Made by a program: the position numbers and the translations under genes
Notes under the pieces: model-generated
What the model was told of the DNA's origin: nothing
Seen by the model: only the letters and a program-made list of their open reading frames with translations
The model's database searches: none
In this document: piece after piece, positions 1 to 18,664 of the stretch
How the letters are laid out: each line of letters starts with the position of its first letter
How positions within the stretch are numbered: the first letter of the stretch is position 1
Origin: a virus
DNA: 18,664 bases
Virus genome (UHGV): UHGV-0257810
Reading direction: 5' to 3' (one strand)

Positions 1-41
1 TCAAGGAGCTATTCAACCGTGGAACTGGACGCGATTCTTGA
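1..41 (+). CDS. Possible 3' end of the small terminase gene (partial; enters from upstream of the window)
   Basis: Frame +3 is open from the window edge to TGA at 39-41, overlapping the terL start by 23 nt. The position directly upstream of terL is where terS sits in P22-like phages. Frame +2 is also open, to TGA at 47-49, so the frame is ambiguous; only about 13 codons are visible and the call is positional. Confidence 0.3.
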   Translation, partial: KELFNRGTGRDS

Positions 42-1518
42 TAACCTGAGCGACGAAGAGCAAATCGAGTTGCTCGAGCTACTCGAAGAAGAAGAGAACT
101 ACCGGAACACACACCTGCTATATGAATTTACGCCATACAGTAAACAGCGTGAGTTCATCGACGCCGGGCATGACTATCCAGAGCGCTGTTTTATGGCTGG
201 CAACCAGCTTGGCAAGTCATTTACTGGTGCTGCTGAAGTCGCGTTTCACCTTACCGGGCGTTATCCGGGCACAAAAGGCTATCCTGCTGATGGTAAATAT
301 GGCGGTGAGTGGAAAGGTAAGCGTTTTTATGAGCCTGTTGTCTTCTGGATTGGTGGCGAGACAAACGAGACTGTAACCAAAACGACTCAACGCATCCTGT
401 GCGGTCGTATTGAAGAGAATGATGAACCGGGCTACGGTTCAATACCGAAAGAGGACATCATTAGCTGGAAGAAGTCTCCTTTCTTTCCGAACCTTGTTGA
501 TCACCTTCTGGTTAAGCATCACACGGCTGATGGCGTTGAAGATGGCATTTCAATCTGCTACTTCAAACCATACTCGCAAGGCCGCGCTCGCTGGCAGGGT
601 GACACAATCCACGGCGTGTGGTTTGACGAAGAACCACCATACAGCATTTATGGCGAAGGTCTTACCCGTACCAACAAATACGGGCAATTCTCAATTCTGA
701 CGTTTACCCCGCTGATGGGGATGTCTGACGTTGTTACCAAGTTCCTGAAGAATCCCAGCAAGTCGCAGAAAGTTGTCAACATGACCATCTACGACGCTGA
801 GCACTACACCGACGAGCAGAAAGAGCAAATCATCGCATCCTATCCTGAGCATGAGAGAGAGGCGCGTGCTCGCGGTATTCCTACGATGGGTAGTGGTAGA
901 ATCTTCCAGATACCGGAAGAGACGATTAAGTGTCAGCCGTTCGAGTGTCCTGATCACTTCTACGTAATTGGCGGGATGGATTTCGGATGGGATCACCCAC
1001 AGGCGCAGGTTCAGCTTTGGTGGGATAAGGACGCAGACACAATCTACGTTTCACGCGTGTGGAAGGCGAAAGAAAAAACAGCCGTTCAGGCATGGGGAGC
1101 CGTTAAATCATGGGCGCATAAAGTGCCAACCGCATGGCCTCATGACGGAAACCAGCATGAGAAGGGCGGCGGTGAGCAGCTCAAAGGGCAGTATGCCGAC
1201 GCTGGTTTTATGATGTTGCAGGAGCATGCGACATGGCCTGATGGCGGTAACGCTGTGGAGCCTGGCATCACTGAATTGCGCGACATGATGCTCGATGGTC
1301 GCTTCAAAGTATTCAACACCTGTGAGCCATTCTTTGAGGAGTTCCGCCTCTATCACCGTGATGAAAACGGGAAAATCGTCAAGCTTAACGACGACGTGCT
1401 ATCAGCCGTTCGCTATGCATACATGATGCGCCGCTTCGCCAAAATGATGCGCGACATCAAAAAACCAAAAGAGAAAAAGATACCAGCCCCAATCAGGCCC
1501 ATCGCACGGAGAACTTAA
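19..1518 (+). CDS. terL: Large terminase subunit (P22 gene 2 type)
   Basis: Complete 499-aa ORF with a GTG start at 19 and AAGGAG (3-8) 10 nt upstream. Acidic N-terminus followed by a Walker-A-like GNQLGKS. Length equals P22 gp2 (499 aa) as I recall it, and it occupies the first position of a canonical P22 late gene order. Confidence 0.9.
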   Translation: MELDAILDNLSDEEQIELLELLEEEENYRNTHLLYEFTPYSKQREFIDAGHDYPERCFMAGNQLGKSFTGAAEVAFHLTGRYPGTKGYPADGKYGGEWKGKRFYEPVVFWIGGETNETVTKTTQRILCGRIEENDEPGYGSIPKEDIISWKKSPFFPNLVDHLLVKHHTADGVEDGISICYFKPYSQGRARWQGDTIHGVWFDEEPPYSIYGEGLTRTNKYGQFSILTFTPLMGMSDVVTKFLKNPSKSQKVVNMTIYDAEHYTDEQKEQIIASYPEHEREARARGIPTMGSGRIFQIPEETIKCQPFECPDHFYVIGGMDFGWDHPQAQVQLWWDKDADTIYVSRVWKAKEKTAVQAWGAVKSWAHKVPTAWPHDGNQHEKGGGEQLKGQYADAGFMMLQEHATWPDGGNAVEPGITELRDMMLDGRFKVFNTCEPFFEEFRLYHRDENGKIVKLNDDVLSAVRYAYMMRRFAKMMRDIKKPKEKKIPAPIRPIARRT

Positions 1519-3684
1519 ATGGCCGACGAAAACAGACTCAATTCCATTCTGTGTAAGTTTGACGCGGACTGGATGGCGAGCGATGAAGCCAGAACCGAGG
1601 CGACAAATGACCTGTATTTTAGCCGAGTGTCGCAATGGGATGACTGGCTATCAAACTACACCACCCTGCAATATCGCGGACAATTCGATGTTGTTCGCCC
1701 GGTGGTCAGGAAACTGGTCGCAGAGATGCGCCGGAACCCTATCGACGTTCTCTTCCGACCCAAAGACGGCGCTAATCCTGATGCAGCCGATGTGTTGATG
1801 GGGATGTATCGTACTGATATGCGCCATAACACGGCAAAGATTGCCGTTAACGTTGGCGTTCGTGAGCAGATAGAGTCCGGCGTTGGTGCATGGCGTCTGG
1901 TCACACAGTACGAAGACAACGAACCAACAAGCAACAATCAGGTAATCAGACGCCTGCCAATCCATGAGGCCTGCTCACACGTCATATGGGACGCCAACAG
2001 CAAGCAGATGGATAAGAGCGACGCTAAGCACTGCACGGTGATTAACGCTTTGTCACGCAATGGCTGGAAAGAGTTCGCAGAGGATTACGGTATTGATCCT
2101 GACACCCTGCCATCTTTCCAGAATCCGAACGACACATGGCTGTTTCCGTGGGTATCGAATGATGTCGTCTACGTCGCCGAGTATTACGAGGTAGAAGAGA
2201 AGAAGGAGAAAGTCTTCATCTACCGCGACCCGCTGACAGGTGAGCCGGTCAGCTATTACCAGCAGGATATTAAAGACGTTATCGACGACCTGGCTAATCG
2301 TGGATTCATTAAGGTAGCAGAGCGCAAGGTGAAGCGTCGGCGTGTGTATAAGTCGATCATCACCTGCACGCAGATACTGAAAGATCGCGAGAAGATAGCC
2401 GGAGAGCATATCCCAATCGTTCCAGTGTATGGAGAATGGTCATTTGCTGGTGACAAGGAGTGCTACGAAGGCGTGGTAAGGCTGACGAAAGACGGTCAGC
2501 GCCTTCGTAACATGATCATGTCATTCAACGCCGATATTGTTGCTCGTTCACCGAAGAAGAAACCGACCTTCTTCCCTGAGCAAATCGAAGGCTACGAATA
2601 CATGTACGGTGGAAATGATGACTATCCGTACTATCTGCAGAACAGGACCGATGAAAACGGTAACGACCTGCCGATTGGTCCAATCTCCTACATGGAAAAC
2701 CCTGAAGTGCCGCAAGCCAACGCTTACATGCTTGAGGCTGCCACCAACGCAGTGAAAGAGGTGGCTAGTCTTGGTGTGGATGCGCAGGCAGCAAACTCTC
2801 AGGTCGCTTTCGATACCGTCAATCAACTGAACATGCGGGCAGACCTTGAGACATACGTGTTTCAGGATAACCTAGCTACCGCAATGCGACGTGATGGCGA
2901 GATTTATGCCTCAATGGTCAACGATATTTATGACGTACCTCGTCATGTAACGCTGACACTTGAAGATGGAAGCGAGAAAGACGTTCAACTCTATGCGCAA
3001 GTTGTCGATTACCAGTCCGGCAATGTGGTCACACTCAACGACATTCGCGGTCGCTATGAGTGCTATACAGACGTCGGACCATCCTTCCAGAGTATGAAGG
3101 AACAGAACCGCGCAGAGATTCAGGAGTTGCTCACCAAGGTTCCGCAAGGTACTCCAGAGTTCCAGATGCTGATGCTGCAATACTTCACGCTGCTTGACGG
3201 TAAAGGCGTCGAGATGATGCGAGAGTACGCGAACAAGCAACTGGTGATGATGGGGCTGAAGAAACCAGAAACACCTGAAGAGATGGAGATGGTGCAGCAG
3301 GCACAACAACAGCCGCAGCAGCCATCAGCAGAGCAAATTCAGGCGCAGGGTATCCTTCTGCAAGGTCAGGCTGAATTGCTCAAGGCAGAGAACCAACAGG
3401 CGCAGATTCAGGTTGAAGCCGCCAAGGTTGAAGCCCAAAACCAACTCAACGCCGCGAAGATTGCAGAAATCTTCAACAATATGGACCTCGACAAGCAGGC
3501 AGAACTGCGTGAGTACCTCAAGCTCGTAGGTCAATTCCAGCAACAGCGCAGCAAAGACGCTCGTGCTAACGCTGAGCTGCTTCTTAAAGATGCAGACCAG
3601 ACTCATTCACAACGCATGGATTTCGCGAATCTTATGCGTCAAGTTCAAATCCCCTCCGGCGGAGTAGCCGAGACACCTCAATAA
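1519..3684 (+). CDS. Portal protein (P22 gp1 type)
   Basis: ATG at 1519 directly follows the terL stop (TAA 1516-1518), with GGAGAA 7 nt upstream. 721 aa against about 725 aa for P22 portal. Gln-rich helical C-terminus ([10 protein letters not shown]...[25 protein letters not shown]) fits the P22 portal C-terminal barrel. Confidence 0.9.
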
Positions 3685-3697
3685 GAGAGAGTTAATC

Positions 3698-4609
3698 ATG
3701 GACCAAACCACCGACATTCAGGCTTCTGAAGAATTAACCCTGCCCGGCAATCATGCAGCGGCATCTGCTGATGGCTTAGTTGTCGATAATGCCAACGACA
3801 ACGCAGGTCAGGAAGAAGGCTTCGAGATTGTCCTGAAAGACGATGAGAAACCAAAACAAGACCCGGCAACTAATGCTGAATTTGCCCGTCGCCGCATCGA
3901 ACGCAAACGCCAGCGTGAGCTTGAGCAGCAGATGGAAGCGGTTAAGCGAGGGGAGTTGCCGGAGCACCTGCGGGTGAACCCTGAGTTACCAAAACAACCA
4001 GACCCTAACGATTATCTTTCCGAAGACGCACTGGCTAAGTACGACTATGACCAGAGCCGCGCACTGGCTGCCTTCCAGCAGGCAAACAGTGAATGGCAGA
4101 TCAAGGCTATGGACGCACGAAGCCAGGCTGTCGCCGAGCAGGGCCGCAAAACTCAGGAGTTCACCCAGCAATCAGCGCAATACGTCGAGGCAGCCCGTAA
4201 GCACTACGACGCAGCGGAAAAGCTCAATATCCCTGACTATCAGGAGAAAGAGGACGCATTCATGCAACTGGTTCCGCCAGCAGTCGGTGCCGACATCATG
4301 CGCCTCTTCCCGGAGAAATCCGCTGCACTCATGTATCACCTTGGTGCTAATCCTGAGAAAACACGCCAGTTGCTGGCGATGGACGGGCAATCCGCGCTGA
4401 TTGAACTCACTCGACTGTCAGAACGTTTAACTCTCAAGCCTCGAGCCAAACCTGTTTCAGAAGCCCCGCTACCTGATGAACCCATTCAGGGACACGCTGT
4501 TGCTGCAAATATCTCTGCGATTGAAAAGCAGATGGAAGCGGCAGCAAACAAAGGGGATGTAGAGACGTACCGCAAGCTCAAGGCGCAACTGAATAAAGGA
4601 ATTCGATAA
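3698..4609 (+). CDS. Scaffolding protein (P22 gp8 type)
   Basis: 303 aa, the same length as P22 gp8. Highly charged, helical and Ala/Glu/Lys-rich, lying between portal and coat. Its TAA stop overlaps the coat ATG. Confidence 0.85.
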
Positions 4610-5904
4610 TGGCATTAAATGAAGGTCAACTGGTCACGTATGCTCTGGATGAAATCATCGAAACCGTCCAGAACCTGACGCCAATGGCGTCCAAAGTGAC
4701 AAAATACACCCCTCCGGCAGAATCCATGCAGCGTTCAAGCAACACCGTGTGGATGCCTGTTGAGCAGGAAGCGCCAACTCAGACTGGCTGGGATTTAACT
4801 GGCAAAGCTACTGGGATTCTGGAGCTCTCCGTGAAATGCAACATGGGTGATCCGGATAACGATTTCTTCGAGCTTCGTGCAGATGACCTGCGTGATGAGC
4901 GTTCTTACCGTCGCCGCATCCAGGCATCCGCCAAAAAACTGGCGAATAACATTGAGTCAGCAATTGCCAAACAGGCAACCGAAATGGGCTCACTTGTTGT
5001 TCACGATACCCGCGCAATTGGTCCATCTACTGGCCTGTCTGGCTGGGATTTTGTGTCTGATGCAGAGCGCCTGATGTTCTCCCGTGAGCTAAACCGCGAT
5101 ATGGGCATCAGTTACTTCCTGAACCCTGACGATTACCGCAAAGCAGGCCGCAACCTGGTAGATGGAGACATCTTTGGGCGCGTTCCTGAAGAAGCGTATC
5201 GCAACGGTACTATTCAGCGTCAGATTGCTGGCTTTGATGAAATTCTTCGCTCACCGAAACTTCCGGCAGTTACCAAGTCAACCGCTACTGGTGTAACTGT
5301 TTCTGGTGAGCAGAAGTTTAAGCCGCAGGCATACACCCTTGATACCGATGGTAACAAAGAGAACGTCGACAACCGTGTTGCAACGGTGACCGTATCCTCC
5401 ACCACCGGATTTAAGCGCGGCGACAAAATCAGCTTCACTGGTGTGAAATTCCTGTCTCAGATGGCGAAGAACGTGCTGACTGATGACGCGACTTTCTCAA
5501 TCACCCGTGTGATCGATGGTACTCACATCGAAATCACGCCGAAGCCGATTGCGCTTGATGACGCTTCACTGACAAAAGAAGAGAAGGCTTACGCTAACGT
5601 AAATGCTTCTCTTGCTAATAACACTCCGGTAAACGTTCTGAACGTGGCAACAACCACCGCTAACGTGTTCTGGGCTGATGACTCAATCCGTCTGCTTTCT
5701 CAGCCGATCCCGGTAACCCATGAACTGTTTGCTGGCATGAAAACGTCTTCCTTCAGCATTCCAGGTATTGGTGTTAACGGCATCTTCGCAACGCAGGGTG
5801 ATATCAACACTCTGTCTGGTAAGTGCCGTATTGCTGTGTGGTATTCAGCATGTGCTGTACGACCAGAGGCAATTGGTGTTGGTCTGCCTAACCAGACCGC
5901 GTGA
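4609..5904 (+). CDS. Major capsid (coat) protein (P22 gp5 type, HK97 fold)
   Basis: 431-codon ORF (P22 coat is 430 aa). The start overlaps the scaffold stop (TAATG). Followed immediately by a strong hairpin terminator, as expected for the most abundant virion protein. Confidence 0.9.
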
Positions 5905-5910
5905 TAACCA

Positions 5911-5934
5911 GAGGGAGCTTCGGCTCCCTTTTCT
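5911..5934 (+). terminator. Intrinsic terminator or attenuator downstream of the coat gene
   Basis: GGGAGC (5913-5918), UUCG tetraloop (5919-5922), GCTCCC (5923-5928), then TTTTCT; located 9 nt after the coat stop codon. Probably partial, because essential late genes continue downstream. Confidence 0.55.
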
Positions 5935-5948
5935 ATCTGGAGACAAGC

Positions 5949-6191
5949 ATGACACACATGATCTTTCGTCATGGTGACATGAAGAAGTGGAAAGGCGTTG
6001 GCTACGACTTTGAAATCGTGAAAGCCGAAGAGCTTCAGGAATATCTGGATGCTGGTTGGTTTTCACATCCTGATGACCTTTTGAAGGATGTTGCAGAGCC
6101 AGAGCCAGAGCCAGAGCCAGAAGAAAAGCAGCGTAAAAAGCCTGGTCGAAAACCTAAGGCGGCATCAGATGAACCTGACAACGAAGGGTGA
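5949..6191 (+). CDS. Small hypothetical protein with acidic EP repeat and basic PGRKPK tail
   Basis: 80-aa ORF with GGAGA (5939-5943) 5 nt before ATG 5949. Contains an (EP)4 repeat encoded by a hexanucleotide microsatellite and a [10 protein letters not shown]-hook-like motif. Its last 23 nt overlap the gp4 start. I do not recognise a P22 counterpart. Confidence 0.45.
6095..6121 (+). repeat. Hexanucleotide tandem repeat (AGAGCC)x4 plus a partial unit
   Basis: Read directly: four perfect AGAGCC units at 6095-6118 followed by AGA. In-frame within the small ORF, encoding the EPEPEPEP stretch. Confidence 0.9.
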
Positions 6192-6669
6192 TTTAGTTCT
6201 TGCGGCATTACGTAAGCTCGGTGTGGCATCAAATGCCACGTTAACCGATGTCGAACCGCAGTCTATGGAAGACGGCGTCAACGACCTTGAAATGATGATG
6301 GCTGAATGGCTTGGCGGTGATGTGTCACCTGGTATCAACGTTGGCTACATTTTCGCTGATGCAGATGTCGCTCCAGATCCGGGCGATGAGCACGGTTTAT
6401 CAAATAACGCTATCAATGCTGTCATTTTCAACCTTGCCTGCCGCATTGCACCGGATTATGCGCTGGAAGCGCCTGCAAAACTTATAACCACTGCCAGATA
6501 CGGGAAAGAGCGACTCGTCAAACTGTCTGCAATGGACAGAGCAAAAGCCGCTAAATGTAAGTCCGGTTATCCAAACCGTATGCCTGTTGGTAGCGGTAAC
6601 CAGTTGGCGAAGTGGAACGGTTGGAATTACTTCTACCGGAAGGAACCTTGCGATAACGGGAGCGAATAA
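6169..6669 (+). CDS. Head completion / tail accessory factor (P22 gp4 type)
   Basis: 166 aa from ATG 6169, the length I recall for P22 gp4. The N-terminus [33 protein letters not shown] resembles the P22 gp4 N-terminus as I remember it. The longer track ORF from 6088 reads the EP repeat in another frame and is rejected. Stop TAA overlaps the next ATG. Confidence 0.8.
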
Positions 6670-8088
6670 ATGCCGGTTCAGCAACTTCCGCTTATGAAAG
6701 GTGTCGGCAAAGATTTCCGAAACGCCGACTATATCGACTATTTGCCAGTGAATATGCTGGCTACACCAAAAGAAATACTCAACAGCAGCGGATATCTTCG
6801 CTCATTCCCGGGCATTGCCAAACGTTCTGATGTGAACGGAGTATCGCGAGGCGTCGAGTACAACATGGCGCAGAGTGCTGTTTATCGCGTGTGCGGGGGC
6901 AAGCTGTATAAGGGCGAAAGCGAAGTCGGTGATGTTGCCGGAAGTGGTCGTGTATCAATGGCACATGGTCGGACATCACAGGCGGTAGGCGTTAATGGTC
7001 AACTGGTCGAGTATCGCTATGATGGCACGGTTAAAACCGTCTCAAACTGGCCGACAGACAGCGGATTCACTCAGTATGAGTTAGGTTCAGTCCGCGACAT
7101 TACACGCTTACGTGGGCGTTATGCGTGGTCAAAAGACGGCACGGATTCATGGTTTATCACTGACCCTGAAGACGAATCGCATCCTGACCGTTACAGCGCA
7201 CAATATCGCGCAGAATCGCAGCCGGATGGCATCATCGGTATCGGCACATGGAGAGACTTCATCGTCTGCTTTGGTTCATCGACGATTGAGTATTTTTCCC
7301 TGACTGGTGCAACCACAGTTGGTGCTGCTTTGTATGTCGCACAGCCATCGCTGATGGTGCAGAAAGGCATTGCTGGGACTTACTGCAAAACGCCATTCGC
7401 TGATTCTTATGCGTTCATCAGCAATCCGGCAACAGGTGCGCCGTCTGTATACATCATCGGCTCCGGTCAGGTATCACCAATCGCCAGCGCGAGCATTGAG
7501 AAAATTCTCCGCTCCTACACTGCTGATGAACTGGCTGATGGTGTGATGGAGTCTCTGCGATTTGATGCGCATGAGCTGCTGATTATCCATCTTCCGCGCC
7601 ATGTTCTGGTGTACGACGCATCTTCAAGCGCCAATGGTCCGCAATGGTGTGTACTGAAAACAGGCCTGTATGACGATGTGTACCGCGCTATCGACTTCAT
7701 TTACGAAGGCAATCAGATAACGTGTGGCGATAAGCTGGAATCTGTTACCGGGAAATTGCAATTCGATATCAGCAGCCAGTATGGGCTTCAACAGGAACAC
7801 CTGCTGTTTACTCCACTGTTCAAAGCGGATAACGCCAGATGCTTCGATCTGGAGGTTGAATCATCGACTGGTGTCGCTCAGTACGCTGACCGCCTGTTCC
7901 TCTCTGCAACCACTGACGGAATCAATTACGGACGTGAGCAGATGATTGAACAGAATGAACCGTTCGTTTACGACAAACGCGTTTTGTGGAAGCGAGTAGG
8001 GCGCATCAGGAAAAATGTCGGCTTCAAATTGCGCATTATCACGAAGTCACCTGTCACTCTGTCAGGCTGCCAGATAAGGATTGAGTAA
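6670..8088 (+). CDS. Head completion / tail hub protein (P22 gp10 type)
   Basis: 472 aa, the same length as P22 gp10, in the conserved position between gp4 and the tail needle. Start and stop are coupled to both neighbours. Confidence 0.85.
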
Positions 8089-8936
8089 TGGCTGATTCGA
8101 ATCTCAACACCCCTGTTATTGTGCAGGCGACGCGGCTCGATACATCAATCCTTCCACGCAATATATTCAGCCAGTCTTACCTGCTGTATGTCATTAATCA
8201 GGGGGCTGATGTCGGCGCAATTGCTGGAAAGGCAAATCAGGCTGGTCAGGGCGCTTATGATGCACAAGTCAGGAACGATGAGCAGGATGTGATTCTCGCT
8301 GACCATGAGCAGCGAATTTCTGCTGCGGAAGCAACGCTTGTTAATCATGAGGAGCGAATCAGCCAGGCAGAATCAACTCTTCAGGAACATGAAACACGAA
8401 TAGCGAAGAATGAAAGCGATATTGCGTCGCTTGATACCAGAGTTCAGTCGCTGGAGTCGCAGGTTTCAGACCATGAAACGCGCATTGATGCTCTGGAGTA
8501 TGCAACCACGCGCAAGAAGTCAGAGGTTGTTTACTCTGGCGTATCAGTAACCATTCCGACAGCGCCGACCAACCTTGTTAGCCTGCTGAAAACGCTCACG
8601 CCGTCATCAGGCTCGTTGGCACCATTCTTCGACACCGTTAACAACAAGATGGTTGTGTTCAACGAGAACAAAACCCTGCTCTTCAAGTTGTCGATTGTCG
8701 GCACGTGGCCCAGCGGAACCTCCAACAGGTCAATGCAGCTAACCTTTTCCGGCTCTGTTCCTGACACACTGGTCAGCAGTCGTAATGCGGCGACAACAAC
8801 CGACAACATCCTGTTAGCTACGTTCTTCAGCGTGGATAAAGACGGATTTCTTGCCACAAATGGCAGCACGTTGACCATTCAGTCAAATGGTGCGGCGTTT
8901 ACTGCCACAACCATCAAGATAATCGCGGAGCAGTGA
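8088..8936 (+). CDS. Tail needle protein (P22 gp26 family) with a C-terminal knob-type domain
   Basis: N-terminus [35 protein letters not shown] matches the conserved gp26 N-terminal tip as recalled. Followed by a trimeric coiled-coil segment with repeated HE-RI motifs ([40 protein letters not shown]). The C-terminal ~150 aa are Ser/Thr-rich and unlike the P22 gp26 C-terminus; at 282 aa the length fits the Sf6-type knobbed needle rather than P22 (233 aa). Confidence 0.85.
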
Positions 8937-9391
8937 TGATTCAGTTCAAACCAACGCGAAACATCGACCTGATCGAAGCAGTCGGAAATCACCCTGACAT
9001 TATCGCCGGAAGTAATAACGGTGATGGATACGACTACAAGCCTGAATGCCGTTACTTCGAGGTGAACGTGCACGGGCAGTTCGGCGGCATTGTTTACTAT
9101 CAGGAGATTCAGCCGCTGACATTCGATTGCCACGCCATGTATCTGCCAGAGATTCGCGGCTTCAGCAAGGAAATCGGGCTGGCGTTCTGGCGATACATTC
9201 TGACTAACACCACCGTTCAGTGCATCACATCGTTCGCTGCACGCAAATTCCGCCACGGGCAGATGTACTGCGCAATGATTGGCCTTAAGCGTGTAGGAAC
9301 CATCAAGAAATACTTCAAAGGCGTGGATGACGTGACGTTTTACAGCGCCACACGCGAAGAACTAATCGACTTCCTGAATCACGGGAGATAG
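8936..9391 (+). CDS. gp14-like protein (ejection-protein assembly factor)
   Basis: ATG 8936 overlaps the gp26 stop (TGATG), with GGAG at 8927-8930. Sits in the gp14 position of the P22 order 26-14-7-20-16. An in-frame GTG at 8933 is an alternative start. Assignment is mainly positional. Confidence 0.7.
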   Translation: MIQFKPTRNIDLIEAVGNHPDIIAGSNNGDGYDYKPECRYFEVNVHGQFGGIVYYQEIQPLTFDCHAMYLPEIRGFSKEIGLAFWRYILTNTTVQCITSFAARKFRHGQMYCAMIGLKRVGTIKKYFKGVDDVTFYSATREELIDFLNHGR

Positions 9392-9393
9392 CC

Positions 9394-10086
9394 ATGTTAT
9401 ATGCATTTAAGCTGGGCAGAAAACTGCGCGGCGAGGAACCTTATTGCCCTGAAAAGGGTGGGAAAGGTGGCAGTTCTGATAAAAGCGCAAAGTATGCCGC
9501 AGAAGCTCAGAAGTATGCAGCAGACCTGCAAAATCAGCAGTGGCAGACGATCATGAAAAACCTTGCTCCGTTCACGCCTCTTGCGGAGCAGTATGTTAAC
9601 CAGTTGCAGAATCTTTCCAGTTTAGAGGGTCAGGGGCAGGCACTTAATCAGTATTACAACTCTCAGCAGTATAAAGACCTTGCAGGTCAGGCGCGTTACC
9701 AGAGTCTTGCTGCTGCGGAGGCGACGGGTGGACTTGGTTCGACAGCCACAAGCAATCAACTGGCTACGATCGCGCCGACACTCGGTCAGTCTTGGTTATC
9801 AAACCAGATGAGCAATTACAACAATCTGGCAAACGTTGGGCTTGGTGCGCTGCAAGGTCAGGCAAACGCCGGGCAGACGTACGCCAACAACATGAGCAGC
9901 ATTGCACAGCAAAGCGCAGCACTTGCCGCTGCTAATGCCAATAAACCATCAAGTCTTCAGACTGCAATTAGCGGTGGCACGTCTGGTGCGATTGCCGGTG
10001 CAGGTCTTGCCAGCCTTTTGGGAACATCAACGCCTTGGGGCGCTGGCATTGGTGCTGGTATCGGATTGCTTGGCTCGTTGTTTTAA
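9394..10086 (+). CDS. Ejection (internal virion) protein, P22 gp7 type
   Basis: 230 aa (P22 gp7 is about 229 aa), with GGGAGA upstream of ATG 9394. Gln/Ala-rich low-complexity body and a glycine-zipper hydrophobic C-terminus (GAIAGAGLASLLG...GAGIGAGIGLLGSLF) consistent with a membrane-inserting ejection protein. Confidence 0.8.
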   Translation: MLYAFKLGRKLRGEEPYCPEKGGKGGSSDKSAKYAAEAQKYAADLQNQQWQTIMKNLAPFTPLAEQYVNQLQNLSSLEGQGQALNQYYNSQQYKDLAGQARYQSLAAAEATGGLGSTATSNQLATIAPTLGQSWLSNQMSNYNNLANVGLGALQGQANAGQTYANNMSSIAQQSAALAAANANKPSSLQTAISGGTSGAIAGAGLASLLGTSTPWGAGIGAGIGLLGSLF

Positions 10087-10095
10087 GGGGTAATC

Positions 10096-11427
10096 ATGGC
10101 TACTTGGCAAGGAACAAACGGCGGATTGTTGGCTGGTATCGGCGGCGTCAACTCAAACGCTCCGAGCGTAAATGACATCGGCAATACGCTTCAGCTTATC
10201 AGGCAGAACAATGATATTGAGCGTTCAGGCGCTAACAATGTTGGGCTGACTGCTTTGCAAGGCCTTTCAGGTATTGCTGGGGTGTTTCAGCAGGAAAAGC
10301 AGGCTCAGCGGCAGAAAGAATTTCAGCAGGCATACGCTAATGCTTATGCGTCTGGTGATCGCGGTGCTTTGCGTCAGTTGGCTACTCAATATCCAGAACA
10401 GATTGAATTCGTTCGTAAAGGCATGGGATTCATTGATGAAGATCAGCGTAATTCTATCGGCACCTTAGCGGCTGGCGCACGCCTTGCGTCATCGTCTCCA
10501 GAAGCAATGCAATCATGGCTGCAAAACAACGCCGGTGAGTTAGCTCGTGTTGGCGTTAATCCTCAGGACGTCGCTCAGATGTACCAACAGAACCCGCGGC
10601 AGTTCGGCGAATTTGTCGATCACCTGGGGATGAACAGTCTCGGACCCGAAAAATACTTTGACCTACAGGATAAAATGCAGGGTCGCCAGGTTACCATGCG
10701 CGGTCAGGATCTGGATTCGCAAACCGCCGCTCGGAATCAGGCAATCACAATGCGCGGGCAAGATATCCAGGCGAATTTAGGTCAGCAGCGCATTAATCTG
10801 GACGCAGAAACAAACCGCATTAACAACGAAAATAAGCGCCTTGACCGGATGCTATCAGCAGAAACTAACGACCTGAAGCGCCAGGAAATACAGAGCCGCA
10901 TAGCAGCCAACAACCAGCAGTTGCAGCAGAAGCAGCAAGCGCTAAATGATGGCTACAAAGACGGCATCAACACCCTCACAACCAGCATGTTCACTCTGAA
11001 CGATATCGTTAGTTCTCCTTCACTTAAGAGCATTACAGGCTTACGTGGAGTAATCCCCAACGTTCCAGGCTCACAGGCTGCAGACACTCAGGCACGACTT
11101 GATACCTTTAAATCCCAAGCATACCTGACAGCGGTTCAGGCCATGCGAGGCATGGGCGCACTTTCTGATGCCGAGGGCAAAAAGCTCGACCAGGCTGTTG
11201 GTTCGCTGCAGAACTCGCAGAGCGAGGAGTCCTTTCGTCGCAACGCTGGCGTCATCCTGAACACGCTCAACCAGAAGCGTAATGAGGCGGTTGGTAAGTA
11301 CGTTCAGCAAAACGGTATCAAGCGAGTGGAAGCGCCTCAGGCTTCTATAGATTACCTGAAGCAGCACCCCGAGCTGTCAATCGACTTCATTAATCGCTAC
11401 GGATATCTTCCATCTTTGGGGCAGTAA
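10096..11427 (+). CDS. Ejection (internal virion) protein, P22 gp20 type
   Basis: 443 aa in the gp20 position, with AAGGGG upstream of ATG 10096. Gln/Asn-rich with an internal repeat (VTMRGQDLD / ITMRGQDIQ). The stop is immediately followed by the next ATG. Confidence 0.8.
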   Translation: MATWQGTNGGLLAGIGGVNSNAPSVNDIGNTLQLIRQNNDIERSGANNVGLTALQGLSGIAGVFQQEKQAQRQKEFQQAYANAYASGDRGALRQLATQYPEQIEFVRKGMGFIDEDQRNSIGTLAAGARLASSSPEAMQSWLQNNAGELARVGVNPQDVAQMYQQNPRQFGEFVDHLGMNSLGPEKYFDLQDKMQGRQVTMRGQDLDSQTAARNQAITMRGQDIQANLGQQRINLDAETNRINNENKRLDRMLSAETNDLKRQEIQSRIAANNQQLQQKQQALNDGYKDGINTLTTSMFTLNDIVSSPSLKSITGLRGVIPNVPGSQAADTQARLDTFKSQAYLTAVQAMRGMGALSDAEGKKLDQAVGSLQNSQSEESFRRNAGVILNTLNQKRNEAVGKYVQQNGIKRVEAPQASIDYLKQHPELSIDFINRYGYLPSLGQ

Positions 11428-13821
11428 ATGGCTAATTACCGTGATTTGTTAGAGCAGGCTGGCGCACGTTACGGTGTGCCAGAAGGGTTGATGACTGCAC
11501 TGGGTGCCAAGGAGTCTTCTTACAACCCTGCCGCAGTAAGCTCCGCCGGGGCTGTAGGATTGACTCAGGTCATGCCTGGGACATGGCGTGATATGGGTTA
11601 TACCGATGAGCAAATGCAAAACCCCGAATATCAGGCTGACGCTGGCGCGCGCTATCTGGCAAAGATGTACCAGCAGTTTGGTAACTGGCGTGACGCTCTT
11701 CAGGCTTATCACGACGGTCCCGGCAACGTTATGAAGGCAAAGCGTGGTGAATATACGCCAGGACCTGAAGGCCGCGGTTACGTTGATGATCGCTTTGCTC
11801 AATGGGCGGGTGACCCGGTGACAGACTCAACAGTCGAACAGCGCGCCACCTCTGCAAAGGTACATCCTCAGCAAGACCCTAACAACCCGTTTGCACAACT
11901 GGAAGCACAGTCATCCGAACAAGTATCGGCATCAGGCGTGCAGTCAGACCAAAATAATCCATTTGCTCAGATTGAGCAGCAGGCAGCCAGTCAGCAGCCA
12001 CCTCAACCCGTAAGTTCTGTCGCACCGAAACCTGTTCAGCAGCAAGGCGGAATAATGTCTGACCTTGGTAATGGACTTGCTGAAACCGGGCGCGGCTTAC
12101 TACAGGCAGGAATCAACGTAGCGAACATACCTGCTGAACTCACTGATGCTGTAACAAGCGCGGCGGCTTGGGCTGGAGGTAAACTCGGCATTGGCGATGG
12201 TACATATCAACCAGCACCACGAGTAACAACGCAGGGATTAGAGCAGGACTTTGGCCTTCAGCAAGGCGCGCTGACTCCACAAACGACAGAGGGAAGGGTA
12301 TTTGCTGAAGCATTGCCTTACCTCACTCCTGCTGGCGTTGAGAGAGCGGCAACACAGGCACCAACACTTGCTGGTCGAATTGCTCAGGGTGCAACTCGTC
12401 TTCTAGCAGAAAACGCAGTTGGATCACTTGCTGCAAACAGTGCGAAAGATGATGCGGAAGCACTCGCCACCGATTTAGGCGTTGGTGTGCTGGCTGGCGG
12501 TGCTATTAACGCTGCCGGACGTGGATTAGGTGCTGCTTATCGTGGTGTTCGTGGTTCGATAGCACCAGAAGCTCAACAGGCTATCAGGTTTGCAGAGCGT
12601 GAAGGAGTTCCTCTGCACACCACAGACCTGTTACAGCCTACTTCCCGCGTCGGGAAAATGGCGCAGACTACAGCAGAAAATATCCCCCTGGCTGGCACAA
12701 GCGGAATGAGAGCAACGCAACAGGAAGCGAGAAGCCAGTTGGTGCAGAGATTTGCCGATAAATTCGGTGAGTATGATCCAGCGGTTGTTATTGACAGCCT
12801 TAAAGCGAAAACATCAGGAATTCGTCGTGCCGCCGGTAATCGACTGGAGCAGGTTCAGAATGCTATGGCTGGAGTAAACATTCAGCCTGCGCGAGCAATT
12901 CAGCAGATTGATACAGAAATATCTAATCTGCAGAAGCTTGGTAAGGTCGCCGATAACGAGACTATTTCAAAACTTCAGTCCTATCGTGATGAGCTTGTTC
13001 GCAATGCTGGTCCTGATGGTCCGGTAAATCTGGATTTGAAGCAATTAAGCGATCTGCGCAGCCAGTTCAGAATGGACGTGAAGGGGGAACGACCAGTGTT
13101 GCCAAACCGTTCCGATGCTGCCATTCAGCGCGTTTACAAGGCGATGACAGACGATATCAATGGTGCCATTGGTCAGAATCTTGGCAACGATACTCTCCGT
13201 AAATATCAGCAGGCCAATGCCGTCTACGCTGACGAAGCGGCGAAACTAAAGAATACCAGGCTGAAGAATGTTCTCATGAAAGGCGACCTGACGCCGGAAG
13301 TTGTCAACAACATGCTATTCAGCAAGAACAAATCGGAAATTAAGACGCTGTATAACTCAGTTGGTCGTGTTGGCAGGGCGCAAATGCGCAATGGCATCAT
13401 TGGAAAGGCGATGGAGAAATCAGGTGGTTCCCCTGACCAGTTCCTTCGGCAGCTTAACATCCTGCAAAACCAGACTGGCATCACATTTAAGGGGCAGGAC
13501 GCTGCTTATCTGAAAGGATTAAAAAACTATCTGCAATCCACGCAGCAGGCTGCAAAAGCGGCAGTAACAACACCCACAGGGCAGCAAACTATCCCGTTCA
13601 TTATTGGGTATGGGACGGCAATGAACCCGGCGACAACTGGCACAGCAGTAAGCTACGGACTTCTTACTCGCGCCTATGAGAGCGAGCCATTCAGAAATGC
13701 AATGCTCCGAATGGCAAACACCCCACGCGGATCGACAGCGTTTGAGAAAGCCATGCAGCAAGCGCAAAAAGCGATTAATGCACTGACGCAGGGTGCTAAG
13801 TCTGATTCGTTGTCAGAATAG
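11428..13821 (+). CDS. Ejection protein, P22 gp16 type, with N-terminal SLT-family lytic transglycosylase domain
   Basis: 797 aa, against 609 aa recalled for P22 gp16. The first ~120 aa carry family-1 lytic transglycosylase motifs (catalytic-type ES in GAKESSYNP, then AVGLTQVMPGTW, then AYHDGPGN). A linker follows with a duplicated NNPFAQ-x-E-x-Q motif, then a long Ala/Gly-rich body in the gp16 position. Confidence 0.85.
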   Translation: MANYRDLLEQAGARYGVPEGLMTALGAKESSYNPAAVSSAGAVGLTQVMPGTWRDMGYTDEQMQNPEYQADAGARYLAKMYQQFGNWRDALQAYHDGPGNVMKAKRGEYTPGPEGRGYVDDRFAQWAGDPVTDSTVEQRATSAKVHPQQDPNNPFAQLEAQSSEQVSASGVQSDQNNPFAQIEQQAASQQPPQPVSSVAPKPVQQQGGIMSDLGNGLAETGRGLLQAGINVANIPAELTDAVTSAAAWAGGKLGIGDGTYQPAPRVTTQGLEQDFGLQQGALTPQTTEGRVFAEALPYLTPAGVERAATQAPTLAGRIAQGATRLLAENAVGSLAANSAKDDAEALATDLGVGVLAGGAINAAGRGLGAAYRGVRGSIAPEAQQAIRFAEREGVPLHTTDLLQPTSRVGKMAQTTAENIPLAGTSGMRATQQEARSQLVQRFADKFGEYDPAVVIDSLKAKTSGIRRAAGNRLEQVQNAMAGVNIQPARAIQQIDTEISNLQKLGKVADNETISKLQSYRDELVRNAGPDGPVNLDLKQLSDLRSQFRMDVKGERPVLPNRSDAAIQRVYKAMTDDINGAIGQNLGNDTLRKYQQANAVYADEAAKLKNTRLKNVLMKGDLTPEVVNNMLFSKNKSEIKTLYNSVGRVGRAQMRNGIIGKAMEKSGGSPDQFLRQLNILQNQTGITFKGQDAAYLKGLKNYLQSTQQAAKAAVTTPTGQQTIPFIIGYGTAMNPATTGTAVSYGLLTRAYESEPFRNAMLRMANTPRGSTAFEKAMQQAQKAINALTQGAKSDSLSE

Positions 13822-13911
13822 CCTTTCAAACACCAGGAACGTGCAAAAACCAAATATGTAGAACGCGAGGTTTATCGTATCCCTCTGCATAGGCGATACC
13901 TTTGCTGATTG

Positions 13912-14397
13912 TTATCTGATGTTACTGCTACTGTTGCATGTGACTGTATTTCCAAACCCTGAATTGCAGTTTGTGTAAGTGTCAACTCGTGTTGGATAGG
14001 GTTGAGTTATAACAGGCTGTCTCGCTTTTTGCTCGATCGCTTGCATTGTGTTTACAGCCTGATAATTCAATAAAGCCTGCTGGAATGCTTGGCTTTGTGC
14101 TATTTGTTGTGCTTGTTCTTGGCTTTGTAATTGAACATAAAGATTCTGAAGCTCAAGTCTTGCCTGTGCGTCACTTATCTTGCCTTCATCGACACCTTGC
14201 CCGAGCATCTTTGCAGCAAGGACATACAGTTTAGGTGTTGGTGCTGATGCCATGCGTGAGTCGTTCTTCACACTGGCATCAAGGCAATTAGCCATATCGC
14301 TAAGCTTTTGATAGCGTTGTTCGCAACTTGCTTGATAGTCACTTACTTTTGCGCATCCAACCAGCAGAAGCGGGATAATTAACAGTGATTTTTTCAT
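13912..14397 (-). CDS. Predicted lipoprotein of unknown function (accessory, moron-like)
   Basis: Start taken at the internal Met (ATG 14397-14395) because AAGGAGAG lies 8 nt upstream and it yields a classic signal peptide with lipobox (MKKSLLIIPLLLVGC). The mature ~137 aa has a Gln-rich helical segment and a Cys-containing C-terminus. Local GC is visibly lower than the flanking structural genes. Confidence 0.7.
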   Translation of the reverse strand: MKKSLLIIPLLLVGCAKVSDYQASCEQRYQKLSDMANCLDASVKNDSRMASAPTPKLYVLAAKMLGQGVDEGKISDAQARLELQNLYVQLQSQEQAQQIAQSQAFQQALLNYQAVNTMQAIEQKARQPVITQPYPTRVDTYTNCNSGFGNTVTCNSSSNIR

Positions 14398-14454
14398 ATG
14401 GTTAACTCTCCTTAGTTTTTCACAGGATAGCATGAAGGCAATGCCATTTTAGCC

Positions 14455-14482
14455 GGAAACTAGATTTCTATGTTTCCTTTTT
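14455..14482 (+). terminator. Possible plus-orientation hairpin with T-run, overlapping the mnt stop codon
   Basis: GGAAAC (14455-14460), 11-nt loop, GTTTCC (14472-14477), then TTTTTATTATT on the plus strand. On the minus strand the hairpin is not followed by a U-tract, so it would not terminate the mnt transcript. Confidence 0.3.
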
Positions 14483-14734
14483 ATTATTGCTATACATGGT
14501 CTTAAGCGTTTCAAAAACCATTTTCTTAACCATATCAGATTGTTGTTCTGCCATACGCTCTGCATCGTCAATGTAAACGGATGCAGAGCTTTGTTTAGAC
14601 AACGATTCTTCAATCGCTGCAATTATCTCTGAGTTCAGCGATCTGTTATTCATCTTCGCACGCTGCTTAATTTTCGCGTGGAGTTCATGCGGAAGTCTCA
14701 AGTGAAACTGCGCCTCATCGTATTTGCTGTACAT
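14468..14734 (-). CDS. mnt: Mnt-like ribbon-helix-helix (Arc/MetJ family) repressor
   Basis: FHLRLPHELHAKIKQRAKMNNRSLNSEIIAAIEESL is a canonical RHH DNA-binding motif. The C-terminus AERMAEQQSDMVKKMVFETLKTMY parallels the P22 Mnt tetramerisation tail as recalled. Start chosen at ATG 14734 (GAGG 8 nt upstream, 88 aa); the first in-frame ATG at 14767 would give 99 aa. Confidence 0.85.
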   Translation of the reverse strand: MYSKYDEAQFHLRLPHELHAKIKQRAKMNNRSLNSEIIAAIEESLSKQSSASVYIDDAERMAEQQSDMVKKMVFETLKTMYSNNKKET

Positions 14735-14807
14735 CCTTGATGCCTCACCAGTTGGGTGGAATGGCATCGTAACCTACTGGATAAATACTCAATAGTACCA
14801 TTTCGGT

Positions 14808-14830
14808 ATGCAATCACATCATGGTTGCAT
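14808..14830. promoter_or_regulatory. Inverted repeat ATGCAA-N11-TTGCAT in the mnt/tailspike divergent intergenic region (candidate operator)
   Basis: Read directly: ATGCAA at 14808-14813 and its reverse complement TTGCAT at 14825-14830, about 30 bp upstream of the tailspike start and between two divergent genes. Function is not established. Confidence 0.25.
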
Positions 14831-14855
14831 CATATCATTCGTCTGGAGAAATGAA

Positions 14856-16937
14856 ATGTCAGATATCACCGCAAATGTTGTGGTAAGCATGCCTTCGCAA
14901 CTCTTCACTATGGCTCGTTCTTTTAAAGCCGTAGCCAATGGCAAAATTTATATCGGTAAAATTGACACTGACCCGGTAAATCCAGAAAACCAGATTCAGG
15001 TTTATGTAGAGAACGAAGAAGGCTCTCATGTTCCTGTATCGCAACCAATCATCATTAACGCTGCTGGATATCCGGTATATAACGGACAGATTGCCAAGTT
15101 CGTAACTGAGCAAGGCCATTCTATGGCTGTTTATGATGCGTATGGGGCGCAGCAGTTCTATTTTCCGAATGTTATAAAGTACGATCCAGATCAATTTAAA
15201 CAAGAGTTATCTAGTAATTCTGGAGCTTCATTAATAGGAACAGAGTCAGGAAAAACTGTTCAGGATGAATTGGATGAAATAGATAGAGATATTTCTCTTA
15301 ACAATATTTTATCTCATGAAAAAAATAGATTTAACTTTATCTTTTCACACTACTACAAACGTACTTTTAATAATGATTTAAGACTGCAATTACAGAGCTA
15401 TGTCGATGGGATTTATAATTTTGCCCCCAAAAGCGTATCTCTACCCAGTGGAAGATTAGTAACTATCTATACGGTAAAGGAAGGTGCCAATTCTGACCCC
15501 GGACAAGATGGTACCCCAATGCATATTGACTTCATGATTTCCGACGATAACGGGGTCAACTGGACGCAAACAGGTACTGTAGTTAATAAGGGTGTAGGTT
15601 ACGCTACATCTGAAACAATTCTATTCCTCAATAACAATGACGGGTATCTGTACTGTTTTTTCACTTCAATGAAGGGTATAACCGGATGGGGTCACGCCCA
15701 GCAAGGTACAGACCCGGACACCACATCCACCATTGAGTATTGCGTATCTAAAGACCGCGGAGAGACATGGAGCGCGCCGGTCGATATTACAGCAGCCGTT
15801 AAGCCCGCAGGTGCGTATTTTTCATCTATCGCACCGACGCAAGCAGGATATATTAATGGTAGACCAGCGATACCCTATTACTACCTTACTACTATTTCCT
15901 CCGGGATTGTAGAAGGGTATATAACTACAGATGACGATGGAAACTACATTTACGGTGGAGATGTCAGGAAAGACACCGATGTCGATACGCTAGGAACTTC
16001 TGGCGGCGAGATTGGATTTGGCAATTTCTATGATGGAACACCTTTTGCAATTGAGCGTGCTGCCGACACAACAATCAAACCGTATAAAATCGCAATACAA
16101 AAGCTATTAATGCAAGATTCTAGTGGGAAGTGGATTGTAAAAGGACAGTTCCCTACCACTGACTGCATGGCCTCTTTTTTAAGAGTTGGTCCTGATTTTG
16201 GGTTTGATAAAGATTATCTGTTTGTGGTGGCACCAATAGGATCAACAGGACAATTTGAAGGAAGGGCTAACCTTAGATTATTTGATTGCACTAACGACTT
16301 TAATAATCCTGTTGATAAGGGCATGTTATCTGTTAGTGCTGTTGTTGAAACAGGGTATAGCTCAACTGTTCTTTTATCATCCGGGGCGATGATGAGCGTG
16401 TGGAATGGGAGACAATGGACCGTCAACAACTCTATTTATACCGTAAACAGGCTTGTAGGTAATAATGTTATACCAGTACCTTTCTGTGGAACGCTTAAAA
16501 TAGTAGACACTAACAGAACTTTCTCACAGGATATATTCGTTAACGAGCGTGTTATTGGTATTGCTGACGGGATAATGTACCGGTGGACAGGATCGGATTT
16601 TGTTAGGGAAAATGCGGCGATACCATCGAAAATAAATTCAGTTGTCTCAACGCTTAACGCCGACATGGCAGACTTGTTTTATCTTGATTCATCGTCTTCA
16701 GGTTCGACATTAACCAGTATAACCGGTGGATATATAGGTAAAACAATACGTATACTGCCACTTTCATCACTTACAGAAGTTACCCTTGTAAAACAGGCAC
16801 CCGGCGTTTCTGTTAATGACAGAATAATGTACAATACGTCGCCTAGTGTTACTAAGTACAAAACAAATGGGGAGCTTATACAATTGACTAAAACTAACTA
16901 CGGATGGTATCTGGATAAATCAGCAAACAGTGTTTAA
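14856..16937 (+). CDS. Tailspike: P22-type head-binding domain fused to an Asp-box-containing receptor-binding domain
   Basis: Start at ATG 14856 with GGAGAA at 14845-14850. The N-terminus [13 protein letters not shown]...[20 protein letters not shown]...YDPDQF matches the P22 gp9 head-binding domain as recalled (first ~113 aa). Downstream sequence is unrelated to P22 and contains Asp-box motifs SDDNGVNW (15540-15563) and SKDRGETW (15747-15770). GC drops sharply just after the YDPDQF junction (~15195). Confidence 0.9.
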
Positions 16938-17055
16938 CAAGCATTAAATAATCTCCGCTGGTATATAGAAATGCAGCGAATTTGTACAAATAAATAGTTT
17001 TACTTATTAGTTAATGCGCTATGCTATTTAATAGCTTGCATGCTGGAAACATGAA

Positions 17056-17077
17056 GCTTTGCATTCGTTTGCAAGGC
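17056..17077. terminator. Weak hairpin between convergent tailspike and int 3' ends
   Basis: GCTTTGC (17056-17062), 8-nt loop, GCAAGGC (17071-17077), with one G-U pair and short flanking T-runs. Lies in the 154-bp AT-rich gap between the convergent stop codons. Confidence 0.2.
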
Positions 17078-17091
17078 TTTGTGCTGCTTCC

Positions 17092-18249
17092 CTATGACAC
17101 CTTCTCATCAAGCCAATCCGCCCACCACTGCATCATTTCTCTGCGCTTATCGAGATACTGAGCATGGTTGTAAATCCCGCGCACAGAACCGCCGTTGGCA
17201 TGTGCCAGTTGCACTTCAATAGCGTCAGCAGGCCATTCGTGCTCGTTCATAATCGTGCTGAATTCATGCCTGAATCCGTGACCGCTTTCCAGACCCTCAT
17301 AGCCGATTTGTTTGATCACAAGTAGCACCGCGTTCTCGCAGATTGGCTTTTTCTTATCGTTGCGCCCGGCAAAAACAAACTCTGATACTGGTTTGGTGAT
17401 TGAGCTTAGCGTAGTGAGAAGTTCAACTACCTGGTCTGACATAGGAACTACATGAATTTTGCGTCCCTTCATCACACTGGCGTCGATGGTGATAATCCTG
17501 TTTTCAAAATCGACGTTCTTCCATAGCATAGAGCGAAGCTCTTTCGTTCTTAGGGCTGTGTAGCGTAAAGCTTTGGTCGCAATGAGCGATACGATACTTC
17601 CTGAAAATGTTGCCAGTGCTTTGTTGAATGCCGGGATCTGGTCTGCAGGAAGAAACGGGAAGTTCTTCTTGCGGTATCCCTTCATGGCGTCAGCAAGGTC
17701 AGGTGCTGGGTTATATTTAGCCCTGCCGGTGACAATAGCGTAACGGAAAACCTCGCCGCATCTTCTGCGGGCTTTGTTGGCTCGCTCCATTGCACCGCGA
17801 TCTTCGAATCTGCGGATTACTTCCAGCAGTTGCATCGGCTCAATATCCTGAATCTCAAGACCACCGATGATGGGTAAAATGTCGTCATCAAACATTTTGG
17901 CAAGTTCAGTTGCATAGCCTACTGACCAAACTTGCTTCTTGTGCTCGTACCATTCCTTGTAAATCGCACTAAATGAATTGTTGTTAGACGAAGCCTTTTT
18001 CGCCTTTACCGGATCGATGCCAACCGAGATGTCTTTCCTCGCGGTCCATGCTTTATCCCTTGCTTCCTGCAAAGTCATAAGCGGATATTTTCCGACGGTC
18101 AGGATTTTCTCCTTACCGTCAATCTTGTAGCGAAGCTGCCACACCTTTTTCCCGGATACAGGGACATAAAGGTACAGGCCATTACCATCGAGAAGGCGGT
18201 ATGGTTTTTCTTTCGGCTTTGCTGCTTCAATCTGCTTAACGGTGAGCAT
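17092..18249 (-). CDS. int: Tyrosine integrase, P4-like family
   Basis: N-terminal AAKPKEKPYRLLDGNGLYLYV arm-binding-type motif, and C-terminal HGFRHEF...VRGIYNHAQY consistent with a tyrosine recombinase catalytic region. The gene is transcribed away from the adjacent tRNA. Start chosen at ATG 18249 (MLTVKQIEAAKPK..., 385 aa); the track ORF extends to a GTG at 18285. Confidence 0.9.
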   Translation of the reverse strand: MLTVKQIEAAKPKEKPYRLLDGNGLYLYVPVSGKKVWQLRYKIDGKEKILTVGKYPLMTLQEARDKAWTARKDISVGIDPVKAKKASSNNNSFSAIYKEWYEHKKQVWSVGYATELAKMFDDDILPIIGGLEIQDIEPMQLLEVIRRFEDRGAMERANKARRRCGEVFRYAIVTGRAKYNPAPDLADAMKGYRKKNFPFLPADQIPAFNKALATFSGSIVSLIATKALRYTALRTKELRSMLWKNVDFENRIITIDASVMKGRKIHVVPMSDQVVELLTTLSSITKPVSEFVFAGRNDKKKPICENAVLLVIKQIGYEGLESGHGFRHEFSTIMNEHEWPADAIEVQLAHANGGSVRGIYNHAQYLDKRREMMQWWADWLDEKVS

Positions 18250-18410
18250 GGGTAAAAATCCGGTTGGTAAAATTATTTTATCCACTTTTTACCCGTCATG
18301 GAGTGCGGCTGTCAACGATCTGAAGCGAACCATGACGAACTGTGAATCTACGGAAGGCTTGATATTCAGGGGGTTTTGCGGACTGGTACGGATGGGAGCG
18401 AACTGATAAA

Positions 18411-18485
18411 TGGTGTCCCCTGCAGGAATCGAACCTGCAATTAGCCCTTAGGAGGGGCTCGTTATATCCATTTAACTAAGAGGAC
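18411..18485 (-). tRNA. argW: tRNA-Arg (anticodon CCU), argW-type; prophage attachment site
   Basis: Reverse complement folds as a 75-nt cloverleaf: acceptor GUCCUCU/AGGGGAC, D-stem GUUA/UAAC, anticodon stem AGCCC/GGGCU with loop CUCCUAA, T-stem GCAGG/CCUGC with loop UUCGAUU, discriminator A and CCA. Sits directly upstream of the integrase. Confidence 0.9.
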
Positions 18486-18496
18486 AATGCGGCATG

Positions 18497-18530
18497 AGTA
18501 TACCCGCTAATGGACTGCGGGGTAAGTACG
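18497..18530 (-). promoter_or_regulatory. Candidate promoter of the tRNA-Arg gene
   Basis: On the minus strand, TATACT (plus coordinates 18497-18502) lies about 11 nt upstream of the tRNA 5' end, followed by a GC-rich discriminator (CATGCCGC). The -35 is poor (TTACCC). Confidence 0.3.
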
Positions 18531-18664
18531 CTGCCGCTCGATTGCTTAAACCCTCGCCATTTATGCCGGGTTTTTATCATTTTTCTTAATGTTTTCCGCA
18601 CGTTCTGCTTTTTGGCGTGCTTCTGCTTTGCGCTTGTTGCTCATGTCGTTACGGATCTGTGCAT

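Follow-up and report, generated by a model that had tools for sequence, protein, structure and literature searches.

A small orf69-family gene with an in-frame hexanucleotide repeat between the coat gene and gene 4 of a P22-like prophage

Genes and features of the late region

The stretch of DNA analysed here, which we refer to as the window (UHGV virus genome UHGV-0257810, 18,664 nucleotides), comes from a P22-like (Lederbergvirus-type) prophage of Escherichia and corresponds to its late region, which serves virion assembly. The genes of the window are listed below, numbered from its first letter.

19–1518, plus strand: large terminase
1519–3684, plus strand: portal-sized ORF of 721 aa in the portal position, assigned by position; its 721-aa counterpart in the related locus L094 is PF16510
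3698–4609, plus strand: scaffold
4609–5904, plus strand: coat (PF11651, E 7e-165), with the stop codon at 5902–5904
5949–6191, plus strand: small ORF of the orf69 family
6169–6669, plus strand: gp4, the head-tail adaptor, 166 aa (PF11650, E 1.5e-57)
6670–8088, plus strand: gp10
8088–8936, plus strand: Sf6-type knobbed tail needle
8933–9391, 9394–10086, 10096–11427 and 11428–13821, plus strand: four ORFs placed where gp14 and the ejection proteins are expected, an assignment from location and length relative to P22 and L094
14808–16937, plus strand: tailspike
17092–18285, minus strand: integrase

The interval between the coat gene and gp4 contains the following features, all of which are on the plus strand.

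5911–5930: post-coat hairpin with the core GGGAGC-TTCG-GCTCCC, seen in the RNA fold centroid and followed by a T-run that extends to 5934
5939–5942: Shine-Dalgarno sequence GGAG of the small ORF, 6 nt before its ATG, from direct reading
5949–6191: small ORF, 80 aa, 9.3 kDa, pI 4.9, with the ATG at 5949 and the TGA at 6189–6191
5949–6086: predicted N-terminal folded domain, aa 1–46, a beta-hairpin and a helix, then the G-W and H-P motifs
6088–6168: stretch across the repeat in which the gp4 frame is free of stops, non-conserved and not a real coding segment
6096–6119: in-frame (GAGCCA)4 array, encoding (Glu-Pro)4 within the acidic spacer (aa 47–59)
6126–6161: basic, AT-hook-like tail K-K-P-G-R-K-P-K-A, aa 60–71
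6155–6159: gp4 Shine-Dalgarno sequence TAAGG, within the Pro-Lys-Ala codons of the tail and 9 nt before the gp4 ATG

A hairpin is present at the same place after the coat gene, with different but compensating sequence, in P22, in Sf6 and in six metagenomic or genomic relatives (from the loci designated L089–L097), and the P22 and Sf6 records label it as a stem_loop or terminator. The hairpin at 5911–5930 was not called by a simple terminator scan, but was accepted because the fold and the comparative data agree; an Rfam scan of positions 5700–6400 returned no match. The hairpin is the conserved coat terminator or mRNA-stabilising stem-loop.

A preliminary description of this DNA had placed an 80-aa ORF with a good Shine-Dalgarno sequence just after the coat terminator, and all of these elements were found at the positions listed above. 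The 23-nt overlap of the ORF with the start of gp4 was also reproduced, with the gp4 start at 6169 taken from homology to P22 gp4. The mechanical list of ORFs starts the frame at a GTG at 5901, from where it overlaps the coat stop and runs through the hairpin; the alignment with P22 orf69 begins at the Met encoded at 5949.

Identity and conservation of the small ORF

The small ORF is an orthologue of phage P22 orf69, a member of the already catalogued family PHROG 1175. The phrog_1175 profile matched it over its full length (E 2.4e-37; residues 1–78 on profile positions 1–72 of 72), and the same profile matched P22 orf69 itself with an E value of 4.5e-31. In a direct BLASTP comparison, the two proteins were 36% identical (E 6e-11), and the segments EL.EY..GW..HP..LL and GRKPKA.SD are common to both. 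In the P22 genome (NC_002371), orf69 lies at 6135–6344, between the post-coat stem-loop and gene 4, which it overlaps by 17 nt. The P22 protein (NP_059631) shares with the window protein its slot, a short overlap with gene 4, the three-part layout and the G-R-K-P-K-A tail, whereas its linker, PVEADDV, is short, acidic and non-repetitive instead of a variable number of Glu-Pro repeats.

The ORF had been called unrecognised, a view that has to be given up: the P22 homologue is annotated in NC_002371, the family is catalogued as PHROG 1175, and PGAP annotates the product as a hypothetical protein. The query stretch was matched in 217 of 5,426 complete E. coli genomes (in 173 over at least 80% of the stretch), and sampled RefSeq E. 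coli records carry the PGAP name "hypothetical protein" beside a "packaged DNA stabilization gp4 family protein". Proteins that are 94–99% identical to the window ORF are likewise named "hypothetical protein" at NCBI, the annotation label of PHROG 1175 is "unknown function", and the record of phage APC_JM3.2 annotates the hexanucleotide array as a repeat_region.

Pfam and NCBIfam hold no family for the small ORF, and its sole Pfam match, to trypanosome procyclin, is weak (E 0.049) and due to composition only. A second homologue search, which used a family alignment, yielded largely the close relatives already found and no names that were informative. Literature searches on orf69 and P22, hkbT, the interval between coat and gene 4, WDGH, P22 combined with AT-hook, and the APC_JM3.2 announcement found no paper on function, nor any experiment on a member of the orf69 family.

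The preliminary description had asked whether the ORF is conserved as a protein or whether only the nucleotide sequence is, and the comparative data point to the former. The ORF is intact in all 86 close loci (6 phage records and 80 IMG/VR contigs), and 15 of the 20 variable sites in the first 147 nt, which cover the N domain, fall at codon position 3 (86 loci; binomial p = 1.7e-4). For homologues from Enterobacter and others whose N domains are 67–76% identical, the N-domain dN/dS was 0.065 and 0.107, with dN of 0.12–0.19 and a dS of about 1.8, at which synonymous sites are near saturation. The other two frames are full of stop codons. In addition, the Gly-Arg-Lys codons of the tail differ between P22 (GGC CGC AAG) and the window (GGT CGA AAA) by synonymous changes only. 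Judged from these substitution patterns, the small ORF is a genuine protein-coding gene, which is conserved as a protein and is under strong purifying selection.

Gene order is conserved over much larger distances. The order coat, small ORF, gp4 was observed in L089, L091, L093, L094 and L095–L097, including homologues with as little as about 30% identity; in L092, which is short, only the upstream coat gene could be seen. All divergent members that could be placed on a contig have a P22-type coat gene immediately upstream, and where the gene downstream could be identified, it is of the gp4 type. This synteny persists even where the coat protein is only about 26% identical. With a P22-type coat gene on one side and the gp4 adaptor gene on the other, the window ORF has the position that is characteristic of the family.

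The hexanucleotide repeat and the second open frame

The preliminary description had also reported an in-frame hexanucleotide microsatellite encoding (EP)4, and the TRF program detected it as a period-6 array at 6094–6121 with 4.7 copies and a 100% match, which reads (GAG CCA)4, or EPEPEPEP, in the frame of the ORF. The lag-6 identity run at this place is 22, compared to a maximum of 11 in 200 shuffles, and the array is therefore not due to chance.

The copy number was expected to differ among related prophages without loss of frame, because the unit is 6 nt. Both expectations were borne out: the number of copies varied widely, from 2 to 8 in seven phage and window sequences, from 2 to 12 in the 86 loci, and from 1 to 12 in 120 database proteins, whereas the array length in all 86 loci was a multiple of 6 nt and none was out of frame. 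Among loci that do not differ in the remaining 219 nt of the ORF, the number of units ranges from 2 to 12; since identical flanks carry different copy numbers, the array changes much faster than by point substitution. Its mutability is as expected for slipped-strand mispairing, and the array is a slippage-prone, in-frame VNTR. Pure GAGCCA arrays were found in 68 of the 86 loci, and one array is homogenised to (GAACCA)10. GAG CCA or GAG CCT is still used in relatives whose synonymous divergence is saturated, which indicates concerted evolution of the array.

The repeat resembles a contingency locus in that it lies inside a coding sequence and is polymorphic among strains. However, its unit length of 6 nt is divisible by 3, so that only the number of Glu-Pro dipeptides changes and the array is unable to act as an on/off phase switch; with all 86 arrays in frame, a phase-variation reading of the repeat was ruled out. 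In distant members of the family, the corresponding segment is a non-repetitive acidic linker (as in P22), another Pro/Glu-rich linker or a whole WDGH domain, and because the linkers differ to this extent, the inter-domain spacer is the tolerant, plastic part of the protein. We regard the repeat as an ordinary VNTR in a disordered linker, the length of which is neutral or nearly neutral.

The +1 frame across the repeat had been described as open as well (6088–6669), and as an unusual feature. The open frame exists; its openness is a matter of repeat composition and is not unusual. The CAGAGC unit is free of stop codons in all six frames, the open part of the gp4 frame ahead of the true start is only 27 codons long, and a stop-free stretch of 27 codons occurs in 23% of the off-frame windows of the window's own genes. 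No ATG, GTG or TTG was found upstream in the gp4 frame in seven divergent loci (L095–L097, P22, Sf6, L089 and L091). In P22, unlike in the window, the gene 4 frame is closed immediately ahead of gene 4, by a TAA stop codon that precedes the gp4 ATG by two codons. Since the unit is stop-free, openness of this length has a chance frequency of 23% and the relatives lack an upstream start, the 193-aa ORF at 6088–6669 is an artefact, and the openness of the gp4 frame is incidental. This artefact has misled the annotation in the GenBank records of IME10, Louie and Dewey, which begin gp4 at the ATG equivalent to 6088 and leave out the small gene.

The true start of gp4 is preceded by a Shine-Dalgarno sequence within the small ORF. 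The last codons of the tail motif, CCT AAG GCG G, contain TAAGG, and CCTAAGGCGG upstream of gp4 is conserved in P22, L094–L097 and the window. In Sf6, the core TAAGGCGG is kept, after a different base, upstream of the gp4 homologue. The P-K-A part of the tail is doubly constrained, because the gp4 Shine-Dalgarno sequence is embedded in it and is conserved even in Sf6.

Protein architecture, proposed role and known systems

The predicted protein consists of a folded GW domain of about 46 aa, a disordered, acidic, Pro-rich spacer and a short basic tail. In the AlphaFold2 (AF2) model, which was computed with a family alignment of 30 sequences, residues 1–40 have pLDDT values of 86–92; the model contains strands at residues 2–14 and 17–25, a helix at 26–34 and a short helix at 41–48. 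Residues 50–80 are disordered in the model (pLDDT about 50, and below 50 for residues 50–60). In the family alignments, Gly36-Trp37 is invariant, and Gly9, His40 and Pro41 are nearly invariant. The window protein shows the layout of the family in the alignments and in AF2: the N domain carries the invariant G-W, the linker after it is acidic and the tail is basic. A Foldseek search against BFVD matched only uncharacterised phage proteins, sequence-profile searches of the PDB gave nothing relevant, and no structure of known function, solved or predicted, was found to resemble the protein.

A relationship of the N domain to homing endonucleases emerged from an HMM search of 1.8 billion representative sequences, which gave 33 matches at E ≤ 1e-3, about half of them small orf69-family proteins. 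The same family HMM also recovered GIY-YIG and HNH proteins, labelled "homing endonuclease" in Pfam or PHROG, with E values of 2e-7 to 9e-4 for the whole library. The C-terminal regions of these proteins carry 2–5 tandem GW repeats with a unit of about 35 aa each (...I-Y-x-K-D-G-x-x-K-x-V-x-x-x-E-L-Q-x-Y-L-D-N-G-W...). The same proteins matched the independently built phrog_1175 (E 2e-14 and 2e-8), and hhalign aligned the GW repeat with the N domain over 19 columns of the strand-helix-GW core with a probability of 95.5%. AF2 modelled one endonuclease repeat as a hairpin, a helix and GW, in the same order as in the N domain of the ORF, where a beta-hairpin is followed by a helix with E-L-Q-x-Y-L-D-x-G-W. 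Given the sequence matches together with the same predicted fold order, the N domain is a single copy of a module otherwise found in phage homing endonucleases. A Pfam scan found no GIY-YIG or HNH nuclease domain in the 80-aa protein, and a PDB search found no solved structure of a homing-endonuclease GW repeat. From its place in the target-recognition half of homing endonucleases, we infer that the GW module may contact DNA.

The tail has the family consensus K-[KR]-[PR]-G-[RP]-[KP]-P-K-A. Its resemblance to an AT-hook, which had been pointed out before, is partial. Like an AT-hook (PF02178), it is a short basic Pro/Gly motif in a disordered region, and distant members read K-R-R-G-R-P; unlike an AT-hook, the window tail (K-K-P-G-R-K-P-K) has G-R-K-P, without a G-R-P core flanked by basic residues, and Pfam AT_hook gave no match to the window protein at E ≤ 1. 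A canonical R-G-R-P is present at the same position in the distant members P0133, P0137 and P0144, and P0133 has a sub-threshold match to Pfam AT_hook. The tail of the family thus grades into a true AT-hook in relatives. The conservation of P-K-A can be explained in part by the embedded gp4 Shine-Dalgarno sequence. In L091, the ORF ends before gp4 without overlap; the basic motif, far removed there from the gp4 Shine-Dalgarno sequence, has nevertheless been retained and is therefore selected at the protein level as well.

A variant of the family, the WDGH-domain variant (PHROG 3769, for example P0132), has the same N-domain family at the same locus in a nearly identical structural module, and a tail 95% identical to that of the window. 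It differs in that a WDGH domain (PF25311) of about 100 aa replaces the EP spacer and in that the N domain is only 37% identical. In L094, where a WDGH domain is inserted in the small ORF, the scaffold, coat, gp4 and gp10 proteins are 98–100% identical to those of the window (gp4 99%) and the tail is 95% identical, whereas the N domain is 37% identical. This mosaic indicates that recombination swapped the N-terminal part inside an otherwise identical structural module. The N domain therefore does not need to co-evolve with the neighbouring virion proteins, which argues against a specific, co-evolving contact with them; the swap speaks for a generic partner, which could be DNA, a host factor or a conserved surface.

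We propose, with a probability of about 0.8, that the small ORF is an orf69 orthologue encoding a selected three-part protein with an in-frame VNTR as its spacer, and that the openness of the second frame is incidental. A DNA-tether role of the protein is a further, tentative and much less certain part of this proposal: the product may be an accessory factor, made late and absent from the virion, that links DNA to a partner and is analogous to lambda gpFI in gene position. In such a mechanism, the basic tail would act like an AT-hook and bind the minor groove of DNA, a further contact, either with DNA or of a generic kind with protein, would come from the GW domain, and the distance between both ends of the protein would be determined by the stiff Glu-Pro spacer, so that the product would be a positional and architectural analogue of the gpFI packaging chaperone. 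The acidity of the N domain (net charge −3) and of the whole protein (pI 4.9) is atypical for a DNA binder and argues against a tether. The missing G-R-P core of the window tail, the embedded gp4 Shine-Dalgarno sequence as a partial explanation for the conserved P-K-A, and the lack of similarity to gpFI count against it too. Classical P22 genetics is not known to have found a complementation group or essential gene between genes 5 and 4, which suggests that the gene is dispensable in the laboratory. It is doubtful whether the idea can be extended to the entire family, such that orf69 proteins would be a near-universal but overlooked accessory of head assembly and DNA packaging in P22-like phages, acting as gpFI-like tethers composed of an endonuclease-type DNA-contact module and an AT-hook-like tail, with the hypermutable EP spacer or an inserted WDGH domain tuning their reach.

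Instead of tethering DNA, the product could be a specific assembly chaperone or cofactor for gp4, portal or coat, with the N domain as the binding part and with translation coupled to that of gp4 to match the amounts. The invariant position directly upstream of gp4 and overlapping it, the gp4 Shine-Dalgarno sequence within the ORF, and the joint inheritance of tail and gp4 allele in recombinants (in L094, 95% and 99% identity to the window, respectively) are in line with this. The linkage of tail and gp4 is, however, explained by their physical overlap, which counts against this reading, as does the divergent N domain of L094 (37%), with its WDGH insert, amid a scaffold, coat, gp4 and gp10 that are 98–100% identical. 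We consider such a chaperone unlikely.

The homology of the N domain to homing-endonuclease repeat modules could also mean that the gene is a domesticated or decaying free-standing homing endonuclease that was once inserted between coat and gene 4, or else that it is a host-directed or anti-defence moron unrelated to assembly. The slot between coat and gp4 does take unrelated small ORFs (L095, 2767–2997; L091, 3837–4000), and Sf6 and HK620 carry a different family there, phrog_3251. On the other hand, the ORF is under strong purifying selection, the family is kept at the same site where the coat is only about 26% identical, in contrast to the sporadic occurrence expected of a moron, no nuclease remnant is present, and the PADLOC defence models gave no match to the small ORF. 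This origin or role is quite improbable.

It is very unlikely that the product itself is functionless, with the ORF being either a leader-peptide or coupling device whose translation opens the gp4 ribosome-binding site or a chance ORF. The gp4 Shine-Dalgarno sequence and start codon do lie inside the ORF, and no mutant phenotype is known. Nevertheless, the dN/dS of 0.07–0.11 applies to the N domain, 80–220 nt upstream of gp4, where AF2 predicts a confidently folded domain; G-W is invariant across homologues of about 30% identity; and the ORF of L091 is conserved though it ends before gp4.

Finally, it is scarcely credible that the repeat serves as a switch or as dual-coding sequence, with slippage or frameshifting yielding a gp4 extended at its N terminus (start 6088) or a fusion of the ORF with gp4. 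In its favour, no stop interrupts the gp4 frame from 6088 onwards, three GenBank records annotate gp4 from there, and the metagenomic protein P0128 is an in-frame fusion. However, P0128 comes from a single contig that most likely carries a 1-nt error, the alignment with P22 gp4 begins at the 6169 start, and the in-frame lengths of all 86 arrays, the stop-free unit with its 23% chance openness, the P22 TAA and the lack of a conserved upstream start and open frame in the relatives all speak against it.

The reading that we prefer thus remains an orf69 orthologue with a selected three-part product. P22 is a textbook model of virus assembly, and an orf69-family gene, conserved across P22-like phages, lies in its morphogenesis operon. 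To this, the present comparison adds that the gene is genuine and under selection, and that its predicted fold is related to homing-endonuclease repeat modules. The EP linker is a fast-evolving VNTR and a possible typing marker for these prophages, and several GenBank phage records omit the small gene and place the gp4 start too far upstream. As the gene was already catalogued, the finding is mostly ordinary. The current understanding is unchanged unless a function is demonstrated.

Among known systems, Sf6 gene 6 and HK620 hkbT (PHROG 3251) occupy the same slot as the small ORF, are of similar size and overlap the gp4 homologue, and the tail of Sf6 gene 6 contains a basic motif, K-R-G-R-K-A, which encloses the TAAGGCGG gp4 ribosome-binding site. 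Unlike P22 orf69, Sf6 gene 6 has no detectable homology to the window protein (BLASTP found nothing, and hhalign gave a probability of 1.8%), so that membership in the orf69 family was not demonstrable by these methods; Sf6 gene 6 could represent an analogue or be related only very distantly.

TonB-type Glu-Pro repeats are extended and rigid. The spacer of the window protein is similar to the TonB-type (Glu-Pro)n spacer in that alternating Glu-Pro dipeptides separate functional ends, whereas TonB has no homology to the window protein. With other in-frame VNTR linkers, it shares a length polymorphism that arises through a unit divisible by three.

Lambda gpFI reportedly consists of a folded domain plus a long flexible region (Popovic et al. 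in 2012 are said to have described it so). It has no similarity to the small ORF product in sequence or fold (PDB 2LSM) and no AT-hook-like tail, and the analogy is one of gene position and architecture only. In lambda, gpFI is reported to bridge the capsid and the terminase-DNA complex and to be bypassable (PMC13595911). Like the orf69-type product proposed here, gpFI is small and not part of the virion, and its gene lies between the major capsid and head-completion genes, which is also where the small ORF lies.

Variants of the small-ORF gene and related domains

The related locus L094 contains a variant of the orf69-family gene at 4001-4588, the product of which is protein P0132 (PHROG 3769). 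In P0132, a WDGH domain of ~100 aa (PF25311) occupies the position of the acidic EP spacer in the window protein. The tails of the two proteins are 95% identical, and the structural module around the P0132 gene is 98-100% identical to that of the window. The WDGH domain in place of the EP spacer, taken together with these identities, therefore indicates a recombination joint inside the L094 gene.

In some relatives, additional, unrelated small ORFs lie downstream of the coat hairpin and ahead of the orf69 homologue, one of 76 aa and one of 54 aa that is very basic:

L095, 2767-2997
L091, 3837-4000

Hairpin-helix-GW units (ELQxYLDNGW), which are related to the N-domain of the small-ORF product, were observed as two to five tandem copies in GIY-YIG and HNH homing endonucleases (P0136, P0139, P0140, P0143, P0151, and P0152). 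For the units of these endonucleases, neither a spanning Pfam model nor a solved structure was found.

Start of gp4

6169-6669, plus strand: gp4, the adaptor gene

In three phage records, L002, L003, and L006 (GenBank PQ850616, PQ850600, and NC_019501), gp4 is begun at an upstream ATG, equivalent to window position 6088, and the small ORF is left out of the annotation. Comparative sequence data indicate that the gp4 start in these records is mis-annotated; the window counterpart of the extra segment is 6088-6168.

In P0128, a metagenomic protein from a single contig, the C-terminus of the small ORF is fused in-frame to gp4. This fusion most likely reflects a 1-nt sequencing or assembly error within the 23-nt overlap.

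ORFs in ejection-protein positions, tailspike, and tail needle

9394-10086: 230-aa ORF in the place of P22 gene 7
11428-13821, plus strand: 797-aa ORF located where P22 encodes its final ejection protein, gp16
14808-16937, plus strand: tailspike
8088-8936, plus strand: tail needle

The 797-aa ORF carries an SLT lytic transglycosylase domain at its N-terminus (PF01464, E 2.8e-25). Two copies of a 21-nt unit (86% match) lie within the 230-aa ORF, at 9483-9524. The tailspike possesses the P22 head-binding domain, and its receptor-binding part gave a weak, sub-threshold BNR/sialidase-like match. The C-terminal knob of the tail needle is of the Sf6 type (PF16532, E 4e-115), whereas the coat and scaffold are of the P22 type, a combination that shows the virion module to be mosaic.

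Follow-up and report, generated by a model that had tools for sequence, protein, structure and literature searches.

The ejection proteins of P22 form a conduit across the cell envelope, and P22 gp16 is present in virions and released before DNA entry (PMC10461980). In T7, the N-terminal part of gp16 (gp16-N) is a lytic transglycosylase within the periplasmic tunnel; the segment after it, a 'molecular tape', binds gp15 (PMC8954989). P22 gp16 and the T7 protein, also known as internal virion protein D (IVP-D), have been treated as alternatives in the literature (PMC4819975), and a 2022 review stated that P22-like phages lack lytic transglycosylase activity. P22 virions do hold another reported wall-degrading protein, gp4, which has been given as their only one (PMC5380687). 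In the literature we searched, an SLT domain was neither described nor tested for any P22-like gp16, and an earlier mention is possible.

Here we analyzed an 18,664-nucleotide stretch of the virus genome UHGV-0257810, referred to as the window throughout, in which a gp16-type gene carries such a domain. We consider it likely that ORF 11428–13821 is the gene for the gp16-type ejection protein in a P22-like prophage, that the variable N-terminal arm of this protein is an SLT domain, and that the domain serves at entry (Table 1).

Table 1 Features of the gp20–gp16 region of the window
Feature	Position	Strand	Evidence
gp20 (Inj_translocase family), last ~263 aa; inherited jointly with the SLT arm	10636..11427	+	Pfam, linkage
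Complete gene for a gp16-family ejection (DNA transfer) protein with N-terminal SLT arm	11428..13821	+	ORF list, translation
Lytic transglycosylase (SLT) domain, folded, goose-lysozyme-like, aa 1–127	11428..11808	+	Pfam, AF2, Foldseek, dN/dS
GAG codon of Glu29, candidate catalytic acid (E-S motif)	11512..11514	+	Aligned to Slt70 Glu478
Tether of ~80 aa, Q/P/S/A-rich, predicted disordered, containing both motifs	11809..12048	+	Composition, pLDDT, dN/dS
Motif copy 1, DPNNPFAQLE, aa 150–159	11875..11904	+	Repeat comparison; predicted short helix aa 154–162
Motif copy 2, DQNNPFAQIE, aa 174–183	11947..11976	+	Repeat comparison, spacing, dN/dS
Mosaic joint, Sf101-type arm to Sf6-type gp16 core; encodes ...QQGGIMSDLGNGLAETGRGLLQ	12045..12103	+	Identity breakpoints
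gp16 core, aa 208–797, Sf6 gene 13 type	12049..13821	+	DNA identity to Sf6

A lytic transglycosylase domain at the N-terminus of a gp16-type protein

The ORF is a single uninterrupted frame of 797 aa whose ATG lies immediately 3' of the gp20 stop codon. Matches to Pfam P22_gp7 and Inj_translocase directly upstream and to a Head_binding tailspike downstream give the order gp7, gp20, gp16 of a P22-like prophage, with the ORF as the third gene of this cluster between gp14 and the tailspike region. The original prediction of a gp16-type ejection protein is borne out by this synteny and by the sequence of the core, which is 94.5–95% identical to Sf6 gene 13 at the DNA level, shares 33% protein identity with P22 gp16 and matches PHROG 770 ('DNA transfer protein', E = 1e-238, aa 108–797), while 99%-identical homologues are annotated with both Pfam SLT and PF26808 (Phage_P22_gp16). 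The core has 1128 relatives among 50%-identity representatives. The expected excess of about 190 aa over P22 gp16 amounts to 188 aa (797 versus 609 aa), and the SLT arm replaces the short variable N-terminal arm of other gp16 proteins (~55 aa in P22, ~75 aa in Sf6) rather than being appended to a P22-type protein.

Residues 7–110 match Pfam SLT (PF01464) with E = 2.8e-25 and 88.6 bits, against a curated cut-off of 21.3 bits, and cover profile positions 2–110 of 117. All motifs named in the original prediction were found, namely GAKES with E29, GLTQ (aa 44–47) and AYHDGPG (aa 93–99), and the proposed catalytic glutamate holds its place in the alignment, in which E29-S30 falls on E478-S479 of E. 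coli Slt70. Residues E29, S30, G44, Y94 and G97 are invariant in an alignment of 126 sequences; the matches to the arm alone as a protein query, all of them fragments or unrelated bacterial SLT proteins, were used as alignment depth. AlphaFold2 (AF2) modeled aa 1–110 with block-mean pLDDT values of 85–98 and helices up to aa 127, and together with Foldseek indicated a goose-lysozyme-like all-helical fold. The top Foldseek PDB matches were Slt70, LtgA, Pseudomonas Slt and MltC/D/E/F (probability 1.00), and T7 gp16 was also among them (9jyy_I, 7k5c_B, 7eyb_I). Taken together, these data show that the N-terminal arm carries a family-1 (SLT/GH23-type) lytic transglycosylase domain with an intact E-S motif. 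Residues 1–130 had been suggested for a domain search; the conserved part of the module reaches to about aa 160.

Slt70, MltC, MltD, MltE, MltF and LtgA share the catalytic fold and the E-S, GLxQ and AYxxG motifs with the present protein, whose domain is 33% identical to that of Slt70. Cellular lytic transglycosylases are exported by means of a signal peptide or lipobox and contain other accessory domains. Unlike these family-1 enzymes with their export signals, the present protein is a virion-protein fusion in which neither a signal peptide nor a classical transmembrane helix was detected (highest 19-residue hydropathy 1.36).

One feature counts against enzymatic activity: the AYNxG motif reads AYHDG here (aa 93–97), with histidine in place of the near-invariant asparagine at position 95. 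This substitution, as well as the normal infection by P22-like phages that have no SLT domain, would fit an inactive domain that serves as a structural or wall-binding anchor, or as a spacer in the conduit, and does not cut peptidoglycan. We regard this as improbable, as the E-S pair, GLxQ and AY..G motifs are retained in every homologue examined, with a conservative E-T in phage sortkaff as the sole variation, and the fold matches active enzymes. Moreover, the dN/dS of the domain (0.02–0.07) is as low as that of an enzyme core; in comparison with the Cronobacter homologue it is 0.02, versus 0.065 for the gp16 core. An active domain thus remains our preferred reading.

The original prediction had likened the arm to the transglycosylase domain of T7 gp16, and this analogy proved reasonable, with gp16-N recovered by both sequence and fold searches. 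The sequence matches (7eyb_I and 6yt5_G, E ~6e-4) span aa 3–112. In both proteins, an N-terminal lytic transglycosylase domain with this fold precedes an extended segment (T7 structures 7k5c, 7eyb and 9jyy), and T7 gp16 is likewise an ejected internal protein and the last in a three-gene ejection cluster. However, the relationship is confined to the N-terminal domain (E = 6e-4, ~24% identity). Between the 590-aa core and the C-terminal part of T7 gp16 (gp16-C) no similarity was detectable, and a search of aa 208–797 against PDB sequences returned no T7 gp16 chain even at E values up to 1, nor was any relative of the core with a solved structure found. By analogy, the protein would work like T7 gp16-N, yet it is no member of the T7 gp16 family.

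A mobile arm on different gp16 cores and its distribution

The SLT domain and tether, which make up the first ~207 aa, have a 99% identical counterpart in phage Sf101. Its gp13 (AII27837, annotated as 'transglycosylase', 911 aa) occupies the same position after gp20 and matches the first 206 aa of the present protein at this level. In Sf101, however, the same arm sits on a different and longer gp16 core, which is of the P22/HK620 type at its start. The fusion point, for which alignment to P22 and Sf6 gp16 had been suggested, was placed by the breakpoints in identity: identity to Sf101 stops at 12045 and identity to Sf6 begins at 12103. The end of 12030 given in the original prediction is thus not the fusion point; the module boundary lies at aa ~207–226, and all gp16 types can be aligned from this joint onward. 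Sf6 gp13, P22 gp16 and HK620 gp16 share the homologous core from aa ~208, the synteny and the presumed conduit role with the present protein, but have arms of 55–75 aa with neither an SLT domain nor a twin motif. These comparisons show that the arm is a mobile mosaic module that occurs on two or more distinct gp16 cores.

Chimeric gp16 entries do exist in databases, with needle, gp7 or NinG sequences fused to the core (clusters P0231, P0234 and P0235), which raised the question of whether faulty assembly or gene calling had produced the long ORF by joining a separate SLT gene to gp16. The probability of such an artefact is, in our judgement, negligible: the frame is unbroken in the window and recurs in prophages of Cronobacter and K. 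aerogenes, in 67 complete E. coli genomes and in the phages IME10, phiKp_30 and Sf101. Translation from an internal start, the invariant Met210 of the module joint, was also considered and rejected, since no consistent ribosome-binding site precedes it across gp16 genes; a sequence resembling one is found in the window and in Cronobacter, is weak or absent in other gp16 genes and is clearly absent in P22.

The genuine fusion is a minority form, accounting for approximately 4 of 116 gp16 sequence clusters. Among 5426 complete E. coli genomes, 70 (~1.3%) contain the SLT arm, and a scan of species-representative genomes gave just three loci; wider occurrence was taken from the full-length protein search and contig look-ups. 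Six isolated phages carry the arm, three with the core of the window and three with the Sf101-type core, and it is also present in prophages of Cronobacter, Klebsiella aerogenes, Kosakonia and Enterobacter. The same full-length architecture is found at 97–99% identity in IME10, in whose record the gene 16 region leaves the gene unannotated, and in many E. coli proteins, including 99%-identical RefSeq entries of 797 aa from E. coli prophages designated 'lytic transglycosylase domain-containing protein'.

The fusion is thus not new: it is a minority yet widespread form with existing annotation in GenBank, RefSeq, Pfam and PHROGs, which makes the discovery a modest one. Nevertheless, as judged from gene content, database records show that the picture of gp4 as the only wall-degrading virion protein would be true only of the model phages. 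This prophage or IME10 on the one hand and Sf6 on the other constitute natural matched pairs, the cores being 95% identical and the arm present in the former but not in Sf6; they offer a direct test of the contribution of a virion-borne wall cutter to entry in the P22 system.

The tether and its twin NPFAQ motifs

Beyond the SLT domain, from aa ~129 onward, most AF2 pLDDT values fall below 50 and better-scoring stretches are short, and the tether is dominated by glutamine (21%) and by alanine, proline and serine (12% each). It contains the duplicated motif of the original prediction. The first copy, NNPFAQLEAQ (aa 152–161), had been placed correctly at 11881–11910; the second had been given as 11954–11983 and was one base off, NNPFAQIEQQ (aa 176–185) occupying bases 11953–11982.

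As the two copies lie in a Q/P/S-rich tether of low pLDDT, they could be low-complexity noise or the functionless leftover of a neutral duplication. Caution is also advised by a look-alike repeat picked by eye in cluster P0382, which was rejected as non-significant, having been equaled by 815 of 1000 shuffles. The copies in the window, on the other hand, are identical at 8 of 10 residues, and shuffling the 82-aa linker 5000 times produced an equally good pair just once. Their DNA agrees at 19 of 30 bases but at no more than 2 of 10 third-codon positions, and recent slippage can therefore not account for the duplication. Furthermore, the spacing of 24 residues is fixed in all 107 clusters that have both copies (107 of 120 among the clusters listed), and dN/dS is 0.04 in the two motifs versus 0.17–0.30 in the surrounding tether (0.17 against the Cronobacter homologue). 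These values, together with those of the SLT domain, show that both the domain and the twin motifs are under strong purifying selection.

Analogous pairs that are significant by shuffling were found in phages sortkaff and IME_EC2 (0 of 1000 each) and in cluster P0362 (9 of 1000); none was detected in cluster P0301, nor in the P22 and Sf6 arms, which have no SLT domain. On balance, a lack of function appears unlikely to us, though it retains appreciable weight, and we favor the twin motifs as a functional element. Autoinhibition of the SLT domain by the motifs was considered as well and found no support, since the motifs are not docked onto the domain in the AF2 model, in which their confidence is low.

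A close comparison for this arrangement is provided by gp26 of the Murrayvirus IME_EC2 and gp44 of the Sortsnevirus sortkaff, 1007-aa 'DNA transfer proteins' encoded at the gp16 position, whose SLT domains are 61–67% identical to the present one. They also share the TPGPEGRxYVDxRF and QRATSA segments and possess a pair of NxFDQF motifs, with motif copy 1 of the window aligned to NFFDQFD of sortkaff. In contrast to the present protein, their SLT domain begins near aa 34, their core has diverged past aa ~330, and the two motifs flank the SLT domain, whereas both follow it here.

Linkage with gp20 and a proposed role at entry

The region 10096–12045 of the window forms one block with 98.5% identity to Sf101 that extends from gp20 into the arm. 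The corresponding type of gp20 C-terminal region (gp20-C) occurs in 69 E. coli genomes and the SLT arm in 70, and the two are adjacent in every accession common to both lists. Nine phage records, representing six phages, contain this gp20-C type at an identity of at least 97%, and the SLT arm is present in 9 of 9; the only other arm-bearing phage record is a 2.7-kb fragment. Identity of gp20-C to that of the window amounts to 66–100% in SLT-bearing loci versus 19–42% in SLT-less loci. The SLT arm is thus shown to be always inherited with the C-terminal two-thirds of the neighboring gp20 gene. Simple adjacency may explain part of this linkage, both segments lying within 1.4 kb, but by analogy with T7 it also hints at a gp15/gp16-N-like interaction and provides a lead on the parts through which gp20 and gp16 may contact each other in the conduit.

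Based on the P22 ejection proteins and on T7 gp16, we propose that the protein is packaged in the virion, as P22 gp16 is (PMC10461980), and that, once the phage has adsorbed, it would leave through the tail along with gp7 and gp20. Lacking a signal peptide, it could enter the periplasm by ejection alone. In that compartment, the SLT domain would cut MurNAc-GlcNAc bonds locally and widen a hole in the sacculus, through which the gp20/gp16 conduit could reach the inner membrane. Such an activity would probably matter most in dense or highly cross-linked peptidoglycan, as in stationary phase or at low temperature, similar to T7. As P22, Sf6 and HK620 infect although their gp16 proteins have no SLT domain, the domain cannot be generally essential.

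SLT domains are also known from endolysins, and PHROG 669 and PHROG 10475 ('endolysin') were among the weaker matches, so that a late function in lysis and virion release, or one exerted through prophage expression, was weighed against the role at entry. This appears highly improbable to us in view of the in-frame fusion to an ejection protein, the position of the gene within the late virion operon, after gp20 and before the tailspike, and the lack of a signal peptide or signal-anchor on the fusion protein. In addition, the closest phage relatives of the domain are ejection, internal-virion or tape-measure proteins. We therefore retain the role at entry as the preferred explanation.

Tentatively, the twin motifs may serve to dock the arm onto gp20-C. 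A more far-reaching and rather speculative reading, which we hold to be doubtful, is that gp20-C and the gp16 arm represent a co-adapted interaction cassette, the P22-like counterpart of the periplasmic tunnel of T7 gp15 and gp16-N. The SLT domain would then lie outside the gp20 tube, level with the sacculus, and the F-centered twin motifs (NPFAQΦE here) would act as a fastening 'molecular tape'. The gp16 arm might, by the same reading, be a general cargo slot that carries the SLT domain, a 95-aa GNIDIHNRP domain, or both; this 95-aa insert domain gave no match to Pfam, PHROG or PDB sequences. The counterparts of the NPFAQ motifs in such a cassette would be NxFDQF in Murrayvirus and Sortsnevirus and DALxxGF in another lineage.

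Gene context and SLT domain

The 18.7-kb window comprises the late (virion) operon and the integration end of a P22-like (Lederbergvirus-type) prophage. The gene under study encodes a 797-aa gp16-type ejection protein, its ATG immediately following the gp20 stop codon and its frame being unbroken; homology and synteny place the protein in the gp16 family, and an artefactual fusion of SLT and gp16 is highly improbable.

Features of the window in gene order, with the modules of the 797-aa ORF
Feature	Position (strand)	Place	Remark
Terminase, portal, scaffold and coat genes		start of gene order	
gp4 and gp10		after coat gene	
Tail needle with Sf6-type knob		after gp10	
gp14		between tail needle and gp7	
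gp7		after gp14	Pfam P22_gp7, E = 1.8e-134
gp20		directly before 797-aa ORF	Inj_translocase, E = 8.7e-68
gp20 plus SLT arm	10096-12045		single block
797-aa ORF	11428-13821 (+)	after gp20	
Motif copy 1, NNPFAQLEAQ	11881-11910		aa 152-161
Motif copy 2, NNPFAQIEQQ	11953-11982		aa 176-185
Module joint	12045-12103		aa ~207-226
Met210	12055-12057	at module joint	invariant in all gp16 types compared
Two small minus-strand genes		between 797-aa ORF and tailspike	
173-aa ORF	13912-14433 (-)	place held by sieA in P22	PHROG 6067 (unknown function), E = 2e-110
99-aa Arc/Mnt-like repressor	14468-14767 (-)	between 173-aa ORF and tailspike	PHROG 795
Tailspike with P22 head-binding domain	14808-16937 (+)	after two minus-strand genes	P22/Sf6 head-binding domain at aa 17-129
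Integrase		last	

The original prediction of an SLT lytic transglycosylase-type domain on a gp16-type ejection protein was supported by profile, catalytic Glu, fold, core homology and synteny. The ORF is indeed longer than P22 gp16 (797 vs 609 aa, +188 aa) and contains all three SLT motifs that had been named, GAKES with E29, GLTQ at aa 44-47 and AYHDGPG at aa 93-99. The search against PF01464 revealed a Pfam SLT match at aa 7-110 (E = 2.8e-25, 88.6 bits; cut-off 21.3 bits), while alignment to solved structures equated E29 with the catalytic Glu478 of E. coli Slt70, which was also the best match among solved structures; T7 gp16 was matched as well (E about 6e-4). Alignment with 125 homologues showed E29, S30, A42, G44, Y94 and G97 to be invariant, His95 for Asn being the sole deviation from near-invariant SLT positions. 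AlphaFold2 modelled aa 1-110 with confidence (block-mean pLDDT 85-98), with helices to aa 127 and pLDDT below 50 from about aa 140, and the top Foldseek matches against the PDB were all lytic transglycosylases (Slt70, LtgA, Pseudomonas Slt, MltC/D/E/F and three T7 gp16 entries). Profile, catalytic Glu, motifs and modelled fold assign the domain to the SLT family, with activity predicted.

For the analysis of selection, homologue DNA from Cronobacter, Klebsiella aerogenes and a metagenome was used. Against Cronobacter, dN/dS was 0.02 in the SLT domain, 0.04 in both motifs taken together, 0.17 elsewhere in the tether and 0.065 in the core. In the K. aerogenes comparison, synonymous sites were saturated, yet no more than 12% of the non-synonymous sites in SLT differed. 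The domain might instead be inactive and structural, but this is unlikely because its catalytic residues are conserved and its dN/dS is low. A role in lysis is very unlikely, given the neighbouring genes and the missing export signal; the 797-aa protein has neither a signal peptide nor a classical transmembrane helix.

Mosaic structure, twin motifs and linkage to gp20

The 797-aa protein is a mosaic, in which gene bases 1-618 showed 99.4% identity to phages Sf101, Dewey, Huey and APC_JM3.2 and bases 676-2394 showed 95% identity to Sf6 gene 13. The proposed alignment to P22/Sf6-type gp16 resolved the fusion point to the joint listed in the table, from which on all gp16 types are alignable (...QQ-G-(I/L/F)M-...-GRGL-QAG-N-(V/I)-NIP). 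As the mosaic joint coincides with this point, we concluded that the SLT arm replaces a short variable N-terminal arm and is not an add-on to a P22-type protein; the short arm measures about 55 aa in P22 gp16 and about 75 aa in Sf6 and HK620, and gp16 of these three phages gave no SLT match. Comparison with the arms of Murrayvirus IME_EC2 and Sortsnevirus sortkaff (61-67% identical to the window arm) revealed that the conserved part runs beyond the Pfam match, with three segments kept, namely TPGPEGRxYVDxRF, QRATSA and the first motif. The rest of the arm to aa 207 is a tether (Q 21%; A, P and S at 12% each) predicted to be disordered except for short helices at both motifs. A ribosome-binding-like sequence (AAGGCGGA) precedes Met210 in the window and in Cronobacter; as the other gp16 genes compared have at best a weak version of it, and P22 clearly has none, an internal start at Met210 is not supported as a general feature.

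The duplication of the Phe-centred motif proved real, with 8/10 residues identical between copies and an equal or better pair in only 1 of 5000 linker shuffles; the position predicted for the first copy stood, while that for the second (11954-11983) was one base off. Third-codon positions agree at only 2/10 sites, which argues that the copies are old and maintained at the protein level. Both were present in 107 of the 120 clusters listed by the full-length search, with a spacing of 24 residues in all 107. Twin NFFDQFD occurs in sortkaff at aa 3 and aa 188 (0/1000 shuffles) and a matching pair, NIFDQF/NVFDQF, in IME_EC2, both pairs flanking the SLT domain, and a distant SLT-bearing cluster (P0362) carries DALSAGF and DALAQGF (9/1000 shuffles); no statistically supported twin Phe motifs were found in the SLT-less P22 or Sf6 arms, nor in gp7 or gp20. 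That the twin motifs are without function is doubtful in view of their conservation, fixed spacing and recurrence.

IME_EC2 gp26 (L006:4902-7925) and sortkaff gp44 (L008:3902-6925) are 1007-aa proteins in the gp16 position, with SLT starting at about aa 34, the first NxFDQF copy at the very N-terminus (aa 3-8) and the second about 45 aa past the SLT domain. The copies covary between the phages (NIFDQF/NVFDQF in IME_EC2 vs NFFDQFD/NFFDQFD in sortkaff).

The arm is not inherited alone. Together with gp20 it forms one block of 98.5% identity to Sf101, and in E. coli genomes the C-terminal ~263 aa of gp20 (gp20-C) occurred in 69 (67 full length) and the arm in 70 (67 full length), the two adjoining in every accession common to both sets among the matches listed. 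This gp20-C type (at least 97% identity) is present in nine phage records, all nine with the arm, the tenth arm-bearing record being a 2.7-kb fragment; in all other phages gp20-C reached at most 42% identity. Compared with the window, Cronobacter showed only 67% identity in the N-terminal part of gp20 and 96-100% in gp20-C and 98% in SLT, whereas the reverse was found for Sf6 and VSe13 (98-100%, 27-42% and no SLT), and the arm is followed by a freely varying gp16 core. The P22-like ejection gene cluster exhibits dense intragenic mosaicism (PMC10461980); given this, contact between gp20-C and the gp16 arm would be expected to produce such linkage, which adjacency of the two also favours. Docking of the arm on gp20-C via the twin motifs is a tentative possibility.

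Proposed mechanism and distribution

A domain of enzyme type, under selection and with its catalytic motif intact, is combined with a twin-motif tether and a gp16 core in a modularly inherited protein without export signal. After adsorption, P22 ejection proteins leave the virion and make a trans-envelope conduit (PMC10461980). In T7 gp16, the transglycosylase forms the N-terminus, sits on the periplasmic tunnel and precedes a gp15-binding tape segment; the protein is required when peptidoglycan is highly cross-linked (PMC8954989). By analogy with these systems, we consider it likely that the 797-aa protein would be packaged and then ejected, with the SLT domain refolding in the periplasm and opening the sacculus locally for the conduit to reach the inner membrane; the benefit of the arm would probably be conditional. 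The protein may thus work like T7 gp16-N but lies outside the T7 gp16 family, because its 590-aa core has no detectable similarity to T7 gp16.

Of the phage records, three of IME10, that of phiKp_30 and a fragment of ECO26.1 have the full architecture, and in Sf101 (two records), Dewey, Huey and APC_JM3.2 this arm is joined to another, longer core; for comparison, a gp7 homologue is present in 145 records. Complete E. coli genomes carried the arm in 70 of 5426 cases and the Sf6-type core in 336; 797-aa proteins at 98-99% identity are numerous in a large protein collection (1295 members in one cluster), with 72-86% identical versions in Cronobacter, K. aerogenes, Kosakonia and Enterobacter. The best 150 50%-identity representatives of the gp16 core included 116 of at least 550 aa, most of these 560-720 aa long, and a home-built SLT profile detected SLT in five of the 116, one being a deletion variant of the window's type, which leaves about four lineages; Pfam confirmed SLT in two of the three distant SLT-bearing representatives. 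From these phage, genome and representative counts, we concluded that the SLT-gp16 fusion is a recurrent minority form.

The architecture is not new and already present in databases: Sf101 gp13 bears the GenBank product name "transglycosylase", the E. coli proteins are named "lytic transglycosylase domain-containing protein" in RefSeq, PHROG 21143 covers the arm, and SLT + Phage_P22_gp16 exists as a precomputed Pfam architecture. It appears under-appreciated in the literature, where a full-text search returned no description or test of an SLT arm on P22-like gp16, an earlier published remark being possible; a 2022 review describes the activity as missing from P22-like phages, and a review of virion-associated lysins names only gp4 for P22 (PMC5380687). 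RefSeq/PGAP also applies the lytic transglycosylase name to 665-aa Sf6-type gp16, the SLT-less counterparts of the core at 12049-13821 (e.g. P0237, P0239; VSe13 gp13, L003:1722-3719), for which Pfam gave no SLT and only PF26808 is precomputed. Most core matches among those listed in complete E. coli genomes bear this name, which appears to have been over-propagated from the fused form to the SLT-less 665-aa proteins.

Other possible cargo and neighbouring genes

In 880-886-aa gp16 variants (P0216, aa ~187-285; P0227), a domain of ~95 aa (…GLIQEGNIDIHNRPVVKNPDGSISTVRSMSTNIDGREVLIPTVSDDGRIMSDDEAIDNFMRTGKHLGIFDNPDDATAYAERLHNQQADEYL) directly follows the second NPFAQIE motif, and in phage CurroJimenez_Bas106 gp16 (L015:2851-5343) it lies within an SLT-less Sf6-type arm. 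It had no Pfam, PHROG or PDB-sequence match, and tblastn revealed it in 20 podophage records at 43-90% identity (56-90% in 19 near-full-length matches). Carriers with an annotation are labelled as proteins of the ejection or internal-virion kind (SPN1S, CVT22, Klebsiella Klyazma 'IVP-C-like', Aeromonas, Proteus), while the Rhizobium matches have none; the domain looks like an uncharacterised mobile cargo domain. The 1043-aa core representative P0361 carries a C-terminal PF18823 'InPase' domain (E = 5e-56), which suggests that effector-like cargo is also possible at the C-terminal end of gp16-family ejection proteins. Three further database proteins (P0231, P0234, P0235) have an N-terminus resembling the tail needle, a domain of gp7 or one of NinG in front of an Sf6-type core; rather than functional variants, they are most likely remnants left by prophage deletion or chimeras formed during assembly.

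The receptor-binding part of the tailspike gave weak BNR/sialidase-like matches (BNR_2, E = 1e-6; PDB 4fj6, a GH33 candidate sialidase, E = 4e-5) and no match to the receptor-binding domains of the P22, Sf6 or HK620 tailspikes. The Arc/Mnt-like repressor, whose product label is also that of P22 mnt in the P22 record, marks a reduced immI-type region that lacks an intervening ant gene. The 173-aa ORF, which has no Pfam match, reads MKKSLLIIPLLLVGC from its 13th codon, a typical lipoprotein signal with lipobox. Its product may be a prophage-expressed periplasmic lipoprotein and, as such, a candidate superinfection-exclusion factor against incoming ejection proteins.

Follow-up and report, generated by a model that had tools for sequence, protein, structure and literature searches.

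We identified, in the 18,664-nucleotide stretch of viral DNA analysed here (UHGV-0257810, hereafter the window), a minus-strand lipoprotein gene lying between a gene-16 homolog and mnt, and we tentatively read its product, with slightly less than even confidence, as a candidate exclusion factor that is expressed from the prophage and acts at the level of the cell envelope. This reading is favoured by a combination of evidence: the genomic slot, a 5' block shared with sieA, the envelope character of the other cargoes found behind that block, the restriction of its phage clade to P22-like prophages and the transcription of a near-identical ortholog in a lysogen. A preliminary description of the same DNA, made from the letters alone, had proposed an exclusion or lysogenic-conversion factor that might act on incoming ejection proteins, including a transglycosylase-bearing gp16. 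The first part of that proposal gained support from the slot, the block, the envelope cargoes and the transcription of an ortholog, and the part concerning the gp16 transglycosylase was not supported.

The lipoprotein gene and its product

The open reading frame coincides exactly with the coordinates in Table 1, and a Shine-Dalgarno sequence (AAGGAG, 14413-14408) stands 10 nt before the ATG at 14397, bearing out the earlier claim of a minus-strand gene with a strong ribosome-binding site. The same ATG is the start used by homologs of other genera, which begin with MKK, and the start chosen in RefSeq. A longer frame of 173 aa, opened by an in-frame start at 14433, was discarded as an artefact, this start falling within the conserved 5' block and being unshared by homologs. 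The gene corresponds to PHROG 6067 ("unknown") and to RefSeq WP_000749291.1 ("hypothetical"), and its GC content is low as first described, at 0.43 compared to 0.511 for the late operon. Pairwise dN/dS was 0.042 against the copy in Salmonella phage VSe13 and 0.059 against the copy in E. coli phage Gally, and with ratios of 0.04-0.06 the lipoprotein gene is real. A homolog search returned 94 homologs across the Enterobacterales.

Table 1. Positions in the window of the lipoprotein gene, its parts and the genes and elements next to it
Feature	Position	Strand	Description
Gene-16 homolog (ejection protein)	11428-13821	+	Convergent with the lipoprotein gene; N-terminal SLT transglycosylase domain
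Lipoprotein coding sequence	13912-14397	-	161 aa, 486 bp; stop codon 13912-14
C-terminal beta-hairpin (predicted)	13921-13983	-	Residues 139-159; Cys144 and Cys154 on facing strands
Long helix (predicted)	14020-14172	-	Residues 76-126, about 50 residues; distal half Gln-rich; from AlphaFold2 and composition
Conserved helical head (predicted)	14098-14346	-	Residues 18-100; invariant Cys25 and Cys38 and most of the invariant charged residues; pLDDT >95
Signal peptide and lipobox	14353-14397	-	Residues 1-15, MKKSLLIIPLLLVGC; Cys15 is the predicted acylated N-terminus
Conserved 5' block	14408-14436	-	TTCATGCTATCCTGTGAAAAACTAAGGAG, 29 nt; putative promoter element
mnt (Arc/Mnt-family repressor)	14468-14767	-	Pfam Arc and Repressor_Mnt; directly upstream of the lipoprotein gene

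A tblastn search of a phage collection detected it in 5 of 50,697 records, all Lederbergvirus, and 186 of 5426 complete E. coli genomes (3.4%) carried it, always on the chromosome and in one, at most two, copies per genome. Carrier lineages included O104:H4, O26:H11 (EHEC O26), B7A and the Crohn's-associated LF82. A genome scan found only five loci. Within E. coli the protein was near-invariant (97-100% identity), with no sign of an arms race in its sequence.

The N-terminus, MKKSLLIIPLLLVG immediately before the cysteine and Ala at +2, is a canonical lipoprotein signal peptide. It consists of MKK, the core SLLIIPLLL and the lipobox L-V-G-C15, which satisfies the consensus [LVI][ASTVI][GAS]C, and the ten residues SLLIIPLLLV have a mean Kyte-Doolittle hydropathy of 2.98. 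The lipobox is thus as textbook as had been claimed, and Cys15 did not vary among 31 close homologs, while its conservation was at least 90% across an alignment of 102 diverse ones. In the Lol pathway the residue at +2 governs sorting, and lipoproteins without Asp at this position go to the outer membrane; Ala at +2 therefore predicts Lol-dependent sorting to the outer membrane. No second hydrophobic segment was found in the mature protein, where the highest hydropathy over 19 residues was 0.47. Cysteines occur at residues 15, 25, 38, 144 and 154, and the four in the mature part are conserved, as expected for a periplasmic protein; Cys15, Cys25, Cys38 and Cys154, together with many charged residues, were invariant in the 31-homolog alignment.

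An AlphaFold2 model built on a deep alignment (pLDDT 91, pTM 0.68) predicted short helices over residues 18-70, a single helix over residues 76-126 and a hairpin over residues 139-159. Gln accounts for 15 of the 44 residues from 84 to 127, in agreement with the Gln-rich region noticed at the outset. Among homologs the last part of the protein (residues 127-161) came in two types, …TNCNSGFGNTVTCNSSSNIR and …TTNCTTYGNQTRCQSY, which were reassorted relative to the similarity of the head domains, and this suggests that the C-terminal hairpin is an exchangeable module.

The protein matched the PHROG 6067 profile over its whole length (E 1.6e-110, residues 1-161 on profile positions 1-161). Searches of Pfam and NCBIfam gave no family match, only signal-peptide noise; a profile search of PDB sequences yielded nothing but signal-peptide or coiled-coil noise; PADLOC-DB 2.0 assigned no family to the lipoprotein or to three relatives; and Foldseek against BFVD gave no useful fold match (best E 0.67). 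There was accordingly no likeness in sequence or fold to known exclusion or defence proteins in the databases searched, and no publication on the family was found in the portions of the literature covered by our search. When 1.84 billion representative proteins were searched with a profile, 248 clusters, defined at 50% identity, were recovered, 95 of them with E ≤1e-10. The two dozen cluster representatives inspected were 106-270 aa long (most 126-170), and nearly all had a lipobox, a helical head with two conserved cysteines, a helix whose length varies and the C-terminal consensus TTxCxxxGNxxxCxxY, which lies over the hairpin. Comprising 248 clusters, absent from Pfam and having a fold that is confidently predicted but without a solved counterpart, this is an uncurated lipoprotein family.

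For close and moderate relatives, down to 32% identity, every context examined was a P22-like prophage with the gene between gene 16 and the tailspike gene, in Escherichia, Salmonella, Proteus, Providencia, Tatumella, Yersinia, Serratia and Pectobacterium. More distant relatives had other surroundings. Some, 23-24% identical, adjoin glmU, just downstream of it (L015 5546-10351; L012 7998-9107); one sits amid housekeeping genes, one on an element that also encodes a serine recombinase and a primase, and one on a phage-like contig beside an MmeI-type protein. These relatives outside P22-like prophages indicate that the fold is not phage-specific, and it may serve a cellular envelope role; a clear match to a housekeeping structural lipoprotein, which the preliminary description would have counted against its own reading, was not among them. 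In L015 the relatives lie within a glmU-glmS stretch of about 4.8 kb, which includes a gene for a HigB toxin along with several unknown ORFs and looks like a small variable island.

The sieA site and its conserved 5' block

Genes in the window run in the order 16(+), lipoprotein(-), mnt(-), tailspike(+), integrase(-), and in P22 in the order 16(+), sieA(-), orf59a(-), mnt(-), arc, ant, 9. The position of the lipoprotein gene is held in P22 by sieA, on the same strand and likewise convergent with gene 16, so that the placement first proposed, in the sieA slot and opposite to the late operon, was correct. Over 481 aa the window gene-16 product shares 35% identity with P22 gp16 (E 3e-77). The lipoprotein itself, as had also been noted, resembles no P22 gene: BLASTP could not align it with SieA at E values up to 100, and tblastn against the phage collection, in which P22 is included, found no P22 match.

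The two proteins are nonetheless comparable in several respects. Besides slot, strand and orientation they share their size (164 aa for SieA, 161 aa for the lipoprotein) and most of an upstream sequence, and both are envelope proteins found only in P22-like prophages, and in a minority of these; of the P22-like phages sequenced, only about one in three carries SieA (PMC10883804). They differ in architecture. SieA is a multi-pass inner-membrane protein with a cytoplasmic FxRYPxEAxxFNK motif (Leavitt et al. 2024, PMC10883804), whereas the lipoprotein lacks this motif, has a cleavable signal as its only hydrophobic segment and, by prediction, is suspended from the outer membrane.

The shared upstream sequence is the 5' block, which contains an extended -10-like element (TGnTATCCT, 14432-14424) and the Shine-Dalgarno sequence of the gene. 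It is identical at 25 of 29 positions to the block before P22 sieA (L019 3838-3866), and the number of matches expected by chance was 0. In the P22 record the annotated sieA promoter abuts the 5' end of the block, and the 85 bp upstream of sieA that sufficed for functional ectopic sieA expression include it (PMC10883804). A simple scan for promoters and terminators of the window found no canonical promoter, its two promoter-like matches being what chance would give, and detected no terminator in the 70 bp that separate mnt from the lipoprotein gene. In relatives the lipoprotein gene often begins 3-17 bp past mnt.

The block accompanies the lipoprotein gene irrespective of the DNA further upstream, occurred once in each of 61 block-bearing loci and was present in more than 120 stretches among the IMG/VR matches listed. 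As a consensus of 25-29 nt, TGnTATCCTGnnnAAAACTAAGGAG, it precedes at least 13 unrelated families of small ORFs at the sieA site of P22-like phages. These cargo families were counted in 78 new loci (L105-L182), one of which had no qualifying ORF, and the cargo ORF starts 3-15 nt past the block. Among the matches listed, the lipoprotein was the commonest cargo (17 loci), followed by SieA (6 loci) and eleven other families of 62-149 aa, and 12 of the 13 families had an N-terminal signal peptide, lipobox or transmembrane segment. Ten families other than SieA and the lipoprotein were scanned and gave no Pfam match and no named PHROG. The surroundings were uniform: again among the matches listed, 67 of 68 informative block sites were convergent with the C-terminus of gene 16, and all 60 sites in which it could be seen had a divergent tailspike start upstream.

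Given the block and its interchangeable cargoes, the sieA site functions as a cassette locus that houses small envelope proteins. Its sole characterised cargo is SieA, an exclusion protein and an experimentally proven blocker of DNA injection (PMC10883804). The variable region as such was already known as the "ant moron" or immI region, in which mnt is accompanied by genes whose function is unknown (Villafane et al. 2008, PMC2629481); it houses the lipoprotein gene, and in the parts of that account available to us the lipoprotein is uncharacterised and the 5' block goes unmentioned. The 5' block common to the lipoprotein, sieA and other cargoes is new here, a conserved block with interchangeable cargo being absent from the portions of the literature on P22-like phages that we covered. 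Patchy presence, a GC content below that of the late operon and at least 13 alternative cargoes together make the lipoprotein gene a candidate moron.

Expression, target and competing functions

Transcription in a lysogen could be followed in E. coli LF82, whose prophage Gally carries an ortholog (GALLYPH_13, LF82_138) 97.5% identical to the window lipoprotein. In LB this gene gave 70 normalised reads compared to a prophage median of 15.6, second to the c2 repressor alone (PMC9928086, S1 Table). On the log2(fpkm+5) scale it stood at about 6.1 in LB, about 8 in B1/B6 (samples of bacteria without macrophages, going by the column names), and in macrophages at 10.3 after 1 h and 8.6 after 6 h, while the ejection-protein and lysis genes of Gally were near background (about 2.3-4.2) and the coat-protein gene showed a modest rise in macrophages, to about 7.4 (PMC9928086). 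The cut-off for morons in that study was 5-fold (78); GALLYPH_13, at 4.5-fold over background, fell just below it, which is why Gally was reported without morons (PMC9928086). The expectation of expression in the prophage state thus held for an ortholog, transcribed while late genes were silent, and less directly for the window, where the upstream region is different: similarity between Gally and the window stops 17 bp upstream of the ATG and Gally has no 5' block, so that its expression does not prove that of the window copy. For the latter we infer expression from the sieA-like block and the lack of a detectable terminator after mnt.

These data also bear on a lysogenic-conversion lipoprotein that would serve host fitness (survival of stress, serum or macrophages, or envelope homeostasis) with no anti-phage role, in the manner of lambda Bor, which we consider unlikely but still the main alternative. 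Relative to LB, GALLYPH_13 was induced about 18-fold in macrophages at 1 h and about 4-fold in B1/B6, the gene resides in the pathogenic lineages named above, its sequence is almost invariant, and the distant relatives in bacterial chromosomes and other mobile elements suggest a cellular envelope function. Strong induction in macrophages suits host adaptation just as well as exclusion. The right end of Gally (mnt, tailspike, GALLYPH_14 and GALLYPH_17), however, was induced jointly (PMC9928086), which means that the response may be regional and not gene-specific. A generic fitness gene would, moreover, be expected in further phage types, and the phage clade of this family is confined to P22-like prophages, at the site it has in common with sieA. 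Lambda Bor and Iss are prophage outer-membrane lipoproteins that confer serum resistance. The window lipoprotein is like Bor in being a candidate prophage moron lipoprotein that is probably expressed in the lysogen, and the Bor of prophage Perceval was induced in the same LF82 data set (PMC9928086). It is unlike Bor and Iss in being limited to one slot of one phage type, and family and profile searches found no similarity to Bor, Iss or TraT.

The partners of the lipoprotein gene were compared across 80 viral contigs in which the lipoprotein is 97-100% identical. A complete downstream gene 16 was available in 77 of the 80 and comprised three classes unrelated to one another, with 40, 22 and 12 contigs, as well as singletons; gp20 ranged from 39 to 100% identity to that of the window, and mnt was of two or three types. 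P22-type sieA, the one type searched for, was found in none of the 80 loci, consistent with the lipoprotein and sieA being alternatives at one site. The lipoprotein gene is therefore an independent module, uncoupled from the type of ejection protein made by the resident prophage, and for this reason any target it has is probably conserved. This conserved-target reading parallels SieA, whose divergent types share one specificity (PMC10883804). Such a target could lie in the host or in a constant part of the delivery machinery.

The same comparison makes it highly improbable that the lipoprotein inhibits the transglycosylase domain of an incoming gp16, much as T4 Spackle acts on gp5 lysozyme. 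The window gene 16 does bear an SLT domain, and a periplasmic protein with a helix as long as that in the model could reach the peptidoglycan. Yet SLT is a minority variant, present in about 6 of the 80 lipoprotein contigs and missing from 4 of 8 more distant gene-16 neighbours, and together with the unrelated gene-16 classes this removes the proposed link to a transglycosylase-bearing gp16. Profile, PDB and fold searches, furthermore, showed no similarity to Ivy, MliC, PliC or T4 Spackle, and the lipoprotein did not steadily co-occur with an SLT enzyme.

A role in the phage's own lytic cycle, either in spanin-like lysis or, following a proposal made for T5 Llp, in keeping progeny from ejecting abortively onto debris, is very improbable: a predicted outer-membrane lipoprotein beside virion genes and weak matches to spanin, Cor and Llp profiles, in the signal peptide only, speak for it, but the gene is transcribed against the late operon, is expressed in Gally at a time of late-gene silence, is remote from the lysis cassette, encodes no C-terminal transmembrane segment and is missing from most P22-like phages (only the 5 phage records above carry it), which argues that it is not essential. 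Rz1-type spanins are short, proline-rich lipoproteins whose genes adjoin or lie inside the i-spanin gene of the lysis cassette, and such an identity was rejected for a helical protein of 161 aa encoded on the antisense strand of the immI region.

According to the favoured reading, exclusion at the envelope, the lipoprotein would be made in the prophage state, with its lipid anchor in the outer membrane's inner leaflet and its body exposed to the periplasm, as one of many interchangeable cargoes at the sieA cassette site of P22-like phages. From there it would guard the lysogen against superinfecting phages by hindering the ejection machinery or the DNA on its way across the outer membrane and periplasm or, alternatively, by acting on an outer-membrane component that incoming phages require. 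Such protection would operate regardless of the ejection-protein type of the resident prophage. Near-invariance with no sign of an arms race, the lack of resemblance to known exclusion or defence proteins and the distant relatives outside P22-like prophages, some of them in chromosomal neighbourhoods, count against exclusion.

Outer-membrane lipoproteins that exclude phages are already known: Cor (phi80, N15, HK022) and T5 Llp block FhuA from the periplasmic side. The window lipoprotein resembles them as a small, predictably Lol-sorted phage lipoprotein with cysteines that could form disulfides and a plausible action on incoming phage. It differs in that the matches are limited to the signal peptide (phrog_1119, E 0.035, residues 1-31; PDB 8a60, E 0.27, profile positions 3-32), in being twice as long as Llp or Cor, in its predicted fold of helical head, 50-residue helix and hairpin, and in that its host phages use O-antigen whereas Cor and Llp target FhuA.

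A more specific and rather doubtful extension is that the block acts as a conserved promoter and 5'-UTR for whichever cargo occupies the cassette site, that these cargoes, at least 13 in number, are each a mechanistically different blocker of P22-type DNA delivery, and that the lipoprotein, with a fold recruited from a wider family, obstructs the trans-periplasmic conduit from the outer-membrane side by means of its helix and disulfide-bonded hairpin. If true, obstruction of the conduit from this side would be an exclusion mechanism so far undescribed, and if the lipoprotein and other block cargoes do exclude phages, they would form a natural panel of inhibitors, each suited to probing a separate step in the building of the DNA conduit that short-tailed phages run through the Gram-negative envelope. 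Presence in 3.4% of E. coli genomes, pathogens among them, and induction of the LF82 copy in macrophages mean that the gene could matter for host range in phage therapy or for host adaptation.

Neighbouring genes

The gene-16 homolog begins with its SLT domain (11428-11820, E 2.8e-25), followed by two copies of the motif NNPFAQ(L/I)E. For mnt, RefSeq places the start at 14734. The window has mnt without arc or ant, about 88 bp lie between mnt and the divergent tailspike start (14468-14855 for mnt with this gap), and the P22-type Mnt operator (AGGTCCACGGTGGACCT) is absent from the window; on these grounds Mnt may regulate something besides an antirepressor.

The tailspike gene (14856-16937) encodes a P22-type head-binding N-terminus and a receptor-binding part with a weak BNR/sialidase-like match. 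This second part has a very low GC content (0.35-0.41), and a search of 80 related viral contigs did not find it in any. Directly after the tailspike gene comes that of the integrase (17092-18285, minus strand). No gtrABC or O-acetylase genes for O-antigen modification were present in the interval between tailspike and the end of integrase (16938-18285), although P22, like the closest E. coli match (L018), carries such conversion genes at this position; we count their absence in favour of exclusion by the lipoprotein.

In prophages of Providencia, Tatumella and Pectobacterium (L007 5519-5980; L006 5604-5942; L104 4254-4980), extra small genes on the same strand were found between mnt and the lipoprotein gene. 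Two of these encode an N-terminally anchored protein of 153 aa and a signal-peptide protein of 112 aa (phrog_3870); the Pectobacterium pair, of 148 and 91 aa, comes from gene calls alone. At Gally-type loci (L002 3733-4152, plus strand; L078, L084 and L087) the divergent neighbour is a second lipoprotein of 139 aa, beginning MKRIIGVVAGAILLSGC, which is glycine-rich at its C-terminus and weakly matches the PEGA domain. In Gally this protein is GALLYPH_14, and its transcript reached a log2 value of about 11 in macrophages, the second highest in the prophage after the c2 repressor (PMC9928086).

Follow-up and report, generated by a model that had tools for sequence, protein, structure and literature searches.

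An orphan mnt gene divergent from a tailspike gene: probably a P22-type immI region without arc, sar and ant, with a Mnt that regulates itself

Background

What does a Mnt repressor do in a place where arc and ant are missing, and why is it kept there? In a P22 prophage Mnt keeps ant off. In the stretch of DNA analysed here, the 18,664 nucleotides of UHGV virus genome UHGV-0257810 (the window), a mnt gene diverges from the tailspike gene and is separated from it by a short intergenic region (Table 1). The original prediction left two options: either this Mnt controls an antirepressor elsewhere in the prophage, or it regulates something in the region, such as the tailspike, itself or the neighbouring lipoprotein gene.

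The arrangement had been put forward as unusual, which it is not. Of 5,426 complete E. coli genomes, 241 (about 4%) share this mnt-tailspike junction, and orphan mnt genes beside the tailspike have been drawn and discussed since 2008. Villafane et al. (2008, PMC2629481) described mnt-only 'ant morons' in ST64T, ST104 and Para1 and included the E. coli B7A prophage in their figure 3; this prophage carries the junction of the window and matches the region at 95.9%. In phage L, too, a mnt homologue is kept and arc and ant are missing (Zaworski et al. 2020, PMC8022706). The mnt-only layout beside the tailspike is thus already known and in itself of modest weight.

Table 1. Features around the mnt-tailspike junction (window coordinates; a dot marks features without strand)
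Feature	Position	Strand	Remarks
Lipoprotein gene	13912..14397	-	161 aa; lipobox LVGC in the signal peptide; co-oriented with mnt and 70 nt downstream of it
Candidate extended -10 of the lipoprotein gene, TGcTATCCT	14424..14432	-	PWM 7.0 bits
mnt coding sequence	14468..14734	-	88 aa including stop; Arc-type ribbon-helix-helix DNA-binding domain and Mnt C-terminal tetramerisation helix
mnt 5' leader with what is left of the P22 Pant -35 and Arc operator after decay	14735..14786	.	PWM; comparison with P22
Predicted Pmnt -10, TACGAT	14766..14771	-	PWM scan
Predicted Pmnt -35, TTGAGT	14787..14792	-	Positional homologue of P22 TTGAGA
Putative Mnt operator, GTACC-ATTTC-GGTAT	14795..14809	.	Imperfect palindrome, centre 14802; positional homologue of P22 operator AGGTCCACGGTGGACCT
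Inverted repeat ATGCAA-N11-TTGCAT	14808..14830	.	Left arm abuts the putative operator; right arm in the tailspike leader
Tailspike leader	14812..14855	+	Shine-Dalgarno GGAG at 14845-14848; variable module
Tailspike gene	14856..16937	+	P22 head-binding domain, then sialidase/BNR-like receptor-binding part

The protein and its missing partners

By its sequence the gene is a true Mnt homologue, with an Arc-type domain as well as the tetramerisation helix. The N-terminus matches the Arc-type ribbon-helix-helix domain (Pfam PF03869 Arc, 3.9e-15, for the minus-strand ORF 14468-14767), and residues 68-92 of the 99-aa form match the Mnt C-terminal helix (PF11423 Repressor_Mnt, 4.1e-12). Among known structures, PDB 1mnt is matched over residues 6-78 (2.1e-19) and the tetramerisation domain 1qey at 1.1e-6; identity to P22 Mnt is 49%. 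Similarity to 1qey and Repressor_Mnt suggests that the protein may form a tetramer (a dimer of dimers). Some databases name these proteins "partition protein ATPase", which is wrong.

The gene likely starts at the ATG at 14734 (MYSKYDEAQ..., 88 aa) rather than at 14767. The former aligns with the N-terminus of P22 Mnt and is the type of start that NCBI PGAP annotates in most relatives examined, a longer 95-aa form being given in strain XB2. The in-frame ATG at 14767 falls within the predicted -10 of the mnt promoter, and a comparison by eye showed that in ST64T and in the L129/Serratia variants the upstream ATG either is not in frame or has a stop after it; it is probably not used. With the start at 14734, the intergenic gap to the tailspike is 121 bp. 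The 88 bp given originally are correct when counted from the first in-frame ATG, but not from the likely start. The broader point, that this Mnt is an orphan and that neither arc nor ant would fit beside it, holds for the 121-bp gap as well.

Indeed, tblastn with the Arc and Ant proteins of P22 and E. coli 55989 returned nothing below E = 0.01 in the window. For sar RNA, a scan of the whole window at the Rfam gathering threshold returned a tRNA-Arg and nothing else; since no ant 5' end lies in the window, there is nothing for sar to overlap. A search of the rest of the prophage for ant had also been proposed. It was run on the window and on a related complete prophage, in which no ant or arc is found by annotation, by tblastn or by a Pfam scan of its unnamed proteins; since the window does not extend into the left arm of its own prophage, the statement that there is no ant elsewhere rests on this relative, which is 96.9% identical to the window over 90% of its length.

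The strong rightward promoter is gone too. Our PWM scan recovered P22 Pant at 16.7 bits and P22 Pmnt at 14.3 bits as controls, whereas the best rightward candidate in the region scores 6.9 bits and is not positionally conserved among variants. An Arc operator between Pant hexamers is not recognisable in the window. Comparison with P22 shows that the P22-type Pant and the Arc operator have decayed and that the mnt promoter has been retained. Some likeness to P22 persists in the mnt leader when the sequences are compared by eye (CTACT...CTCAATAG). The leader also holds a second inverted repeat, GATGCC-N18-GGCATC, at 14739-14768. We also considered that the tailspike might have a rightward promoter of its own where Pant once lay. 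TGnATAAAT-like sequences are partly conserved there; they are without the key -11 A and score poorly, and we rejected them as the main reading. Of a complete immI (mnt-arc-sar-ant), then, the window has mnt and an operator homologue, and arc, ant, sar and a strong Pant are all absent.

The mnt promoter and a likely operator

The predicted Pmnt of the window (TTGAGT-15-TACGAT) scores 8.5 bits, which places it in the top 0.02% of the window, and a Pmnt is retained in all orphan mnt loci at 8.5-11.7 bits. The -10 region (GCATCGTAA) is unchanged in six divergent variants, Serratia included. The spacer is 15 bp in the window versus 17 bp in the 135-bp variants, ST64T and Gally; it is suboptimal, and this counts against the reading that we prefer below.

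As the candidate operator, the inverted repeat ATGCAA-N11-TTGCAT had been suggested. The repeat is present, but 34-38% of shuffles of the region contain an inverted repeat with perfect 6-bp arms no more than 20 nt apart, and the right arm of ATGCAA-N11-TTGCAT is missing at its position from the 132-bp and 135-bp variants as well as from those of L129 and Serratia. The repeat is broken on one side in seven relatives, with no compensating change. We therefore rejected it: such a repeat is no more than chance would give, the right arm is part of the variable tailspike leader, and the seven breaks are uncompensated.

The conserved element is GTACC-N5-GGTAT, and comparison among related loci makes 14795-14809 the likely Mnt operator. 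It has a symmetric core TACC-N5-GGTA, with symmetry limited to 4+4 positions, and lies directly upstream of the Pmnt -35, with the predicted Pmnt start about 43 bp downstream. The operator centre is 10 bp away from the 5' end of the -35, in P22 and in the window alike; the frame relative to the CAAT (-35) motif is the same as in P22, ST64T and Gally, and the geometry xxCC-N5-GGxx is common to all. Thus a two-fold symmetric element beside the divergent mnt promoter region, as expected of the P22 Mnt family (about 17 bp), is present at the position equivalent to that of P22, though it is imperfect. It is kept in E. coli, Salmonella and Serratia variants while the DNA to its right is swapped, and in the six divergent variants conservation ends a few bases to its right.

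Protein and site also change together. Three classes pair the recognition strand with the half-site: DPHFNFRMP with GGTCCAC in P22, DPQFNLRLP with AGACCAC in ST64T and Gally, and EAQFHLRLP with GTACCAT in the window type. This co-change supports the putative sequence-specific binding of Mnt to 14795-14809. The residues which we take to be those of recognition in P22 Mnt, R2, H6, N8 and R10 (in part after works cited in PMC3413123), correspond to Y, Q, H and R in the window protein.

How specific is this element to the locus? No second copy exists in the window or in 48.5 kb of the related prophage, so that the local copy is the only one there. Looser matches to xxCC-N5-GGxx are scattered and without promoter context; we judged them to be chance and rejected them as further operators. 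At least 115 of 119 IMG/VR loci with the operator motif carry a window-type mnt immediately to its left. A search of 185,579 species genomes with a 17-base operator pattern gave 51 matches, about the chance number, and the genuine ones were found only in E. coli and Serratia. Polymorphism within a type says little here: a G-to-T change in the right half-site occurs in 6 of 143 close relatives, and in the 121-bp type every position varies at about 0.5-0.7%, which is too low to show selection on the operator. For that purpose only comparisons between types discriminate, not polymorphism within a type.

Expression of the tailspike and lipoprotein genes

The identity of the tailspike is not in doubt (Pfam Head_binding 2.1e-65, BNR_2 9e-7). 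Its leader is swapped wholesale in at least four other variants, and the 135-bp variants have the P22 gene 9 leader ('boundary sequence', CCGTAGCCATGCTGCGGCGATTCCTTGCATCTGGAGCAAATTAA) in place of that of the window. A gene 16-like transglycosylase gene ends at 13821, and no terminator-like site between it and the tailspike is found in 13700-15000. Read-through of the late operon is most likely how the tailspike is expressed. The idea that Mnt directly controls tailspike initiation finds no rightward promoter comparable to P22 Pant on which to act. The putative operator sits 47 bp upstream of the tailspike ATG. A minus-strand promoter candidate, CTGACA-17-AATGAT, lies within the first tailspike codons and is unconserved in other variants.

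On the other side of mnt, the description of two co-oriented genes with a 70-nt gap and no evident terminator proved accurate. Co-transcription of the lipoprotein gene with mnt is possible because there is no terminator, and is not required, given the candidate -10 of its own. TGnTATCCT is also conserved upstream of the lipoprotein gene in VSe13, in which that gene has no mnt beside it and its upstream neighbour runs in the opposite direction. The gene occurs without an adjacent mnt in Gally and 720R6 and is missing in Sf101-type loci; it is an independent accessory gene ('moron'). It belongs to phrog_6067 (unknown function, 1.6e-110), and our searches for its function gave no Pfam or PADLOC match and no meaningful NCBIfam match.

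The preferred reading

In our opinion, the locus is probably an immI region without arc, sar and ant, a mnt-only 'ant moron' variant with a self-regulating Mnt. The three genes would have been lost from a P22-type immI, probably through deletion, with the regulatory half remaining. One locus (L172) is compatible with such a loss of arc and ant by deletion: there a window-type operator is joined to the end of a P22-like ant, of which the last ~110 codons and the terminator remain. A Mnt tetramer would bind the single site at 14795-14809, about 43 bp upstream of its own transcription start, and would thereby set its own expression from the prophage, possibly with read-through into the lipoprotein gene, while the tailspike would be transcribed by read-through of the late operon rather than from a local promoter under Mnt control. 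Of the targets offered originally, Mnt itself fits this anatomy, a single operator homologue lying directly upstream of the Pmnt -35. The operator of this reading is assigned by comparison of sequences.

Why is mnt kept?

A Mnt with itself as its only cis target would not explain why selection preserves it. All 86 of the 86 related mnt copies are intact. Against the VSe13/55989 type, pN of the N-domain is 0.073 versus a pS of 0.70-0.75, and pN/pS in the DNA-binding domain is about 0.1, with synonymous divergence saturated. The gene is under purifying selection. For its retention we have two leading guesses of similar weight, a tuning of late transcription into the tailspike and an action in trans on relatives.

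The first guess, which we hold tentatively, is that Mnt has taken on a new local use as a gate on the tailspike: it would limit or time the transcription that enters this gene, by a roadblock, by sustained convergent transcription from Pmnt or by repression of a weak residual rightward promoter. In every context seen, whether beside gene 16, the lipoprotein gene or VSe13 orf15, mnt and its operator are directly upstream of a tail gene. In 55989-type prophages the pair sits to the right of a separate complete mnt-arc-ant module, and the tail gene that follows it in Serratia has another N-terminus. For P22, an influence of this region on the frequency with which late transcription gets as far as the tailspike has already been suggested, with Mnt and Arc possibly involved (Villafane et al., PMC2629481). 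However, no credible rightward promoter is left; the tailspike leader is freely exchanged, with the boundary just to the right of the operator, so that operator and leader are not co-evolving. The constant adjacency may equally be a matter of history, for mnt adjoins the tail gene wherever arc and ant are missing.

The second guess, likewise doubtful, is that Mnt serves as a trans-acting immunity: it would silence the ant promoter of superinfecting or co-resident P22-like phages with the same operator and so shield the main repressor from foreign Ant. This agrees with what Mnt does in the P22 prophage and would account for the purifying selection that an orphan repressor undergoes. The antirepressor of one prophage can act in trans on another (PMC12922286), and L172, where what remains of a P22-like ant adjoins the operator, is compatible with operator and ant having once been linked. 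Against it, none of about 117 genuine IMG/VR occurrences of the operator is upstream of arc or ant; all face a tail gene, as do those partial matches in E. coli that were examined. In the 55989 type, moreover, the ant module comes with a Mnt-like repressor of its own, another than that of the window, and with another palindrome. Among about 120 IMG/VR loci and those rows of E. coli that were examined, no phage with a window-type operator before arc-ant turned up, and the lack of such an extant phage weakens the idea.

Two further possibilities are very improbable. Control of an antirepressor elsewhere in the same prophage draws on the left arm outside the window and on relatives (55989-type) with ant in the same region, but the closest complete prophage is without Ant and Arc and its only operator copy adjoins mnt, while ant in those relatives comes with its own repressor pair. 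That mnt is a functionless remnant of a decaying immI was raised for phage L by Zaworski et al. (PMC8022706) and would suit the decayed ant promoter and Arc operator, as well as a Kapi1 lysogen without detectable mnt expression (PMC12922286; that mnt is distant and has arc-ant, so there is no direct transfer); we disfavour it in view of the intact copies, the low pN/pS, the promoter hexamers and operator that are invariant from E. coli to Serratia while the flanks are replaced, and the recognition strand and operator that change together in three classes.

Implications of the hypothesis

From E. coli to Serratia the protein is conserved along with its promoter and its operator. This is not a decaying orphan, and the published question "new function or remnant?" therefore leans towards function. 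It is conceivable, though we think it unlikely, that mnt and its operator form a conserved control module beside the tail gene, independent of any antirepressor, which gates or tunes tailspike transcription through a roadblock or convergent Pmnt. We entertain this because the unit is kept beside the separate complete module of the 55989 type and before the unrelated tail gene of Serratia; if true, it would be a new function for a classic repressor. The three matched pairs of recognition strand and half-site could serve as a natural specificity series for DNA recognition by ribbon-helix-helix proteins. For annotation, 14795-14809 should be given as the likely operator rather than ATGCAA-N11-TTGCAT.

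Comparison with known systems

With immI of P22 the window shares a homologous Mnt (49%, both domains), the same genome location and the same geometry of Pmnt and operator. It differs in having no arc, sar or ant and no recognisable strong rightward promoter or Arc operator; operator sequence and recognition residues are different, and the window operator overlaps no rightward start site.

The E. coli 55989-type prophages have an identical Mnt recognition strand and the same operator core, which likewise faces the tailspike. Unlike the window, they carry a separate complete module to the left, consisting of a 106-aa Mnt-like repressor, Arc, a Bro-N/P22_AR_C antirepressor and two ORFs, with its own palindrome GGTTCTAGAACC. 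The C-terminal half of their Mnt is unrelated to that of the window (pN 0.41), and their spacer is 135 bp with a P22-type gene 9 leader.

The closest group is that of the mnt-only 'ant morons' (ST64T, ST104, L, SE1/ST160, Sf101, IME10, B7A). ST64T, L and ST160 differ from the window in their recognition strand DPQFNLRLP, paired with a perfect palindrome AAGACCACCGTGGTCTT, and in having the gene 9 leader in the standard form of P22; the mnt genes of ST64T and ST160 diverge from gene 9 at a distance of 135 bp, and Sf101 has the same layout. The window, by contrast, belongs to the EAQFHLRLP class and has a site that is imperfect, a spacer shortened to 121 bp (identical in 72 of 80 IMG/VR loci), another tailspike leader and the lipoprotein gene downstream. 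The Mnt type of the window recurs in Sf101, IME10 and B7A, with identities of about 90% and above. The window nevertheless fits the group in position, between the gene 16 homologue and the tailspike and transcribed against the late operon, and in content, with mnt, one gene whose function is unknown, and no arc or ant. As in the window, mnt in the group is divergent, lies 121-146 bp from the tailspike without arc, sar or ant, is often accompanied by one extra gene of unknown function, and has a palindromic operator beside the Pmnt -35.

Organization of the region

The window represents a prophage right arm of P22-like (Lederbergvirus) type, and its host flank is matched by all complete E. coli genomes. 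Two minus-strand genes, mnt and a lipoprotein gene, lie after the ejection block and before the tailspike gene. In close relatives, int is separated from the tailspike gene by a gene for an O-antigen acyltransferase or by gtr; the corresponding interval here (16938-17091) has neither.

Features of the prophage arm and of the mnt-tailspike region
Feature	Position	Strand	Remark
Terminase, portal, scaffold, coat, head-completion and ejection genes	up to 13821
Lipoprotein gene	13912-14397	minus	70 nt downstream of mnt
Candidate extended -10 of the lipoprotein gene	14424-14432		TGcTATCCT, 7.0 bits
mnt ORF	14468-14767	minus	more likely start 14734 (88 aa)
Inverted repeat GATGCC-N18-GGCATC	14739-14768
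Predicted Pmnt (mnt promoter)	14766-14792		TTGAGT-15-TACGAT, 8.5 bits
Predicted Mnt operator	14795-14809		centre 14802
ATGCAA-N11-TTGCAT	14808-14830
GGAG	14845-14848		precedes tailspike start
Tailspike gene	14856-16937
Tailspike receptor-binding part	15216-16937
IntS-type integrase gene	17092-18285	minus
tRNA-Arg(CCU) gene	18411-18485		prophage integration site

The mnt gene

The original prediction of a Mnt-like repressor is well founded: the ORF product is a genuine homologue, with Pfam Arc (3.9e-15) and Repressor_Mnt (4.1e-12) domains, 49% identity to P22 Mnt, and matches to the solved DNA-binding (1mnt, 2e-19) and tetramerisation (1qey, 1e-6) domains. In our opinion, sequence comparison makes the ATG at 14734 a more likely start than the one at 14767. 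The former is in register with the N-terminus of P22 Mnt and corresponds to the PGAP start in most relatives examined (in strain XB2 a longer, 95-aa protein was called). The latter overlaps the predicted Pmnt -10, and its equivalent in ST64T and the L129/Serratia variants, whose sequences we read by eye, is either in a different frame or blocked by a stop. The gap of 88 bp to the tailspike gene, as proposed earlier, is correct if counted from 14767, but the start at 14734 makes it 121 bp.

We reject the idea that the gene is a functionless remnant. All 86 of 86 collected copies of mnt are intact, and Pmnt and the predicted operator are kept across genera while the adjacent DNA has been swapped. 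For the DNA-binding domain, comparison with the VSe13/55989 type gives pN 0.073 against pS 0.70-0.75; closer mnt pairs give 0-0.009 against 0.08-0.27. Mnt is therefore intact and under selection, and its promoter is conserved.

As an aside, the RefSeq phage records of P22, ST64T and Sf101, as well as phrog_795, label Mnt a 'partition protein ATPase' or 'chromosome segregation ATPase', which for a repressor of 83-88 aa is a propagated misnomer.

The predicted operator

The annotated Mnt operator of P22, ctcaatAGGTCCACGGTGGACCT, lies just right of the Pmnt -35 and overlaps the start of Pant, the rightward ant promoter. We lined up the regions upstream of mnt from P22, epsilon34, CUS-3, ST64T, ST160, Gally, VSe13, Sf101 and the window. 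All but CUS-3 have a palindrome of P22 geometry, xxCC-N5-GGxx, at a constant offset behind a CAAT motif, the complement of TTG in the Pmnt -35. The contact residues of Mnt are 2, 6, 8 and 10. Three classes can be distinguished, in each of which a recognition strand is paired with an operator half-site. That this N-terminal strand sets Arc/Mnt specificity is the conclusion of Knight and Sauer (1989) and Raumann et al. (1995), as cited in PMC3413123.

Mnt recognition strands and their operators
Class	Members	Recognition strand	Operator
A	P22, epsilon34	DPHFNFRMP	AGGTCCAC-G-GTGGACCT
B	ST64T, ST160, Gally	DPQFNLRLP	AAGACCAC-(C/A)-GTGGTCT
C	window, Sf101, VSe13, 55989	EAQFHLRLP	(A/C)GTACC(A/G)TTT(C/A/T)GGTATG

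In P22 and in the window alike, 10 bp separate the 5' end of the Pmnt -35 from the operator centre. When six divergent variants were aligned (the types with gaps of 121, 132 and 135 bp, 55989, L129 and Serratia marcescens), the Pmnt -10 GCATCGTAA and CAAT-GTACC-TTT-GGTATG-AA were invariant. Conservation was lost a few bases right of the operator; from there on, the variants carry at least four unrelated tailspike leaders. The motif occurs once in the window and once in a 48.5-kb segment that contains a whole related prophage. What we see, then, is one imperfect palindrome, a predicted operator, kept at the P22-equivalent position.

A different candidate, ATGCAA-N11-TTGCAT, had been suggested originally. 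The repeat is indeed present, but perfect 6-bp inverted repeats with spacers no longer than 20 nt turn up in 34-38% of shuffles of the region, so its presence by itself is no evidence. Its left arm is the right flank of the predicted operator; its right arm is part of the tailspike leader, which is exchangeable, and other variants lack it at this position. In seven close relatives one arm is altered, and none of them shows a compensating change in the other. We do not consider it an operator.

A second repeat, GATGCC-N18-GGCATC, extends across the ribosome-binding region of mnt as well as the Pmnt -10. Throughout classes B and C, Serratia included, both arms are unchanged and the sequence between them differs; one simple explanation could be that the Shine-Dalgarno sequence and the -10 are constrained independently.

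Promoters

A simple position-weight scan, whose top hits in P22 are Pant (16.7 bits) and Pmnt (14.3 bits), finds a Pmnt homologue in every orphan: besides the window, VSe13 and 55989 (9.2 bits), ST64T (10.5) and Gally (11.7). The 121-bp type has a spacer of 15 bp, in contrast to 17 in the 135-bp variants, ST64T and Gally, because of a 2-bp difference, GTAACC versus GTAAAACC. This version of Pmnt may be weaker or more Mnt-dependent. As for a rightward promoter, the best score in orphans is at most 6.9 bits at positions that are not conserved, and neither the P22 -35 TTGACA nor the Arc operator is recognisable in them. Terminator-like sites were found neither between gene 16 and the tailspike gene nor between mnt and the lipoprotein gene. 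Most simply, the tailspike gene would be expressed by late-operon read-through, as in P22.

Possible roles of Mnt

On sequence grounds, we suggest that a Mnt tetramer would bind the predicted operator, about 43 bp upstream of its own transcription start, and so would set its own level in the lysogen. It would have no other target in cis, and the tailspike gene would be transcribed late.

Two further roles deserve modest and similar weight. Mnt could tune or gate transcription entering the tailspike gene, as hinted for P22 by Villafane et al. (PMC2629481). In all contexts examined, the mnt/operator unit precedes a tail gene, even beside a second complete module, as in the prophages of E. coli 55989 (L093, 1480-4228) and XB2 (L094), where class C mnt still faces the tailspike gene, and even in Serratia marcescens. 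In this last locus (L217, about 6385-6830) class C mnt and operator are conserved; after them come a rho-independent terminator and a tail gene with an N-terminus unlike the P22 head-binding type, and to their left there are an Arc-like gene and an ant homologue. However, the rightward promoter is gone and the tailspike leader is freely exchanged. Alternatively, Mnt could confer immunity in trans against relatives in which ant is preceded by the same operator. The idea makes biological sense, yet phages of this kind were not found: of about 117 genuine occurrences of the class C operator in IMG/VR, not one precedes arc or ant.

That Mnt controls an antirepressor elsewhere in this prophage, as originally entertained, is unlikely. 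The absence of arc and ant beside mnt was correctly recognised: tblastn of the window with P22 and E. coli 55989 Arc and Ant gave no match, and for sar the only Rfam match is the tRNA. The closest complete prophage, in E. coli JNE082640 (90% of the window at 96.9% identity, same argW site), has no antirepressor or Arc by annotation, tblastn or Pfam scan of unnamed proteins. An antirepressor (Bro-N plus P22_AR_C) does occur in about 25 of 119 operator-bearing IMG/VR loci and in E. coli 55989 and XB2; there it sits left of class C mnt in a separate complete module of a 106-aa Mnt-like repressor, Arc, Ant and two ORFs, with its own palindrome GGTTCTAGAACC. In one IMG/VR locus (L172) the end of a P22-like ant, its last ~110 codons and its terminator, is joined to the class C operator and the 'boundary sequence' of gene 9. 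It resembles an arrested intermediate of deletion or recombination, and the junction is compatible with arc-ant loss by either route.

The role of orphan Mnt is a real but minor question, now easier to test since the likely operator and promoter have been located.

Neighbouring genes

The 70-nt gap between mnt and the lipoprotein gene and the lack of an evident terminator were described correctly. There may be read-through from Pmnt, but co-transcription is not required. The lipoprotein gene is an independent accessory gene. It is present in Gally and 720R6 without neighbouring mnt and missing from Sf101-type loci, and homology to Gally stops about 18 nt upstream of its ATG. Its candidate extended -10 is kept in VSe13, where the upstream neighbour is on the opposite strand.

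The tailspike protein has a P22 head-binding domain (2.1e-65). An ORF call places its start at the in-frame ATG 14808, within ATGCAA-N11-TTGCAT; we reject this start, as the 16-codon extension is absent in other variants and lacks a ribosome-binding site. The receptor-binding part is of BNR/Asp-box, GH33 sialidase-like type (BNR_2, 9e-7; PDB 4fj6, 3e-5) and differs from the CUS-3 endosialidase. Beyond about 15240 no megablast match to it was obtained among 50,697 phage records and 5,426 complete E. coli genomes, and it may represent an uncommon receptor specificity. In four related loci (L108, L123, L176, L214), HNH homing-endonuclease genes of 166 or 179 aa are inserted on the minus strand directly after tailspike codon 5 (window equivalent ~14870), with a fresh tailspike start behind; two different HNH genes share one insertion point.

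Relation to known phages

The layout is common and has been described before, and the first impression that it is unusual was mistaken. The mnt 5' end, 121 bp and the tailspike 5' end are contiguous in 241 of 5,426 complete E. coli genomes, and the distance to the tailspike start is exactly 121 bp in 72 of 80 IMG/VR loci encoding this Mnt. ST64T and ST160 have a 135-bp gap between mnt and divergent gene 9, without arc or ant, and a comparable arrangement is seen in Sf101, Gally, vB_EcoP-720R6 and VSe13. The name 'ant moron' was given by Villafane et al. (2008, PMC2629481) to the variable DNA that separates gene 16 from the tailspike gene, which in ST64T, ST104 and Para1 consists only of mnt and one gene of unknown function; their figure 3 includes the E. 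coli B7A prophage, which matches this region at 95.9% (H49). Phage L has the same layout as the window according to Zaworski et al. (2020, PMC8022706), who asked whether its mnt 'could have acquired another function ... or be a remnant'. The region is an ordinary, already described variant of P22 immI, the mnt/arc/sar/ant region, or 'ant moron'.

What the first reader, a model, noticed from the sequence alone, without database searches (positions are those of the whole stretch)
15195..16937. Tailspike receptor-binding module carries sialidase-type Asp-box motifs instead of a P22-family beta-helix
The first ~113 aa are a standard P22 head-binding domain, and GC drops abruptly right after the YDPDQF hinge, the classic recombination joint for tailspike domain swapping. 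The new module has two Asp-box (BNR) motifs, SDDNGVNW and SKDRGETW, about 70 aa apart, which is the signature of sialidase-like beta-propellers. Characterised P22-family tailspikes (P22, Sf6, HK620) are right-handed beta-helices. At 693 aa it is too short for a K1F/CUS-3-type endosialidase with a C-terminal chaperone domain, so it may be a different propeller-type glycanase with unknown receptor specificity.
Basis: partly seen in the sequence, partly recalled or inferred. Interest (0 to 1): 0.7.

Follow-up and report, generated by a model that had tools for sequence, protein, structure and literature searches.

The report
Sialidase-fold propeller tailspike in P22-like prophage
The tailspike of this P22-like E. 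coli prophage carries a six-bladed sialidase-type propeller instead of the usual beta-helix; the module is rare, is swapped among several phage families, has an altered active site, and its sugar target is unknown.

Summary
The gene at 14856-16937 (+) encodes a 693-aa tailspike. Residues 1-113 are a full P22 head-binding domain. The YDPDQF hinge is at aa 109-114. Two Asp-boxes lie 69 aa apart, at aa 229-236 and 298-305.

The interpretation also holds. The AlphaFold2 model gives 24 strands, i.e. six four-stranded blades. All 50 Foldseek PDB matches shown carry a GH33 sialidase fold (best E 7e-17). A family profile hits GH33 sialidases by sequence (E 7e-12). No beta-helix or endosialidase signature was found.

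New points:
- Alignment to canonical sialidases places the Tyr/Glu nucleophile pair, the Asp acid/base and two of the three arginines. The FRIP arginine is Phe189 and its partner Glu is Asn517.
- This paired loss defines one clade. More distant relatives, such as Kuttervirus gp139, keep both residues.
- The module is rare: none in 5,426 complete E. coli genomes and one of 2.9 million IMG/VR contigs.
- It is nevertheless fused to at least five different virion anchors.
- The recombination joint lies at about nt 15199-15238, just after the hinge.

The substrate and host serotype could not be determined. No experimental work on this family was found. Verdict: a real feature, and a new variant of a known kind.

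The parts
14856..16937 (+). Tailspike gene: 693 aa plus stop. The mechanical ORF starts at 14808, but the ATG at 14856 with an upstream GGAG is the likely start.
   Evidence: The exact protein is in NCBI as 'phage tailspike protein [Escherichia coli]'.
14856..15194 (+). P22-type head-binding (virion-anchoring) domain, aa 1-113.
   Evidence: Pfam PF09008 covers 1-113/113, E 2e-65. PDB sequence hits include 7sg7_A ('Gene 14 protein') and chains named tail spike/endorhamnosidase and bifunctional tail protein.
15180..15197 (+). YDPDQF hinge, aa 109-114. The recombination joint lies immediately downstream, at about nt 15199-15238.
15195..15380 (+). AT-rich linker/neck (26.3% GC), aa 114-175. It includes a predicted helix at aa 135-155, modelled at low confidence as a monomer.
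15378..16439 (+). Six-bladed GH33-like beta-propeller, aa ~175-528 (24 strands).
   Evidence: AF2 model: 10-residue block pLDDT 62-96 across this region, mostly above 80 through aa ~440. Foldseek PDB matches to sialidases, E 7e-17, TM 0.72-0.77 on the target. Profile against PDB E 7e-12. hhalign to a canonical sialidase, 97.3% probability.
15540..15563 (+). Asp-box 1, SDDNGVNW (aa 229-236), in the turn between strands 3 and 4 of blade 1.
   Evidence: Ser229 is invariant across the wider family.
15747..15770 (+). Asp-box 2, SKDRGETW (aa 298-305), in the turn between strands 3 and 4 of blade 2.
   Evidence: Pfam BNR hit at aa 297-306
15420..15422 (+). Phe189, at the position of the FRIP arginine (Arg1 of the triad), in 'NFAP'.
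15495..15497 (+). Asp214, candidate acid/base.
16008..16010 (+). Glu385, the partner of the nucleophile Tyr. Invariant.
16056..16058 (+). Arg401, Arg2 of the triad. Invariant.
16263..16265 (+). Arg470, Arg3 of the triad. Nearly invariant.
16356..16358 (+). Tyr501, candidate catalytic nucleophile in the 'GYS' motif. Invariant.
16404..16406 (+). Asn517, at the position of the Glu that pairs with Arg1 (the 'LYE' motif) in canonical sialidases.
16497..16934 (+). C-terminal all-beta domain, aa ~548-693. It is conserved through the whole family, and its fold is not assignable.
   Evidence: AF2 model pLDDT 83. Only weak Foldseek hits, to phage tail beta-domains. No Pfam hit. Conserved GGYxG...R...KTxxGW..AN motifs.
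17092..18285 (-). Prophage integrase (context).
18411..18485 (-). tRNA-Arg(CCT), probably argW, beside the integrase and so the likely attachment site (context).

Best explanation
This is the receptor-binding tailspike of a P22-like (Lederbergvirus-type) E. coli prophage that lies beside a tRNA-Arg(CCT) gene.

The N-terminal 113 aa dock the presumably trimeric spike on the tail, as in P22 and Sf6. This follows from established knowledge of that domain.

Just after the YDPDQF hinge, recombination has replaced the usual beta-helix with a foreign cassette. The cassette comprises an AT-rich neck, a six-bladed GH33-like sialidase-fold propeller and a conserved ~150-aa beta-domain.

Shown here: the fold, its homology to GH33 sialidases, the position of the joint, and the occurrence of the cassette on different virion anchors.

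Inferred: the propeller is a working glycosidase or receptor-destroying enzyme. It keeps the Tyr501/Glu385 nucleophile pair, Asp214 and two substrate-carboxylate arginines (Arg401, Arg470), all invariant or nearly so down to about 22% identity. It would bind and cleave an acidic, probably ulosonic-acid-containing, O-antigen or capsule of an uncommon E. coli serotype, letting the virion reach the outer membrane.

The coupled loss of Arg1 (now Phe189) and its partner Glu (now Asn517) implies a remodelled carboxylate pocket. The specificity is therefore probably different from classical Neu5Ac exo-sialidases.

The C-terminal domain probably trimerises the spike or adds glycan binding. This last point is inference only.
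For: Fold:
- The AF2 model has 24 strands, i.e. six blades, with residue-block pLDDT 62-96 over the propeller.
- All 50 Foldseek PDB matches shown have a GH33 sialidase fold: sialidases, plus a design built on one (4j9t) and a receptor fusion containing one (6qzh). Best E 7e-17; TM on the target 0.72-0.77 for 7lbu, 4j9t and 1eus.

Homology:
- Single-sequence PDB hit to 4fj6, E 3.6e-5.
- Family profile against PDB, E 7e-12.
- hhalign to a canonical exo-sialidase, 97.3% probability over 301 columns.

Catalytic positions:
- E385, R401 and Y501 are invariant, and D214 and R470 nearly invariant, across 24 sequences that include a canonical sialidase.
- The Arg1 position is F/Y/Q and the partner-Glu position is N/H/D in the ten closest representatives. 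The 14 more distant sequences have 'YRxP'-type motifs and 13 of them have Glu. Sajous1 gp139 reads 'YRMP'.

Modularity:
- Homologs carry PF09008, PF18668 or PF03906 N-termini.
- The module is in Agtrevirus, Gamaleyavirus and Sashavirus genomes at 74-82% aa identity.
- A different E. coli prophage (T7_gp14-like protein, holin_8, GH19 endolysin context) carries it at 97% nt identity from 15237 to 16929.
- P22-like tailspike homology stops at nt 15199-15238.

Against: - No enzymatic or receptor data exist for any member found in these searches.
- The host serotype could not be retrieved.
- One of the three defining arginines is missing, so the site could be inactive or used only for binding.
- Pfam BNR_2 scores fall just under the curated cut-off: 28.9 and 31.0 bits against 31.4.
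- Catalytic equivalences rest on sequence and profile alignment, not on superposed coordinates.
- The model is a monomer, so trimer geometry is untested.
- The C-terminal domain fold is unassigned.
Confidence: 0.6

Rival explanations
1. The module is a non-catalytic, lectin-like receptor-binding propeller. It kept the sialidase fold for glycan binding but lost hydrolysis when the FRIP arginine and its Glu partner were replaced.
For: Arg1 is Phe189 and the partner Glu is Asn517. Pfam BNR_2 scores are below the curated cut-off. A published analysis notes that beta-propellers in phages may have functions beyond catalysis (PMC12491483).
Against: Tyr501, Glu385 and Arg401 are invariant, and Asp214 and Arg470 nearly invariant, from 85% down to about 22% identity. 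Such conservation is hard to explain without catalysis. From established knowledge, endosialidases are active with only two of the three arginines.
Confidence: 0.2
2. It is a classical sialidase acting on Neu5Ac itself, in a sialic-acid-containing E. coli O-antigen or capsule. On this reading the loss of Arg1 makes no difference to specificity.
For: The closest structural and sequence relatives are all Neu5Ac-type GH33 sialidases. A fragment in the same 90% cluster is named 'exo-alpha-sialidase' in NCBI.
Against: The FRIP arginine and its Glu partner are treated as defining features of Neu5Ac sialidases (established knowledge), and both are replaced in the whole clade. The module is absent from all 5,426 complete E. 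coli genomes. From general knowledge, that set should include many strains of sialic-acid-bearing serogroups such as O104 and O145. This is weak, indirect evidence.
Confidence: 0.12
3. It is a K1F/CUS-3-type endosialidase (GH58) directed against polysialic-acid capsule.
For: CUS-3 shows that a P22-type head-binding domain can carry a sialidase-superfamily propeller (established knowledge, not tested here).
Against: No Pfam endosialidase propeller, stalk or Peptidase_S74 chaperone hit. No endosialidase is among the 50 structural matches shown. At 693 aa the protein has no room for a stalk plus chaperone.
Confidence: 0.03
4. It is a right-handed beta-helix tailspike in which the Asp-box-like strings occur by chance in loops.
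For: None found.
Against: The AF2 model has six four-stranded blades, with the motifs in canonical turns. All 50 Foldseek PDB matches shown have a sialidase fold. Profile homology to GH33 is E 7e-12.
Confidence: 0.01

Closest known systems
Bacterial GH33 exo-alpha-sialidases (for example PDB 7lbu, 4fj6, 1eus, 4bbw)
   Same: Six-bladed propeller and Asp-boxes in the turns between strands 3 and 4. The alignment places the Tyr/Glu nucleophile pair, the Asp acid/base and Arg2/Arg3.
   Different: The FRIP arginine and its stabilising Glu are absent (Phe189, Asn517). Only two clear Asp-boxes are present. The propeller is fused to a phage virion anchor and to a family-specific C-terminal beta-domain. 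Identity is only about 15-19%. Pfam BNR_2 scores are just below the cut-off.
Endosialidase tailspikes of K1-specific phages (K1F; the P22-like CUS-3), family GH58
   Same: A phage tailspike whose catalytic part is a sialidase-superfamily beta-propeller. CUS-3 also joins it to a P22-type head-binding domain, and endosialidases also work with two of the three arginines. Both points come from established knowledge and were not tested here.
   Different: No Pfam endosialidase propeller, stalk or Peptidase_S74 chaperone hit. No endosialidase appears among the 50 structural matches shown. This protein keeps a candidate Tyr nucleophile. From memory, endosialidases lack one.
Kuttervirus (Ackermannviridae) tail protein annotated 'exo-alpha-sialidase', for example Salmonella phage Sajous1 gp139
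   Same: The same family: propeller plus the same C-terminal domain. Identity is 28.6% over the first 331 residues of the module and the alignment is full-length. It is reported among virion proteins by mass spectrometry (PMC10892097).
   Different: gp139 keeps the canonical 'YRMP' arginine and the partner Glu. It uses a TSP1/Gp66-type N-terminal anchor. Its receptor is also unknown.
n-bladed beta-propeller depolymerases of Klebsiella (pro)phages
   Same: A recognised but little-studied fold class of phage receptor-binding enzymes: 18% of depolymerase domains predicted in Klebsiella prophages (PMC12491483).
   Different: That class was defined by fold in Klebsiella. No sequence relationship to this family was tested. 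Here the host is E. coli and the anchor is P22-type.
Pseudomonas aeruginosa PA2794 sialidase-like 'pseudaminidase' (recalled from memory; a lead, not a test)
   Same: A sialidase-fold enzyme with a modified active site and a C-terminal domain that mediates trimerisation. This is a possible analogy for a propeller followed by a C-terminal beta-domain in a trimer.
   Different: It was not compared here. It does not appear among the 50 Foldseek matches shown, and no Pfam PF22432 hit was found on the C-terminal domain.

Membership tests
P22-family tailspike (gp9-like) | N-terminal head-binding domain (PF09008) | tested here: met
   Covers 1-113 of 113 model positions, E 2e-65. Near-identical to a solved tailspike N-terminus (7sg7_A) over aa 1-121.
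P22-family tailspike (gp9-like) | Right-handed parallel beta-helix receptor-binding domain | tested here: not met
   No beta-helix Pfam hit. The model is a six-bladed propeller, and none of the 50 Foldseek PDB matches shown is a beta-helix protein.
GH33 sialidase | Six-bladed beta-propeller fold | tested here: met
   Predicted only. 24 strands. Foldseek E 7e-17, TM 0.72-0.77 on the target.
GH33 sialidase | Asp-box (SxDxGxTW) repeats in blade turns | tested here: met
   Two motifs, at aa 229-236 and 298-305, in the turns between strands 3 and 4 of blades 1 and 2.
GH33 sialidase | Arginine triad, including the FRIP-motif arginine and its stabilising Glu | tested here: not met
   Arg401 and Arg470 are present. 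The FRIP position is Phe189 ('NFAP') and the partner Glu position is Asn517.
GH33 sialidase | Tyr nucleophile with Glu partner, and an Asp acid/base | tested here: met
   By alignment only. Tyr501 and Glu385 are invariant and Asp214 nearly invariant across 24 sequences that include a canonical sialidase.
GH33 sialidase | Score above the Pfam BNR_2 (PF13088) gathering threshold | tested here: not met
   28.9 bits for the full-length protein and 31.0 bits for the propeller alone, against a cut-off of 31.4. Homology is nonetheless supported by the profile searches.
GH33 sialidase | Hydrolysis of sialic-acid (or other ulosonic-acid) glycosides | not testable with these tools
   Needs a biochemical assay.
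GH58 endosialidase tailspike (K1F/CUS-3 type) | Endosialidase propeller, stalk and N-terminal Pfam domains, and a C-terminal Peptidase_S74 chaperone | tested here: not met
   None of these models hits at E <= 1. No endosialidase is among the 50 structural matches shown.

The most novel reading that the evidence does not exclude
The clade lacking Arg1 and its Glu partner is a previously unrecognised phage glycosidase family. On the sialidase scaffold it would cleave a sugar other than Neu5Ac, such as Kdo or a pseudaminic/legionaminic-type acid, in a rare E. coli, Providencia or Morganella O-antigen or capsule. If so, it could give a gene identity to the phage-borne Kdo-cleaving glycanases that, as I recall, were described biochemically in the 1980s-90s without a gene assignment. 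It would also define a two-arginine retaining mechanism distinct from both GH33 and GH58.
Probability: 0.2. Interest if true: 0.7.

Novelty: new variant of a known kind. Interest (0 to 1): 0.45.

Why it matters
Tailspike receptor modules decide which bacterial surface polysaccharide a phage can attack. Almost all characterised Enterobacteriaceae examples are beta-helices. The only studied sialidase-fold case known to me is the polysialic-acid endosialidase.

This cassette is a second, GH33-like sialidase-fold lineage, and it moves between podo-, myo- and siphophages. Its retained Tyr/Glu/Asp/Arg2/Arg3 set, with a coordinated loss of Arg1 and its Glu, points to a distinct sugar specificity.

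Identifying the substrate would add an enzyme class to the depolymerase toolbox for serotyping, glycan engineering and anti-capsule agents. It would also help specificity predictors, which currently perform poorly on propeller-type depolymerases (PMC12491483).

Tried and rejected
- Beta-helix with chance Asp-box strings: rejected by the AF2 model and Foldseek.
- K1F/CUS-3-type endosialidase: rejected, with no Pfam or structural match.
- Host serotype or receptor: not found. The module is absent from all 5,426 complete E. coli genomes by megablast and by blastn, so no annotated chromosome could be inspected. Contig look-ups give only the flank next to the tRNA-Arg gene. Papers on RPN242, Agtrevirus, Ackermannviridae and E. 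coli tailspike-serogroup mapping say nothing about this module.
- Fold of the C-terminal domain: inconclusive. Only weak matches (TM <= 0.45) to assorted phage tail beta-domains, and no Pfam hit.
- NCBIfam: no hit.
- GTDB species representatives: no close locus, only two weak Clostridia BNR hits. IMG/VR: one contig. Both scans depend on short peptide patterns, so these counts are lower bounds.
- Literature searches for characterised GH33-like, Kdo-specific or nonulosonate-specific tailspikes returned nothing relevant.
Full report
**Observation**

The mechanical ORF runs from 14808 to 16937 on the + strand. The ATG at 14856 has a GGAG 8 nt upstream and begins MSDITANVV, giving a 693-aa protein.
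- Pfam Head_binding (PF09008) matches aa 1-113 over the full 113-position model, E 2e-65.
- Over aa 1-121 the N-terminus is near-identical to a solved tailspike chain (7sg7_A, 'Gene 14 protein'), E 5e-66.
- YDPDQF is at aa 109-114, nt 15180-15197.
- The two Asp-box strings are at aa 229-236 (SDDNGVNW) and aa 298-305 (SKDRGETW), 69 aa apart. They are the only matches to [ST]xDxGxx[WFY] in the protein.
- The GC statement is right locally. GC is 42.5% in the head-binding part, 26.3% over 15195-15380, and 42.2% over the rest of the gene. The rest of the window is 50.5%.

**Fold**

An AlphaFold2 model of aa 114-693 was built on 20 homologs. Mean pLDDT is 76, with 10-residue block values of 62-96 across the propeller.
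- The model has 24 beta-strands between aa ~175 and ~528, i.e. six four-stranded blades.
- Both Asp-boxes fall in the turn between strands 3 and 4 of consecutive blades. From established knowledge of sialidase folds, that is the canonical position.
- All 50 Foldseek PDB matches shown carry a GH33 sialidase fold. They include one design built on a sialidase (4j9t) and one receptor fusion containing one (6qzh). The best is 7lbu at E 7e-17; TM on the target is 0.72 for 7lbu, 0.77 for 4j9t and 0.75 for 1eus.

Sequence evidence agrees with the model:
- The single sequence hits 4fj6 at E 3.6e-5.
- A nine-sequence family profile hits GH33 sialidases at E 7e-12.
- hhalign to a canonical exo-sialidase (P0021) gives 97.3% probability over 301 columns.
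- Pfam BNR_2 is just under its curated cut-off: 28.9 bits full-length and 31.0 bits for the propeller alone, against 31.4.
- No beta-helix model, endosialidase model or Peptidase_S74 model hits.

**Active site**

Canonical sialidase motifs were mapped through the hhalign alignment and a 24-sequence MAFFT alignment. That alignment includes the canonical sialidase P0021 and Kuttervirus Sajous1 gp139.

| Canonical role | Residue here | Conservation |
|---|---|---|
| Asp acid/base | Asp214 | nearly invariant |
| Glu partner of the nucleophile | Glu385 | invariant |
| Arg2 of the triad | Arg401 | invariant |
| Arg3 of the triad | Arg470 | nearly invariant |
| Tyr nucleophile ('GYS') | Tyr501 | invariant |
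| Arg1 (FRIP motif) | Phe189 ('NFAP') | lost |
| Glu that pairs with Arg1 ('LYE') | Asn517 ('VWN') | lost |

- The double loss is clade-specific. The ten closest representatives have F/Y/Q at the Arg1 position and N/H/D at the Glu position.
- The 14 more distant sequences have 'YRxP'-type motifs, and 13 of them have Glu at the partner position.
- Two lysines, K208 and K245, are invariant in the ten-sequence clade and rare outside it. K208 ends strand 2 of blade 1, just before the Asp214 loop.
- That these lysines compensate for Arg1 is my inference only.

**Anatomy beyond the propeller**

- A predicted helix at aa 135-155 lies in the AT-rich neck.
- The last ~150 aa form an all-beta domain. 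Modelled alone it reaches pLDDT 83.
- This domain is conserved in the whole family, including Kuttervirus gp139, through GGYxG...R...KTxxGW..AN motifs.
- It has no Pfam hit. Its only Foldseek matches are weak ones (TM <= 0.45) to assorted phage tail beta-domains. Its role, trimerisation or glycan binding, is unassigned.

**Context and mobility**

The window is a P22-like prophage, about 96% identical to phage IME10 over the virion genes. A tRNA-Arg(CCT) gene, probably argW, lies at 18411-18485 next to the integrase. Beyond it come genes whose Pfam families (Form_Nir_trans, MlaA, Toluene_X) fit the yfdC-mlaA-fadL neighbourhood of E. coli.

The position of the joint:
- Other E. coli P22-like tailspike genes match only up to nt 15199-15238.
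- From nt 15237 to 16929 the sequence is 97.2% identical to the tail gene of a different E. coli prophage. That prophage has a T7_gp14-like protein, a holin_8 and a GH19 endolysin nearby; it looks epsilon15-like to me, but this was not tested.
- The joint therefore sits within about 40 nt after the hinge codons.

Other carriers of the module:
- Sashavirus BDX09P1, 82% aa identity.
- Agtrevirus PC3, PH4 and RPN242, 74%, at the C-terminus of a 1,053-aa tail protein.
- Gamaleyavirus nithesis, 74%, at the C-terminus of a 1,028-aa tail protein.
- Metagenomic proteins with PF18668 or PF03906 (T7 tail-fibre) N-termini.
- Providencia and Morganella proteins at about 48%.

**Rarity**

- No hit in 5,426 complete E. 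coli genomes, by megablast or by blastn.
- One of 2.9 million IMG/VR contigs.
- No close locus in 185,579 GTDB species representatives. Both this scan and the IMG/VR scan rely on short peptide patterns, so the counts are lower bounds.
- Only 56 cluster representatives at E <= 1e-3 among 1.84 billion proteins.
- The exact protein is in NCBI as 'phage tailspike protein [Escherichia coli]'. It was seen on 8 contigs in the cluster listing and on 11 in the contig look-up. One fragment in the same cluster is named 'exo-alpha-sialidase'.

**Literature**

- I found no experimental work on this family.
[quoted passage not shown] No receptor was given (PMC10892097).
- n-bladed beta-propellers are a recognised fold class, making up 18% of predicted depolymerase domains in Klebsiella prophages. 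Their properties in phages are described as unclear, and specificity predictors do poorly on them (PMC12491483).
- Exchange of tailspike modules among P22-like, T7-like and Ackermannviridae phages has been reported for other modules (bioRxiv 10.64898/2026.05.19.726188).

**Mechanism**

*Shown:*
- A P22 anchor is joined to a GH33-homologous six-bladed propeller and a family-specific C-terminal domain.
- The recombination joint lies just after the hinge.
- Five of seven canonical catalytic positions are retained, with a coupled loss of the other two.

*Inferred:*
- The spike is a trimer, from the P22 head-binding domain.
- The propeller is an active, probably retaining, glycosidase.
- It recognises and cleaves an acidic, probably ulosonic-acid-containing, O-antigen or capsule of an uncommon serotype.
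- Its specificity differs from classical Neu5Ac exo-sialidases.

I put about 0.9 on the fold and homology, about 0.6 on catalysis, and much less on any particular substrate.

*Rivals:* a binding-only propeller (about 0.2) and a classical Neu5Ac sialidase (about 0.12). The beta-helix and endosialidase readings are effectively excluded.

**Verdict**

It is a new variant of a known kind: a sialidase-superfamily propeller tailspike that is GH33-like rather than GH58-like, with a two-arginine site. Interest is moderate, because the fold class and module swapping are already known. What is new is this specific family, its altered active site and its unknown substrate, all of which are directly testable.

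Noticed in passing
window 13912-14433 (-): A 173-aa ORF with a lipoprotein-like signal (...LLLVGC) lies between the last ejection-protein gene and the Arc/Mnt-like gene. It matches PHROG 6067 (unknown function) at E 2e-110 and has no Pfam family on record. It could be a moron or a superinfection-exclusion lipoprotein.
   Followed up: partly
window 14468-14767 (-): A 99-aa Arc/Mnt-family ribbon-helix-helix protein lies immediately upstream of the tailspike gene and is divergently oriented. This looks like an immI-type region as in P22. The best PHROG label ('partition protein ATPase') appears to be a misnomer for so small an RHH protein.
   Followed up: partly
window 17092-18285 (-) and 18411-18485 (-): An integrase with an Arm-DNA-binding domain lies next to tRNA-Arg(CCT), probably argW, which marks the prophage end. 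In a matching NCBI contig, genes with Form_Nir_trans, MlaA and Toluene_X domains follow, consistent with yfdC, mlaA and fadL.
   Followed up: partly
window 14856-16937 against the rest of the window: The whole tailspike gene, including the conserved head-binding part (42.5% GC), is well below the 50.5% GC of the virion-gene block. The low-GC character is therefore not limited to the swapped module.
   Followed up: no
L006 3545-5779 (Salmonella phage Sajous1 gp139) and the other Kuttervirus hits: A Kuttervirus tail protein found in phages isolated on O157:H7 and on Salmonella belongs to the same propeller plus C-terminal-domain family. It keeps the canonical sialidase arginine and Glu. Its receptor appears to be unreported.
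   Followed up: partly
window 16700-16937 against L007: The P22-type and 803-aa prophage versions are about 97% identical overall. Their differences cluster in the last ~60 residues (...[15 protein letters not shown]...[15 protein letters not shown] against ...SSNTKVTLVKQASGV...SSGLTQYKTNGEIIQ). This hints at a second mosaic boundary inside the C-terminal domain.
   Followed up: no
window 14859-15203 (-): A 114-aa antisense ORF lies entirely inside the head-binding coding region. It is most likely spurious.
   Followed up: no
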